A stretch of DNA of 64,000 bases from Iphione sp. A-MEVVRFRX5 (taxonomy: Eukaryota). Position 1 is the stretch's first letter; every line of letters begins with the position of its first letter. This document shows, one piece after another, positions 1-64,000 of this stretch. The notes beneath the pieces were generated by a model. The model was not told where the DNA came from and ran no database searches. It saw only the letters and a list, made by a program, of their open reading frames with translations. The stretch is from assembly GCA_976226885.1 (NCBI GenBank), contig OZ320318.1, positions 80,042,001-80,106,000 on the forward strand. Direction: 5' to 3'. Both the position numbers and the translations under genes were made by a program.

Positions 1-1671
1 TGTTCAGAAGTCTGTATAATACTGTTTTTTCGTTTGGACGTAAAGGGTCTTGTAGCATAATTATACTATATAGAAGTGTGAGTTATAATATTAGTCTTTG
101 TTGGGAGGGATGGGACAGAGTGAGGAGAAGCACAAGTGCAACTATGTATAAGTATATATAAGACCATTGTTCGTATTAAATAAATATTCAAATAACAAAT
201 ATATCATATAAATAATAAACAAATATTCATATAACAGTGTATGTTTTTATGCATGCCTTGGGTATGCTCGTGTTTTGTTCCTCTTAGGAAAGTGCATGAT
301 CCTTGCATATTAGTTTCTATGTCTACTTGCATATCCTTAGCGAACTATATAGTATTTGAGCATATTGCAGTACATTTTAGCAAATCATAAAGAAGGTTTG
401 TAATTGTCCCGTTGTTTTTAAAAGTTATCCCTCATTTTGGAAAGATGTCCTCTTTTGGCTTGTGTGTAACCGTGGGTAATACTATATTTGTTGCATGGTC
501 ATAAGTAAGGTCCCTTAGATAAATGAGAAACCATGGCGTGGTAATATTCGATCAGCATTGTTCAAGAGACAAAATTATGGCTACATTTCAGCCGCTTGCA
601 TTTGATTTTACTGGTAAGATGGTATTATATATTAAGTAAATTTACTACGTGCGAGGTAGAGGATGGTGGCCGGATGATATTCATTAGGATAATGCCATTT
701 ATGTCCTTGGTTGACATATTGCTTTTGTTCCCGCACAATTCTTCTCATCTTCCTTGAAGATATGGCTGCCACGTAGTCAAGTCACGACCAGTGTCACAGG
801 AGGTGATGCCTGCAGGCTGATTGGTCAAGCTGACTTTTCATGGCAGCGAATTACTAATAGGGATACAACTTGAATAGTAGACCAACATTTGGGCCGGAGT
901 TCGAGAGAGTAATAAGTAATACACTGTTGATAGCAGACCACACTGATGTCCGAAATATGGAGTATAATTTAATAAACCTAATATTAAAACCAAGAATTCA
1001 ATTGAAAATTGGCTGTTCAGTAATGTCTTATTCACAACTGCAGATCATAAAATAGAATGCATCCAATTCAATTTACTACACATCTAGGTTCATATATATA
1101 GCTCGTACTTAGTCAAACAAAATTTCTGTTCACGACAAAATGTCACCGCTGATAACAAACATTTCACGATCTTTGCCAGAATCCCTACCTTTACAGGACT
1201 TAGCAAATAAATCACAATACTTGTGTATAGAGTGCTAGCTGATAAATTAGATCATGATTCAGTGCCTGAACCAATCTCAAAAAGAGAAAAGTCATCTTGC
1301 TTTAAAAATAGAAGGGAAACCACAAGTTAACTTCAAAATCCGATTATGAAGTTATAAAATAGTTTATTTGACTGGCCTAGTGAGTGAAATAGGAAACAAG
1401 GAAAACAAATGTTAATCTCCATACCAAATTTTAAGAACCTGTTTTATTGTTCAGAATCGTTTGGTAATATCATTTCCACTAATTTCTCTCCGATTCTCCT
1501 TGGATTCTCCGTTTTATTTCTATGTAAACAAGGGAAGCAATGTAGAGTAATGCAATAAATCTTGGCCGCTTGCCAGTTGGCCCTTCCAGACGTCATGCGA
1601 CCTTAACGCCCCACCAGACGAAATTTGTCCCCGAGGGGCGCGAAAACCACCGGGAAATGTCGTCTGCTCAC

Positions 1672-1723
1672 CTCATGAATGTCTCATGAGCTGCTGGCGG
1701 TCTCCGCTTGGATGTCGCTTGAA
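1672..1723 (-). other. Candidate isolated 52-nt exon, gene unknown
   Basis: Long pyrimidine tract ending ctctag, then AG|GTGAG donor. One frame is open (QATSKRRPPAAHETFM). No partner exons identified. Confidence 0.25.
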
Positions 1724-1908
1724 CTAGAGGGTGGTTGAATAGGCAGGTTAGTGGAAGGGAGCAGGCAAAGAGGAAATAGTGATGGGGGTCGTACGGCAAG
1801 TAGTACACACAAGTGGAGTTATGTAGTTGCAGGAGGTCGCGTGGGAGTGTACAGGTACGTCTGCATAACAAATGTGCAAAATATCGTTCTTTTGGCCTCA
1901 TTGTGTCC

Positions 1909-1912
<4 letters not shown>

Positions 1913-1967
<55 letters not shown>
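1913..1967. repeat. (CT)n microsatellite
   Basis: Perfect dinucleotide run; explains the ERERER/SLSLSL ORFs. Confidence 0.98.
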
Positions 1968-1970
<3 letters not shown>

Positions 1971-2144
1971 CTCGTTATATAAATGTAAGCGCCAAAAAAG
2001 GAAGCCCCTAGCATATATCAATGCAATAACTATACTTTGACGTTTTGAATTATTATTGGCAGGCATTTACTCTAAACCGTCAATTCAGGTTCAGGTGCAA
2101 TAGCAAACACATGTGTTAATGCGATATCTGTTGTGGGCTGTGTA

Positions 2145-2901
2145 CAGAGAGAATTCCAAAACCGAACGATCACCATTTCCGCCAAAATCGTTTGGTTTCG
2201 GGATAATTCAGATTTCAAATAGTGGCCTAAGGCCACTGTCAATTTCACTCAGTTAGGAGGGGCCCCAGGCCCTACCTAAAGACTATACATACCTACAAAA
2301 GTTAAATAAATGTATTCTAAACCTGAAATAATGGAGAGAAATCCCCCAGAAACTTACTTTTGACTATGCATACCTAGAAAAATTAAATAAATCATATCAT
2401 GAATGTGATCTATTCTAAACCTTTGGGGAGAGCAACCAGGCCAACAGGTGTTGACCGAGGTGCGAGTTCATCAAATGGTAGCATTTCCCTTTGATTTAAC
2501 GAAATTGGGGGAGAGCTACTGGGCTCGCAGTCAGCTCACTGGTCAAGGTGCGAGCCCTTCAAACGGTAGCACTTCCCTTTGATTATAACAAACCTGGCGG
2601 AGAGCAACAGGGCTTGCCGTCTCCAGTTCACCAAGGTGCGAGCCCTTCAAAGGCAGCAAACTTGGGAGAGAGCAAACCGGCTCATCGTCAGCTCGCTGTG
2701 CATTTCCCTTTGATTTATACAGAGCATTCAGTTTTTTAGTATCATTTTAACTAACTTTAAACAAATAATGGTGTTCATTTCGGATTTCGAATATTTCGGA
2801 TATATGAGAGTCTAAATAGAGAAAAACATTAGGTTCCCAGAAATATAATTCAGATTCGGGAAAATTCAGTTTTCAAGTGTTTGGTTTATGTCTATCCTCT
2901 G
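2145..2901. mobile_element. Tc1/mariner-type MITE with internal ~85-bp degenerate tandem repeats
   Basis: TA|CAGAG...CTCTG|TA with imperfect ~23-bp TIRs. Internal units ggggagagc...ggtgcgagcccttcaa...ttccctttgatt at ~2425-2720. A second copy starts at 30751. Confidence 0.65.
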
Positions 2902-4218
2902 TATATCCAATTTAGATGTAAGAGAAAACATTCATGTCCTGAATCATAGCCTACTACAAAACAACATGATGAGTTATCACAGGATGTTTCGGGGATTGTT
3001 CCTTCAAATGTAATGGAGGAGTCCAAGGCTTTGGGGAATCACTTTTCATCTCATAAGGATCATACAGTTGATGTCAGTGGTTCGTTATGTCGAATCAGAA
3101 AGCCTGAGGTTATTTTATCCATTCTCGTTGCCTAAATGGTTTGAAAATCATGATTGTCAAGGTTGTTGGTATCAGTCTTACAAACAGGTCTGTGTTCTAC
3201 GTCTGGGATAGGAAGTGTAGGTATAAGTTATACATTCTAGGGATTATTTGCATATGTTCATCTACATCCATAGCCTAAACTAATATATACCATTTAAGAA
3301 TGGACAATTTTCTGAGTTAGTCTTACCTGAATTTATGTTCACGTGTGAGATACAACTGCAGTATGAAAGATGTACTAGTTTTATAGACAATCTAGACTAA
3401 TACAGATCAAGAAGGGCTTATGAAAAATTCTAAATAAATCACTTTCTCATTTTCTTGCTCTTTCCTGGTGTTCTTCTATCCACTTTAGCCTCTCGGGGTT
3501 CTCTCTGCCTCTCTTTGTGTTTTCTCTCTCTCCTCCATTTATCTTATATTACCCAGAGGAGAACAAATTCGCGAGAACTCTCCTCCACTCGCAACCAAAG
3601 GTCACATATCTAAAGCCTAACGGACCGTCCTTGAACAGGAACACAGGTGGGATTCTTCCCATGATCGTCAGGGGAAGTGTGCAGACAGTGGTCCCTATTA
3701 CAGCGCTTCAGATCTCAGCTCTCTCACACAGCTGGAATGTTACTCAAGGTTTGGACCGGTCTATTATTCAACATTGACACATAACGAGTGTCTGAATAGA
3801 CAGTCAGAGTCTGCAATTTCATGGTAAATGGGTATTTGTAGGACTCCGTTTTCTGACTTCGATTTGTACACGAAGGAGAGTTACTCCTGTAGATACTTGC
3901 GGAAACTGATTTAAATTGTGTGAAACCTTATTTTTCACAGACATCATTCTGCAAAGTGCTCACAAATCGCCATGAATCATATAGTGCCCTACTAATTCAT
4001 TGTAAATCGTTATTTACTTCTTTATATTTCTTGTTGAATCATTATCAGAACCACTTGTCTGCCACCTTGTACATATACAGTGCAACAGAACTCTTTAAAA
4101 AGTACAATAGGAATAGCATTTGGAGTGGTTTCGAAAGCCTGTGTTTATCTTCGTAGTCAATAGTATATACAACATTAAGAAGACAGATGGGCATAATCAA
4201 AGAATGCCATAAGTATTA

Positions 4219-4593
4219 GCCATTCGCCATTTTACGTCATTACGATGCAAAATGAACTAAGACAATCATTGCAACTGGTAGACAGCCTACGACAGCTACA
4301 GGTCTGCCTACGACAGCCCACATGCTGCCTGTAAAAAAAAACAAGGGAGGGGGTGTCTTTCCAACCCCCAATCACACAGTTTTAGTTTTCTGATCTTAAT
4401 AAAATTTATATCAAATTAAAGCTAAGGTTCTAAGGAAGAATTTGAGCCATAGCATGGCTCTCTAGAACTATTAGAACTGATGCTAGAGCCCTGTAAAATT
4501 TTCCTGCGAACTCGCGATGTAAATGACGTAAATTTCACCGCGAGTGTAAACAACGTCATTTTATCCTAAAATGACGTAAAAAGGCGAATGGTC
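4219..4593. mobile_element. Unclassified TIR MITE
   Basis: ccattcgccattttacgtcatt at left and aatgacgtaaaaaggcgaatgg at right form an inverted pair; no coding capacity. Confidence 0.6.
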
Positions 4594-4873
4594 AATTATC
4601 ATTATAACCTTCTAACATTAGCATCAGGGTTACATAAAAGTTAACTCGATCGGTGTGTGAACTCCACCATGCACTTAATTTTTTTTTATTCCTGACCTGG
4701 AGAAAATGATATTTCTGAGATTCAAACAATAATTAATATCCAGTTAAACGTTAAAAATTATAGCTAAAATACATTGGTTTCTCTATTCCTATATGGTTAA
4801 TGTGGTAACCAAGTTGTGGAGTCTCTGGATAGTGAGGCTGAAGTGTATGTTCTGAGGTGTAATCAATAATTAT

Positions 4874-6538
4874 GTAACCCGTTCTGGCAAGATGAGTTTG
4901 AAGATACAGGTGCTAAAACTGAGATGTGGGCTTCTGAAGTCGAAAGTTGGTCAAATTATGCAAAATGGGATTTTGATTGTTTTCATATCTATTGCATCTG
5001 AAGCCTATTCTGTATAAAACATTAGACTCTCATGATAACTATAAGTGCTACCAATATGGCTCTCAAGTTGGAGGATGCTTGAGTGCACAAACACAAAAGG
5101 ACCTTCACCTGGGGCTATTTTCCCAAACTTGAGCAGCTTGCCTTGCAGTCCTCCTATCATCCCAGCCCCACCTCCCAGGTACCTGCTGAAAGAATGCAAA
5201 GTTCTAGCAAATAGTCCCTTCATATTTTGAAAGTGCATTCTTTTGGACCAATGACAAGGTGTTCTCATGTAAGTTGTTATGTAAACAATCATTGCAATGA
5301 AGGTCACATGTAGCAAATGTGGTGTCCTGATTGGTCGAGAGCCTCCCCCATGCTTTTGTTTGGTTCAGTTTCAATGTCTGACTCTGCTGTGAGCAGATGT
5401 GTTCCTCCACTCTAGTCATGAATAATAATTGATACAAATGGAATTAATGTAATGTTTGGAGGCAGAAGCATCAAGGAACAAACAGGCATGGCCATGGAAC
5501 AGGCCTTGGTGGATGCTGTAAATAACATCAGTCAGGCCAACTCACAAAGGTAGCTGCAGAAGCAGGATGGGGGAATTTAGTCAATGAGTACTCTCTCTAC
5601 AAGGAGGAGGTGGAGGAGGACATGGTGGAGGAGGATCCTCTTGCGGAGGTGGAAGAACAATTTGAGGAAGAGGAGGAACCATTAGCGGAGGTTGATGATC
5701 CACTGGTAGTCACCAATCCTATGCATGAGATCCTAAAATATTCACTATGAAAACTTCAGGTGAGTTTTTTTAATTCATCAGTTGCTTCCATCAATCTAAG
5801 AAAAAAACCTATCTAAAACATTGTCTTTCTAGTTGTAAATCCCCTTGAAGATTCTGAAGTATCTTGTGAACATGTTAGGATAGCTTTTCCATATTTCATT
5901 TGTATTTGGGGCCATTTTAGAATTTCTTAACCCATGACAAACTGAAAATTGGAACATTTCTTGTAGGTGTCCTTGAAAACACTATAATAATGATAACTGC
6001 AGCAAACAGTTCACAGTGAATGAATCGGCAGAGAGATGTCAGGAAGTTTTCTAGCTGTCCTCAGGTACTCATTATTTCCCAAACTTGTTCTAAAACTTGT
6101 TGAGACTAGTAGCAACCATTATGCAATTTTTAGTGAAGATGTATAGCTAGAAAAATCCCTTTAGTTTGATGTCTGCCAAAGATTATTGTCAACTTGTTGT
6201 TGGTTTTACCCATGTGAGAAAAAAACAATCCCATGTCAACCCTACCCATGTCCATCGGATGTCATCTATACCCATCTCTTTTAAGGGAAAAGGACATGCT
6301 ACTCCAAGGCATAATAAGCACTGTCACCACCATCGGTGCCATGACATTGACATAGAAGAAGAGGGAAAAGGGGAAACACAAGAAGCATGCTCCATGCAGG
6401 CACTATTTGGTTGGTTTCAAGATCATTTTGCAGGGACACCCTCATTAGATAGCTAAGAAATGGCAGATTTTGATGAAATGTAACCAAACTTTGATTTTTT
6501 CTGACTTCCAACTCATTTTGCCAGAACTGCTATGTCAT
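4874..6538 (+). mobile_element. Degenerate internally deleted Sola1-like element, same family as 52652-57060
   Basis: TIR remnants gtaacccgttctggcaagatgag and ctcattttgccagaac...gtcat|atat. Colinear homology to the promoter and exons 1-3 of the transposase at 52780-54360, with stops and indels. The catalytic exon 4 is missing. Confidence 0.85.
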
Positions 6539-8452
6539 ATATGTTTGGTAGTTAGATAACCATTGCTCCAGGTCAGACGAGTATACTATAGCAATAAAGT
6601 TAAATGCAGTTTGTCGAATTCTTAGAATCAATGGGGAATGTAGTACAATGCAAAGTGAATCATATATATTTCTACCTAATAATTCTGCTCGGTAATATTT
6701 CGGGGTGAACACTGTAGAGGTACAAAATTTTAGTATTAAAAAAAGGGTGGTGCAGGTACAGAATATTCTGCATAATATCACTTGTTCATAACAGGGAAGA
6801 CTATCCTGAAGAGTGGGGCCTTTTCCCTTTTTGAATATGATAGCCTTTTCAGCATTTTTCCTGTTGCGCAAACATATACGTTTGTGGCTTTTTCTTTTAA
6901 CCAGGAAACTAAGCTTCACCGGCAAAATCGAGCTGCGGGCCATCTCTTGGGCGATATAAGTACTGCATATAATCAAGGCGCCATCTACAACTAACCGTAT
7001 GAAGTAACACGTAATCCGAAGTGAGGCGTACTGCAATAACGTTGTTTGAATTTAATAGTCTTATTGTCTAAAATACATTTCAATTTTCTGTTTCAAAAGC
7101 ACCCTCAATCTCCTGCGTCTTTTCTCTCCTTCTCTTTTCTTATCTTGCTGTTTCCCTGACTCGTGGGAACACGAATAACACAGAGTAAGAACCTATCTAA
7201 GTCCTCCCTCCTGGACAATTGCGCACACAGGGGCGGGGTACGCACGTGTTGTAGAAGGGTATATTTCCTCCCAAGAACTAAATCCTTTTCAAAATACATT
7301 CTATTCAACTGACTCTGTGCAATAGTTAACCTGTTCATTATGTTACGTACCGGTACACATAATTCACACATTTTCATAATCATATCAGAATGGTTTACGC
7401 GGGTTTCCATGATTGTAGACAGGCTCAATAAAGATCATATTGTGGTAGAGATCTATTTGAATGGCATTGCAGCGCAGGATCTCGTGGTTTAGATGAGCAT
7501 TTGCGCTAAATGATATTTTAAACATTTCTTCACAGAATTTATCGTGGTTTGCTTCCTGTGTCTCATGCCTTCAATTTACCTTCATTATCATGTCGGTTCT
7601 TTTTAAGCAATAACCTTCACACCAGGCGTTGTGTGTTTACCGGTACTTCTAAAAGTGATGTATTTTCTTGTGTATTCACCCCTGTCAATTATTAAAATGG
7701 GGTTAGAACTATAGACGACTATTACAGTCTTAACTGCGTTATCAGATGGGAAATTGGGGCTGGTGTTTCACATGACGAATCATCTCAGCTACTGCTCTAA
7801 CCATTTAAATAATGATAATATACGGAAGAGCAGTGCTTCGTACTCTTACTTCAAACAGCAGATTTATTGTATGAGGAACATTGCTACATAATCAGAACAC
7901 TAGGTTAGTCGCACAAGAAGATATGTCCCTTCAGATAACGGACTCTTTGTATGAGGAGTAGTGTAAGGGCCAGTTTCCTTACATGCGGGAGAGTCTGGGA
8001 CAGTGCTTGATCCATCCATGTGTGTTTATGTGCGTTTTTGTTCAACTGCAATGTCATGTGCAAGGGTGTCCTAGTTTACAGTGCATTTGTGTGCAAGAAA
8101 TGACAAGGAAAATGAAAAAGTACAAATATGATGTTAAAGTCATAAAAAACAGCAAAATGACTGGAAAAAAATTTGAAAAAGGATGACGCTGTGCATAAAT
8201 ATGCGTACATGGGGGTAAATGAAGGTGAAACGTGAGTACAAATGAGTAAATATGGAGAAATAACAGTGCATTGCTGTGTTGCTGTCCGGAATTATTGGTC
8301 AGGAACCAAAAACCAGCACCAGACAGCAATGCACACGGACAGTTCCTCCAGATATGGAAGGCCCTAGACTATTGACAACCAGTTTAAAAAAATGCATGGA
8401 TATGCAGCCTAACAGACATGGACATCACCGCCGGTATGGAAATTGGGCCTTA

Positions 8453-8935
8453 GGCCCGGTTTCCTTGTGTCCGGAGATTTTTTCCATACCACGGACTGTG
8501 TGGTACGGAAAAAAACGAAACAATGAGATTGTACTAGAGTGTTTCCATGTATCAGGAGATTTTTCCCGGACCACGGACTGCGTGGTACGGGAAAAAAATC
8601 CGGTGCCCGAAAACGAACACTGCTCGTTTTTTTCCGCACCACGCACGCACACGGATCAGTAGGATACTGAAATGGTCACTTAAAGAAGGTAAAACATTGG
8701 ATAACATATGGTAGTTGTTGTGAATTATTTTGTATTTTGAATATCATTTGCATAAAACTGCACGATTTCCACCGATATGTCTCAATCTCCATGAAAAACT
8801 GCACATTTTCCACCAATATGTCTCAATCTCCAATAAAAACCGCACATTTTCCACCGATATGTCTCAATCTCCATGAAAAACTGCACAATTTCTATCAACA
8901 TGTCTCGATCTCCATGAAAAACTGCACATACTTTC

Positions 8936-8982
<47 letters not shown>

Positions 8983-9109
8983 TTCTATCTCTCTCTCTCT
9001 CAAATCCGCACACAAAGAAACCGGGTCTCTGTGCATGTCCGGAAAACAGCTCATTTTCCGGACTACACATGCAGTACAGAAAAATCTCCGTGCACATGGG
9101 TACCGGGCC
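8453..9109. mobile_element. PIF/Harbinger-type non-autonomous element
   Basis: TTA target duplication on both sides. TIRs ggcccggtttccttgtgtccggagattttt / aaaaatctccgtgcacatgggtaccgggcc. Internal ~42-bp tandem units (8757-8930) and (CTGT)n(CT)n. Confidence 0.8.
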
Positions 9110-9684
9110 TTACTTCATGCACTAAGTTCGTATATCATGGAATATTATTGCATGCACCAGACTCCTTGTATGAAGAACAGTGTTGTTGTACACACAAGAC
9201 TTCTTGTATAGGGAACAGTGTTACTGCACACCCTCGTGTAAGTTTATACGATGCAGCAATTCGACCCATTTACTTTAACTCTTAAAATCCTGGAGCTGAT
9301 GGTAGCTTTATACAATATTCCCACGGTCTACAAAATTCCTGGCCGTAAATCACATCGAACATGTAAAGGTCTGGATAAATATTACCACCAGTCAGTCATA
9401 TTTTATCTTGCTCAAAGTTTAAGACATATACTTGGCAAAAGTACATGTACGACATTAAATGTGAACACAGCTGTCAAGACCAGGGTTTACAGTCTTTTAT
9501 TCGTGCTGGGAATCCTCTAATCAGGACACCCTTAGTTCTCTCTGCAACCGTTTCCAATCAAGACCTACACCCAGTACAGATTTCAATTTTTATCTTTCGA
9601 AAATAGCACCAGTTTTTCTCACGTATGTCCCATTTGTAAGGAAGTCCTCATTAGAGTCATGTCAGTGAGCTGGCGTTCCGCATA

Positions 9685-9865
9685 CAGTGAAGTCTCTATT
9701 TACAACCATATCATTTTGTGACCATTATTTCTCTATTTAAGACCACTTTAGTTGGGAACAAAAATCCTAATTGCTATACATTTGATACTCTATTTAAGAA
9801 TAAATTTACCATTAAGACCATTTGAGCTTGGTCCCAAGTGGTGGTCGCAAATAGAGACTCCACTG
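9685..9865. mobile_element. pogo/Tigger-like MITE
   Basis: TA|CAGTGAAGTCTCTATTTACAACCA...TGGTCGCAAATAGAGACTCCACTG|TA; TA duplication and ~24-bp TIRs. Confidence 0.8.
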
Positions 9866-12244
9866 TACATGCAGGATCCCCTGTCGTTATCTGCAGACTT
9901 AGAATGGAGCAGTTTTTTTATAATCGTTATTTGTCCTGATACTCATATACATCACGCATCATCCAGATAATTTTTCTTATGGGACAAACTGCCATTTCCC
10001 TGGCAATGTTTTCTTTATTTACATTTTTCCTTATCTGGACCAATTTATCAGGAACAAAGGGGATCCGGATAGAGAAGCCTGACTGTATATCATGCCGATA
10101 TATGCGTATCGATCAGAAATAACCTTTGCTGGAATTCCATTTTCATATATGCAGCAAATTGTACGTTAGTGAGTAACAACATTGATACAAATACTACCCA
10201 AAATACGCATATGGGAACGGAATATTTATATTCTTGTGCTAAGTTATCCATGCTCTTATATATAGTTCCCAGCAGAAAGGTCGACCTGTAAGTTGGCCAT
10301 GCGCTTACTGAACATTTAAAGAAAAAGAAAATCATGTGTGCATCCTCGGCATGACTAGGCAAACTCTCTCATGGGGACCTCCCTGGTGATCAATACAGGA
10401 TGAAAATACATAGGAGATGTTGTAGTAGAAGCTTAGACATTGCGCTAGATTGGAATCAGAGTAAATATTTTCCCGATGGCTTAAGTATTTGCTTCGCCAT
10501 GCTGGCTTTAGTTTTGTAAACTAAGCATTGCCACTCAGACAGCCAACGTAAGCCCGTATAGGCTTAAAGGTAAATGTTACTGATTCCGCTGGGGACACTT
10601 AGTAGCAATTAAAAACTAACAAGGAATGTCCTTAAAAAGGCTGCCTCAGCGATGAAGTAAGAATTGTTTGTTAAGGGATGGCGAGCTGGGGGTAGCACAG
10701 ATCGTGTCAGGTCATATGATCTCATACAATGACAACAAACAAGCATGCTGTTGTTATACATCTACTCTACGCATCTACTTTCAAGATTAACATCACAATC
10801 TTTTCTAAAACTCTGAGTCGAGATTTTCATGGCTTGTGAATTGTGTTGAAGTGACAAGGAATGTCCATGAAATTCCAAGTTTGTACAATCATTCCACAGT
10901 TGCAAAACTGCTCTTGGTATTAATGCTGTGCTACTCCGGAATTTTGCAAGTAGCATCTGACAGGGGTGGATGGGAGCATGCTAGAGATATAGGGACATAG
11001 AGACAGGGACAATGAGACGTGTGTGAGATAGATGGCTTAATTTACATAAATGTGACTATAAAACTATAATTGATGAAAAAGTTTAAATGGAATCTGTGAA
11101 AATTGATGTATCACTGCATGAGAGGACAACATGTTTCACAGTCATGATATCTGTCAATAAAACTGTTCCATAGTGAATGATGTTAGCTATTTTGTCAGGT
11201 GACTTGTGTAATGAATCCATGTAGATGACATTCCATTGGCACTGTCGCTCTTGTGTGACCATATTAGAATTATGACTGTCACATGTCATTATGTGTTTAT
11301 GTAAATGTATCTACATTATATCTACTGAGAACATGCTGAGACATCTATATTTATTTTCAAAGTATATGAGAAAGTGAAGTACACTGAAACTATGACTAGA
11401 AACCTTTTTTTTAAAATTTTGAACATTGTACATGACCATAGCGAATGTATGACTGTCACATGGTGATGGGGGGGTGTGGCTATGTGACAGTATGGCAATG
11501 TGTCAATTGCGAGGCTTTTTTTATTCAAATGTAATGCAAATTATGTCCTCCTATCACACCTTCGAATAATCAAAAAGGGTAGGTGTGAATGATTCTGGAC
11601 CCATTCCTCGTGGTTTTTACAAATTGCAATGACTTTTCTCACATCTCTGCCATGTGTGAGGATGTTTAATACTTCCTTGAGCATTTCATCATTTCTGTGA
11701 CTTCCTCACATCTCCCCCATGTTTGAGAACTTCAAACAATTCCTATAGCTTTTCCTCATGACTTCTTGCGACTTTTCTCATACTGCCTTTCCTTTGAATT
11801 CCTAGATTTTGCAGTAAATGCTGATTTAGAGCATTAGCTTTATGTACACTGCCATTAAATATGTCTACGAGTGCTAGTGTATTGAAATGTACCATACTGT
11901 ATGATATTACATTGTATTATCAGTGACTACTACCAAAGATCTTTAGGGGAGATCAACAGAGCTTCTCTTTTTCTAGTTTTGTATATACAACCTTTACATA
12001 TGAGGGCTCATTATAAAGTTACTGACACAACGGATGGCATGACTGATCCTTAGATAATCCTGGTGTACTTCAGACTTTTTCGAGTATGTGCCTAACTGTC
12101 TATACAGTATTGACAACACATATCCAAACGCAGCACTCAGATAATACCTGATTCTGTGATAACAGATTAATGTGTCTATGAAGACCATTGAATATTTGTT
12201 TACACACATAAATATTTTCATGCCTATTATTTGTACCTGTGCTG

Positions 12245-13520
12245 TGTTACACTGTAGTATTATTGTAAGCATCCTTATATATATTGTTATATTGTGTAAA
12301 TATTGCCTGGTTATATTTGTAAGGTGTTCAGATGTGGGCTGCATGCCCAGGTATTTATTGTACAGTATGTCTTGTGGGGACAGAGTGCCCCCGGTATTGC
12401 CACAGTATTGCCCTGGTATTTTATGGGTTTGTTTTCTATAAATAGGGCTGCGTTGTTGTGATCATTGTCAGTTGTCTGTTGGACTTCCAGGGATAAACAT
12501 CAGAAACCAGATTTACTTGTTGACCTTATTTATTCAATAATGCTTCGACAGAGCAGACGTAACATTGGTGGCAGTGCAGGAGGTGTGGAGTAAGCCCTCC
12601 TCCCAGTCACCTTCCAGATCATGCCCTGATGCTAGGAGGGCCATCACCCTGCGATCCCCCTGGGAACAGTCTCAACCAGGCCGGAGGAAGGACAAGCTGG
12701 ACGCAATTCGGGCTGCAGAGGATGAGGTAATCTCTCTCAGTTCGAGTTCGGCGCAGAAAGGACCGTGGAAGGGGTGGCCTCCGATGTCCGGGGAGGAGGT
12801 GGCAAAGGAGGCATCCTATGGGAATCTCTCAGGCATGAAGGTGGGGTCAACTGCAACCTTCATGACTCCGCAGGGCCTGAGGCAGTACCTTCTGGTCGAC
12901 ACCTCCCCGATGTTGGTGGTGCCCAAGGGGACTAAGGCATCTGAGGAGCGTGCCTGTTGACTGCTGGAGGAAGTGGAGGCAGAGTGTAAGGCGGCCTGGA
13001 CTCAGATGGGTCAGTGGCCACCCCATACTTTGTCCATCGACTCGGAGGAAGCGGAGGAGCTCGAAGCGCTCCTGTCTGAGACAGGGGAGCATCAGGCGAA
13101 AGCAGATACTCCCTCAGTGGAAGAGCCTCCATCTGGGTTACAGCAGATGTGTCAGTAGAAAAGTCTGCAGAGGAGACTGCAGAAAGGCCTGTGGAGGAGG
13201 CTGTGGAGGAGACTGCGGAAAGGCCTGTGGAGGAGGCTGCGGAGGAGACTGCGGATCGACTGGGCTCGATGATGGAGGTAACCACGGGGCAGCAGCGTGC
13301 AGCAGCAGACCAGGCGGAGGTGACCGGGGGAATGGCTGACGCCCTACCCCCACTCGAGGTGTCTACCACTGGGGGGGACATGTCGGGTCCGGTGTCCCCT
13401 GTGGTGGAAGGAGGAGGGGCTGGGGCCAACACTCCGCCCCCAGTCAGGGACCATGTAATGACTGTGGAACAGGAGACGGGGCAGGCCTTGACTTCACACT
13501 GTTCTATGTCTTCATAGAAC
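12245..13520 (+). mobile_element. Truncated LTR retrotransposon: 5' LTR (12245-12564), PBS and degenerate gag-like 5' region
   Basis: TGTTAC...GTAACA termini and TATAAA at ~12437. tTGGTGGCAG follows immediately (PBS resembling the tRNA-Leu 3' complement). A GC-rich broken ORF with EETAERPVEEA repeats ends at a (GATA)n run. Confidence 0.7.
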
Positions 13521-13526
13521 AATATA

Positions 13527-13553
13527 TAGATAGATAGATAGATAGATAGATAG
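13527..13553. repeat. (GATA)n microsatellite
   Basis: Direct inspection. Confidence 0.95.
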
Positions 13554-16519
13554 GTATGATTTTATTCATCCCAAATTTGTTACACAGAGATGTTAAATTG
13601 AGGATGTACATGGTATACTTTGTTACAAAAACAAGATCATGTATATGGTATTATACTGTGTTACAAAAATGAGATCATGAATGCTGCCTCATATAAAAAT
13701 CATAATATTTTTGTTGATTTACACTTCTAGCAGGATACAATACCAATTAGACCACTCAGTAGCTATTTAACAAATCTTGAAAGTACTCTAAATTGTTCAA
13801 TAGTCTTAATCACCCTTAAAAAAGGGCCGAGTGAATTTCATTCCTTGATTCCTTGGTAGTGTACAGATTTTTGGACAAGCTCTGTCTTGGGTTTTGGCAG
13901 ATATAGCATAGTAGCATCATGTTGCCTAGTGCTTTTTGGCTCCTGTTTGGGTAATAACCCAAGTAGCTATATATTATGGATAATGTTAACAAACAACATT
14001 TACAGCCACTGTACAATTGTGAGAATATTCAGAAAGACTCAAGTGTGTTATTCTTGACTCTTAATGTAGATCACTGCTAGAGTTTATTCTTGACTCATAA
14101 TGTAGATCACTGCTAGAGCTCTGTTTTGTAGCCTCTGAAGTCTGTTTAGTTCAAACTTGCGACAACAGTTGAGCAGAGCCATTGAATAATCATCATGTGG
14201 CTGAATGAATCCTTTATACAGTCTTATCATGTCAGTCATATTCAGATAGGGCCTAAGCTTGTATAATATACCTATTTTTGTGATAGTTTTTTGATAATTT
14301 TCTCAATTTCATTCTTGTATTTCATGTTTTCTTGAACAATACCAAGATATACATACTTGTCAACATAGTCTATCAGCTCTTGCCCTATGATGACATTGAC
14401 TGGGGACCTGATGTATGTCCAAATAGTTCTTTACATTTAGCTCAACCTTTAACTTTTTGTTACTTTACTCTCAAACACCCATGAAACTCTGTTCCTACAC
14501 AAAGAGGCGAGCAAAACAAAAAAAATCATTAAACCTTATATACATTATGATCTTATCACCTCATAACTTCACTAATATGGAGCATTGACAAGTTATATGT
14601 GTATTGATATACATGTAAATCAAAGTGGTGCGACTACATTCTACTTGTTTGATGAATATAATTCTGTTTTAAGATCATGTCCCTATAAATAAAGAAAGCA
14701 AATTGTTCTTTTTTATCTGATCTACACCCTCCGAAAATCTACTAACCTGCTTCTATAGATCAGATCTAGTTATATTCTCTTATTTGTTCTGTAGGTTTAT
14801 ATATTCTGGTAAGGGTCCTCTAGGTCCTGCCGTTTCTGTGTTGTAGATAAATATGTAGAGACCTGGCCTACTCCAGTTTCCCTTAGATGGTATTATTGCT
14901 GGTCTGATTGTTGCTTCACCTAGTTTCCCCACGCTTCATAATGGAATACGTGTTTAGTTCTCTACAATTAATAAAATTGGTGAATATTTAGCTGTGTCTC
15001 CTTGGAGGTTGTGTACTCTTCCTTTAGTTGGAATCAGACTAATTAACTTTTGTGCGTATATATTATGCATTGTGTGATTGTGATGTGAATCATAACAGCT
15101 GGAGCAGAGTTGTTATTTTTTGCCGGTAAATAGAGCATCATTCAGTGAACTATTCGTGATATGAATATTATTTTGATCTTTCAGAAAGAGAATCAGTAAA
15201 GTAATATCACGCCTGACAGAACAAAGAGGTAAAAAGAATTGAATTTTCAGTTTAGCAACGCAGTGGATTCACTGTCTCCTGACTACATAAGTCACTCACA
15301 GCTGACTTCCTATTAAATTTTTCACGATGTGGCCATTATTCCTATTTTTTTCAAATTCTTCTCCTTATATCCTATAATAGCAATAAAAAGAAGAAGAGGG
15401 ATTTCTTTAATCCAGGCCTTCTGGTGTGAAATAAACGTGGAGGAAACCTGTGTTGAAAAACGGCCAGGTCTTTATTCTATGGCTTGCCTTTTTTTTCTGT
15501 AAAGTCAAAAGCCAAACGTCTTGATCTGTTTTAGTTCACTCCTCGACTTTTGGCAGATGATAGCTGCAAGCCCCCTTCATCCGTCGCGTCTATCCCTAAC
15601 AGCCAATGTCCTTCACTATATCATTTATTCCCCGATCGAAATGCTATGAAATGTTGCTGTCCAATTTACAAGTATTTTGTCCGTCCAAACACCCAAGACC
15701 AAGGACTCTACAATTCACAGGCAATATTTTTAAAAATGTCCAATGTTTGATGCATTTCAAATTCAGAAAATAGTCGTGAATGAACTGGACAGAACTCCAC
15801 ATTCGGCAAACGTTGATTTCTACAGAATGACGAACGACGACTAAACTACAGACGCGCGCCAAGTTGTAATATTATTGCATGATGCTGAGACACCCAGTTG
15901 GCAGCTGTATAGAAAGGGTTGTATTCCCTTCCTGAACAGAAAAAAGCTTTCTTGCTTTTAGGAATGTCCACACTATAACCTGTTCGAAAGGAACGAACAG
16001 ATGATCTCGGCAGCAGAGCATAAAATCTGAGAGGTTGTACATTCCTGCCTATTACTGATCAGAACGTTTTAGAAACCCGCCCTAGCTGTTCGACAGGCCA
16101 TAGCATTAATGTGCTGCAATCAAAACTCACATAGGAGGCCAACTATGGAACTGAAACATTTTGGTCTTCTCACCCCCCATCGATTGGTTGATTACTGATG
16201 TGAACACACAGTTTCGAACTGGAGGATGTTGGCCTCTCCCCTAGGTTAGTCTCCTCTGAATGTTGGTCCTTAAGAGGGTGTTGACTGTATCGACATGTGG
16301 ACCGGCAGGATCTATTTGGGTTGGCAATCTTTCTACCTCTCCTCTCTGACTGGGCCTTTGTAGCTCCCCGTCATATCTGGCAGTGGAAAGCTTGATGTCA
16401 GCGAGTCGGACTAGAGTGTACTGATCCATCTACGCCAGCTCTTGTGACAGAGATACCTTTTCTCCGCCAAACAGTATGTCCAGCTTCATCCCTGGATATC
16501 TGCTACTGCTCACCGCACT

Positions 16520-16526
<7 letters not shown>

Positions 16527-16566
<40 letters not shown>
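16527..16566. repeat. (CT)n microsatellite
   Basis: Direct inspection. Confidence 0.97.
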
Positions 16567-16570
<4 letters not shown>

Positions 16571-18203
16571 CATTATACGAAAATCCTCTATGAGAGCATG
16601 CGTATGCAACCTGAGTCAATTAACATTGCTTTTCCCAACCTAGGGCGCTGCCTGGGCTGCTCGCAGTGCAAAGAATACTTCCTCACTGCCCTCGGTGTGG
16701 TCGAGTCCGGTCTGTAAAGTACCCCTGTCACTCCGCCTCTCCCAGCTACGAGTGAGACGATTTTGTTCTGCATTGCTACTTACTATCTTGAGTGTAGACC
16801 AGGTCTGCAAACTGGTAGATTCACTCCACAGGGTGGGCTCTTTCCGATGGCCCTATTTAAGTCTCAAATGCCTTGCAGTGCAGGATTCGTCCCTACCCAT
16901 TGTCGGATCTGACTCCCAGATTGTGCCTAGCTCTAAGCCCACTGCCAAAAAATCTCCCTCGGAACATAGTCACAGCATGTTACCCTCAGTTTCCGACCAT
17001 TACTCTGTGTACTTCAAAAACCATGATTAATTCCTCGGGTACCAGCCGGCTATTAGAAATCGGTCCCTTGAGACCGGTCAATGATGGCCTCCAACCTGCT
17101 ATCTAGATTGGTGGGAAGGGTTGATTCACCACTACTACCTGCATAGGTAGCCCACATTGCGCTGCTTCCTGTTTTGAGACAGATCACCTCATATACCACC
17201 ATTCTCAATCCACTCCCCGCATTCAGGCACAGTGGTGACTCGTTGAACTCTCTTTAGGCAGCAAGTCTTCCACCTCCCCAACAGACATGAAGAAAAAGCA
17301 GCATATTTTTTTAACAGCTAACGCTTAACTTATAACTTTCTTCTAGAGGATGAGACACACCATTTGCCACAATGGTATTCGATAACAGGGACTGTAAAGG
17401 TATACATACAGACGATTGGCACTATGGCGGTACCATTTATGCAGGTATGTTATACCTTCACCCCGCATAAAATCGTTTGATTAAGAGAAAAATATCACAT
17501 AGAGGCCACTTTTGGTATGAAATTTGTTTGGAGACAAGAATCAACAAGCAAATGCTCAAAACTATGCGGTATTTCAATAAAGTTGTCCACAACTGACGTG
17601 CTTCCCATGGAAATGTGACTTTATAGAAGGAACAATGTTATCCAACTGAGTCCTGTGAAAGTAGGACGTTTGGGGCTATGTGTCTTAAATGCATAATATA
17701 CATTACATCATACAAGCAACTGGTACACTCACGGACACACGTGGGTCGTAGTGTGTGTTAGTGAGCTGGTGCACGCCGTGGTCTGCTGAATATTAAAGAC
17801 AAAAAAGAGCAAATCAGATAAGGACGTATCAGAGATACAAAAGGCGGATCGAGTGGCCTCGATACAGGTACAAACATATCAATGTTACAAAGCAAAACTC
17901 TCACAGGTTAAAGGATTGAGGTTGAACAGGGACAGGAATACAAATAAGACACCAGACCAGCTGTTACATTCAGGCGTACCATGCACCGTTTATCGTAGGG
18001 TCCAGGTCGCACGCATCTCACTTGCTCACTGAGTTCAATCAGTGCACTGTCACATATCTTGTGTTATTCCATGAAATACGTGTTTCGTTTACATAATGGT
18101 TTGTCCAGGAGTCAGTCTGGATAACCTTGAAACGGCCTTTGATTTGTTTCATTCGGTACATTTCCGCTTGACTGGAATTTTCTTTTCAATTTACAATATC
18201 AAG

Positions 18204-18279
18204 TAAGTCCTTTTAAATCACCAATGACGAGCGTAAGTGAATAAGTCCTTTTAAATCACCAATGACGAGCGTAAGTGAA
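18204..18279. repeat. Perfect 38-bp tandem duplication
   Basis: taagtccttttaaatcaccaatgacgagcgtaagtgaa twice. Confidence 0.95.
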
Positions 18280-20931
18280 TGTTTACAATTGTAGGTACTG
18301 GGTAAAGTAGGGAAAGGTCAAAGTTTTATTACTACAATTTTTTATGCCAAAATGTTTTTGAGATACAAAAGAAATTAAGACTCGGCTGTCAACAGCTTTG
18401 TGATAACATAATCATGAGTGACAATTCGATGGTCAGTGGCCTTGTGATAGTTACTTAAGTGATGGTCTTACAGCCAGTTGCTTTGTAATGGCACATCAGT
18501 ATTAGTACGGACGATCAGTAATCTCGCCGATAGTTACCGGAATTGTGGACTCTGCAGTCACCAGTTTTGTGACATCTGAGTGACAGTTTGAACAGTACAT
18601 GAACAGTCTAGTTGATCAATAATAATCACATGATTGATGCTTGAGTGATAGGCCCCGCATTTAATGGCACAAGTAAAGGCTTGAATATTCAGTGACCTTG
18701 TGAAACTTACTTGAGTGATGGTCTTTACAATAAACTAATTTGAGAATGTACATGAATGGTCAGGATGGTCATTTACCTTACAGGTGGATTCTCCGTAGTC
18801 AGTAACCTCATTATAAGCGTATATCTGATGACATACATGTCCAATGGTCCGAATGGTCTTAGTCATAGTTTGACGAGTCCATTTGCATTAATAATTTACG
18901 TATAAGTACTCTCCTGGGAAAATAATATTTATATACAACACTGATTTCATATTACCCTCAATTCATACAACTAGTGCACCAATAGAAAGTCTTGCAGGTT
19001 TTTACGGACGTTTCTTTAATTTCAATATATCTTTATATTCAAAAGCATAATAATCACATAACAATACTGAATCGTCCATTACTAAAACGATTTCTGTATA
19101 AAGAATTTTCAAGTATAGAGTTCAAGTATAGTAATTGTGCCATAGTAACTATTCGGTTCATTCTGAAAAAATACATAATTATTTCCATCACTATAAGAAA
19201 TAACAACACGAACCAGTATTACATAAAGAATACCTCAATTTATCATAAAATTCTGATGTGATTTTCGACATGACCCAGCCCGTACCTATCGCAAGAAACG
19301 ATATATATAGGAATGTAGCTAAGGCTTAAAAAGTGTCCTGTAAAAATAACCATGTTATTTTGACACTTCATGAGAAAAGCAACAAGAATAGGAAGCAGTC
19401 CTATTCCACTCCTTTTCGAAGTAATAAAACGTTTATGAATCAATAGAATCACTACACCGTACAGACCACTCAGGCCTCTGGTAAACAATAGAATCGTATG
19501 TAAATCCCATTGTACGGTGACCTTCACTTCTGCCGGAGAGATAAAAGTCCACAGGCGAGAGGAATAATGCATTCCATTCAGGAATCCGTACTTACACAGA
19601 TGTACCTATTTATGTAAATATAGATGCATGTTTATATCCAATCTGTTTATTTAATCTACGACAAGAACTCGAATATCTGGCGTGTTTTCACGTAGGAATC
19701 CAAGCATTTCGAATTTTCCATCAAAGTTCAACTGAGAAATCTATTCGTATCACAGAAATATCTTCAGAAACTTTCTTTTATGTTGATCACGTAGATACCG
19801 GCTCGAGATGCATTAATACATGCGTGTTTCCCTCGATCAAAATCTCATGAATTCGAAAAAAATATCATACAGGAAGAGTACTTTTAATCAAATAAAGTCA
19901 TTCTTTACCATATAAGATGAACTACTGAAATATTGGTGTCTTTTAATATTCGTCAACTTACAAGAGTAGCAATAGCATCAAAGAGAAAGCCACCTCCTTC
20001 CGAGTCTCAAACGTGTAGTGGAATAAATTAAACCTTTGCCTCCATTTCCCCATCTCATTTAGTACCAGCAAATGATCATTCTCTCCTACTTGTAAATTGA
20101 CTCATTGTGGACTGCCACAGTGGTCACTGCCTACGGATGTAATTAAGGCAGAAGTGGGTCGAATAGAAACCTTCAAATAAATAAACAAGCTTGGAACTGA
20201 ATGCTTATAACAATTCCGTTTGTAAATACAAACTATAAATATATATCGCTAATTACATTGACATCTAAGCCATGGGGGTAGTCTGTGGTTCTGGGGACTC
20301 CATTGTAAGAATATTTTAATGGTATAATGACATATACCCTAAACGAAGTCGTACATTCATAAATGTATATATACACCTACCTAGGTATAAGGAGAGGGTT
20401 GCATAATTGCAGTGATAAATGCAGTTCATACAAAGTAAAACGTTTTGGAGGGAACCGGACAGTTCCTTTCTACCCCTTGCCAGCTCTGTTTCTCTTTCAT
20501 TTGTCTATATTGTCAGGGAACAAACTGGTGAGACTACCTATCGGCAAGGTCAGTGGAAATATATGATAACTATGAGTTACATGTCTTAAATTCTGGTATG
20601 ATAACAACATATTTCTACATTTACAGCAATAGTTGGTACTATTTTAGAGAATTCTACGCTAATGATGTTTCTCTGTACATTTTTTACTAGAATTTTCGTA
20701 TAAAGGACCAACATTATATACCATCGTCACAGATATTGTTCGAACGGAGGAACAGATAGAACTTTATAATATTATAATGATAATTACGAATTGAGCAGCG
20801 GCATATAACTGAACAAGATATAATCCGAAAGCTTGAATATGTTCGATCTAACCATCGTTCCTTCCGATACCACATGTATTATCAAGCGCTGTTTCTTATA
20901 CATACAGCACCCGTCTCAAATGCCCCTTTAT

Positions 20932-21122
20932 CCCCCGCATGAATCACATGCCTCGCATGAATCACATGCCCCGCATGTATCACATGCCCCGCATGTACCA
21001 CATGCCCCGCATGTACCACATGCCTCGCATGTATCACATGCCCCGCATGTACCACATGCCCTGCATGTACCACATGCCTGGCATGTACCACATGCCTCGC
21101 ATGTCTCACATGCCTCACATGC
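20932..21122. repeat. 9/18-bp CATG-cored minisatellite starting at the Ctr stop codon
   Basis: CATG recurs every 9 bp (cccgcatgtaccacatgc-type units) about 21 times. Confidence 0.95.
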
Positions 21123-21310
21123 AGTGGTCTCCGTTCATAATGTGTCTTCTCCATGCAAACAAGAAGTAGCCGACCACAGAGCCAACCGCAATAGCTCCAC
21201 ACAACCAGAGGTTAAAGGTCATAAAGACTAACATGAGCAGGTAGGCATAGATCAGCTGGATTCCATTCAACAGAGACTGAACCACGTGCATCCATGAGAA
21301 CATCTGATTC
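21115..21310 (-). CDS. SLC31A1: Ctr copper transporter, last exon (TM2, TM3, C-terminus)
   Basis: ttccag acceptor in phase 2. NQMFSWMHVVQSLLNGIQLIYAYLLMLVFMTFNLWLCGAIAVGSVVGYFLFAWRR...DHCM* carries the Ctr MxxxM (MLVFM) and GxxxG (GSVVG) motifs. Symbol is family-level; orthology not established. Confidence 0.95.
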
Positions 21311-22506
21311 CTGGAAGTACAAGACAGATTGACGGGATATTTTTCAAATTTTACAAGAAGACTAAAAGGTTATACAAAAAATTCCTTACAATATGAGACC
21401 CAGTTTGAGACTGGAATTTTTCTTCCCCGAGTACTACTTATTAGATTTGGTGTTACAGTAGCTACCTGGAATTAGAGTCATCAATGAAACTGGAAAGTTT
21501 TGGATTGAACTAACCACACTTGTCCTTAATGTTGAGATATATAGACCAGAGTCTGGCATCTCTGGTAACATATGGCACAGGAGGGCATTATTGTCAAATT
21601 CATAGATAATTACGTCACAGCTGGAGTGCTCCCAATTATCATAACAGGTTACGAACAACGTTTTTTTTTTGCTTTTACTCGGCTGGAAATAGTATAATTC
21701 ATGTAATGTATTAATCCTCCCATGGCGCTTGGGGCCCGATAATCGATTATCATTGTATTGACGCACTTTTATACCTGTTATACTTCACTTATGTTTATTT
21801 TTTTATGATGGAAAACACTGTAACACAACGGAGATCATGAATAAACATTAGAAATTTGAAAATTTATAATACAGCCGACCCTCCTTATCTTACGATTCAA
21901 TGACCAACACAATGTGTTTAAGATAACGTTGGTAGTGAACCATTTGTCTAAATTTATTTTATATATCCTAGCAATATGTCTGCAACCAGTCACTGTGAGT
22001 GTCAACCGTAGTCTCAAAGTACTGGTCCTTCATGCTCTGGATTTATTTCTATTTGGCTTTCGTTTGGCTTTTGTTTCTAGGTCAGCAATTTCCGCCTTGA
22101 TTCTTATGAAAAAAAACTTGATCAAATGACCATTTTGTTTGAATCTTAAACTGAGCAATAGTTTGGAAAGTTGGAATTGTCCTTTGTTTATTTATCTTTT
22201 CATTGCTGGCACGATGAAAATATTTGTATATTTCTTAGTCTGAACTTTCCGCTTTTGTCAGCAAGGATCTGCAGCTAGGAAAATCTCGGTGGCCTCTACA
22301 GTTAAAGACAAGTGAATTCAGACAATGTGCAAGCTTTCCAGCGATTGGCACGTTACATATACATGTACATGCGTAGTCTTTTACTCATGGGGGAATTGAC
22401 TAATATGTATTATTTTCAATACAACATGGTATTAGTATGCATTCTCAATACCGCTAACAAAATAATGTCAAGCGAGGTTAATTTTAGACTGAAGTAAGAT
22501 TCTTAC

Positions 22507-22633
22507 CTATAAGAGCTTTTCTCTGTGTATTTTCCTGCTCTTACATGTCTCCTCAAAATTTCCTGCCGCATCACTTTGAATCCCTCATACAAAACCGAGG
22601 CGGCACCAACGCCAAAGGCTGAGGCCAGTAAAC
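22507..22633 (-). CDS. SLC31A1: Ctr copper transporter, TM1 exon
   Basis: ttag acceptor, AG|GTAAG donor, phase 1 to 2. GLLASAFGVGAASVLYEGFKVMRQEILRR matches the Ctr 'LYEGLK.R' motif. Confidence 0.93.
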
Positions 22634-22862
22634 CTAACCATGGAAACCAAAAGGTTAGTCAATATTCATTCAAAACAATGACTTCCAATTGCTGTCTTCA
22701 ATAGAAGTACACCGATAAACATGTACATGTGGAGTGAAAAAATTAACCTCATACTTCGCGCTACGGATCTCAGTAAAACTACGGTCCACAGCATTTTAAT
22801 TGAATCTACTTTTCAAGATAGCGGAACGAGAAGAAAAGCCGCAAATGGCACTCGTTACCAAC

Positions 22863-22929
22863 CTAGCCAGGTGCTGGTAGCCCACTCCTCAAAGAGGATC
22901 ACCGTGTGATAGGACACATGGAAGTAGCC
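22863..22929 (-). CDS. SLC31A1: Ctr copper transporter, 67-nt exon before TM1
   Basis: cacag acceptor, G|GTTGGT donor, phase 0 to 1. GYFHVSYHTVILFEEWATSTWL matches Ctr 'xF....ILF..W'. Confidence 0.9.
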
Positions 22930-23580
22930 CTGTGTGTTGTAAAAAATATTCTTGTCAACGACAGAAGTAATTTCATAAAGCTTTAATCACATAATATACT
23001 TTATGTCAGACGATTTTTGATAGCAGTAACAGTAGTCCCAGTCTACTCTGAGCTAACACGAACCTTAAGCAATGTACTTGGTCTGTTCAGGTTTTCTAAA
23101 ACTAGGTCCATTAATTGGCAATCCATATCATAATGGCTATACTATCTCTGTAATTATTGCTCTTTTCTCATCACATTAACTCCCTACCATAATTTTTCAA
23201 AATACCGTAAATATTAGAAGTAAAAGAATCCATCATTGTATGTGTTTGGTTTCCCCATGTTAGACCCCGCCAATCCTTGCCTTATTTGGACAAAGCCAAA
23301 TTGGCTCCTGCGTATGAAGCCAAACTGGTTATCAGCTATTCCATACTGGTGCGTTACAGATGCTCTTCATGGTAGTTTATGCTATTCATACACAATCATT
23401 GTACTCTCACGAGGTAATCTTGTTAGTCTGAGATGGAAACCGAACCTCAATTTCAAAGGAAATCTCTACCATGATGGATAGATAAAATGTAACCTGAGTT
23501 CCTCACTTCTTGATTGGAAGGAACTTTGACCTGAACATGTTCCTACATTATGTGGTAATACGTTGTTTCATATTGCTTAC

Positions 23581-24042
23581 ATAATGCCCCGCTACGTCGT
23601 GTACAGCACCATGTCCACCGTTTTCAGCAGTCCTAGTTCCATGCCCATAACCATGCTGTGTAGTGTCTCCATGATCGCTACCTTCACCGTGAGTGTGGTC
23701 ATGCACCTTGTGACCATTGTGACCCCATGTTCCATCTCCTCCGTGTTTTCCGTGATCCAATGGACCATGCATAGAGTTATTTGCCATTCCGTGATCCATC
23801 GGCGCATGCATGGTGTGATTCACCGATCGTGACGACGTGTCATTTGTCATTCCATGATCAACCGAACCATGTATCATGTTATTTTTTATTCCGTCGTTCA
23901 TCAACCCTTGCATGGTGTGATTCACTGATCTTTCACTCGTGTCATTTGTCATTCCCTGGTCCATCGCATCATGCACCATGTTGTTTCCAAAATGCATTAC
24001 TGCTGGCATAGAGGAATTCTCAGCTGTATGATCGCCGTGGCT
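23581..24042 (-). CDS. SLC31A1: Ctr copper transporter, His/Met-rich extracellular N-terminal exon
   Basis: cttttgcag acceptor, TAT|GTAAGC donor, phase 0 to 0. 154 codons with about 24 His, 13 Met and 6 N-x-S/T sequons by hand count. First in-frame ATG at 24009. Confidence 0.88.
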
Positions 24043-24306
24043 CTGCAAAAGAGATTATATATAGTATAAAGAATGTTTGTAAATAAATGAACTGGCTCCT
24101 AAAAGAGCTGGAGGCAAGCAAAGTGGCTTCTTTGGTTGTTTCATTTGATGGAGATGAATACCATTAATGTGACTTCAACAAATTAGTTTTGCAATTATGT
24201 ACATACAATAAAACGTGCTATCTTCTGCCAAACATGAAAAACTACCCCTCTGAAACGTGTTCTGTTCATTTTGTGATTACCATCTTGTACCAGCAGGGTT
24301 ATGAAT

Positions 24307-24550
24307 GGAGAGTTAGCTCAGTTGGTAAGAGTACTGACTAGCCCTGGTCAACTGATTGAGAGGTTGTAAGTTCGATCCTGGGTCTGGAACTCTTGATCAT
24401 GACCAGACAGATTTACTCTAGCCCCAACCCAGAGTGGTCCACAACTTATACCAAAGGTTATGGGTACATGGGATTCTTTGCCCTGTGCACAGGGCGACCC
24501 CAGAAACCTGACTGAAATAAGAGTAGGGGGCAACTCCAAGTATTCTAGTC
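24307..24550 (+). mobile_element. tRNA-derived SINE
   Basis: Pol III A box TAGCTCAGTTGG and B box GTTCGATCC, followed by a non-tRNA body. Homologous to 38488-38720. Confidence 0.85.
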
Positions 24551-26800
24551 TCTCATTTCTCATTAATAAATGGTAGTACTTATGCTACCCCAGGAGGATA
24601 TGGAAGAAGAGCTGAAAAACCTGAATATCAAGTTTCTGGTTAAATATATGAGAAAGCAAATCTATATATATATATATATGCATCTGCTCTTGATACAGTT
24701 CCCAAAAAGTTCAGCTATGAATCTTCCCAGGAGAAGTAGGCCTATATGCAATTCATGAGCGGATATTAGGCAAACTACTCTAACAGAGAACGAAGAACAA
24801 AGGACTTTACCTAAAAACGTTAAGTTACTACCGTGCGCATGATCAATCAGGAGCGTACTATAACGTTTGAATATCTTTTGCCCACTGCTGTAAATTTAAA
24901 ATATTATCTTTCTACTATATTTACACCAGTTCTGACATTAAATTTTGTAAACCATGAGTGAGCACAGGTGTGAACCAAACAAACCACATTTTGAACGAAA
25001 TCCTTCTAATTTTGTGAGGTTGTCGCCCCGTCTTGACTATCTTTTTAAAGAAATCCTGGTCAAATTCTTAACAACTGGAGCACTCCAAAAAGGATACTAG
25101 TAAAACGTTGGTATGCACAGAATAGATTTAGTAGATAACCAACACAGAAAACCCTCTGAATATAGCATTTTGTCTTATTCTTGCTGACACTTTCCTTCAC
25201 TTCTCAATTCTAGAAATGCCTGGGATCCTTGCTGGTTTGCTTATGCATGTACATAACTGTGGTTTTCCTAATAAAATAAATATTCAGGATTATATGAGAT
25301 GAAGTTTTTTCCCTGGGAAATTCATACTTGGGAGGTCTAGTATCACTGTACAATGGCCTGAGAGCCTGGCTTGAATGTGCAACTTATCCAATGTTATATC
25401 ACTGAATAATGGACTGTGGCACTGCCCTGAATCTAAAACTCATAATATTCTGTATCACGGCAGCGTCCTGGCGGACGCTGTTCAAAGGTACAACTTCTTA
25501 GAATTCGTATCACTGCACCATTAGACTGAGACGCGGATGCTTTGTCAGCGTGCTACATTCTGAACTAGAGCATCCGGACTGACTTTACAGTATTTTCATA
25601 CGACTGAGTGTAATTAAAACATATATTTAAAAAATATATGTAATTTTCAATAAAAACGCTTCTTAATATGTTAAACATTTTGTGTTGGTCGCCAATATTG
25701 GTCTGGTCGTTCTTGAAGGTGCAGACATCGGAGTGATCACAGCAACAAACAATGAACCAAGCAAGGTTTTCTTACTGGGATTTCTGTGCCTTTCGTCACC
25801 CCTTTGTATAATCCGGTAGGTAAAGCATGAGAGAGGCAAGTGATCTTTTCAGTAAACGAGGTCACTGCAGGCAGCAAGAAGTGCTTAATGTTGAGGATCC
25901 GATGAAACTGCTATGAATGGTATGTGGAGAGGTATTGTGTCAGGAGCGGTGTGGTTTATTTGTCCCCAATTACAATGTATACGCGATTATACTAAGAGGT
26001 GCAACAGTCCTTCACGGCAAAATTTACGTTTTAAGTTCTTCACTGAAAAAAAAATAATGTTCGGAGATAATCGACAGAAGTCCATGAGGGAAATAAGCGT
26101 CGATTTAGTGCTGTCAACTCGAAGTAACATCAGAAAAGGAGGAATTCGGGAAAAAGGGGAAAGTGAGAGCTTTACTGTTTTAAGCTACAGATGTATATCT
26201 AAAGTATTTATCTTATATTTTTGTTAGTTCTAAAGGTGAGTAAAAAGATACAACAATGACAAATACTCAAGACAAAGATCGGTATTCAGAAACCAAACGC
26301 CTGGCATTCTGAGCTCTAAGAATTCCTGACGGAATATTTTTTTTAATTAGCGTGAATCACTCCGTTAAAAATAAGCTTCGTTTCCAGGAGGTTCTCTAAT
26401 AGCGGTGTAACTGTATGGAAAATATATTACGCGACAACATTGTGTGCATGTAGATATTACACAATATGGAACAATTACACAAACATGTATAATTATATGG
26501 GTAGTTTACCTCAAATATAGATACAAAATCAGACAACTTAGATTGGATGAGCAGTTCTTTTTTTTTTAAGACATCACATTCTGCTGCTAGCAACTAATCA
26601 AATATACCTTAAAGCATATCACATGACGACCGTTTATGATGACATCACAGATGGAGAATTTGACATGAGACTATTCAGCGTGACGGTTTTAATTACAGTA
26701 GTACTTTTGGCACTTGCACTGGGTGTTTAGAGTGTGTGTGGGAGTACCGGTTAAGCCGTATGACTGCAACCACCTGAAGAAACATTGAAGGACATATCAG

Positions 26801-26804
<4 letters not shown>

Positions 26805-26842
<38 letters not shown>
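26805..26842. repeat. (CT)n microsatellite
   Basis: Direct inspection. Confidence 0.97.
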
Positions 26843-26845
<3 letters not shown>

Positions 26846-29800
26846 CTCATTAAATATCTGGAAGTGTCCATTTTTCTAGTATTCTCCTACATATGATATC
26901 AAGGGAACGCAACTTTACTAAAATCACATTGGTCTCAGAGTGCCTGTATACAGAACTACATTTGATTCTACTTCCTCCAGCCAATCTAAATGAGTAGTCT
27001 AACAGGTGTAAAATGCTGCGGGGGGTGCGGTCAGAAAGACCCTTGTATGTACACGGATTAGTGGATTTGGTCTTAAATTGGTTACTGTTCATCATAGAGA
27101 TTAATACTTTGGTTCCCAGCTACAATGGTCTGAAATCGAATTTGGTCTTAAAACGATGTGGTCTGAAATAGGGTATCGACTGCATATCGTTTTCCGTGCC
27201 GAACATGTGTTAACATTTTGTGTCCTGCAAGAAAATCGCCGATTTTTTTTCAGAAGGCAAACTGTTTTGAAGAGAAAAGACGACATTTGTAAATTATCGT
27301 CTGGGCGAAAAACGGTAATCACCGTAATCTTTCTCGGCTGTTTCACAACACTCCTCCCGAATGAGGTTACGTAAAATGAGGGAGCATACAGCGATGACGT
27401 TTTTGTAACGTTAAAAAAGTCAACGGGTCATTAAACCGTGGGAATCATTCTGTGAATAAACTTTTCGGCCCCAAAGAGGCCCTCGATAGAACAGAGTAAG
27501 ATGATTCCTAACAGAAATTAGGATCCAGAGAAAATATATTTATTTAAGTAAGAATATGCCATTTTAGAAGATGTACTATATGCCATATAATTCCAAGCAA
27601 ACTATAAATAGGCCTACTGAAGCAATCTATGTTTCATGATCAAATAACATACATGTATAGAATCCATTACTTAATGCAGCTGACTAGTGTCTATTCGATT
27701 TTTGATTCATCATCCAGACTCATCTTTCATTTTATTCGCCTGTTTGATTAACCACGTACTCTATGAACGTCATTGTTGTTCAAGCTTGCATGGTATCTCT
27801 TATTGCCTGTAAAATATGTTTATTATACCCTGTGTCTATACAGAGTGAACAAGAAATCCTGGTACCATTTACGGATTGCCAGGTAAAATATGTGAATAGG
27901 AAACAAAAATCGAATGACAGTCCCTTTTGATAACATAATCCAGACAATGCGTCTGTCTCAGAGCTTTTAGATGGAAGACAAAATAGTTCCTATGGCATAA
28001 AACACATATCCTACACACTGTCATGACACCAATTAAGTAGATTTAGACTAGACGGGAACTTCCCTTCGACTAAATAGCATGCAGTCTATGTATCTGTTCT
28101 TTCATGGACTTCATCTATACCAAAGCAATGCTAATATATGTTAAGATTCCTAACACATAATGCGATTCCATATTTCCATACCAGCATCTCCACTTTTATA
28201 CTTAGCACAAGTTTCACATGTACACGTTTTTGAGCGGACACATTTGCATTTCTGGAGGGATATTGAACTCAACTAGCTTATTCACATCCGCATGTGGACG
28301 TAACTAATGGATAGGCTTGTATTTCTCAAACCCGTCCACGAATGGGTTTAAAATGCAACATGTTCCCTGATAACATTTGAAAGCACTGCATGAGGACATG
28401 GTATTATCATCATCATTACGCACCTTAATGCTGGATACGTGAAGAACACACCATTGTGCATGAAAACTCAAACTGTACATAATAAAACCCGCCTTATTGC
28501 AATCCTAGCGACTCGCTTTTCTAAACAAAGTGCTGAGATATGAAGTTTATCACCAGCACAGAAGGTTGGTTGCTAAATGTGTCTGTGAACAGAATCGTTA
28601 TCTGTGACTGTGTGAATTTATGGTTAGATTTCGCGGTGTGACTGTGTAAACTCAAGCATCGGGTGGTCCAAGCGCCAATGAAAAACATTACCGAAGGGGG
28701 ATATCTTTACACCTCCCAGGCTAGAGTGAGTTTTTTTCACAATGGTAGCACATGTGAGAGTTCAGATATGACAGTTGAGATTAGTACCTCGTCCGTTTTT
28801 ATTTTTAATTAACTCCACAAAGATGCCGAACTTTGGCTTCAGTTTCGAAATACCAATTTCCACAATGTTTTTTGCAGAAAATCGGAAAAACGGAGGAACA
28901 ACGGAAAGCTAGATCATCTGCACGGCTCACGTCCAATTTACTTACAGTCAAATGTTTATTTACAGTCAAATGCCGCTTCTTCGAGTGTTCAACACTTAGA
29001 ATTCCTCACTATTTCGAGCAAACAAGGTAACAGTGACTTTACTATTGATACATAAGGATTCATTACTTGACCTAGTTCATTTCACCAGACTGCCTGATCG
29101 ACTGAGTACTAGACTGCTACCAGCTGATACTGGTAGAAGGGAAATATTGGTGAGTGTGTGTATGTGCATATGTGTGCATTGTCAGGTCTAGGAATTCCTA
29201 AACCAGGTATGTATGTTTGTAAGTGTGTTAGCAAAAAGTCAAATTGACATAATTTCACCTTTAAGATTCTTGAATTACTACTAAGATTACCTAGTGCCAT
29301 ATGGCCATATAAACAAATATTATATTAAAATCAGTCCTTTTGAGTGAAGAGTTTGAGAGTTATAAGACCCACAAGAATGTGAAAGAAGGTCAGGACAATC
29401 AGCCAGCAGCATTCCCAAGGTCCCCCCTTTCTATAAGGCAGGGAACGCTAATGATAGAGACTTATAAAAGACACCATGTTCTTCCTTATGGCATTACATT
29501 TCATACCTACTGACCCTAATAGTGTTCAACATGTTACTGCAAACAAGTACACTTTCCCTTATGGCTTAATGAAGCTTGGTCGCCTGAATATAGATGTGTG
29601 TAGATACATTTAGATATACGATGAGTTAGTAGTAGCTTCATAAAGTTTGTCAGTGCAGTTCAGAAATAAAGTACCTTACGTATAGGACAAAGATTTAACA
29701 CCAAATGCAATTTCTACATCTGTATACAGCTCCAACAATTCCTACTGCTCAAAAGAATGCTGGTTGCAATGGCTGCCCGCCTTAATGGCTGACGATCTGT

Positions 29801-29847
29801 ATGGCCATCCATGGTCATTTATGGCTGGTATTTTTCTGTAAATATGG

Positions 29848-29895
29848 CTAACCCTAACCCTAACCCTAATCCCAACCCTAACCCTAACCCTAACC
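29848..29895. repeat. Interstitial (CCCTAA)n telomere-like tract
   Basis: About 8 hexamers with one variant stretch. Confidence 0.9.
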
Positions 29896-30750
29896 ACAAC
29901 AGGGCATATCAACTGAACACCCTGGCCATATAAACCCGGCCATAAGTTACACCGGCCACTCTGACTGGCACCCTGCCTATGGTTTGGGGGAACAGAGTAT
30001 AACAGCAGGAGTGTATCCATGTATCTGTGTAGCATGTAGCATGTTGTATGTTTCTGTGTAGCATGTATCGAATGGGAACTATGGTTAACTAGGAAGGTGT
30101 AATTGAGGAACGCGCAACCCAGATACACATCAACACAGTAAGACTTCAAGGCACTCCATAGTGCTCCACATTGCTCTGCAGTACACCATGCTACATGGTC
30201 ACATGTATATTGAGCCTTAGGCCTGGTTTCCATTAACGCAGGAGGATGCGGAAGGGTGTGGAGGCTGTCCTGGTGCATTTGGGTTGTGCATGTGTTATGC
30301 ACTGCCCCGCACCCTTCTCTATTGAGAGCTAGTGTGTTACGGTGCTTGAGATGGTGTGAGATGGCGAAATAGCAGTGCGTGGCCATGTGTAAGTGTGTAT
30401 ATGCTGAAAATTATTGAGCATATACCAAAAATGAGGCATACACGCTCCATTTATGCATGGTTATGCACACAGACGTCTATGCACGTAGAGAAGGCTCTCT
30501 ATGGTTAAGCCTTTGCTCATAAAATACACGTCTATGCATGTCTATGCACATGCATGCTTCCGCCTAAATCTGTTGCAGGGATAAGCGAACCTATAAAAGA
30601 CCCATGTGCCATAATGTTACTGTATACTGACGTGTGTCATGGCGGCACTCAACTGAATGAATTGTTCCCACTTGGTCTAGAAGGAATACCCAAGCTTTCG
30701 AAGCTTTCGCAATAATGAGTAGTGGCTAACGGAAAAGCTACGTACATGTA

Positions 30751-31050
30751 TAGAGGATACTCCAAAACCGAACGATCGCCGTTTCCGCCAAAATCATTCG
30801 GTTTTGGGATAATTCGGATTTCGATTTTTTAGATTGTGGCAAAGTCAAGAAGGAAGTGCCGAAAAACGGCAAATTTCAAGTAGAAAGTGACGAAAAACGG
30901 CTATTTCATGGAGATTTAGGCAAATTCCATGGAGAAAGTGCACCAAAACGGCGAGCATGGGGGTTAGCATTCGGTTTTTGAGTATAATTTCAATGTATCT
31001 TAATCAAATAACAGCGTTCGGTTTCGGATTTTGAATATTTCGGATATATG
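30751..31050. mobile_element. Truncated copy of the 2145-2901 MITE family
   Basis: Shares ccaaaaccgaacgatc...ccgccaaaatc...gggataattc and ttcggatt...gaatatttcggatatatg. Confidence 0.75.
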
Positions 31051-32689
31051 TATATATGTATGTTATACTTTACCCTATTCTGCCTCAATTTTAGCTGCAG
31101 AAAATTCTCCACTTAGTTTTGCAGATGGTGCTTGACGATAAAGCTGACTAAACAGCACACGGTCACTCAAAATTCTACTAGTCCCTATGATCACGCTCAA
31201 GAAACAGTGAATCAATAATCACGTGCTAATATATATAAGACTGTATTATTCATTAACGGGAGAGAGTAAAATTATAGCACCACCACCATCCGGTTGCAAT
31301 ATTAATCTGGTTTTAAAGAGCAAAGCATTCATCTCGTTGGCTTCCTTCTGCTTGGCCAGGTGATTCAGGTGTCGAACATTCATGCAAGAGGCTGGAGGTT
31401 CACATTATGGTGTTGCCATCTCAGAAATACATGTGCATGTATCAAAAAATAATAACCTTTTAGCTGGAACCCGTGGATATCCATTCTCACATGTTAGGCC
31501 CTAATAAAGCCCTTGTATATTTCGTTGATACAGACACTTGTTCATACTACAGCAAAGATTCTGTATCTAGAAAATAGTGTTTTTTTTCGGGACCAGCGGT
31601 CAAGCACACCAGAACAACGCTAGAAGGAATAATTTTGGGAACCTATAAAATACATGTACATCACTTGTTGTAAACGTATGCCACATCCACATGCACACCC
31701 ACGAGCAACTTCCCTAACACACTCACACACACACACAATTCTAATTTCCCCTACACACACGCGCGCACATACGGACACCCGCTTCCTGCCGTCCCTTCCT
31801 GAGAACAATTGAATTGTAAATCAAATCTCGCTTGACGCTCAAATAGCCAGGTCTCACCTTACTGGAGTGACAACGGTCTGAACAGGCCTAGTCTAAGAGT
31901 CTTTCATATTAAAATAGCGACGAAAGCTGGGCTGGTTCACAGGGGGATCGTATTTGTTATCCGAGAGTTGTGTGATTTGGCCATAGAATGTTGTCTGGCT
32001 CTTCCCAGTATTCCAATTGGTGATATTATTCACATTATTTTCATACTCAAAATTCCTTGCAATCGCAGATTATCTTCGCTAATAATGCTGTTTATGGTAT
32101 TTTGATCGATTAAATAATCTTAAAATAGTAACCGTTATAACACAGTTGTGTTATACGGATGAGTAGAAGTAACGTATTTTAGAGAGACAGAAATGTTTGT
32201 TGTCGAGTCTGCAGATAAAAGAATGAAGGATACAGTGTAGTATGGTAGAACTGAGTTCTGGTATAACGCATGTGGGAGTCGGGAGTAACTAATACTGTAT
32301 TGTGCAGGGGAAAACAGTAATTCAAATGTATAATACCGGATAAAAGTAAATATGCTGCAGGACATGCACTCGTGAAGTCCTAAGGTTCTGATGTAGTGAC
32401 AGGATTGAAATAAGATAGGGGCCTCTGAGCTTTCGCCTGAGAAAACCCCTTTATTCTTAGTAGGGGTAATCTGAAAACTTGATCTCATATCGGAGTTGAT
32501 GCTTTTAACCTTTTGGACGGAGACTAATGTACGAGTTATTGGATTATAAAATGCTTTGTGCTCAATGGCACGTCAGTCTGCTCTTTGCTGAACCTGAACC
32601 TGAAACCTGATCATGTGCGTATTAATTGTCTTTGTTCATCAAAATGCACGAAGTATCACGATCTAAATAACCCTTCAAAGTAGTCTTCC

Positions 32690-33010
32690 TTCGTTATAAA
32701 AAAAAACTGTGTTTCCGGTCATATATAGAAAAAATATAGGGTTGGCAGGTCGGCGATTTTTTCCTTTTGTTCAGTGTTAATGGATCCTAAAAGACCAAAT
32801 ATGTATGGAAGTACCACCTTTACTGCTGATATTTTAATTTAACTTATATTACATGAAAGCCAGTGATGCAAGGAGCAAAATGGTGTATTGTATTAGTCTT
32901 CAGCATAATTAATTCGGAAGATATATACAAAAAAGAAACAAAATTACACCAGGCCCAAATGTAGGGTCGGTGAGGTTATCGTAAACAGAAAACATTTTAA
33001 GTCGTCCTTA
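32690..33010. mobile_element. Degenerate Harbinger-like MITE
   Basis: aaaaaaaactgtgtttccgg at left and gtagggtcggtgaggttatcgtaaacag...cctta at right resemble the ends of 49443-49767. Confidence 0.45.
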
Positions 33011-33311
33011 ATTTACTTCACTGTGCACTGATTGTTGACCTCTTAAATGTTATTTCTTTGTATTTGTACATTTTCATTTTTTCTACAGTTTCAAACAAAT
33101 GGGGAGGATCAAGTAAGTTTTACACCAAAATATGTGTATGTTGCACAAGATAAACATGGTTGCATAGTCCTCAACACTTAGCAAGTATATCATGAATATT
33201 CTGGAACATGCACTGAACAATCATAGAAAAAAGTCTAATTGGACAGGTTTTCCTCCTCTGTGTGTCTTGAAAATGAGCAACTGACTACAAAATGTTCCCA
33301 TCTCGACTCAC

Positions 33312-33386
33312 CTGGGCATCCACCGCCAGAGGGACCGAGATGACAGCTATGACCACCAGAAGGCACCACCTCACTGAGGGCATCAT
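33312..33386 (-). CDS. Signal-peptide exon, probably the first coding exon of the Ctr gene
   Basis: ATG ATG...CAG|GTGAGT encodes MMPSVRWCLLVVIAVISVPLAVDAQ: basic n-region, hydrophobic core, V-D-A cleavage motif. Phase 0 matches the acceptor at 24042. Linkage to Ctr is inferred. Confidence 0.65.
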
Positions 33387-34242
33387 GATCGGGGGTCTTC
33401 AGATAATGGTCGCAACTCGTCGGCGTATTGTTTGATGGAGGTTCGTAGTTTTTATGACGTGTGGTGACACACTAGGCCATCGAAGCAGTGTCTGCTGTCA
33501 CGTCCATGCTACACCTGTCAGAGTATCAGATGGTAATTTCATTAAAATAACTGTAATTACAAACGTTTGTCAGCCAAAGAACTTTGTGGCGTCGAAACAA
33601 CCATTTTTAAAGAGCATTTAAGGATTGAATCCCGCATGAAAGGTAACAAAAATAACTAAAACTTGTAAACGCAGATGGCAGAAATAAAATCAATTCAATT
33701 CAATCTAAATGTCACAGACTATAAGTGTCACGTAGAACTTGTTATACACCACTAAGCAGTGCCTACCATACCATTTTAAAGCACGGCTGCCATCTTTTTT
33801 TCTGTTTAGGCCTATATGAGTAACCGTGGCTGTATTTCGTATAAACCCACGGGACCATGGGCATATGTCGCACTGAAATAAAGCTGTGAAAAGACTGCTT
33901 GGGGGCGTGCAGCAGTGATTACATAAGAGTCGTGCTTACTGAAACATAACGGACACCCGGGTGAAAGAAACTTTTACCATTTATTTAAAATAGCATATTG
34001 CATGAAATAATTCTCGTTACAATATAAAATGTGACATACCAAATAAATAAATTAATATAAATTTGCAATGGAAAAACATCATGTGAATGAAAAAGACATA
34101 CAATGGCATAAGTGGAAAAGTGATATACGAAAACATACATATTAATCACAATGACATATAATAGTAATAACTGAGCCAATATTTCCAACCATTTCTTCAG
34201 AGACATGTGAAATACAAATAGATACGTTGTTCATTGGCATAA

Positions 34243-35836
34243 TTATAGCTGGACGACAACCCTTTTGCCATCTTTGATTATGGCCACCTCAAACACGTCA
34301 CTCGGTACAACCACAGTAAACATTTTGCGATCAATCATAGAGGCAATGTCTACGGTGCCTGCTGGTGGGGGGACGGTTAGTGAGTTTTCTGTTTGTGTAC
34401 TGATAGAAGTGAATTGTGAAGAGAGAGACATGTATTGTGGGTTAGGGGCTGTGTGTGAAGGGGTTTGCACATTCTCTGGATTAGATTTGGTGGATTTTGG
34501 AGGAGGCGGCTGGAGTGAGTTACTTATCCGCTTCTCCAAGTCCAAGGAGGGCCTCTTGTACAATCGTACTGCATTCGATCGATGTCCACTCCGAGAAGTG
34601 ATCGCCTGCTCATCGAATTCCTGTTCATACATAGTCGTACACAGAGTGACTTTTCCAGAATGTCCACTTATATTTCGGCCCTCTGTATCGATCCCGGCTG
34701 CCTGAAACATTGATTGCATGTATTGCGACAATTTGTTTATGCCCACATGTTGCAGACTAAAAATAACATGGCCATTGACGTTCTGCATTGGACGCCTGTA
34801 GAATCGTCCAGTGTTGGGTACACACTCAATGTACTTTTTGAAAAGCTTGACTACACATCGTTCATTTGCTGGTTGACCATAGTGACGGACGACACGGGGT
34901 GCTGCCTTGGAATTTACCTTACCAGTCACGGTTTTTGCAAGCCTTCCATTAAACTGAAGATACTCAGTACCATCTCTCTCCTTACCAAATGTATACTGTT
35001 CAACCTGAAGATTAACGTGCTCATCTTTGGCCCGAAAGCCAAAGATTTTGCAGTTGTAAAAATAGCACGCATAAGAGAGAGCCTGACCTGTGTGCATGCC
35101 AATGATACCAGATTCCCATAGTTCCACCTCCTCTTCCATGGATATGGGGTCGGCTCGTGTAGGATTACATCCAATACCTCTGGCAATGAGTACTTTTCGT
35201 CGGGCGTCGAGGGCATCCCTGAATTTCTTGAAATTCACGTCGTCTTTTTTCAAAAGCCAAATGTTGGATCTACCAAGGACATCCCGCATGTAACGCTGGA
35301 TAGAGGCAGCGATATTGGTGAGTGTGCCTGCAATATACAATATAATACCGATTCTGTTTAGGTTTGTGTGCTGGTTGGGGCCCCCCATTCCCTAGGCAAT
35401 TGGAATTGTACTTACCAGGTGGATAGTCGTCTTGATTTTGCTTGCGAATTTCGGTAATAAAGCAAGCCAACCAGTAGTCGAGGAGTGGCAAATTGTCAGT
35501 TGATAATGCAGGTACAGGCCAATTTTTGTCGAGATGTGACTTGCTGTGACCATTTCTCCAGGTCCTGCATTCTCTGTATATATTGTGGGCCCAGTTTGAG
35601 GATTGTTGTGTATTCTTGGGGATCCGGCATGCAATAGGAGCTTGAAATTCATGATCAGTTTGAACTTCACCAAAACGATTATCATGGTAATCCTCATCCA
35701 GAGACACTTGACTTTGTGATTGACAAGTAGACTGTTGACTTGGTGATTGTATAGTAGACTGCATTAGGGGAGAATATTCTTGACTTTGTGACAAATTGTA
35801 CTGTCTCTCTAACTCATCAGCTTGAGTGAGCAACAT
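34243..35836 (-). CDS. DUF3504-family tyrosine recombinase, join(35836..35416,35327..34243), 501 aa
   Basis: An 88-nt G|GTAAGT...ttgcag intron gives LDYWLACFITEIRKQNQDDYPPGTLTNIAASIQRYMR. YR motifs present: FGFRAKDEH, GHSGKVT, SRSGHRS..VRLYKR. No stops in the spliced frame; the N-terminus may be truncated. Confidence 0.9.
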
Positions 35837-35963
35837 GTCCAGTGTTGGGTACACACTCAATGTACTTTTTGAAAAGCTTGACTACACATCGTTCATTTGC
35901 TGGTTGACCATAGTGACGGACGACACGGGGTGCTGCCTTGGAATTTACCTTACCAGTCACGGT
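35837..35963. repeat. 127-bp direct copy of 34806-34932
   Basis: Base-for-base identical on inspection; offset 1031 bp. Confidence 0.95.
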
Positions 35964-36049
35964 AAACACCCACGGCAGGGTCTTAACTCCCTCGGCTTCG
36001 CCTCGGGGTTAATCCCCTGCCGTGGGTTTATTTCGCATACAGCTACACA

Positions 36050-37170
36050 CTTGTTATGTATCTATCACATACAGTACCTTATTACAACAAGATAATACCT
36101 GCTATTAAACACACAGTACCTAGCACTGAAGTATGCAGTACTTGTCACAGCAGTAAACAGGAGCTACCACACTAACTCATTATGCACATCATAAGAACAC
36201 ACTTGACAAGTTTTACACACTTGCTCAGAGTACACATTTTCACACATAGGCATCACAGCATGCTTATCACAATGGTACACAGTATGCACATCAGGCGGTA
36301 ACACAGCATGCTTTTCACAGTGGTACACAGTACAGGCCCGTAGCAAGATGATATCCTCCACAGATGCCTGGAGTTCCACATCCCTCCATTTCAGATACTA
36401 CCTGAAATTAGATAGGTGGAGGGATACAGGCAAAATTATGGCAAAATTTGTTACCAGGAGTTCCACCTTTCTAACCAGGAGTTCCACCTCTTTAAAGAGG
36501 CATTCCACTTCTCTATTTTGAAATACCCCCATAAACATTCCTGGCTACGGGCCTGCAGTATGTAAATGGAGTGCATCACATCATCACAGAATCTATTAAC
36601 CAAACTGTCACTAAACACTTGTCGCAATACAATGTAAATGGTACAGAAGTGTCAAGGTAACTTTTACCCCTTATGATTGTAACCAAGAAAACAGTAGCAA
36701 TTCCTTTGTCATAACATAATACAATATTCATCACTGCGTAATACAGTACTTATTGTAACAGAATATAGTACTTGTCACAGTAGATATAGACCTTTTGATC
36801 GTAGCATGCAGAATGTTTCACAACAGAATGTAGTCCTTGTGGCAGTGGCATGCATTATTTGTCAGAGTAACATATAGTTATCACAGAGGTACACAGTCCT
36901 TGACAGGATATCACAGGTTGTATGTCACATCAGCTGACATAGTAACACACTGTCCTTGCCACAGTAATGCACAGTTTTTGTCACGGAGGAGCATATAATC
37001 CTTGTCAGAGTAGCAAACCGATCGATACTACCAGAGGAAACAGTATCTGTCAGTGACACACAACCCTTGTCACAGTACATTGTTCTTGTCACAGCAGGAC
37101 ACCGTCCTTGTTACACACCATACACAGAGATATAGCACCTCCCACATTGTCTACAAACCCTTGTCGCAGG
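36050..37170. repeat. Degenerate minisatellite (acacagta/cttgtcacag-type units)
   Basis: Recurring cagtac...ttgtcacag motifs, interrupted by a MITE. Confidence 0.6.
36333..36555. mobile_element. hAT-like MITE with apparent 5-bp TSD (CAGTA)
   Basis: CAGGCCCGTAGC...GCTACGGGCCTG TIRs with CAGTA on both flanks. A related end lies at ~42270-42520. Confidence 0.7.
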
Positions 37171-38487
37171 CATCGGCCATAATCTTTGAAAATTCATATT
37201 GCATTCTGGTCACCTTAGCAGAGAGCAAACGAGAAATTGAGGACGGTAGCAGTCGGTATTTTTAAAACGATGAAAGGACGTTTCATCTCAGTAATATATA
37301 TTAGAAATACGCTAAGAAATCTTTGGCTGGTCGTCCGGTTATTGAAAGAAATTTGCTACATGCTAGACCTGACAACATTACCTTTTATTACGCTATCATT
37401 CCAATATTAACAAAGTGCGCCGTCGTTGGAAATCTCGCTTATTGTATCTGTTTCCTCATGTGGATATTTGTATGAAATTTTATGTATGTATGCGTGTGTG
37501 TGAATGTATGTACGTACCTGGATTTACAATGCACTGAATAGTCCTATTGTATTCCTGTGTGGCCACGTCGGTTCCCAGAGGCTACTGTGTGCAGACAGCC
37601 CGTCTGACGTTTGTTTTATTCCCGCGTGTGTATGTATGTGTGTGTGCGTGCGTGCCTACCTACCTACCTGCGTGTGTCTGTAATTCGAATTGTGCAGATG
37701 TTAGCTCAGCCAATCTGACATTGGCTTGGTGTGTATTTCACACCCTCTCAGGTCCGATGGCTAGGTCAGTCAGGATTCACCAACAGTCCTGTCGTATACC
37801 AAAGGGATTCGCTGTGGGACTTTGGTTGAAGGGTAGTGAAAGGGATGGGGGTTTGAAACAGGGAGAGGAGTTGAAGAGTAGTGAAGCGGGTGGGGTTGGA
37901 CGTGGAGGGGGGGGGGGGGCGTTGAAATAGGGCAACGCGCGACGCTTGGAGATTGAGCGGCACCTGTCACGGTAAGCTCTGGCCCGGTACGCCCTGCCAC
38001 TCACTACCCGATCCGGCCACCAAACAGCACCGACTCCCAGATGTCGCCACCCGCAGCAGCCCTAAAACTTGTAGACCCGTCCCTCAGTAAAATTGTCAGT
38101 GCAAGTTCGACAAGAGATTTAAAAAAATAAAAGTCATGCAATTCAAAAGTTTTTGAAAAAAAAACGACACGAAAGGTAACTGTTCTGCGTATAAATATAT
38201 GGACTGACAAGACGGGCGAGTATGTTCTATGGATCTTGATCAGACCATCCCATACAAATGATACTGAAATAACACCGATGTGCCACGTGCCACTGTGTGA
38301 ACCTGAGATGGCGATCATCCCGTCCCGAAACAAATTTTGCACTCTCACAATCCAGGCAGCACAGAACGTTTTCATTTTCATTTCATTTCATTGTATCTTT
38401 AACCAGGAACTAGATATTCCCAATCACATGGTAGGGCTCTTCCATATCCTCCTGGGGTAGCATACTACAATCTATTGTTGAGATTTG

Positions 38488-38720
38488 AGACCAGAATACC
38501 CGGGGTTATCCCCTACTCTTATTTCGAATAGGTTTCTGGGGTCTTTTTGTGCATAGGAGACAGAATCCTATACACCCACGGCCTTTTTATGAGTTGTGGA
38601 CCACTCTGGGTTGGGGCTCAAGTAAAACCTGTCTGGTTGTGATCAAAAGTCCCAAGCCTGGGATTGAACCTGGGACCTCTCAATCAGTGGACCAGTGCTC
38701 TACCACTGAGCTAACTCCCC
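38488..38720 (-). mobile_element. tRNA-derived SINE, second copy
   Basis: Reverse-complement homolog of 24307-24550, including A/B boxes and the ccccaacccagagtggtccacaac body. Confidence 0.85.
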
Positions 38721-39590
38721 ACCCATGAACATTTGATAACATTTTTATAAATGTTATAAAAAAACACATTTTTACTTGATTATAACGTTTCCAACAATTT
38801 TAAAACATTTGAAAAACGTTTGGAGACATCTGAGGGCAACAGGAGGACGGCCAAGGACATGGGTAGCACTTGCAGAGGTATGGCAGACATCTGAGGGTGA
38901 CAGGAGGACGATCAAGGCCATGGGAGTACCTGGAGAGGTGTGAAGACCTCTGAGCACAACAGGAGGACGAGGAAGGATGTGGGTAGCTACCTATAGAGGT
39001 GTGGCGAATTCTGAAGCTGACAGGAGGACGGGCAAGGACGTGGGTAGCACTTGATGAGGGATAATGACTTCTAGGGATGACAGGAGGATGGGAAAGGCCA
39101 GGGGAGCTCGTGACAGTGTGCGAGGACTTCTGAGTGACCGGAGGATGGCCAACGACGTGGGTACCACCCGGAGAGGTTTGGGAACGTCTAAGAGCTACAA
39201 GGGGAGAGTCAAGAATGAGAAGGACACCTGTAGAGGTGTGAGGACTTCTAAGATTGACAGAAGAGATGTGGCAATGTCTAAGAGCTATAGAAGGACAGCC
39301 AAGGATGAAGTGGTACAGCGGATGAGAGCATCAGCTTTTACATAGGACATGTACGTAGAGACAACTCATGACTAAGGAGCCAGGGTCAAACCTCCCCAAG
39401 CCCAGGCCCTCAAAGTCTCACACTTTTTCTAAAAAAAATCTAAAACCGTAATACAATAATATTATAAAAATGTTCTTTTTTTATCTAGTTAAGAAAACAT
39501 TATGCAAACTTCATTTACAATGTTTTTTCATTTAGAACCTTTTTTTAACGTTTTTACAACGTTTCTACAACACTTCTGTGTTGGCTGGGA
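38721..39590. mobile_element. Unclassified TIR element carrying ~55-bp purine-rich tandem units
   Basis: Right end caacacttctgtgttggctggg, left aacgtt-rich arm, internal caggaggac(g/a)gccaagg units. Sister copy at 46192-46958. Confidence 0.65.
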
Positions 39591-39644
39591 AATCAAACCG
39601 TCCTTGGCTGTGGACAGAAAACTGCTAATGCAAAAAATAATTAA

Positions 39645-39772
39645 TGTTTCTGGTTACCCAACCCTACCTCATAAAACCTCATGCTACCTTAACATTTTTG
39701 AAAAAAAGTCTCCCCTCCCTACCTAGGTTTCTGGCTGGTTGTAACCAGAAACACACCTATTTTGGGGGGCCT
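39645..39772. mobile_element. Partial copy of the 49443-49767 Harbinger-like MITE
   Basis: ccagaaacacacctatttttggggggcc|taa end. Confidence 0.65.
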
Positions 39773-40460
39773 AACATGTTTCCCACACACCATCACTGGA
39801 TCACACCATGATCACACCTGTCCATCCCTTCCAATCTGTGTTGGTCTATCCTTGGATCCCCTGCAGATTTCATCGCATTCACAAAGGGCGCCTTAATAAC
39901 TTGTTTACTACAAATCGTAGTTTAAAGTCAACCCTATAAGGACACGGTCATGCACGAATTCACTCTGATCGTGGGGCCAAAGCGTGCATAATTATATATC
40001 GTATTGGGAATTAAGGAAAACTGAAGAAAGTAGACAAGGATTAAATGTACTTATAGGGTTTTGGTAGATGTGATTAAATGTCATAGCCAAATCACGTAAT
40101 AGCTAACTCAGAAACAGAAAGGACAGAACCTTGGTTAAGATAAAAAGGTATTATTAGACAAATCAGTGGCACTTGTGAGACGATAGATCCCAACAGATTT
40201 TAACGTAGGGTTGCATTTAGGATCTTAGCCAAGATAAAGGTAGCATTTAGAGGTGCAGAAATACCTACTAGGGCAGACATTCTGTATAATTCCTACATAT
40301 ATAAAATCATGTCCATGTTTTGCTATTCCAGTGACGTTCTTGATATTATGTGTCTGTCTTCCATATATTCATTTGTACTGACGAGATAATCAAAATGTTA
40401 TCATTATTTATGCATGCCAAAAATGAACTCACCAATAAATATACGTATTGGATATGCATG

Positions 40461-40770
40461 TGTAACAGCGGCCCCTCCGTAAGAAAGACATGACAAGAAG
40501 TGCAGTGAAGTGAGCTTTATTACTGAAGAACAAGGTGTGTATTGTAAGGCTCCCAACCCTGAACTGAACTCCCAGGCCCCAGCCCCTGCTTATATAGGCT
40601 GGAGCCCTGGCAGTGTGTGGTGCTCTGTTGCGCAGTGCATCAATGCATAAAGCATGATGCAACACTGCACATTGCACTCCACACAAAGTGCATCATAGCA
40701 CAGCGCGCAGTGCCACCTGGCACGTTGCAACTCCACACTGTGCAACATTGCAATGACATACACCGCCACA
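40461..40770 (-). mobile_element. Solo LTR (Gypsy-like)
   Basis: TGTAAC...CCACA termini with 4-bp TSD CATG on both sides. Minus-strand TATATAA (~40590) and AATAAA (~40515). Confidence 0.85.
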
Positions 40771-43700
40771 CATGTAGCCTGCAAGTGGGATTATTGTTTA
40801 ATCCTTTAGTAAAATGGTACATCGTTTGACCACTACAGCATATGAGGAACAACAAGATGTTGAACTTGTTTATTCTTTGTGTAATGCATATACTTTGTGT
40901 GTAATAGCACACTAGGGTCTTGTATACACGACATCATTTTTCCTTTCCTGTTCTACCGTTTCCTTATTTCTTAACTGTCACTGATAACTTTGTTTTTTGT
41001 ACAACAAAGATGATAATAAAGACTTTTCAATTCAATTCAATTCAATAGTGTAGTGGCAGCACAGCATATATCCTTTGGCAACCTGGTTAGTCTATTGCGA
41101 ACAATAGCTACCAAATTTATAATATAACGAAAGAGTAGTTTTCCCCAAACACAGATACCTGCAAGAGAGCGGTATATAAGAGGTATCCCATTCGGCTCTA
41201 AACGTGGAATCTGGAAATTCTCAATACATGTATATCGTCTGGTTTTAAACAATGACTTGAAAGGCCTATGACTAAGTCTCTGCCAATTCCCCCTTACTCC
41301 ATCTGGTTGCAGTTAGTAACCCTAGAAAAGGTTTATCTGAAAGGAATATCCTATGACTAAGCAGAAAGGAATATGGGATGCTGACTCACCAGTCAGGAAT
41401 CCGTGGGAGGATTGATAAAACACATGGGGGGATTACTCAACTTCTTTCCTCCTATATAAGTGGCTGGAATCTGCTGTCCAATCATTATATTCTAAACTTA
41501 CATTTGACTTGGTTGCTCACTTTGAGTCATGACTCTACAACGTATTATATTTTATGCTCGCAGAAGAAGAGGGCTACAAAATTGAAAAACATCAAGGCCT
41601 CAGGACCATCTGGCAATGCAAAAAGCCATCAGGGACTGATGAACAAAATCAGTGTGAGCTGTCAAACGGCTATGTGACAACTGCGGTAGCTGTATGAAGG
41701 ATAGTGTTTAACACTAGGAGTACTTCAGGTGATTACCGTGGATTCACCATGTGAATTAAAGTTGTCATTATCAACCGAATAATTAACCTGCTTATCCATA
41801 ATTGACCCAATACTTAACCTACTTGTTCATAATTGACGGAAAGATTAGCCTACTTGTCCTATGGATATTGTGAACTATAGTGATAGCCTTGCCACTTCAT
41901 TATCGTACTACTGCATTATTAACCTAACGATTATCATAACTGACCTGATAACCAGAAAGCAGCTTATATCATCAAGGTATTTATTTTCTGTAGTCAAAGC
42001 TTAGCAAAGGCTACTCAAACAGTGTGTTTAACCTATTTAACTCCATTTGGGGTGGTCTACTGCACTCACGATGAATGGAGGTATGGGAAACGCAGGTTCT
42101 ACGTACATCCAAGTTCTATTTAAATGAACTTTAGATTTTCCACATATACATGTACATATATGTAGTCTGCTCCTTCCGAGAATGATGGCAATGACACAGA
42201 ATTATGTTTGGACAAGCAACATTGACAAAGCCTCTCTATAAGGCCCACAGACAGGAAGTTGTGTGTGGGGGTATCCGAAATTAGAGAGGTGGACCTCATG
42301 GTTCGAGAGGTGGACGTCCTGGCATGTGTTTTGCAAAGAAGTATTGGAAAGTAGGAGTGAAATAACCTTGTTAGATATATTTTGCGCAAAAATCAACTGA
42401 TCTCCTCACATTTCCTCACTTTTCCTCAGTTCTGTTCATTTTTTTTCTCTGAGTGGACTTAATGTCCATTGGAGGGGGGTATCAAATGATTCCCTTGATA
42501 CCTCCTTGGCTACGGGCCTGTCTTTTACATTGACACATAAACTGAAAAGAAAAAATATATTTTTTCATAGAATCAAATAGTTAACGAACATCCCTTAAAG
42601 TTGAAAGTAAAATAATTAATATTTTAACCTATGTTAATTGCTCTGGATTGTGTTCTCTCTCCATTTACAAGGTCACAGCCTGCATTTCGCACGTATATAT
42701 TACTTTTAACCTATGTTCACTCTGCGCTGTGTTGTCCTTTTTCATCGTTATGTAACAGTCGCTCTGTGTTGTCTGTTGCTGCTCTAATGGCTGGTGTTCC
42801 TTTTGCTGTAAGTACTTCAGTTAACTGTGATTATTTCATATATTATTCATGTAGAAATGGCTTGAAATGTACTCCGGTTATGGTTAACGAAATCCAGATA
42901 TGTAGTACAATTTATAATGAAAATGGTTTCGTCCCTGTCTTAAATTCCAATCAAAGCGATTTTATGGTTCCAGGATCTCCGGATGTCACGGTCTGACTGT
43001 ATATGTATATACCAGGCTTCTGTAATGCACCGGCAAACTGATCTCCAGCTGTGATATACAGTCTTTCTGTCAAACAGATTTAGGTGATATTACTTCATGC
43101 ATAAATCCGTAAAAACTGACTGTTTGTGATTTGCATAACCAGATATTATGGTCCTATCTATGGGCACTTTGCGATTAATAACAGTGACTCTGGTCTGTAA
43201 TTGATTTTGCTCTGTGGAAACTAAATGACACTGTTTTTTCCAATATCCTGCAATCTGACAATCTGTAATGTTAATAACTATGCTTCTTCTGCTGATATTG
43301 TGCTATATTAACTCGAAGGTGGTCACCATGGTCGAAAAGCTGGACAAACATATCTTCACATGCACTGATCGAAGAGTGTTCGTATTTTCTCTCATTTCAA
43401 CTCACATAATTAATTTTTACTAGTTAAAGAGATGTTGGCCTACAAGTAATCTTAATGTCTAAACTAATTTTTTGATTTGCTTACAGAAATTTTATTTGAG
43501 TTCGTCTTTAACAGGAAAAAATTGAAACCAAATTAAGTAAACTGCATGTGGAGAATTTCTAACAGAGATTATTATGCTCTGTTCAGGAGATATCACGAAC
43601 CGGTGCAGGGCTGGTAGTGCAGGACACGATTGATTTACCCACCTCAAAGAATCACCAAATGACAGCTATAACTGCTATTGATGATCATTCCAGAGTTCAA

Positions 43701-46191
43701 GCAGTAAGAGTGTGTCGCAGATTTGATCAAGCTCGGCTATATTGTCCCGTCATTGGAGGGATCACCAAAGTGGTTTCCACACTACTACACTTATGTTTAC
43801 GTTTTTTTACAACAGTGTCTTGAAATACAGCAAGCTAATTGGTGGATTCTCTGTTATGACATCACAAATTGTAAAATAACTGTCTGCACGACCAGTTTTT
43901 GTTCTATTTGGTCATCCGTTAATTAGATCTTTCAGTAGGAAGGGTGCTGCCTAATCACCACAGCTGCACGGAACAGACTTTACAAGATCATTTATCTACT
44001 CAGGTGTTTAGTGTTGAAATGGTCTACCTCGCATCCTCTGAGAAGGATAGATTTTTATTGTGGTGTAAATTCGCTTTATTTATTATCATAAAAGGGGCAT
44101 CAAGGTATCATACTATGGATGTGGCTTGTATCTCTGTAGATTCCCTGAGCTCCTCGGCGAGCTGCACTGAGGTCATGGCAATCGGATGGGTGGAGCAAAT
44201 CGAGACAAGCCTGCTTATTTCTTAGCTACAAGTGTAGAAATAAGCTAAACCTGAGACGGGCACTGCAGTCCAAAAACCCCTTGTGTATTGCTCTTCATAT
44301 AACAACACCTGAATAGAGTATCAACAAGGAGATGAACATTGGGCATGCTGATTGCACGGACCGTTAATCTGCATTATCAACCACTCTTTCTATAGATATT
44401 GGCTGTTTGGTCGATACTGACTTTTGCTGTTGACTCTTAATGTGGGTCTGCTTCACCTATGTATCAACTGTAATAAATGTCACATTGTTATCCGTAAGAA
44501 AGATATACTATTCATTTTCTCCGCAAAGTCCTTAATATTTTTGTCATTAATTAGTACTGTGATTAATAATGTTCGTTTTCTATGATTGTGCATGCAAACC
44601 TCTATAATATGCATGGAGATGCTCAATAATAAAATCTCGAAACCTTAAACAACATTTGGGTTCTCTTGGGCCCCACCACGGTCGGGTAGTATGAGCCCCA
44701 TTCTACGTAATTTATCACAACGGAAAAAACCGTTTTCTGCATGAAGTGTGCCGGTGCTACCGCAAAATAATGTTTGAATACTCCACAGAAGTTTCCATAT
44801 AGTATAAGAGGTAGGATACCAAAAGTCAAAAATAGCATTATAATTAAGTTGGCTTTATTAGTTCCAGTGTTTTTATTCTACAAAATTAGTTTTCTTATTA
44901 AGGGGATAGTTGAATTAGATCTTTGTGTTGGATTATGGTAATCATTCGGGTGCTGATCTGATATCATGAAATATTGTGTTTTTCTCGTTAAGCTGTGGTC
45001 AATTATACCTTGCAATAACTGGCATAACTGTAATCGTTACCTAAAATTATTATTTTTGCTAATTGTTGCTCTTATGTATGTTATTGAAATACATGTTCTA
45101 AACATATACCTATCAAACGCCAATAGAATTTCATTGCAGCAGGTGACGGTAACCTGATTTGTTTTTAGCGCGACTCACTCCAATAAACCTGCTACAGTCC
45201 CTCCCCCTGGCGCAATAAGTGCGTATCATCCAGTAGGCGACCGATTCAGAGAACGGAGTTGAATGAACCTTTCTCAAATACTAACCATAGTTTCAGTTTC
45301 AATATGTTCATTGAGCAAAATAGCATCACCTGACACAGGTGTTTTTTACAACCAACACTCAGCCAGGCATTAAAACTTTATTTTGGCTGAGCATTTACAT
45401 TCCATCTATTCCTTTTTAAATAAGATTTTGTGAAAGAATGAGGTAAGTTGGTGACTTCTGCTGGAATACAATTCCGCATTCAGATTCCACGGTACAAGAA
45501 ACTCTTGGAGAAAATACTCGACTCTGGCTTCACATTGCGGAGCTTCACCCCTTCCCCATATCTAGGTACTGTGCTATGTCGCTCCTCACAAAGAGAAAGG
45601 GAAAACATATCAGCAATAATGATTATGCCATTTTGATCTTCAGAATCTCTTATACCTTCAATTTGCCCGTTTGTGAAAATTAACATCCTAATTGTTTTGC
45701 ACTAACTATTTTCTAATCTCGTCTTTTATCTAGAACAACATTATCACTAATCAGAGCTATGAATGCCAATACAGTGTTCAAAATCATGCACTACCCTTTC
45801 CAATGAATGCACAGCTTTTGCTCTTACAGGCCAAGGTATGACGACAAGAAAATGGACAAGGTATCCTAAGACTGTGTTCTTCCGCTGCATGTTGTAGTTC
45901 CCCAGCAAGACAAGAACATTCCCATCAATATATTATTATTATGATAGGTAGAGAATGTATGATAATAACAATAACAATATGTTGCACAATACAGAATGTA
46001 CAAGGTACCTGCTTAGGTATAGACAAGAGATACTAATGATTAGAGATACTTTACATGAGACAACACTTAAAATATTCATACATGTAATTTAAAAATGAGG
46101 GCCTACAATAGTTTGACTAGTGTGCACACATTTTGGATGTGCATAGAATGCCATGCTTTATTACTTTAAATGCCCTACCCTCTAAATACTT

Positions 46192-46958
46192 TAGCAGCAC
46201 AGAACGTTTTAAAACCGTTTTGTAACGTTTTTATTTGGTTATAACGTTTGCAAACAATTTATAACATTTAAAAGCCTTTTCATTTTGTTGTAATGTCTGC
46301 AACCTTTTTAGAAATTTTACAAACGTTTTTATTTGTTTATAATGTTTGCAACCATTTTAAAATATTTCAAAAATGTTTCAAGGGTGGTGTAATACTTCAG
46401 GAGGTGTGGGGACATCTAGGAGCAGATAGGAGGATGACCAGGGATGGGGGAGCATCTGTAGAGTGTGGGGACCTCTAAGAATGATAGGAGGATAGCCATG
46501 GACAGGGCTAGGACCTGTAGAGGTGCGGGGACCTCTAGGAGTGACAGGAGGACATCCAAGGACAAGGGGAAACCTGGAGAGGTGTGGGGACCTCTAGGAG
46601 TGACAGGACGACAACCAAGGGCAGGGATATCACCAGACAATGTGTGAGGACGTCTACGAGTGACAGGAGAATGACCAAGGCTGGGGGAGTATCTATAGAG
46701 GTGTTTGGCCCTATAGTCCAGTGGATATGAGCGCCACCCTTTACATATAAGGACAATGGCTGAAGAACCAGGTTGAAACGCTGCACAGATCTGTCTCACA
46801 CTTTTAGTCAAAAATATTCTCAAAAGTTTTTTTAATAAAATCACTCTAAAGATGTTTGCTAATCTGGTTAGAAAAATGTATGCAGACATTCATATACAAC
46901 ATTTTAAGAATTTTTACAACGTTTTTAAAACATTTTTACAACATTTCTGTGTTGGCTA
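46192..46958. mobile_element. Second copy of the TIR element at 38721-39590
   Basis: tagcagcacagaacgtt / acatttctgtgttggcta inverted ends and the same internal tandem units. Confidence 0.7.
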
Positions 46959-49442
46959 CGCATAGATTACAAGTTGACGTAAAATTTGTGCATCTGTGCA
47001 AAGATAACCAAGCATAGAGTGTGAATACCACGTGAATTACTTTATTAACATCTATTGTATACATTAATTCATCATTTACTTCACAAAACCCTCGCTCATC
47101 CACCTGTAGTCACTAATACAGATGTTTTACAAACCAAATCTACTTTGGTTATTACAGGTATAATAATCTTCTAGTAACCATATAAACCCACATTTCACAA
47201 AGAGGCAACATACATGAGTTGACGGCCGGATAGATAGGGATGCCCCTTGACAGGGCACTCGAAATACATGTTGCGCTACTTTCAAGGCTGAGGAAGAATA
47301 ATGTATGCGGTATTTTTGCTAGTTGAAACAGAATTGACCTTTGTCTTCTCTGCCCCAACCTCTCCTGCCCCCTCTTAACTGGCAGCACCAGCAGCTGTAA
47401 GTACAAGGGTTGAATAGAAGTTGTTGAAGCATAAACATTCCTAGTTTCCAAATGGAATCGTTTTGATAAATCATCCAGGGCGTCGTTTTCATATTAGACA
47501 CTATTGTAGGCAATGCTTCATACTAATCGGATGGCAGTTCCCAAGCTTGTCAGAAACTACAACCTGTGTGCCCGGGCCTGTGTGCAGAACATATGATGAC
47601 ACTTGCATATTTCCGATCAGAGGAAATGTAGGATTAGCTCATAATTGTTTTGGTTTAAATTCTTCTCTCTTCACGTGGGTTCTTTTTGTCTGATGTGATG
47701 AACAAACCACTAACAATAATTGTCCGTGGAACCCACGTAATTGTATAGCTTGCCGATCATTATGATCATCCAATAATGTCGATAGTCCTTCCCAAATTGC
47801 TCTTGATCGTAAGACAGCATTGAAATTCTCATGTACCATTATCACATATGTATCAACACAGCATGGTTACCATATGTAACCTGTACTGATCGATATTTGT
47901 CGAGATTGTTAAAAGTTAGACAATGAAATGATAGGTTAGGCCAGAATATGGCATGCACACTAAGAGGACAGATTCAACTTAGTGGCGTAAATAGCAATAC
48001 ATTGAACGTTCTTTCTAACATACATAGACATTTTAAATTATCTTTCGTTTCTGGAATGCAATTCGAATGGTACGATTATACATTTTTACTGATTAACATG
48101 ACTCAATTGTTTTACTGGTTCTGTCCTAAATATCCTATGACGTCAAGCTAAATGTTTTAAATTTATCTTCATACGACGATCTAATTTGGAGAACACTGCA
48201 AAGAGTACCTTATTTGCTGTCACTGGCTCTGTGTACCTTTCAGTAACCTTCTCTACTGCCACTCAAGTCTGTTGTTCTTGCTCGGTCATGCTCTTTAGTT
48301 ACATGGTTTAAGCATGTACACACGCCATTGTGCTTTGGCATTGAATATCAGTCTTGTTCTATCCAAAAAGAGGTCCCCCAGTAGGTTTTCCATGTTATGG
48401 CAGTGAAGATTGTCTCCATTGTTTCCACTTTCACTGAGACCATCATTACTGTACTTGCATGGCTTCCCTTAATGTATATCTATTACATCAGTCAGCGGGC
48501 AGGGTTAGGTATCCTAATAATGTTGCTAACGTAGAGGTTTCGGTTATTATCCGGCTGTATTGTCTGATGCTATGATGTGAGGCAGTGTTCTTCATTTTGA
48601 AATGTTGTGCAACGGTAAGTGTGTGAATTTGTCGGATGCCTACATGGGTACATTCATGCTTGTATTAGTGACAACACTATGTTCACATCATTATTATACT
48701 CCGATGCCAATACAGAGGAGAAATACCAACCGCTGATAGGGAGTCCATACACACCCTTATTTGGCACACTGTGCATGTATAGGACTGTATTGAACAGTTC
48801 ACAGGGTCAAAGTTCATTCGATCTTAACCAAAACAATATGGCGGATATGTCGACTCATTTTTTTTTCACAAAGAAATACATTGTAATAAGGAGTTTTTCA
48901 GTGAAATTTTGAATGGAGTACGTTAAACGTGACCACATACACATTTCAGACCTCTTTAGAAGCCATTTCACTTGCGATAATGCATCGGTACAAGCAGGTA
49001 GCACTATTTGTTTATAGGGACCCTTGTTGCTCTAACGTACCGAGGCACACAGCAGCACCTTATTATTAAGCTGTCATCATTGACCTCATCATGCTTCGTG
49101 AGAAATCATCATTCTTGTTAAGTTAGCACGATGACTTGAAGGTAGCACTGACCTATCTAGAGTGCGATACGCGCGGTGACATTAGGATTTAGATGTGGAT
49201 ACAGCACACACGTTAGAGTGAACAATTCAGAGTGGTTATGCATCTGTGATTTGAGGCACCTGTGGCTCAGGTCACAGAGCCAGCCATATAATGCTACATA
49301 GAGAATCAGTAGTTAAGTATTATCACTTTTATCATTTGGTAGAAGATACCCGAATTAACAGCTTTGTATAGATATATACATCGTATCATTCACATTTATT
49401 CAATGAGTAGAGCATCACAGATCAAAGCAGGTCACAACACTA

Positions 49443-49767
49443 GGCCCCCCCAAAAATAGGTGTGTTTCTGGTAATGACCACCCAAAAACCTAGGTAAGGA
49501 GATTTTTTTCCACTTTCTTCCTCTGGTTTTCAAAAATGATAAAGATAATATGAAGAATTTTGACCAATCTGTATACATGAGTTTTACAGTTTTTTGGTGA
49601 ATTTCCATAGATTTTGTTGCTTTTCTACTGAATTTACTTAAAACTTGTGCCGTGAAAACACATATCTAAGGAAATTGGAAACTCTTTGTGGCCAAGTAAT
49701 TTTTAGGTAGGGTGAGGTTTTACTAGATAGGGGTGGGTTACCAGAAACACACCTATTTTTTTTGGCC
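49443..49767. mobile_element. PIF/Harbinger-like MITE
   Basis: CTA 3-bp TSD; TIRs ggccccccaaaaataggtgtgtttctgg / ccagaaacacacctattttttttggcc. Confidence 0.8.
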
Positions 49768-51839
49768 CTAGCAGAATGGTAAAGTGATGGGCTTCTTCCA
49801 TTAAGGGCCTTTAACATATAGTCCATATTTGTAAGTTCCACGTCAGCACACGGTTGCATACTTTTTCTTCTGGCCCTGTCTAACCATTACACCCATTCAG
49901 ATGATTCCACACTTTTATGAGTATGCAATGTGGATGCATTTCTCAAACCAAAAAAGTCTGGGTTTTCTCCACATCCACATACATATCTCATAGACATCCA
50001 TAGTAAAGGACATCTGGTTAACATTATGTATGCAATTAAAATAAGGACACTACAGGTGGTATTTACACACATGGATCTGTGTCCATATTCTTTGTCTGGA
50101 TACATGTAAATAGTCCCTTATGCAGATCGCAGAGACATCATTCATACGTCATAGAGCATGTGGATTTCGATAGAAGCTGCCCTTGCCCTCTGATCGTGGA
50201 AACTAGACAGTGAATAGTAGAGAAGGTATCCTGACCCTGACACTAATGAAAGATTTTATAATGTAAAGAATGAGAGATGATTACTTTTCATCAACATAAT
50301 CGAAGTCTATCATCAAGATAACGCAAAAGACTAAAAGCAGTGCACTGCCTTATCAAATAAGCCTCGCCACAAGGGATTTTAGTGCATGTATATTTTTCGA
50401 GATTTATGGCATCATACAGTTTCACTAGCAGCACCAAAGCTGTAGTACGTGCAGACCTATGGTATCTGAAACCATTTTGACACTGAGTAGGATATCCTCT
50501 TTATAAAGCCTTTAGCACACGGCCAAAGGATTCTGCAATCAATTTTAGATTAATCCTTAAAAACTGGGTTCTATTGTTGTACAAATTCAATGATTTTAAC
50601 TATATTATTTCTTGTTGTATCCCTTTGAAATACTTTAGGAGTCATTTTCAGTTACTTCATGTGTATCTTTGATTCAACCAAACACGTCTGTTTTTAATGT
50701 TCGATAATAATAATCTTGAAAATATCACAATATTTAGTGTTAATATATAGATGGCCTCCTACATGTAACCCTATGAAATCACAAACGCAGACTACAGCAT
50801 AATATAATTTGATATAATGGATCTTTTATTTTCACTCAAGGCTTGTTTTGTTTTTATCTCTGAGAGTATACCATAGGACGAAAGCTATCAGATATTATCA
50901 CTAAATTATATTGGAAAAAACATAAACATTATCAAGCTTCCTTGGCCTCAACAGGAAGTATAGGACAAGTATGAAGTTAACAGTGCGGAAAGTATTAAGT
51001 TATGATTAAATGTAAGAGTACCTAAGTTGTAAAATGTTATGGTTCGGTTAGCAAAGCTTTGAACGACTAAGTGATAACTATGGTAAGTATATAATTATAC
51101 AAATAGATATATGTAACGTGTACTACCCCCTTCACTATATTGTTAAAGCATAATTCATCATAATTAAGACAAAGTTGCTGATTTCCTTGCTCATTCATGT
51201 AATCTAGGTGTAATAAAGTTACACAAATAATGGCTAAAGACTCTTACAACGTTTTTTCATTGTGTAACGCTGACAGTATCATGCGCACGCGAATCAAATA
51301 ATGCTGCTCACCAGTTTGTTAAGGTAAGCAAAAACCCGTGAACTTATTCGGTAAACAAGTACTTGTAATACAAGTGACTTAAGAAATTAATAAAATTAAG
51401 ACCTTGTTTAACAGGATGTTTTCTGATCATATTTCTTTGCCACGGCCCTGTTCTGACCTTTACAATATCTAAAAGTCTCTGAAAAAGGAACAAAAGGTCG
51501 TTTACTGTCCAAGGATATGCACAAAAGCAATATAAAGCTACAGTATTTCATATGAAACTAAAAACGTTCAAATCTTCTTTCTATGAAATTAAAAGAACTT
51601 AAAAAGGCACTTTACATAGATCCTTTAAAATTCGAATTTCTAAAAGGTAATACATAGATACGCTTAGCTGTCACAACATCTTACATTTCTAAGGGCCTTT
51701 CCATTCAGGTCCTGATGAAGATCTCTGTCATAGAAGTTTCAACATTCATTAATCAGGACCGCATTTAATAGTTGAAATGTTTCTTGTGGCTTAATCAAGT
51801 CTATAAGGTAAATACTGCACCTGACAAGGATTTCAAGAA

Positions 51840-52024
51840 TCACTGGAATCTTGTTGGGAATCGATAGGGATTCAAATTCAACCGCATGAATTGTCTTCGT
51901 GGAGATGTTATTACACTTGGTTGAGAAAATCTCACGCTGATATAAATGACGCAGGTTATGGCCACACTGATAACTAGTGAAAGGCCGCTTATAAGTATGA
52001 TCAGGCCAACGGTCGTTATTTCAC
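51840..52024 (-). CDS. Transmembrane exon of an EGF-domain membrane protein (3' end uncertain)
   Basis: cttgcag acceptor, phase 1. GEITTVGLIILISGLSLVISVAITCVIYIS is a hydrophobic helix. A possible donor AGC|GTGAGA lies just after it. Confidence 0.75.
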
Positions 52025-52211
52025 CTGCAAGCACCGAGTAGTGGTTAAAGAAAAATACGTTAAATTCAGTTGTTGAAGGTTCGAGGTCAGGACTTCACAA
52101 GGCATTTACAATGAAAGCTTCCAAAACTATTTACAGTTGAGTAAGGAAAAACGTTATTGGGTTAATACCAGTCTAATCAGTGCTTATCAATATAGTTTCA
52201 ATTGGGCATAC

Positions 52212-52322
52212 CTCTTTCACATAATTCCCCGGCAAATCCATCACTACAATCACAGGTAAAGTTCACACCTATGGAATTGCATGTTCCGCCATTAAGGCAA
52301 GGGTTGCTCCTGCATCCTTCTA
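52212..52322 (-). CDS. EGF-like domain exon
   Basis: ttctag acceptor, AG|GTATG donor, 111 nt, phase 1-1. EGCRSNPCLNGGTCNSIGVNFTCDCSDGFAGELCER has the canonical six-cysteine EGF spacing. Confidence 0.93.
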
Positions 52323-52651
52323 CTAGAAGAGTACATTAGAGCCACAATAGATTAGACAATGTCAATTCCCGACTTGATTTGTTGGTCACATGCAGTAATT
52401 TAGAGTAATTTACACTTGATTGTTTCTGATATCAATATAGCTCTTTTCTAGTTTGACAAGTATCAGTTAGGTTAACGCTTCTTGGCTTTTGAATGTTGCT
52501 GTGAAGTTCTGACAGTACCATCTAATTGACATACATGAGACAGTAATTCTGGGACAAAATGAACAAAATTCCTACATTAAGAACCCGTATTAGCAAGTGG
52601 AACTTCAGTGTTACCCATTGTCACAAAATTAACAATATGGAAATACCATAT

Positions 52652-55600
52652 GTGACCTGTTTCAGCGAAATGAGTCGGAAGTCGCAGGGACTAAAACCGA
52701 GATATGGGCCTCCAAAGGCGGATGTCCGTCAAAATATTGAAAATGGGGTTTTTATTGTTTTCATATCTATCATGTCTCAAGTTTATTCTGTGAAAAAATT
52801 AGACTCCCACGATGAATATAAGTGCCTGCAATATGGCTCTGAAGGTAGTAACTGCTTGAATGCATACAGACAAAAGAACCCTCGCTCGGGGCTATTTTTT
52901 CCAAACTTCAGCAGCTCACTTTTGGGTCCTCCCATCATCTTAGGCCCACTTCCCGGGTACCTGCTGAAAGCGCGTGAATTTCCCTAGCCAATGACGCCTT
53001 CAGATTTTGAAAGTGCATTCTTTCTGACCAATGACGAGCCGTTTTAAAGGGGGACGTCATGTAAACAATCGTTGCCATGGGGGTCACGTGTGGTGAATGC
53101 CGTGCGCCGATTGGTCGAAAGCCTCCCGCGTGCACGTGTTTGGGTCAGTTTAAATGTCTGGCTTCGCAGTGAGGGGACGTGGGTCGCTGCTCTAGCCGTG
53201 GATAATAATTAATAGAGATGGGAATAACGTAGCATTTGGATGCAGAAGTGTCTGCCAACAACCAGGGATGGCCACGGATCGGGCTCAAGCCTTGGCAGAT
53301 GCTTTAAACAACATCAGTCGGGCCAATTTACATGGCGTGGCTGCAGAGGCACAATGGCGGAATCTCGTGGATGAGTACTTTCTCTATGAGGAGGAGGTGG
53401 AGGAGGGCCTGGCTGATGAGGAGGAGGTGGAGGAGATAGAAGAACAATCGGAGGAAGAGGAGGAACCCTCAGGAGAGGTTGAGGATTCACTGGTAGTCAC
53501 CAATCCTACTGAGGAGATCCTGAAAGACGAGTGGGCACGCTGTGAAAACTTCAGGTAAGTTCTCTTAATCTGCCATAACAGTGATGTGCAGTTGCACTGA
53601 ACAATCGAAGACCAAACTATTAGAAAATTGTCCCTATAGTTACAAATCCCTTTACAGATTCTTAAGTATCTGGTGAACATGTTAGAATAGAATCTTGTGA
53701 ACATGTTAGAATAGGTTTTTGTATTTAGGGCCATTTTAGAATTTTTTAAACTATGAGAAACTGAACATAATTATGAACATTTTCTGTAGGTGTTTAGACT
53801 ATTGTATTTAGGGCCATTGTAATTTTTTTTTTTGAACTGGGAAACTGACCACGTGAAAATTGCCTGCAGGTGCTCTTGTAAACACTACAATGACGACAAC
53901 TGCAGCAAACAGTTCACGGCAACTGAGTTGGCAGACAGACGGCAGGAGGTTTTCCAGCTGTCTTCAGGTACTTATTGTTTCCCGAACTTGTCCAACCTGT
54001 TGAGATTGTAATTATGTAACCATTCTGCATTTCTTCTTTAAGATGTGTAACTGGAAAGATCACTTCAATTTGACGTGTGCCAAAATCATTAGTATTATTG
54101 ACTTGTCAGTGTAACCCTTGCCAGAAAAAACCAATATTATGTCAATCCTATCCATCTTGATGAGACGTCATGTATACCTGTCTCTTCTAGGAGAAAAAGA
54201 CATGCTTCTGCAAGGCATAATAAGTACAGTGACAGACATAAGTGCCATGACCTCAACATGGAAGAAGGGGGAAAAGGGGAAGCACGAGCGACGTGCTCCA
54301 TGCAGCCACTACATGATTGGTTCCAAGGTCATTTGCAGGGACACCTTTAAGTTTATGTATGCGTGAGTATCCCTCATCCTTGTACCTATTATTTTCTTAC
54401 AGGTAGCTTAATGCTAAAATGTAATTTCATGTATTTATAGTGCTAACAGTATGAGTCAATAGATAAGTATATCAGAGGAGTCATGGAGTATGTAACCACC
54501 CACCAATTAAACATGACAACCAACATGCACTTGTATTTATGGTCTACTCTCTTGGTTAGATATTAAGGGTGTTTCACTTTGCCTTCCAGCATCAGCCAAA
54601 ACAAACTGACCAGCATTATTCAATGGTATAAGGACAACGGCGTTGTCCCCCGTGTCAAGAGGGCTGGTGGGAGACAGTCCAAAACCAAGATCCTCCACCT
54701 CACCGATATCCAGAGAGTCGCAGGGTTCCTCACCTCGTATGCTGAGACCAACGCCCTTGTCCTGCCTGGCCGTATAGCTACCCACAAGCGTGATGATATT
54801 CTCCTCCTCCCCTCATCTGCCACTAAGGCAGACATCTACAAACTGTATCGTCAAGCTATGGAAGAGTCTGAGTACAGGTGTGTAGCAGACTCCACATTCC
54901 GGAATTTGTGGCTACAAGTTCTTCCCCGTATAGTTTGTTCCCGCCCAAAAACTGACCTATGTTGGGAATGTCAGCGTAACTACAGGGATATTTCCTCATC
55001 AAGTAATCTCCCCGAGGTAGTCAAGGCAGCAAAACTTAAGAAGCAGCAGAAACATCTGGAGGTTGTAACAGCGGAAAGGACATTTTATCAGAATATGGTG
55101 AAGAATGCCAAGGCTGCCTACCGGGAAGCCAATGCCCCAGTCCTTGGTCCACACCCACCTTGTTCCGTAGACATAGCTACTCATATCAGTTTTGATTATG
55201 CCCAGCAGGTCCACCTCCCCTCCTCCCCCATGCAGCCTGGGCCTCTTTATTTTCTAGTCCCACGGAAGGTGGGTATCTTCGGGGTGTGCAATGAGGCTAT
55301 TCCCAAGCAGGTCAACTATCTTATAGATGAGGGACACTGTGGGAGCAAGGGATCAAATGCTGTAATCTCATATTTGCACCACTATTTTGAGAAGTTTGAT
55401 CTGGGTTCTTGCTCTGTGGATCTGCACTGCGACAACTGCAGTGGCCAGAACAAGAACAATTGGGTGCTAGCATATCTGATGTGGAGGGTCCTGACTGGTC
55501 GGCACCACACACTAACTTTGAACTTTCTTATAACTGGCCACACAAAGTTTGCACCGGACTGGTGCTTCGGTTTACTGAAACAGAAGTTTCGGCATGAGTC

Positions 55601-57060
55601 AGTATCTAGCTTATCCGATTTGTCTCAAACAGTACTGAGGAGTACCCATGATCAGGTCAATGTTCCCCAACTTGTTGGGGATGAGTCTGGGAATGTCTAT
55701 GTCCCAACCTATGACTGGCAAGCTTTCCTCTCGCCTTTTATCCGATGTTTGCCAGGTATTAAGCAGTTTCACCATTTTGAGTTCTCCAACCAGAACCCTG
55801 GGGTTATCTCTTACCGTGAGTATGCAGACAGCCAGCCAAACACTTTCAAGATGTTAAGTGTTGACCCCCAAGCAGTCCCCAGGGGCCCTCCTCCACCCGT
55901 TCCCTCCCCCGGTTTGTCTACCAAGAGACAGTGGTATCTGTTCAAGAACATCAGGGACTTCTGCACAGAGGAGACCAAAGACATTATGTGCCCGAAGCCA
56001 TCTGTTCCTGAGCCCAAGGTGACAGAAGCAGAGTCAGACACAGAGCCAGGACCAGCTCCAGGACCAGCTCCAGGCCCAGCTCCAGGCCCAGCTCCAGGAC
56101 CTGGTGAGGAACGCCCTGCACGAGGCAGAGGCAGGGGCAGAGGCAGGGGCAGAGGCAGGGGCAGAGGCAGAGGCAGAGGTAGGGGCCGTGGGCGTGCCCA
56201 GACCCCTGACACTTCAGAGGAGGAGGAGGAGGAGGAGGAGGAGGAGGAGGAGACGTTCAGGCAAATGGAGAGGTCCAGCTCGGACCAGGACTCTGACTTT
56301 GAACCTGAGCTACAAGCAAAGCCACAACGTAAGCGTGGTAAAGGAGGTCGTGGTCGACCAAAAAAGACCAGATAAACTTGTTCTACTTGTTCTACTGCTG
56401 ATGTTTGAATAATTATGTGCAATTGAAAACCACAAGTGGTTTCACTAATAAGTTTTACCAAGACTTTTTTCAAGACAGTTCATTATTTATTTTTATTTTT
56501 ATTTATACCTCCAAGACAATGGTTTCAACCAATCCAAGACAATCTTAAGACAATCATGAACACTTATGCAGACTATTTTACAAGACCAGGGTCAACCTAC
56601 AGCCCCTTTTTTGTCTTCTAGATGGAGGTACTGTGATACTTTTTGCTTGCCTTATTAGGTTAAGTTTTCCATTCCAGAGTGGAATTTTGTCACATTTTCA
56701 GAGGCCGGCATGAATAAAATATTATGTCTCAAAATGCATGGTTCTTTGGTATTTTGTAGCTTAGATAGTGTAGATAGACTATGTTGAGTTTCAGGAAGAT
56801 TGAGAAAAAAGAAGAAGCTGTTGCTAGGGTAGACTGCCATATAGTGCGGTACCAAAACTTCGAACGCAAATATCTCAGTTTCTCTGTTACGGTTTACCGC
56901 ATCACTATATAACTTCGTCGTTTCACTACATTTTGCCTAATTCCAGTAGGAAGATGCGCTATACCTCGTTTTAAAGGTCAGAAACTACATTTTTTCATAG
57001 AATATATAACTCAAATTTGATTTTTTCCGACTTCCGACTCATTTTGCCAAAACGGGTCAC
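52652..57060 (+). mobile_element. Full-length Sola1-like DNA transposon (4409 bp)
   Basis: ATAT target duplication (AWWT type) on both sides. 33-bp TIRs GTGACC...GAGTCGGAAGTCG with 4 mismatches. Intact transposase gene. Confidence 0.85.
53268..56375 (+). CDS. DDD transposase, join(53268..53554,53870..53967,54191..54362,54590..56375), 780 aa
   Basis: All introns GT-AG, phases 2, 1 and 2, and total length a multiple of 3. Catalytic-like motifs SFDYAQQ, CDNCSGQNKN and GHTKFAPDWCFG. The tail has PGPA repeats, (RG)n, poly-E and RGRPKK. Confidence 0.9.
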
Positions 57061-57785
57061 ATATAAAGTCGTGCATTACTACCATAGGGCTATGACCATA
57101 TATGCTTTAAATTGAAAAGGTCCACTCAGGTACAGATAGCAGGGAGAGTGACCGTATTGTTAAGAGCCAAAGGAGTCCTGATTAAAAACATTCCACCGCA
57201 CATTGAAACTTTCCTGTTCAAGGTCTGAGCCGGGAATTACAAAAAATGGTGTGCTACAAGTGCAAGTAAAAGGAGTCAGATATAGGAAAGGAAATGATCT
57301 TCATGACAAAAGGAAGTTTGTAAACGTGAAAAAATAAATCCCAAAGGTGAGGAGAGTTACTGCCTGCGTTAAGTGAACCAACAATTAAATTGACTTCAAC
57401 AAGCAGCAAGCTTTTAAGGATCTTCTACTTATAATGTTAGGTTACACCATTAATTTTTTAGAAAAATATTTAGGCAATTTAATATGTGATATATGATCAT
57501 TATTGCTACACAGGTCTGCTTTAGCTGCTCATGTGGTTCATTTTGGTCTGAAATTTTATAAATTACCCGAATTAGCTTCGTCAGATTCTCAATGTATTTA
57601 CTGGAATAAAACTCATACCCTTGGTAAGAACATCTTGCATAAACTTGGTCCTGTAGAGGGAGGTATCGAATATGGTAGAAGATATTCAGGAGATACAGTA
57701 AAAGATTTTCAAACCACAGATAAAAAGATTACTGAGGCAATTAAAACATTCAGAGACCAAAATACAGCGAGCATAGGTGACATAC

Positions 57786-58261
57786 TGTAGTTTCTACTTG
57801 GGTTCAATAAAGAACTGACAACTCTGAGTCCTGATTCCAAACTGTCTTTATTCAGGTTCCCTCTCATATTTATATCTTTTCTCCAATCAAGGCACTAGCC
57901 AATCATCCGTCAGTATCAGAGTAAGAGAATACATTGTTACCTCCTTTAACAGTCCTTTCAACTAACCCACCAATCAGGAGAGGGCAAAGTATCACCTTTG
58001 GGCTGTGGAACCACAGCCGAGTGCTGCCGATCCAATCACAAGAAAGCTTTGAGACTCCAGGGTAGTTTGTTTTAAATCCAGGGGTGGCTGTGGTACTACA
58101 GCGACCCTTAGTGCATGTGCACCGAGTCCAGTACTCCTGCACTTACTTCGTATAGCCAGTGCACCCCGACTGTGGCACCACACACTTCTGCGCACAGGGC
58201 GTGTGCCCGTACCTCCACCTGTGGCACCACAGCTCGAGGCCGGATCCTGCATACCACTACA
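57786..58261 (-). mobile_element. 3' LTR of the Gypsy element (476 bp)
   Basis: TGTAGT...ACTACA inverted termini. Minus-strand polypurine tract AAAGAGGGGAGAG abuts at 58262-58274. Minus TATAAA at 57874, AATAAA at 57852, several CCAAT boxes. Confidence 0.9.
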
Positions 58262-58502
58262 CTCTCCCCTCTTTAAATTACTCCCACCTCTGAGGGATGG
58301 GGCGAAGTATTACACCCTAGAAGATCAATGTAGGAACAGCAACTCTAACTCAATCTCCAACACGATAGCCACTAGGTAGCTTTCTTAATTTTAGCACTAA
58401 TGAAATTTCTCTCGCCGTCACTACTTAACACCTGCTAAAGTCTTACAACGCATCTACTCCCAAAAGTATCTGAGTGTCCCTGAGCATGCAGTCTTATAAG
58501 CC

Positions 58503-58702
58503 TGAACTACGGCTTACGGCCGTGGTAGTTCAGTAAAACAGTCATATCAAATGAACTAAGGCTTACGGCCGTGATAGTTCAGTGAAACAGTCATATCAGA
58601 TGTGGAGGTATGTAGTCCTCTGAATGTGAAGTAAGGCTTACGGCCGTGGCAGTTCAGTAAAACAGTCATATCAAGTATGGGGGCTTAAGGCCGCAATAGT
58701 CC
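58503..58702. repeat. Three full and one partial ~47-bp hairpin-forming repeats with variable spacers
   Basis: tgaactac-ggcttacggccgtg-gtagttca-gtaaaacagtcatatca at 58503, 58552 and 58627, partial at 58681. Confidence 0.9.
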
Positions 58703-58948
58703 AACCAACCAATCACATAAAAAAAACACTATCATACTTTGAATTCAACAACGGAGAAGCCCGTGTTGGGCGAAACTTGACCTCTACGTAAACTCTGAAT
58801 CTGGCCTCACTCTCTTGGAGGAAAGTTTGATCACCGTGATGATATCAGTCTCACGTGGAGTTTGAGGCCCGAGCAACAACACCAACTCAACAAAAACATT
58901 CTTTACCCGCTCGGGCCCCTACTCACCACCCTGTGGAGGTCGGCTGTT

Positions 58949-60590
58949 CTACTCCTCCGTCCACATCACGTCAGTGTTGGTGCAACACTGCTGAGGGGGG
59001 CAGGCCTCCAGGAGGTCCCACACAGTGGGGTCCTCCGCTCGTTGTTGGGCCCGCGCTGCTTGTGCCTCCCGCTCCCAGGTGTCGAAGACCTCGCGCCTCG
59101 AGACCGCCGTTGCCTCGTAGGCCGGACGCAGGTCTTTGAGGAGGTTGGTCGCGGCTTCGATCGATCGGTTGTGCCAGCGGGTGACACGTTCGCGGTCGCC
59201 CCACTCGAGCCGGTCAGGGATCAGCATCCCTTCCAGCGCGAGAACCAGCCGCCTGACCAGGGGGTCGATGAGGTGCTGCGGCGATGCCTCCGACTCAGCC
59301 AGGGCCAGAACCCACGCCAAGGAGGAACTGGCGATGAAGCGAGAGGTTGGGCTCATCTCCATCCAGCGGGGAGGGGGCCAATCCAGCCGCTGGGGAAGGC
59401 GCACCATAGTAGGAACCATGACGGCTCGCCGTACCGCCAGGTAGGGCAGCACTCGGCCGTCCAGAATTTCCCGGACTCGGCGGGACAGCGGGCCGAGCAT
59501 GGGCGTGGTGAGTTCCCGTTCTGCCAGTCGTTGAAGGTGTCCTGGCGGGAGAGCTGCCTCCCGGGGCCGATCGCTTGACGGACCTCGAGAGGGTACGGAG
59601 GCCTCCCAAGCCGTCAGGGTGTCGAGGAGGGCGGACGGACTCCAGTCAGGGGTCGGGAGAGATGGCCCCCCTCGCAGCAGACTGGCGACTGACGTGGGCG
59701 TCCCTGGAGTGGCGCTGCTGCTTCATCATCCACCACTGCCGGCTCTTGTTGACCCCCACGGGCCTCCGGTGACGGGAGATACACCCGGCCCCAGGCATAG
59801 GGCACTTGTGGTGCATCCCGGAGATACCCCCACCCGGCAGGAGCTGGAGGCATAGGCAGGGTGCGGTCACTCCCTACGCTGCCCTCCCCAGAGTCGGATG
59901 GGGAAGCGGGACGTCCAACGGCGGCAGCGGCCGGTGAGGTGCACCAGCGGGCTCGGCCAGAAGCATGGGGCGGCTGGGACTGCGGCGGGGGTGTGGACTC
60001 CATTGCCGACGAAGAAGATGGTCTGAGAGGCCCGGGTGGGGGCCTGGCTGCCGGTGTCCGAGGTGCACTGTGCCCAGACAGAAGAGAAGACGGTTGCCGC
60101 CCCCAGACGACGCGCCGCTCGGGGAGGCTCGGCCGACGCTCGGCCGACGCTCTAGGATCTCATCTACCTCCGCCGGACCCATGAAGGTGCCCAGAGTGGC
60201 GGAGAGCTGCCGGGCTCGGATGATGACGTCAGCCCAGTTGTCATCGGGCATGAAAAGTTCCCCTGCGTCGCCCTGTTGATGGTCGAAAAGGCTGCGGTAG
60301 GCGGGGTCCGTCAGTCCCCGCTCCACGACCCACGGATGACGCCGCCGCAAATGGGCGAGCCAGGTGCCAGGCTCGCCTAGGACGCTGGGACAGAAGAGGC
60401 AGTCCATCTGTCGATGTCGGCGGCCCCCATGCTGCTCCTTCTGATGACGCTCCAAGGACTCCCCCGCCCAATACACCCGGTGGGGTGTGCAGAGCTCCCA
60501 CCAAGCTGTACCAGGGGGCAGGGGTTCTCCCTCCTCTACCTGGGGTGCCGGGGGACGTGCCACTTTCTGCCGGGGCATGCCGCTTGCCAT
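58949..60590 (-). pseudogene. Accessory C2H2-like zinc-finger ORF of the Gypsy element (~545 codons, two frameshifts)
   Basis: ATG at 60590. CLFC-x12-H-x4-H finger plus a degenerate upstream finger. Removing the 11-bp duplication at 60130-60151 joins ORF 59614..60003; a second shift near 59700-59730 joins ORF 58949..59500. Confidence 0.65.
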
Positions 60591-60619
60591 AGAGAGAGAC
60601 GGCCAGACAGGGTGGTTGT

Positions 60620-61545
60620 ATAACCACAGGCTCGTTGACAGTACTGGTTAGGTCAAGACGTGGGGCCACAGACTACAACACACAGAGATGATAATCGGTG
60701 CTATCTAACAATCAGCGACAGACAATCGCTGTGGCACCACAGACAACAAGCTTACTGCACTTGGGGTGGCCACTCAGCCGCCCTTACCTGTCGTCAGAGA
60801 TGGAGGTGCGAGGTGCAGCGAGGCCACAGCCCGGTGATGGCGACTGCCGCTCCTCGCCCAGTCACTCGATCCTTCTGCAGCGTCTGCCTGAAACCGTGGT
60901 CTGTGGTTCCACGCTCACGATCAGCTTCCTGTTTCTCAACGCCCCGTCGGATGTGTCCACACAGAAAGACTTATTTTTGGCACTGTCCCCCGGCATCCCC
61001 GCTGTTCTTCTCAGCCTCCTCTCTCCCTCACGTGGCCAGCTGTGGTGCCACGGGCCGCCATTGATCACGTCTCGCGAGACCACGGGTTCTCTCGCGCCCC
61101 GCGAGATCCCGCGTCTCGCGTCCGTATCTCATCTGCGGGCCCACAGCGAAACTGCTTACCCTACGACTGCTGAAGATTCATTCTTTTTGTACTATAGGGG
61201 ACTGGCAGGGATAGGACAAAAACTGTGCTACACCATTCTATTTCCCTTCCTTCGGCTGTGGCACCACAGGCACTTTCGCTGAGTTCTCCCTCTAGAGGGC
61301 AATACCTCCTCCCCGCCTGTGGTTCCACAGCCCGTTCACCTGATACATTGTATCGGCTATTTCCCCTGATTCCACCAATCACTCGTTATGTTAGATTTCT
61401 GTGGCACCACAGTACGAGTGGTTACCCTCTCAGCCAATCACTCGAACGCCAATGATATCTGTGACACCACATACACGATCTTCGCTGCCCGCCGTAGCCA
61501 ATCATCTTGGCCCACTGCACCCCCCCCCCAAATATAAATGAGATG
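60620..61545. promoter_or_regulatory. Putative divergent internal promoter
   Basis: At least 7 CTGTGG-NN-CCACAG-type palindromes, four CCAAT boxes (61375-61503) and plus-strand TATAAAT at ~61534, lying between two divergent ORFs. Confidence 0.6.
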
Positions 61546-61688
61546 AGCTACAGCCAGCCTCCTTCATCTGGACTCTTGCTGCACCTCACCAGGCTCCTCT
61601 ATCCTTCCAGCTACCCCTTCCAGCTACCCCAGTTCTACAGGTACCCGTCTTATGTAGGAATGGCAACTGCTTAACATCTTTGAACTAG

Positions 61689-63702
61689 CTGAACCGGAGA
61701 CAAACCACCCCTAGGGGGAAGGAACAGACCAGGGGAGTGAAGGTACTGAGGGCAGCCTCTGATATTACGGTTCCCCCTGGGGAAGGGGTGGGGGTCCCAG
61801 TGTCTCCCGGTGGAGAGGGCCCATTCTTGGTAGAGGGCTTAGAGGAGGGCCGGTTATTACAAGGGGTGGTAGGAGTGCGTTGTGTTGTAAGCCAGGTGCT
61901 GCCCGTGTGGAACACTGGGGAGAGGGAACTGTTGATCCAACAGGGGACGTCTCTGGCCCTTGGCTCACCAGTGCAGAGGGAGGAGGTTACTGACTACCCC
62001 CAAGATCACCCCCCGAAAGTGGCTACCACAAAGGTGGGGACAGGGGCCGTGATGGATGAGTTGATGGCCACTAAGAACTGGAGACGGTTTTTCTCCCTTT
62101 TTCAGCCTAAACCCAGCCATGACCAATCAAGGGACCGCGTTTGGGCACCTTCCTGCTGTGGTTCTTTGGCCTTATCGCATGTGAGTGTTTGGATAACTCT
62201 TCCTCTACTTCCACTCGTTCTAAGTGTTATCCAACATCCCCTCTTCCTGAAGTTTAGTGTCAGCCAGATCCGTCTTCATTTTTCCTGCCTATTTTCTCTT
62301 CCGTAGGCTCCGCTATCGGCCCACCCTGCCCGGGTCGACCCCCTCCGGCATGAGCATTCACACAGAAGGGCCGGTAGTACGAGTTCTCGGCACCCATTCA
62401 TCTTGCCTGTTCCGGGCCGTCTGGTCTTCCTTGGACCGCTTCACGTGATTGACCTGGTGGTACGCCCCGTCGCCCCTCCTGGCTCGGCGCGACCCCCGCC
62501 AACGATGCCTGCCCCGTCAGACTGGGCCGCTTGCTACACCACCCCGGTGCCCCCACCGGCCTCTCCCTCCTCCAGTGCTTCCGGGTATGGCACCGACAGC
62601 CCTTCATCCCTTACTAGCAGTCGTCTGGACCCCTGGGGGTCCCACCAGGACCTTTCCGCGATGGGCGCCTCACCACCCCCGGCAGACGGATCGGGTCGCC
62701 CCTCTCTAAGCCCACGGCCGTCACCCACCCCGTCGGGAGAAGACTCTGTACCGCCTCCGTCTCCGGCCGTCACGAGGTCAGAATGCACTACCCCCGAGAT
62801 AGGTGATGACATCTCCCGCAGCTCCTCACCCCTGGGGACTTCCCCTCCGGGAGGCCATGTGCCCTTCTCGGCGATTTCGACTCCCGCCCTGGCAGCCTGG
62901 TATCGTCAGCTTCGTTGGGGTGACGCCCCCTTCTGCCCTATCCTGGTATCTTCCTCCGATGAGGAATAGGACCTTGATCAGTAACTATACTCCCCATGCT
63001 AAGTACTCTGTAGCTGCGTGGCTGACATACCTTGAAATAAATTTCAACTAACTAATTTGTCCCCCGTGTTCGTTCTATGTTCTATTCGCTCTCAGACTTA
63101 ATTATAAACACCCTTCTCGTCGTCCCGCAGCAGCGACCAGAGGACATAACCCGACCAGGTTCTAATTCCTTTGCCCTGGTCCGGGTTGGCTCTACCCCTG
63201 ATAGCGTGCCGGCTTGCCCAGAGGACAAAGCCTGGTCAGACCTCCGTCTCCTTCTGGCCCAGGCCGGCTCCACCGTCAGTTCCACCTTCGCGGTCTGTCA
63301 ACTTCTCAGCTACCACCGGCCTACACTGCAAGCGGCCGTAGTGCTGCCCTCCCTAACCGGGAGCTTTCTTCGCACACTATGGCTCGCCCTCCCACAAAAT
63401 CTCCAGAGCTGCCTAGGTCCCCTCCCGGAGGACGTCCCCCCACTTCTCCCCCTAGAACTTTTGGGTACCGCACCCGGGGATGTCCAGCCTCCCCCTCTGG
63501 AGCTTTTGGGTCCCGCACCCGAGGATGTCCAGCCTCCCCCCCCCTGGAGCTTTTGGGTCCCACACCCGAGGATGTCCAGCCTTCCCCTCTGGAGCTTTTG
63601 GGTCCCACACCCGAGGATGTCCAGCCTCCCCCTCTGGAGCTATTAGGTCCCGCACCCGGGGATGTCCAGCCTCCCCTCCCTGGAGCTCTCTGCTCTCCCT
63701 AG
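61689..63702 (+). CDS. Putative spliced antisense gene inside the Gypsy element: exons 61689..62180, 62307..62802 (or ..62969 stop), 63096..~63702
   Basis: CAT|GTGAGT donor and ttttctcttccgtag acceptor join in phase 0. AG|GTGATG donor and a branch-point-bearing ctctcag acceptor join in phase 1. Exon 1 resembles the dUTPase-like beta region of Gypsy pol. Start codon not found; one 2-nt slip in the repeat of exon 3. Confidence 0.5.
63413..63688. repeat. 45-bp tandem repeat, ~6 copies
   Basis: Unit cctccccctctggagcttttgggtccc(g/a)cacccgaggatgtccag; the plus frame reads LELLGP(A/T)PEDVQPPP. Confidence 0.95.
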
Positions 63703-63739
63703 TCCGACCTCCACTGGAAGATTTTTATCCTATCTTTTG

Positions 63740-64000
63740 CTACGAGCTCCCTTCCTTATTCGCACACCGCCGCCATGACTTGATCCAACGAGGTATCTCC
63801 CCTCGATACAGTCGTAAGCAATTCTGGTGCACCACCTTGGGGCAAGCCCGGGCTGCCCGTTGGACCACCAATCGCTCTGGGTCCAGTACCTTAGTGATGA
63901 GCCATGGACCCGTCCAGGGCAAGTATACTTTAGGGTTCTTCCCTCTGGGTGGTTGAGCTTCATGTAACCACACCGTGTTCCCTACCTGTAGGGGTTCCCC
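63740..64000 (-). CDS. Gypsy pol, integrase C-terminal GPY/F-SH3-like region (partial)
   Basis: LQVGNTVWL...PRGKNPKVYLPWTGPWLITKVL...KVVHQNCLRLYRG matches the Gypsy 'VGD.VWL...PKL...W.GP...VH..RL..Y' pattern. Confidence 0.88.
   Translation of the reverse strand, partial: GEPLQVGNTVWLHEAQPPRGKNPKVYLPWTGPWLITKVLDPERLVVQRAARACPKVVHQNCLRLYRGEIPRWIKSWRRCANKEGSS

Follow-up and report, generated by a model that had tools for sequence, protein, structure and literature searches.

In the textbook description of the copper importer Ctr1, the N-terminus is inserted without a signal peptide, and a Met motif about 20 residues before the first transmembrane helix (TM1) is required for high-affinity uptake in the yeast and human proteins. 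Studies of its Cu(II)-binding tip have dealt mainly with the human Met-Asp-His. X-X-His tips made by proteolysis, with proven Cu(II) binding, are known in serum albumin (DAH), hepcidin (DTH) and histatin (DSH). We know of no X-X-His argument made for Plasmodium falciparum PF14_0369. The human Met-Asp-His ATCUN site and the signal peptides of apicomplexan Ctr proteins, both stated in an earlier note on this DNA, are backed by published work (PMC8953729 and PMC3528452). The Plasmodium protein (PMC3528452) differs from the one described here, since it belongs to a protist, carries parasite-specific trafficking signals and is not a close relative.

The window (the whole 64-kb stretch of DNA analysed) contains one Ctr gene and no second one, and is free of N runs. 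This gene is assigned from its sequence to the Ctr1/SLC31 family of copper importers. Exon 5 alone matched the Pfam Ctr profile (PF04145) at 53.3 bits, against a cut-off of 25.3 (E 6e-14), which upholds the Ctr identity given in the earlier note. When the same exon was used in phmmer, 779 proteins were retrieved at E up to 0.001, and all those whose name or Pfam record was checked were Ctr. The predicted protein is about 30-40% identical to human hCTR1 (SLC31A1) and shares its Ctr fold signature, with three TM helices, MxxxM, GxxxG and the LYEG motif in TM1, as well as a His/Met-rich, N-glycosylated ectodomain and an X-X-His at the predicted mature N-terminus. The C-terminal Cys-containing triad is HCM, compared to HCH in hCTR1. 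The ectodomain of hCTR1 is about 65 residues long, with no signal peptide and an ATCUN site formed by Met1-Asp2-His3, whereas that predicted for the window protein spans about 155 residues behind a cleavable signal with an exon of its own. Moreover, a Met cluster adjoins TM1 in hCTR1, but in the window protein more than 80 residues separate the last Met from TM1, and GHYGYFHVSYH takes the place of the cluster.

We propose, with a probability of roughly 0.7, that this is a five-exon Ctr1 gene whose own signal exon is joined across a 9.3-kb intron, whose product is cut after Ala24, and which is otherwise Ctr1-like. Exon 1 would encode the signal peptide alone and be spliced to the ectodomain exon at 24042. 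The signal peptide would then direct co-translational translocation of the hydrophilic, N-glycosylated, His/Met-rich domain, unusually long at about 155 residues, into the ER lumen, and signal peptidase would cut at V-D-A|Q, leaving the N-terminus Gln-Ser-His-Gly-Asp-His. The remainder would behave as a Ctr1, with three TM helices, of which TM2 would carry the MxxxM filter and TM3 would pack through GxxxG, and presumably with a trimeric assembly. We infer that the signal serves mainly to move the long tail across the membrane.

Gene structure and predicted protein

The proposed gene comprises five coding exons on the minus strand, and the joined coding sequence of 927 nt yields a 308-residue protein. 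Exon 1 (33312-33386, 75 nt) opens with the ATG and carries a predicted signal peptide of 25 codons that looks typical; its donor, CAG|GTGAGT, is perfect and in phase 0. The translation, read from 33386 to 33312, is MMPSVRWCLLVVIAVISVPLAVDAQ. The open frame is bounded upstream by a TGA 5 codons before the ATG and, on the intron side, ends after 8 codons. The 5' flank (33387-33825), which reaches from exon 1 to a Crypton insertion, contains a putative promoter, with a TATA-like cataaaaa at 33449-33456, about 65 nt before ATG 33386, and a short upstream ORF further up. The proposed intron 1 (24043-33311, 9,269 nt) has a few dispersed repeats and a single weak in-frame cassette candidate (25910-25776). 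The earlier note named two possible intervening exons, near 31859-31893 (35 nt) and 25777-25865 (89 nt); neither length is divisible by three, and including either one would disrupt the reading frame.

Exon 2 (23581-24042, 462 nt, phase 0-0) encodes the ectodomain of 154 residues, from SHGDH to AGHY, and ends at a gtaagc donor. Its acceptor reads tctcttttgcag|AGC, with an in-frame TAA 4 codons upstream. The ectodomain contains 24 His, 13 Met, 25 Gly, 14 Asn and six N-x-S/T sequons, as well as an internal duplication in which GMTNDTSxRSVNHTM occurs twice. Exon 3 (22863-22929, 67 nt, phase 0 to 1) encodes the conserved block preceding TM1, GYFHVSYHTVILFEEWATSTWL. Exon 4 (22507-22633, 127 nt, phase 1 to 2) encodes TM1 (LLASAFGVGAASVLYEGFKV) and the cytosolic loop. 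Finally, exon 5 (21115-21310, phase 2 to stop) encodes TM2, TM3 and the C-terminus NGDHCM, and ends with the TGA at 21115-21117. Apart from the N-terminal signal, the hydropathy profile of the 308-residue protein predicts TM1 near residues 198-220 and a joint block for TM2 and TM3 near 253-298. The MxxxM motif is MLVFM (residues 270-274, in TM2) and the GxxxG motif is GSVVG, in TM3.

By rule, the predicted signal peptide consists of an n-region MMPSVR, an h-region WCLLVVIAVISV and a c-region PLAVDA, followed by Q. The (-3,-1) rule favours a cut at VDA|Q, after Ala24, with V at -3, A at -1 and P at -6. Cleavage after residue 26 or 28, which would yield an HGDH or DHT N-terminus, has weaker spacing. 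The most likely product of signal peptidase is a mature protein starting with Gln-Ser-His-Gly-Asp-His.

Signal-bearing relatives

Signal-bearing Ctr1 was recovered from three Branchiostoma species (four paralog groups), the acorn worm Glandiceps, the mite Panonychus and vertebrate-like marine metatranscripts. The intronless Panonychus gene encodes signal and ectodomain in one continuous piece of genomic DNA, and in the marine transcripts the ORF is uninterrupted. The statement that vertebrate CTR1 has no cleavable signal stands for human CTR1, with two vertebrate-like transcripts (P0272 and P0342) as possible exceptions. Thus, Ctr1 with a signal peptide recurs in animals and, in our sample, is associated with ectodomains of more than about 100 residues: signal-like N-termini were present in 13 of the 22 Ctr proteins with an N-terminal region of at least 100 residues, against 9 of 188 shorter ones, these proteins being phylogenetically non-independent.

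The amphioxus models named 'high affinity copper uptake protein 1-like' (XP_035685530.1, XP_019619322.1 and XP_019619350.1), which are computer-predicted, share the plan of the window gene: the first exon, short and in phase 0, encodes a signal, the second is a repeat-rich 0-0 ectodomain exon, and exons of phases 0-1, 1-2 and 2-end follow. The phases 0, 0, 1, 2 are common to the window gene (exons of 75/462/67/127/196 nt), B. floridae P0001 (78/57/79/199/202), B. belcheri P0091 (114/405/79/169/202) and the Glandiceps gene (81/285/67/172/211). The closest TM2-TM3 relative of the window protein is also from amphioxus (59% identity); overall identity to amphioxus Ctr1 is 31-40%. Intron 1 is 0.4-2.5 kb in amphioxus, compared to 9.3 kb here, and the amphioxus genes stand in tandem clusters, whereas the window holds a single Ctr gene. 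Glandiceps talaboti XP_077986117.1 shares the phases, the 67-nt exon 3 and a predicted cut before Gln (TTA|QSSK). However, it has no His at position +3, its ectodomain is dominated by His and Thr, and it keeps Met by TM1 (MAMYFY). In the tree, the window protein sat on a long, unresolved branch outside the signal-bearing clades, and its orthology to amphioxus Ctr1 was left unsettled. The shared exon plan may therefore be convergent or ancestral. The gene adds a member to a known family, and its architecture is already present in databases but has apparently been little discussed; no paper describing the signal-bearing amphioxus models was found in the literature.

Probable joining of the signal exon to the ectodomain exon

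The signal exon and the ectodomain exon had been reported to lie on the same strand, with phase 0 on both sides of the junction and a 308-residue product. All of this was reproduced from the exon coordinates, frames and splice signals, and exon 1 was again found to be a cleavable-signal candidate with its best (-3,-1) site after VDA. Counting both strands (128 kb), the 9-mer at the exon 1 donor, CAGGTGAGT, has only two occurrences. The exon 2 acceptor is the best of the gene, and acceptors of such quality occur at 1.3e-3 per base. Only one signal-like ATG exon was detected on the minus strand of the 64 kb. In shuffled sequences, ATG exons that were signal-like by a crude criterion and had a GTRAG donor appeared about 1.2 times per 128 kb. 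This gives an expectation of about 0.03 for a phase-0 exon on the correct strand and no more than 10 kb away, and less with a perfect donor. The same succession of signal exon and ectodomain exon in amphioxus and acorn-worm Ctr1 makes the join likely. Altogether, splicing of exon 1 to exon 2 (33312|24042) is considered highly probable on these sequence features. For the source species, no RNA sequencing runs were found listed and no proteins were found in databases; no transcript contigs of the gene were found, and a metatranscriptome search gave no matches.

It is unlikely, though worth weighing, that exon 2 is instead the first coding exon. Translation would then start at the in-frame ATG at 24007-24009 (codon 12 of exon 2), giving a signal-less Ctr1 of 272 residues, with transcription from just upstream or from an untranslated upstream exon; the exon at 33386 would be unrelated, or both forms would be isoforms from alternative promoters. 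Such a protein would resemble most sampled Ctr1, which have no signal peptide in vertebrates, yeast and most animals, and several long-tailed Ctr also lack one (P0146, P0122, P0302). A TATA-like TATATATAA at 24055-24063, overlapping the in-frame stop that closely precedes the exon 2 acceptor, lies about 50 nt before ATG 24009, some amphioxus loci have signal-less isoform models beside signal-bearing ones (P0151 beside P0153), and the proposed intron 1 far exceeds the other introns (0.2-1.2 kb). However, a strong phase-0 acceptor stands exactly where the open frame begins, when about 0.02 would be expected by chance in the 46 nt that separate the stop from ATG 24009. The 11 codons preceding this ATG are already of ectodomain type (SHGDH, an NSS sequon), its context is weak (t, a pyrimidine, at -3, against A at -3 for ATG 33386), and the nearest architectural relatives have a signal exon. 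It is still less probable, indeed hardly to be expected, that the signal exon belongs to another transcript, from a gene in the 9.3-kb interval, or that additional small exons precede exon 2, so that the N-terminus is not QSHGDH. The interval is long and unannotated, and the cassette candidate at 25910-25776 has usable splice signals; but this candidate is not His/Met-rich, no ORF in the interval (24043-33311) matched Pfam, and no second Ctr, nor any coding exon that can be recognised, follows on the same strand ahead of exon 2. With exon 1 joined to exon 2, the lesson for annotation is that the first exon of a signal-bearing Ctr1 can sit many kilobases upstream and is easily overlooked.

The predicted mature N-terminus and the region before TM1

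A cut after Ala24 would expose Gln-Ser-His, in which residue 2 is Ser and not Pro. As in albumin, hepcidin and histatin, the X-X-His would be present only after removal of the leader; in those soluble proteins binding is proven, whereas here both cleavage and binding are predicted and residue 1 is a Gln able to cyclise. That this tip takes over, as an ATCUN-type Cu(II) site, from the Met-X-His of ordinary Ctr1 is a tentative and rather doubtful reading of the sequence. We see about an even chance that the signal is used and cleaved and the tip has no special role, Gln1 becoming pyroglutamate as in many secreted proteins, copper being gathered by the internal His/Met clusters, and the His at +3 being a by-product of a 16%-His ectodomain. 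Indeed, with His at 24 of 154 positions, the chance of His at +3 estimated from ectodomain composition is about 0.18. Moreover, this His is missing in six of nine signal-bearing lineages or species (tips TPT, AAT, ATT, QSS, EET and QGA), and X-X-His was found in only two other signal-bearing lineages, as QDH in amphioxus and QGH in one marine, vertebrate-like transcript, whose close relative has QGA. Against a by-product, His at residue 3 is position-specific in ordinary Ctr1, where it occurs in 54% of 181 proteins without a signal (18% background), compared to 4% at residue 2 and 10% at residue 4. In addition, the amphioxus QDH tip, the predicted mature N-terminus of the XP_019619350 group, is unchanged across three species, A|QDHRMRHQHG being invariant while its flanks vary.

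N-terminal Gln readily cyclises to pyroglutamate, which removes the amine required by an ATCUN site; this is established chemistry. The notion that pyroglutamate formation acts as a switch of the Gln-Ser-His site is pure speculation. A broader version, in which animal Ctr1s that acquired a signal for export of a long ectodomain re-create X-X-His with Gln1 at the cut (QSH, QDH, QGH), and glutaminyl cyclisation irreversibly stops Cu(II) capture as a timer of maturation or age, is a long shot. If the cut does expose X-X-His, these genes would offer a natural experiment on the importance of the ATCUN tip for copper uptake, and on whether free Gln versus pyroglutamate tunes it.

The Met motif about 20 residues before TM1 is absent from the window protein, in which the last Met is residue 116 and TM1 starts near 198. 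Its replacement may point to His-based delivery or to lower affinity. The position reads GHYGYFHV in the window protein, and the amphioxus B and D groups likewise have GH-x-x-YF in place of the motif (GHNLYFYF and GHNTYFYF).

Predicted exon structure and family membership

The Ctr gene lies on the minus strand and was assembled from five exons. Exon 1 (33386-33312, 75 nt) starts at an ATG at 33386, with an in-frame TGA five codons on its 5' side, and contains 25 codons, MMPSVRWCLLVVIAVISVPLAVDAQ. Its donor at 33312 is the consensus CAG|GTGAGT, and the reading frame closes eight codons inside the intron. The proposed intron 1, between 33312 and 24042, covers 9,269 nt. Exon 2 (24042-23581, 462 nt) follows the acceptor tctcttttgcag, with an in-frame TAA four codons upstream of it; its 154 residues start with SHGDHTAENSSMPAVMHF, and its donor, gtaagc, is in phase 0. 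Exons 3 (22929-22863, 67 nt, phases 0-1), 4 (22633-22507, 127 nt, phases 1-2) and 5 (21310-21115, 196 nt, phase 2 to end) complete the gene. Once joined, they form a 927-nt CDS encoding 308 amino acids with the C-terminus NGDHCM, exactly the protein length announced in the earlier note. The predicted exon 1|exon 2 junction in the spliced transcript is GATGCCCAG|AGCCACGGC. The window has no N runs. The idea that exon 1 is a piece of a repeat was rejected, as it has no second copy in the window.

The assignment to the Ctr transporters was borne out: exon 5 alone matched Pfam Ctr (PF04145) at 6e-14, with 53.3 bits for a cut-off of 25.3. With phmmer, 779 relatives were retrieved from among 1.84 billion representatives, the best being 59% identical across TM2-TM3. 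Besides an N-terminal hydrophobic segment, the protein has three hydrophobic segments, with LYEG in TM1, MLVFM (MxxxM) in TM2 and GSVVG (GxxxG) in TM3. The ectodomain contains 24 His, 13 Met, 25 Gly and 14 Asn, six N-x-S/T sequons and an internal duplication. The Met cluster that the Ctr family carries about 20 residues before TM1 is absent, the last Met being residue 116 and TM1 starting at about residue 198. At this position, GHYGYFHVSYH resembles GHNLYFYFGH and GHNTYFYFGH of two amphioxus paralog groups. The gene thus adds a member to the known Ctr family. Judged by its sequence, which displays every family feature assayed save the Met motif beside TM1, the protein is predicted to work like Ctr1.

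The proposed junction between exons 1 and 2 and signal-bearing relatives

We consider the 33312|24042 join likely, with a probability of about 0.8. The case for it rests on comparison. No sequencing run, of RNA or DNA, was listed for exons 2-5 (RNA) or for exon 2 alone (any kind). Word-index searches, seeded with the amphioxus relative P0091 or with a mixed alignment including the window exon pieces, found no proteins of Iphione sp. or close relatives. The 168-aa open frame containing exon 2 had no match in the 92-294 aa range of a word-index protein search, and two metagenome and metatranscriptome scans, one using exon-2 peptides and one the exon-1 3' end, gave none either.

Counting both strands (128 kb), there are two instances of the nine-base donor CAGGTGAGT. 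The frequency of acceptors matching the exon-2 one in quality is 1.3e-3 per base; for the 46 nt that separate the in-frame stop from the first internal ATG, this predicts about 0.02 such acceptors in phase 0. A crude scan was made for open stretches that begin with ATG, resemble signal peptides and end in GTRAG. On the minus strand, it returned only exon 1 and the Ctr TM2-TM3 block (a false positive); on the plus strand, it returned two candidates poorer than exon 1. Mononucleotide shuffles gave about 1.2 hits per 128 kb, so that about 0.03 signal-like exons would be expected in phase 0 on the correct strand and no more than 10 kb upstream. Requiring a perfect donor pushes this expectation lower still.

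Among the relatives fetched, signal-like N-termini were found in several animal lineages, most of which lack a His at +3. They were present in every one of the four Ctr1-like paralog groups of Branchiostoma (sequences of B. floridae, B. belcheri, B. lanceolatum and hybrid assemblies), in the acorn worm Glandiceps talaboti, in the mite Panonychus citri and, in marine metatranscriptomes, in two vertebrate-like transcripts that are related to each other. Since the mite gene has no introns and the marine transcripts have an uninterrupted ORF with an in-frame stop upstream, signal and ectodomain are certainly contiguous in those cases.

Exons were compared after mapping three RefSeq models exactly onto their genomic loci. 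Exons 1 to 5 measure 78/57/79/199/202 nt in B. floridae XP_035685530, 114/405/79/169/202 nt in B. belcheri XP_019619350, 81/285/67/172/211 nt in Glandiceps XP_077986117 and 75/462/67/127/196 nt in the window gene. All four share one plan, a short phase-0 signal exon and a 0-0 ectodomain exon followed by exons of phases 0-1, 1-2 and 2-end, and exon 3 is 67 nt long in both the window gene and the acorn worm. In amphioxus group C and the acorn worm, as in the window gene, the signal exon extends 1-4 residues beyond the predicted cut.

Long N-tails generally need a signal. Consistent with this rule, a signal-like N-terminus was seen in 13 of 22 Ctr proteins whose N-terminal region has 100 residues or more and in 9 of 188 with a shorter one, in a fetched sample whose members are non-independent and query-biased.

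Several observations weigh against the join. Intron 1 is far longer than the other introns of the gene, and signal-less isoform models are also present at amphioxus loci. A maximum-likelihood tree gives the window protein a long branch (1.59) whose placement is not resolved, and orthology to the signal-bearing clades therefore cannot be asserted. Translation could instead start at the in-frame ATG 24009, giving a 272-aa Ctr protein without a signal peptide. The element TATATATAA at 24055-24063, about 50 nt upstream of this ATG, could act as an internal promoter for such an isoform. However, the context of ATG 24009 is poor (T at -3, versus A at -3 for ATG 33386), and the 11 codons preceding it are already ectodomain-like, with SHGDH and an NSS sequon. 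An additional exon between exons 1 and 2 would also change the joined product, but the two candidates put forward in the earlier note, of 35 and 89 nt, would break the frame. Our own scan of intron 1 yielded a single in-frame cassette candidate (25910-25776), of ordinary composition, and the ORFs of this intron had no Pfam match. Rfam and tRNA scans of the window gave no match, so no intronic RNA gene affects the intron call. The direct splice from 33312 to 24042 is the reading that we retain.

The element at 24055-24063 adjoins the exon-2 acceptor on its upstream side and overlaps the in-frame stop. A 300-bp dispersed repeat has copies at 24306-24607 and 38438-38721 (76% identity, opposite orientation), the former lying inside intron 1, close upstream of exon 2.

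Among the relatives, Ctr1-like genes form tandem clusters, with two to three genes in 12-15 kb, in B. belcheri (locus L001, KV411513.1) and B. floridae (L002, CM022893.1); each product retrieved, from all cluster genes except a 329-aa one in B. floridae, has a signal peptide at its start. The marine proteins (P0272 and P0342; loci L003-L006 from JGI 3300018694 / 3300018952 and Logan ERR1712042) group inside vertebrates, with 61-65% identity to teleost CTR1. Ahead of their canonical MDHSNHDH they carry a signal-like extension of 22 residues (MSRSWSAVLLWSCVCLWFLSEA|QG...), kept in two related species. As a rule, vertebrate CTR1 lacks a signal peptide, and these proteins would depart from it.

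As the earlier note stated for some apicomplexan and algal Ctrs, a signal peptide is documented in a Plasmodium Ctr protein (PMC3528452) and a predicted one was noted in the soluble algal CTR3 (bioRxiv 10.1101/2023.10.19.563170). In our literature search, no paper was found that describes an animal Ctr1 with a signal peptide, even though such predicted proteins are publicly available. The signal-exon architecture of Ctr1 is therefore present in databases, without published discussion as far as this search reached.

Predicted cleavage site and mature N-terminus

By the (-3,-1) rule, cleavage could occur after residue 24 (VDA|QSH), 26 (AQS|HGD) or 28 (SHG|DHT). The cut after residue 24 has ideal spacing, a 12-residue h-region and a Pro at -6. 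The resulting Gln-Ser-His tip had been proposed as an ATCUN Cu(II) site by analogy with the Met-Asp-His site of human CTR1, which is indeed published (PMC8953729, PMC9117721). In our own sample of 181 signal-less Ctr1 proteins, His was found at residue 3 in 54%, at residue 2 in 4% and at residue 4 in 10%, the ectodomain average being 18%; this bias fits the human site. Moreover, A|QDHRMRHQHG is invariant across three species in the amphioxus XP_019619350 group, where the signal peptide and the downstream residues vary, and a marine transcript reads SEA|QGHHGDD in its cut region.

Other signal-bearing relatives argue against such a site. A close relative of this marine transcript has SEA|QGALVDD, and the first three residues of the predicted mature proteins are TPT, AAT and ATT/TTT in amphioxus groups B, C and D, QSS in the acorn worm and EET in the mite. 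In a domain with 16% His, a His at +3 would arise by chance one time in six. A working ATCUN site at the predicted tip thus appears doubtful.

N-terminal Gln cyclises readily, and cyclisation would abolish the site. The earlier idea that pyroglutamate could serve as a Cu(II)-site switch seems improbable; no literature linking pyroglutamate to Ctr1 was found.

Flanking sequences

About 440 bp upstream of exon 1 is a Crypton-type tyrosine-recombinase element (34246-35881, minus strand). Its 382-aa ORF (34246-35391) matches DUF3504 (1.7e-18) and, weakly, Phage_integrase. The 5' flank of the Ctr gene is thus truncated and its putative promoter confined to 33387-33825, where cataaaaa is found about 65 nt ahead of ATG 33386. 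Metal-response elements were not enriched in the window (36 TGCRCNC for 37.5 expected) and none occurred in the 440-bp flank, which gives no support for MTF-1 control.

On the 3' side, an 18-bp minisatellite (20933-21114; 10 copies, 91% matches) begins 1 nt past the Ctr stop codon. Read on the gene strand, it gives His repeats of the HVVHAG type in one frame, Cys-rich ACGTC repeats in another and Met-rich GMWYM repeats, broken by stops, in the third. The Ctr protein would gain a metal-binding-looking tail through a frameshift or an alternative 3' splice, but the minisatellite is probably just a 3'UTR repeat. Further away, at 54567-56372 on the plus strand, a 602-aa open frame unrelated to the Ctr gene matches DUF7869 (3.7e-20) and probably encodes a transposon protein.

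Follow-up and report, generated by a model that had tools for sequence, protein, structure and literature searches.

What would two divergent genes, placed between the integrase and the 3′ long terminal repeat (LTR) of a Gypsy retrotransposon, do for the element that carries them? The locus that raises this question lies in a window of 64,000 nucleotides from Iphione sp. A-MEVVRFRX5 (contig OZ320318.1, positions 80,042,001 to 80,106,000), to which coordinates refer unless contig positions are given. A preliminary description had noted a sense zinc-finger ORF, an antisense multi-exon ORF, a motif-rich intergenic region and a hairpin array, and had read them together as an accessory cassette.

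The host element and its cassette

The host element is a 10.9-kb Gypsy retrotransposon whose 3′ half is covered by the window. The 3′ end of pol (integrase) occupies 63740–64000 on the minus strand with its stop at 63740, and gag, pol, primer-binding site (PBS) and 5′ LTR extend beyond the window. Extension of the contig, a check proposed at the outset, recovered the 5′ LTR at contig positions 80110201–80110676, 4.2 kb past the window end and 98.1% identical to its 3′ partner; both LTRs are 476 bp long with TG...CA ends. The 3′ LTR (57786–58261, minus strand, TGTAG...CTACA) contains TATA, AATAAA and CCAAT boxes, and its palindromes lie at 58004, 58171 and 58220. It is preceded by a polypurine tract (PPT; 58262–58274, minus strand), which is the same in front of the LTR of other families, and pol stop, PPT and LTR lie where they were first placed. 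The target-site duplication (TSD) is 4 bp (GTAT, 57782–57785, minus strand, with its match at the 5′ LTR outside the window) rather than the 5 bp first proposed. Read by eye, 4-bp TSDs flank 11/11 copies of the window family, and in ten of these they are ATAT or GTAT. Paired LTRs with a TSD, gag followed by protease, RT, RNaseH and integrase, the PBS TGGTGTCAGAAGTGGGAT directly after the 5′ LTR, and the PPT place the element in Ty3/Gypsy (Metaviridae). The PBS is presumably that of tRNA-Leu. Homologues contain PF00078, PF17917 and PF00665, and the closest proteins are 39–55% identical, none bearing a Gypsy clade name.

The cassette was found neither apart from this LTR and pol, nor with termini or a TSD of its own, nor missing from any near-complete family copy, the three observations that the preliminary description had named as counting against it. 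Each of the 13 pol matches with ≥91% identity is accompanied by the cassette, the promoter being 3.2–3.5 kb away; conversely, 14 of 15 promoter matches adjoin family pol and the fifteenth adjoins a family LTR. The cassette is seen on six backbone lineages with integrases 65–86% alike, and the antisense exon is present in 10/10 representatives of other subfamilies, which had been picked by their zinc-finger gene. Many elements of the lineage have intact frames and identical LTRs. The group is large and recently active, carries the cassette in other subfamilies too, and is larger than first reported.

Comparison across copies, also suggested in the preliminary description, shows purifying selection on both ORFs. 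For shared variants in 11 window-family copies, the zinc-finger gene has a pN/pS of 0.15 (0.03 in its N domain and 0.11 in its C domain) and the main antisense exon one of 0.26, compared with 0.08 for gag and 0.14 for integrase in the same copies, in which the opposite-strand frames hold 3–16 stops. Between subfamilies, dN/dS for unsaturated domains is 0.04–0.10. Inserted copies show a signature of CpG decay (private CpG transitions 0.286 per site vs 0.064). The cassette belongs to the element.

The copy in the window is itself defective and carries a private insertion, neither of which could be seen when the two genes were first located, correctly, in this DNA. Both cassette genes are broken: two indels shift the frame of the zinc-finger ORF, which also has two stops and a Trp replacing its first Cys, and the main antisense exon has a frameshifting 19-nt deletion. 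Positions 61707–62076 (plus strand) are an inverted 370-bp piece of the same element's pol (protease–RT linker, 98.9% identity), found in one of 11 copies and lying within predicted intron 1, outside the cassette proper. A 205-aa plus-strand ORF at 61689–62306 was rejected as an exon because it is largely the product of this insertion.

Two divergent accessory genes

The sense gene (58949–60590, minus strand; ATG at 60590 or 60578, stop at 58949) lies between the pol stop and the 3′ LTR, as first described, and in its protein family a disordered linker joins two C2H2 fingers and a helical subdomain to a 'WPP' domain that is conserved at the C terminus. All eight zinc ligands are invariant among 12 aligned members, and the family shows the C-x2-C...H-x3-5-H ligands and finger fold of C2H2 proteins, the window copy lacking the first Cys. 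The Pfam model zf-C2H2_4 matches 8/12 members at E≤1, with weak scores (best 2.7e-6), and a structural model of the N domain (pLDDT 83.7) contains two finger-like units, although the helices of these fingers are of an unusual kind and in part acidic (e.g., DEQSW). Against solved structures this model returned non-significant C2H2 matches only (best E 0.36; Z 3.5, rmsd 3.7, 63 aligned). The full-length model was poor (pLDDT 43.5) and a fold search with it was empty, and none of 8000 candidates matched the zinc-finger alignment in a word-based protein search. Distant homologues occur in Mytilus; the N domain did not align with the Mytilus fingers (probability 1.6%), and an Atlas search with the Mytilus C domain gave no match above 0.79. 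The N-domain tree lacks resolution.

A sense third ORF between pol and the 3′ LTR is also found in animal Gypsy elements, whose products, in the accessible text of these sources, are fusogens, a GDSL esterase or a DEDDy nuclease (errantiviruses, PMC13524379; bdelloid ORF3 types, PMC5408684). The zinc-finger protein, in contrast, combines a basic, K/R-rich N terminus with two C2H2 fingers. By hydropathy only, it has neither the signal peptide and membrane anchor of an env-like third ORF nor a consistent membrane segment, the 19-residue maximum being ≤1.27 in eight of nine proteins and 1.62 in the other.

The antisense multi-exon ORF was located on the plus strand as first described, its splicing being predicted. 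Its predicted core promoter (61375–61569, plus strand) contains four CCAAT boxes, TATAAAT at 61533 and an Inr-like TCATCT at 61564, and the TATA–Inr spacing is preserved in other lineages. A predicted non-coding first exon (61565–61640, plus strand) is uncertain, with a weak donor; predicted exon B (62106–62180, plus strand, ATG 62119) has a phase-2 GTGAGT donor in 11/11 copies. The main exon, exon C (62307–62969, plus strand, AATAAA at 63036), encodes a conserved N-terminal block, an S/P/T-rich region and the tail PILVSSSDEE, which is similar to a SUMO-interacting motif (SIM). SIMs consist of a hydrophobic core with an acidic or serine flank and bind SUMO. SIM-like tails occur in 5/5 lineage representatives, 0/10 gag and integrase controls and 6–16% of shuffles, by a pattern composed after the sequences had been seen; a count of 54/54 is left out as circular, because those exons had been selected via the tail pattern.

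Long regions between pol and the 3′ LTR with a conserved antisense ORF, tandem repeats and a proposed regulatory role are likewise described for the plant elements Retand, Grande and RIRE2 and the fungal Boty, from lineages with TRP28-type domains (PMC7264820; PMC11963269). The antisense ORF of Retand and Grande is defined by such a domain and by the plant Tat lineage, whereas the present gene is from an animal genome and none of eight antisense exons matches a Pfam family at E≤1. Nor do the accessible parts of those reports mention a sense zinc-finger partner, a palindrome system or allele exchange.

Palindromes and allele exchange

The intergenic region proved as rich in motifs as first described. 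A putative internal enhancer (60659–61411) holds eight palindromes of the type TGTGG-NN-CCACA (starting at 60659, 60730, 60902, 61041, 61134, 61257, 61318 and 61400), against one in window positions 1–57785. TGTGGT resembles the RUNX site, a point against the functional model proposed below. ACATCCG (60948–60954, minus strand), the candidate sense core promoter, belongs to a motif (AAACATCCGCC.AGCCTCGT, with variants) that 11/12 representatives have upstream of the zinc-finger gene; the sense gene showed no clear TATA. The resemblance of the internal promoter to an LTR, as first proposed, is limited to motifs: no LTR alignment extends beyond the palindromes, and a relic LTR was rejected on that ground.

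Family palindromes occur in 8/8 elements at 2–7 per LTR and 6–10 per intergenic region (expected ≤0.14), and the remaining two elements use GGGCCCG instead (15 and 12 intergenic sites, expected <0.4), a pattern written post hoc with the sequences already seen. Within this one host, half-sites vary by family (TGTGG, CGTGG, C/TGGGG or CGGG), and gag-pol has no family palindromes in any of the ten elements. Palindromes cluster in the LTR and the intergenic region, are lacking in gag-pol and depend on the family. In the two CGTGG families the fingers are the closest (70% vs 53–61%), whereas the antisense proteins are not (47%).

The zinc-finger gene forms an allelic module that can be exchanged. 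In two backbone families (integrase 92–99% identical) there are four deeply diverged zinc-finger alleles apiece, and enhancer, zinc-finger gene and 3′ UTR have moved as one block between backbones that are otherwise nearly identical. The antisense gene and LTR remain together through these exchanges, and joint transfer of the LTR with the zinc-finger allele was rejected. The palindrome spectrum tracks the zinc-finger allele, a co-variation that is partly trivial because enhancer and gene are physically linked. On one backbone, with the antisense exon 98% identical, the outer base of the sites is C:T 11:5 under allele 4 and 6:28 under allele 8 (Fisher p=9e-4, sites within an allele not being independent); CpG decay was rejected as the cause of the allele-8 shift, background CpG being no lower. 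LTR sites are ~50:50 C:T under both alleles and the LTR is not exchanged; therefore alleles of one family must accept the same LTR, and allele diversity within a family is mostly not a change of specificity. The window's own family has a single zinc-finger allele in 11 copies. Genome-wide, the series comprises at least four palindrome types, 12 zinc-finger alleles and six backbones.

Proposed function and related systems

We hypothesize, with a probability of roughly 0.55, that the conserved cassette encodes a zinc-finger protein that binds the palindromes of its own LTR and internal promoter and switches them on, and a probably spliced antisense product that serves as a SUMO-binding anti-silencing helper. 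Basal transcription from the internal promoter would yield the zinc-finger protein, binding of 6–17 internal sites would close a feedback loop, and binding of 2–7 LTR sites would turn on genomic RNA. The acidic hydrophobic tail of the antisense protein would engage SUMO-marked silencing factors, and the antisense gene may retain its introns because genomic RNA is read from the opposite strand. Old alleles are probably maintained by frequency-dependent selection. The earlier reading of a self-regulating module akin to those of complex retroviruses gains strong circumstantial support from family palindromes common to LTR and internal promoter, although it is unproven.

A close known parallel is foamy virus, whose 3′ half contains an internal promoter for two accessory products, one of which is spliced, and whose Tas binds DNA elements to activate both this promoter and the LTR (PMC13220597). 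The likeness to Tas and Bet lies in a putative internal promoter and two accessory genes, one of them predicted to be spliced. In contrast to foamy virus as the accessible text presents it, the present element is a Gypsy element without env, its genes are divergent on opposite strands instead of splice variants of one RNA, and its candidate regulator, a C2H2 protein, comes in alleles that can be exchanged. More tentatively, the Gypsy lineage may have independently evolved a circuit of the complex-retrovirus type, with a sequence-specific zinc-finger activator in an exchangeable, polymorphic 'specificity region', an antisense SUMO-binding anti-silencer and an activator gene old enough for mussel elements to share; such a region might be held by frequency-dependent selection, in the manner of a mating-type locus or the immunity region of a phage.

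Other functions would fit parts of these data. The zinc-finger protein could bind the same palindromes as a repressor that controls copy number or immunity, its alleles working among competing elements much as incompatibility types or the immunity regions of phages do. The presence of two homogenised backbones with four old alleles apiece, several palindromes that separate the putative sense promoter from the zinc-finger ATG, and VIDLT/VVDLT SIM-like motifs in backbone-1 alleles, which could recruit repressors, agree with this idea. We consider it unlikely, however, as finger 2 recognition residues and LTR sites are largely common to alleles of one family, which leaves DNA binding limited room to tell self from non-self, and as young pol-less copies retain both genes (3/3 examined) and still amplify.

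Host transcription factors might instead read the palindromes while the zinc-finger protein binds hairpin-AAAA arrays, in Rev-like export or packaging, or steers integration, for which the biased TSDs would be relevant. On the genomic-RNA strand, the non-coding parts of 10/10 elements, but not gag-pol, contain short hairpins that differ in their stems and have AAAA after them; in the window, four of the 45-bp tandem repeats at 63448–63687 (minus strand) carry a 4-bp hairpin followed by AAAA. The 3′ UTR, moreover, is exchanged along with the zinc-finger gene. The 3′ hairpin array of the preliminary description is present as three short repeats with small hairpins in this UTR (58486–58674, minus strand), but their structure is weakly supported (z −2.0, 7/200 shuffles equally good) and an Rfam search of the array gave no matches. 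This explanation would call for four host factors, because one host has four types of palindrome, each of them common to LTR and internal promoter. As the site spectrum also differs between alleles of a single backbone, the explanation is doubtful, about as much so as repression.

It is improbable that the conserved N-terminal block of the antisense protein reads the palindromes with the zinc-finger protein as accessory partner: the antisense gene does stay with the LTR and motif class tracks backbone family, but the protein is not basic (11–15 K+R), its tree pairs a CGTGG family (F547) with a GGGCCCG family (F667) at 96/96 support, and internal sites change while its exon remains 98% identical. 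Finally, a nested insertion or captured passenger DNA with no role in the element, to which the broken window copy with its private insertion and two old zinc-finger fragments (C1b, C22b) without antisense exon or own pol nearby might point, is already largely refuted by purifying selection, by the six backbone lineages, by the lack of own termini and, in another source, by a homologue that lies upstream of an LTR-like end.

How animal transposons resist silencing is largely open, and the best worked example found of a sequence-specific counter-measure is VANC, a plant DNA-transposon protein (PMC5735166). In Arabidopsis VANDAL elements, short motifs are dense in non-coding parts and differ between related families (PMC5735166). 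The sequences examined here are similar in having dense, family-specific motifs in non-coding parts and a candidate regulator with conserved domains around a variable region. VANDAL motifs, however, are described in the accessible text as non-palindromic and spread through tandem repeats, unlike the spaced palindromes found here in unalignable DNA and in common with the LTR. Searches in the main text of largely open-access literature yielded no description of a sense zinc-finger and antisense pair, nor of old alleles exchanged between near-identical backbones in Gypsy elements. The natural series within one genome makes self-regulation directly testable, and the exchange of old alleles between near-identical backbones points to selection among retroelements. 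The antisense gene, in turn, offers an example of how an element that replicates through RNA could retain introns.

Linkage of the cassette to the Gypsy element

The element, a 10.9-kb Gypsy retrotransposon on the minus strand of a 1.18-Gb animal assembly (window G000:C13:80042001-80106000), has its 3′ LTR at 58261-57786. The 5′ LTR, whose recovery by extending the contig had been proposed in the preliminary description, is located outside the window, and the two LTRs share 98.1% identity. The continuing sequence (L001) encodes gag (288 aa) and a Gypsy-ordered pol with one interrupting stop. The closest pol proteins share 39-55% identity with it; those with names are from molluscs, arthropods, fish and a cnidarian, with a few bacterial or viral labels. 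Target site duplications, read by eye, are 4 bp in 11/11 copies of the window family and ATAT or GTAT in 10 of these 11.

The accessory cassette had been described as a module of this element, and its presence across copies agrees. Its intergenic DNA has 15 genome matches, and each of the 13 pol matches of at least 91% identity has a partner of its own among them; of the remaining two, one is paired with an 81% pol and the other adjoins a family LTR with no pol match. Three 400-bp pol fragments (86%) on contig C6 have no cassette counterpart among the intergenic matches of the whole genome. A zinc-finger (ZF) query returned 1115 candidates, of which 150 were scored, and the antisense (AS) exon is present in 10/10 representatives chosen by ZF frame length. 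From 150 AS matches, 40 loci were chosen by hand; 39 of these have the ZF N domain and 38 the C domain. The cassette is part of the element.

The window copy is defective: two frameshifting indels and two stops disrupt its ZF ORF, whose first Cys is changed to Trp, and AS exon C (62307-62969, plus strand) has a 19-nt deletion. A piece of this element's pol is duplicated in inverted orientation at 61707-62076. The duplicate is 98.9% identical to that pol, 92.7-96.5% identical to pol of the nine other copies retaining that part, and missing as an insertion from 10/10 other copies; it probably arose by template switching around the time of insertion. A 205-aa plus-strand ORF was rejected as an exon, being mostly due to this piece. 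Non-autonomous derivatives also occur (L085, L093 and L096, with L103-L105), with LTRs 99.9-100% identical, most or all of pol missing, and gag or part of it kept with both accessory genes.

Two other Gypsy elements sit inside copies of this lineage (L042:5730-8201 with L101; L102 with the end of L040). In both, a two-finger accessory region unlike that of the cassette follows integrase in the same reading frame; the fused open frames are 1424 and 2443 aa long and include extended disordered segments as well as SIM-like stretches. These regions do not match the C-domain profile. The window also contains a DNA transposon at 52648-57064, bounded by inverted ends of 37 bp and encoding 602 aa (ORF 54567-56375; DUF7869, E 3.7e-20), and a second copy, 74-79% similar, at ~4871-6428. 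Two arrays of ~60-bp diverged repeats (38814-39308 and 46463-46700) have similar AT-rich flanks and are likely copies of another repeat element.

Coding evidence and homologues

The dN/dS comparison proposed earlier finds both ORFs under purifying selection. Shared variants among the 11 window-family copies give pN/pS of 0.15 for ZF (N domain 0.03, linker 0.31, C domain 0.11) and 0.26 for exon C, with 0.08 for gag and 0.14 for integrase. Opposite-strand frames contain 3-16 stops, and the wobble-sharing frame also has a low ratio, as expected. Between subfamilies, dN/dS is 0.04-0.10 for unsaturated ZF domains and 0.14-0.49 for the AS exon, the higher values coming from few changes. By these measures, both genes code.

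Five other lineage groups, read by eye from sequence, share predicted signals of the AS gene: a TATA box, an Inr-like hexamer ~30 bases on, an ATG exon whose donor is in phase 2, a poly(T) tract and an acceptor of the same phase. The predicted exon B (ATG at 62119) ends in phase 2 in 11/11 window-family copies. A further donor-like site ahead of the poly(T) suggests possible other splice paths. In L042-L050, in the intron before the main AS exon, a strong CAG|GTAAG second donor-like site precedes an uninterrupted stretch of ~20-45 T (A on genomic RNA) that is kept across lineages, and alternative or recursive splicing is possible there. A SIM-like, hydrophobic-acidic tail closes the main AS exon in 5/5 lineage representatives versus 0/10 gag/integrase controls and 6-16% of shuffles, the pattern being post hoc. 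Drosophila piRNA-guided silencing includes SUMO-SIM contacts, according to passages of 10.1101/2021.07.27.453956.

All eight zinc ligands of the ZF N domain are kept in 12 members, and its structure model has a pLDDT of 83.7. The C domain, searched with the window copy, matches no Pfam family and is new to Pfam. A full HMMER search gave four matches at E of 0.001 or below, the best (2.3e-7) being the Mytilus edulis protein P0121, with two C2H2 fingers that do not align to the ZF fingers of this lineage and a C domain aligning at 95% probability; another search found 15 proteins, of which 10 are named as Mytilus. The gene model P0134 joins an integrase-like stretch, so labeled at source and without a Pfam match, to a following ZF gene. 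At another locus, L110, a 630-aa ZF and C-domain frame precedes the purine tract seen in this lineage and then an 852-bp end, TGT...TTACA, which we read as LTR-like, a single end being present. This end (L110:4474-5325) holds five GGACCG/CGGTCC hexamers and the 4.5 kb before it two, so that the hexamer may be a repeated site belonging to that element.

Family-specific palindromes and exchangeable alleles

In 8/8 elements, each LTR has 2-7 copies of a 5-2-5 palindrome and each intergenic region 6-10, versus at most 0.14 expected, and gag-pol has none; three of the eight have one or two more in the AS or ZF frames. The remaining two elements use GGGCCCG instead. In LTRs of the window family the half-site is TGTGG in 74/74 cases; backbone 1 has mostly CGTGG and backbone 2 C/TGGGG. 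The 57.8 kb of window outside the element hold one loose match. Because the LTR and internal promoter align only at these sites, the palindromes were kept or gained separately. Short G-rich hairpins followed by AAAA, with differing stems, lie on the genomic-RNA strand in non-coding parts of 10/10 elements (window 63448-63687; 3′ UTRs of L042-L051) and are possible RNA export or packaging signals.

Clustering 61 loci at 85% gave six backbone types and 12 ZF types, with four ZF types each on backbones 1 and 2; the window family has one allele in 11 copies. Backbone 1 copies are 98-99% identical in integrase, 95-98% in the AS exon and 93-98% in LTRs, and their ~2.4-kb ZF block is 64-74% identical where alignable, with dS above 2 or saturated. 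On backbone 2 the exchanged block extends from immediately upstream of the AS promoter to the polypurine tract. The N and C domains always travel as a unit, and the alleles cluster according to backbone. Within backbone 2, outer C:T counts are 23:13 for alleles whose finger-2 helix has Ser at position 3 and 13:47 for those with Ala there (p = 6e-5, from four non-independent alleles). LTR sites show no shift, which limits this argument.

A candidate regulator of the element

The cassette would work in the manner of foamy-virus Tas/Bet (PMC13220597) and VANC (PMC5735166). It occupies the same slot as plant antisense aORFs (PMC7264820, PMC11963269). The cassette is a member of none of these systems. 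Passages of PMC6238403 and PMC13524379 do not describe the ZF and AS pair, and no such pair came up in searches of the literature; single ORFs may be annotated in repeat databases.

An element-encoded reader is the simplest account of family-specific sites common to LTR and internal promoter in one host, with the ZF protein as the leading candidate. That this protein represses or confers immunity is a less likely reading, and it is similarly doubtful that host factors read the palindromes and the ZF protein acts on RNA. That the AS protein is the reader seems improbable. We give almost no credence to a cassette of passenger DNA.

We favor an activating ZF circuit, at a probability of about 0.55. 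Young pol-less copies keep both genes (3/3). CpG sites in copies decay 4.5 times faster than other C/G sites, which suggests germline methylation; an activator or anti-silencer would for that reason be useful to the element.
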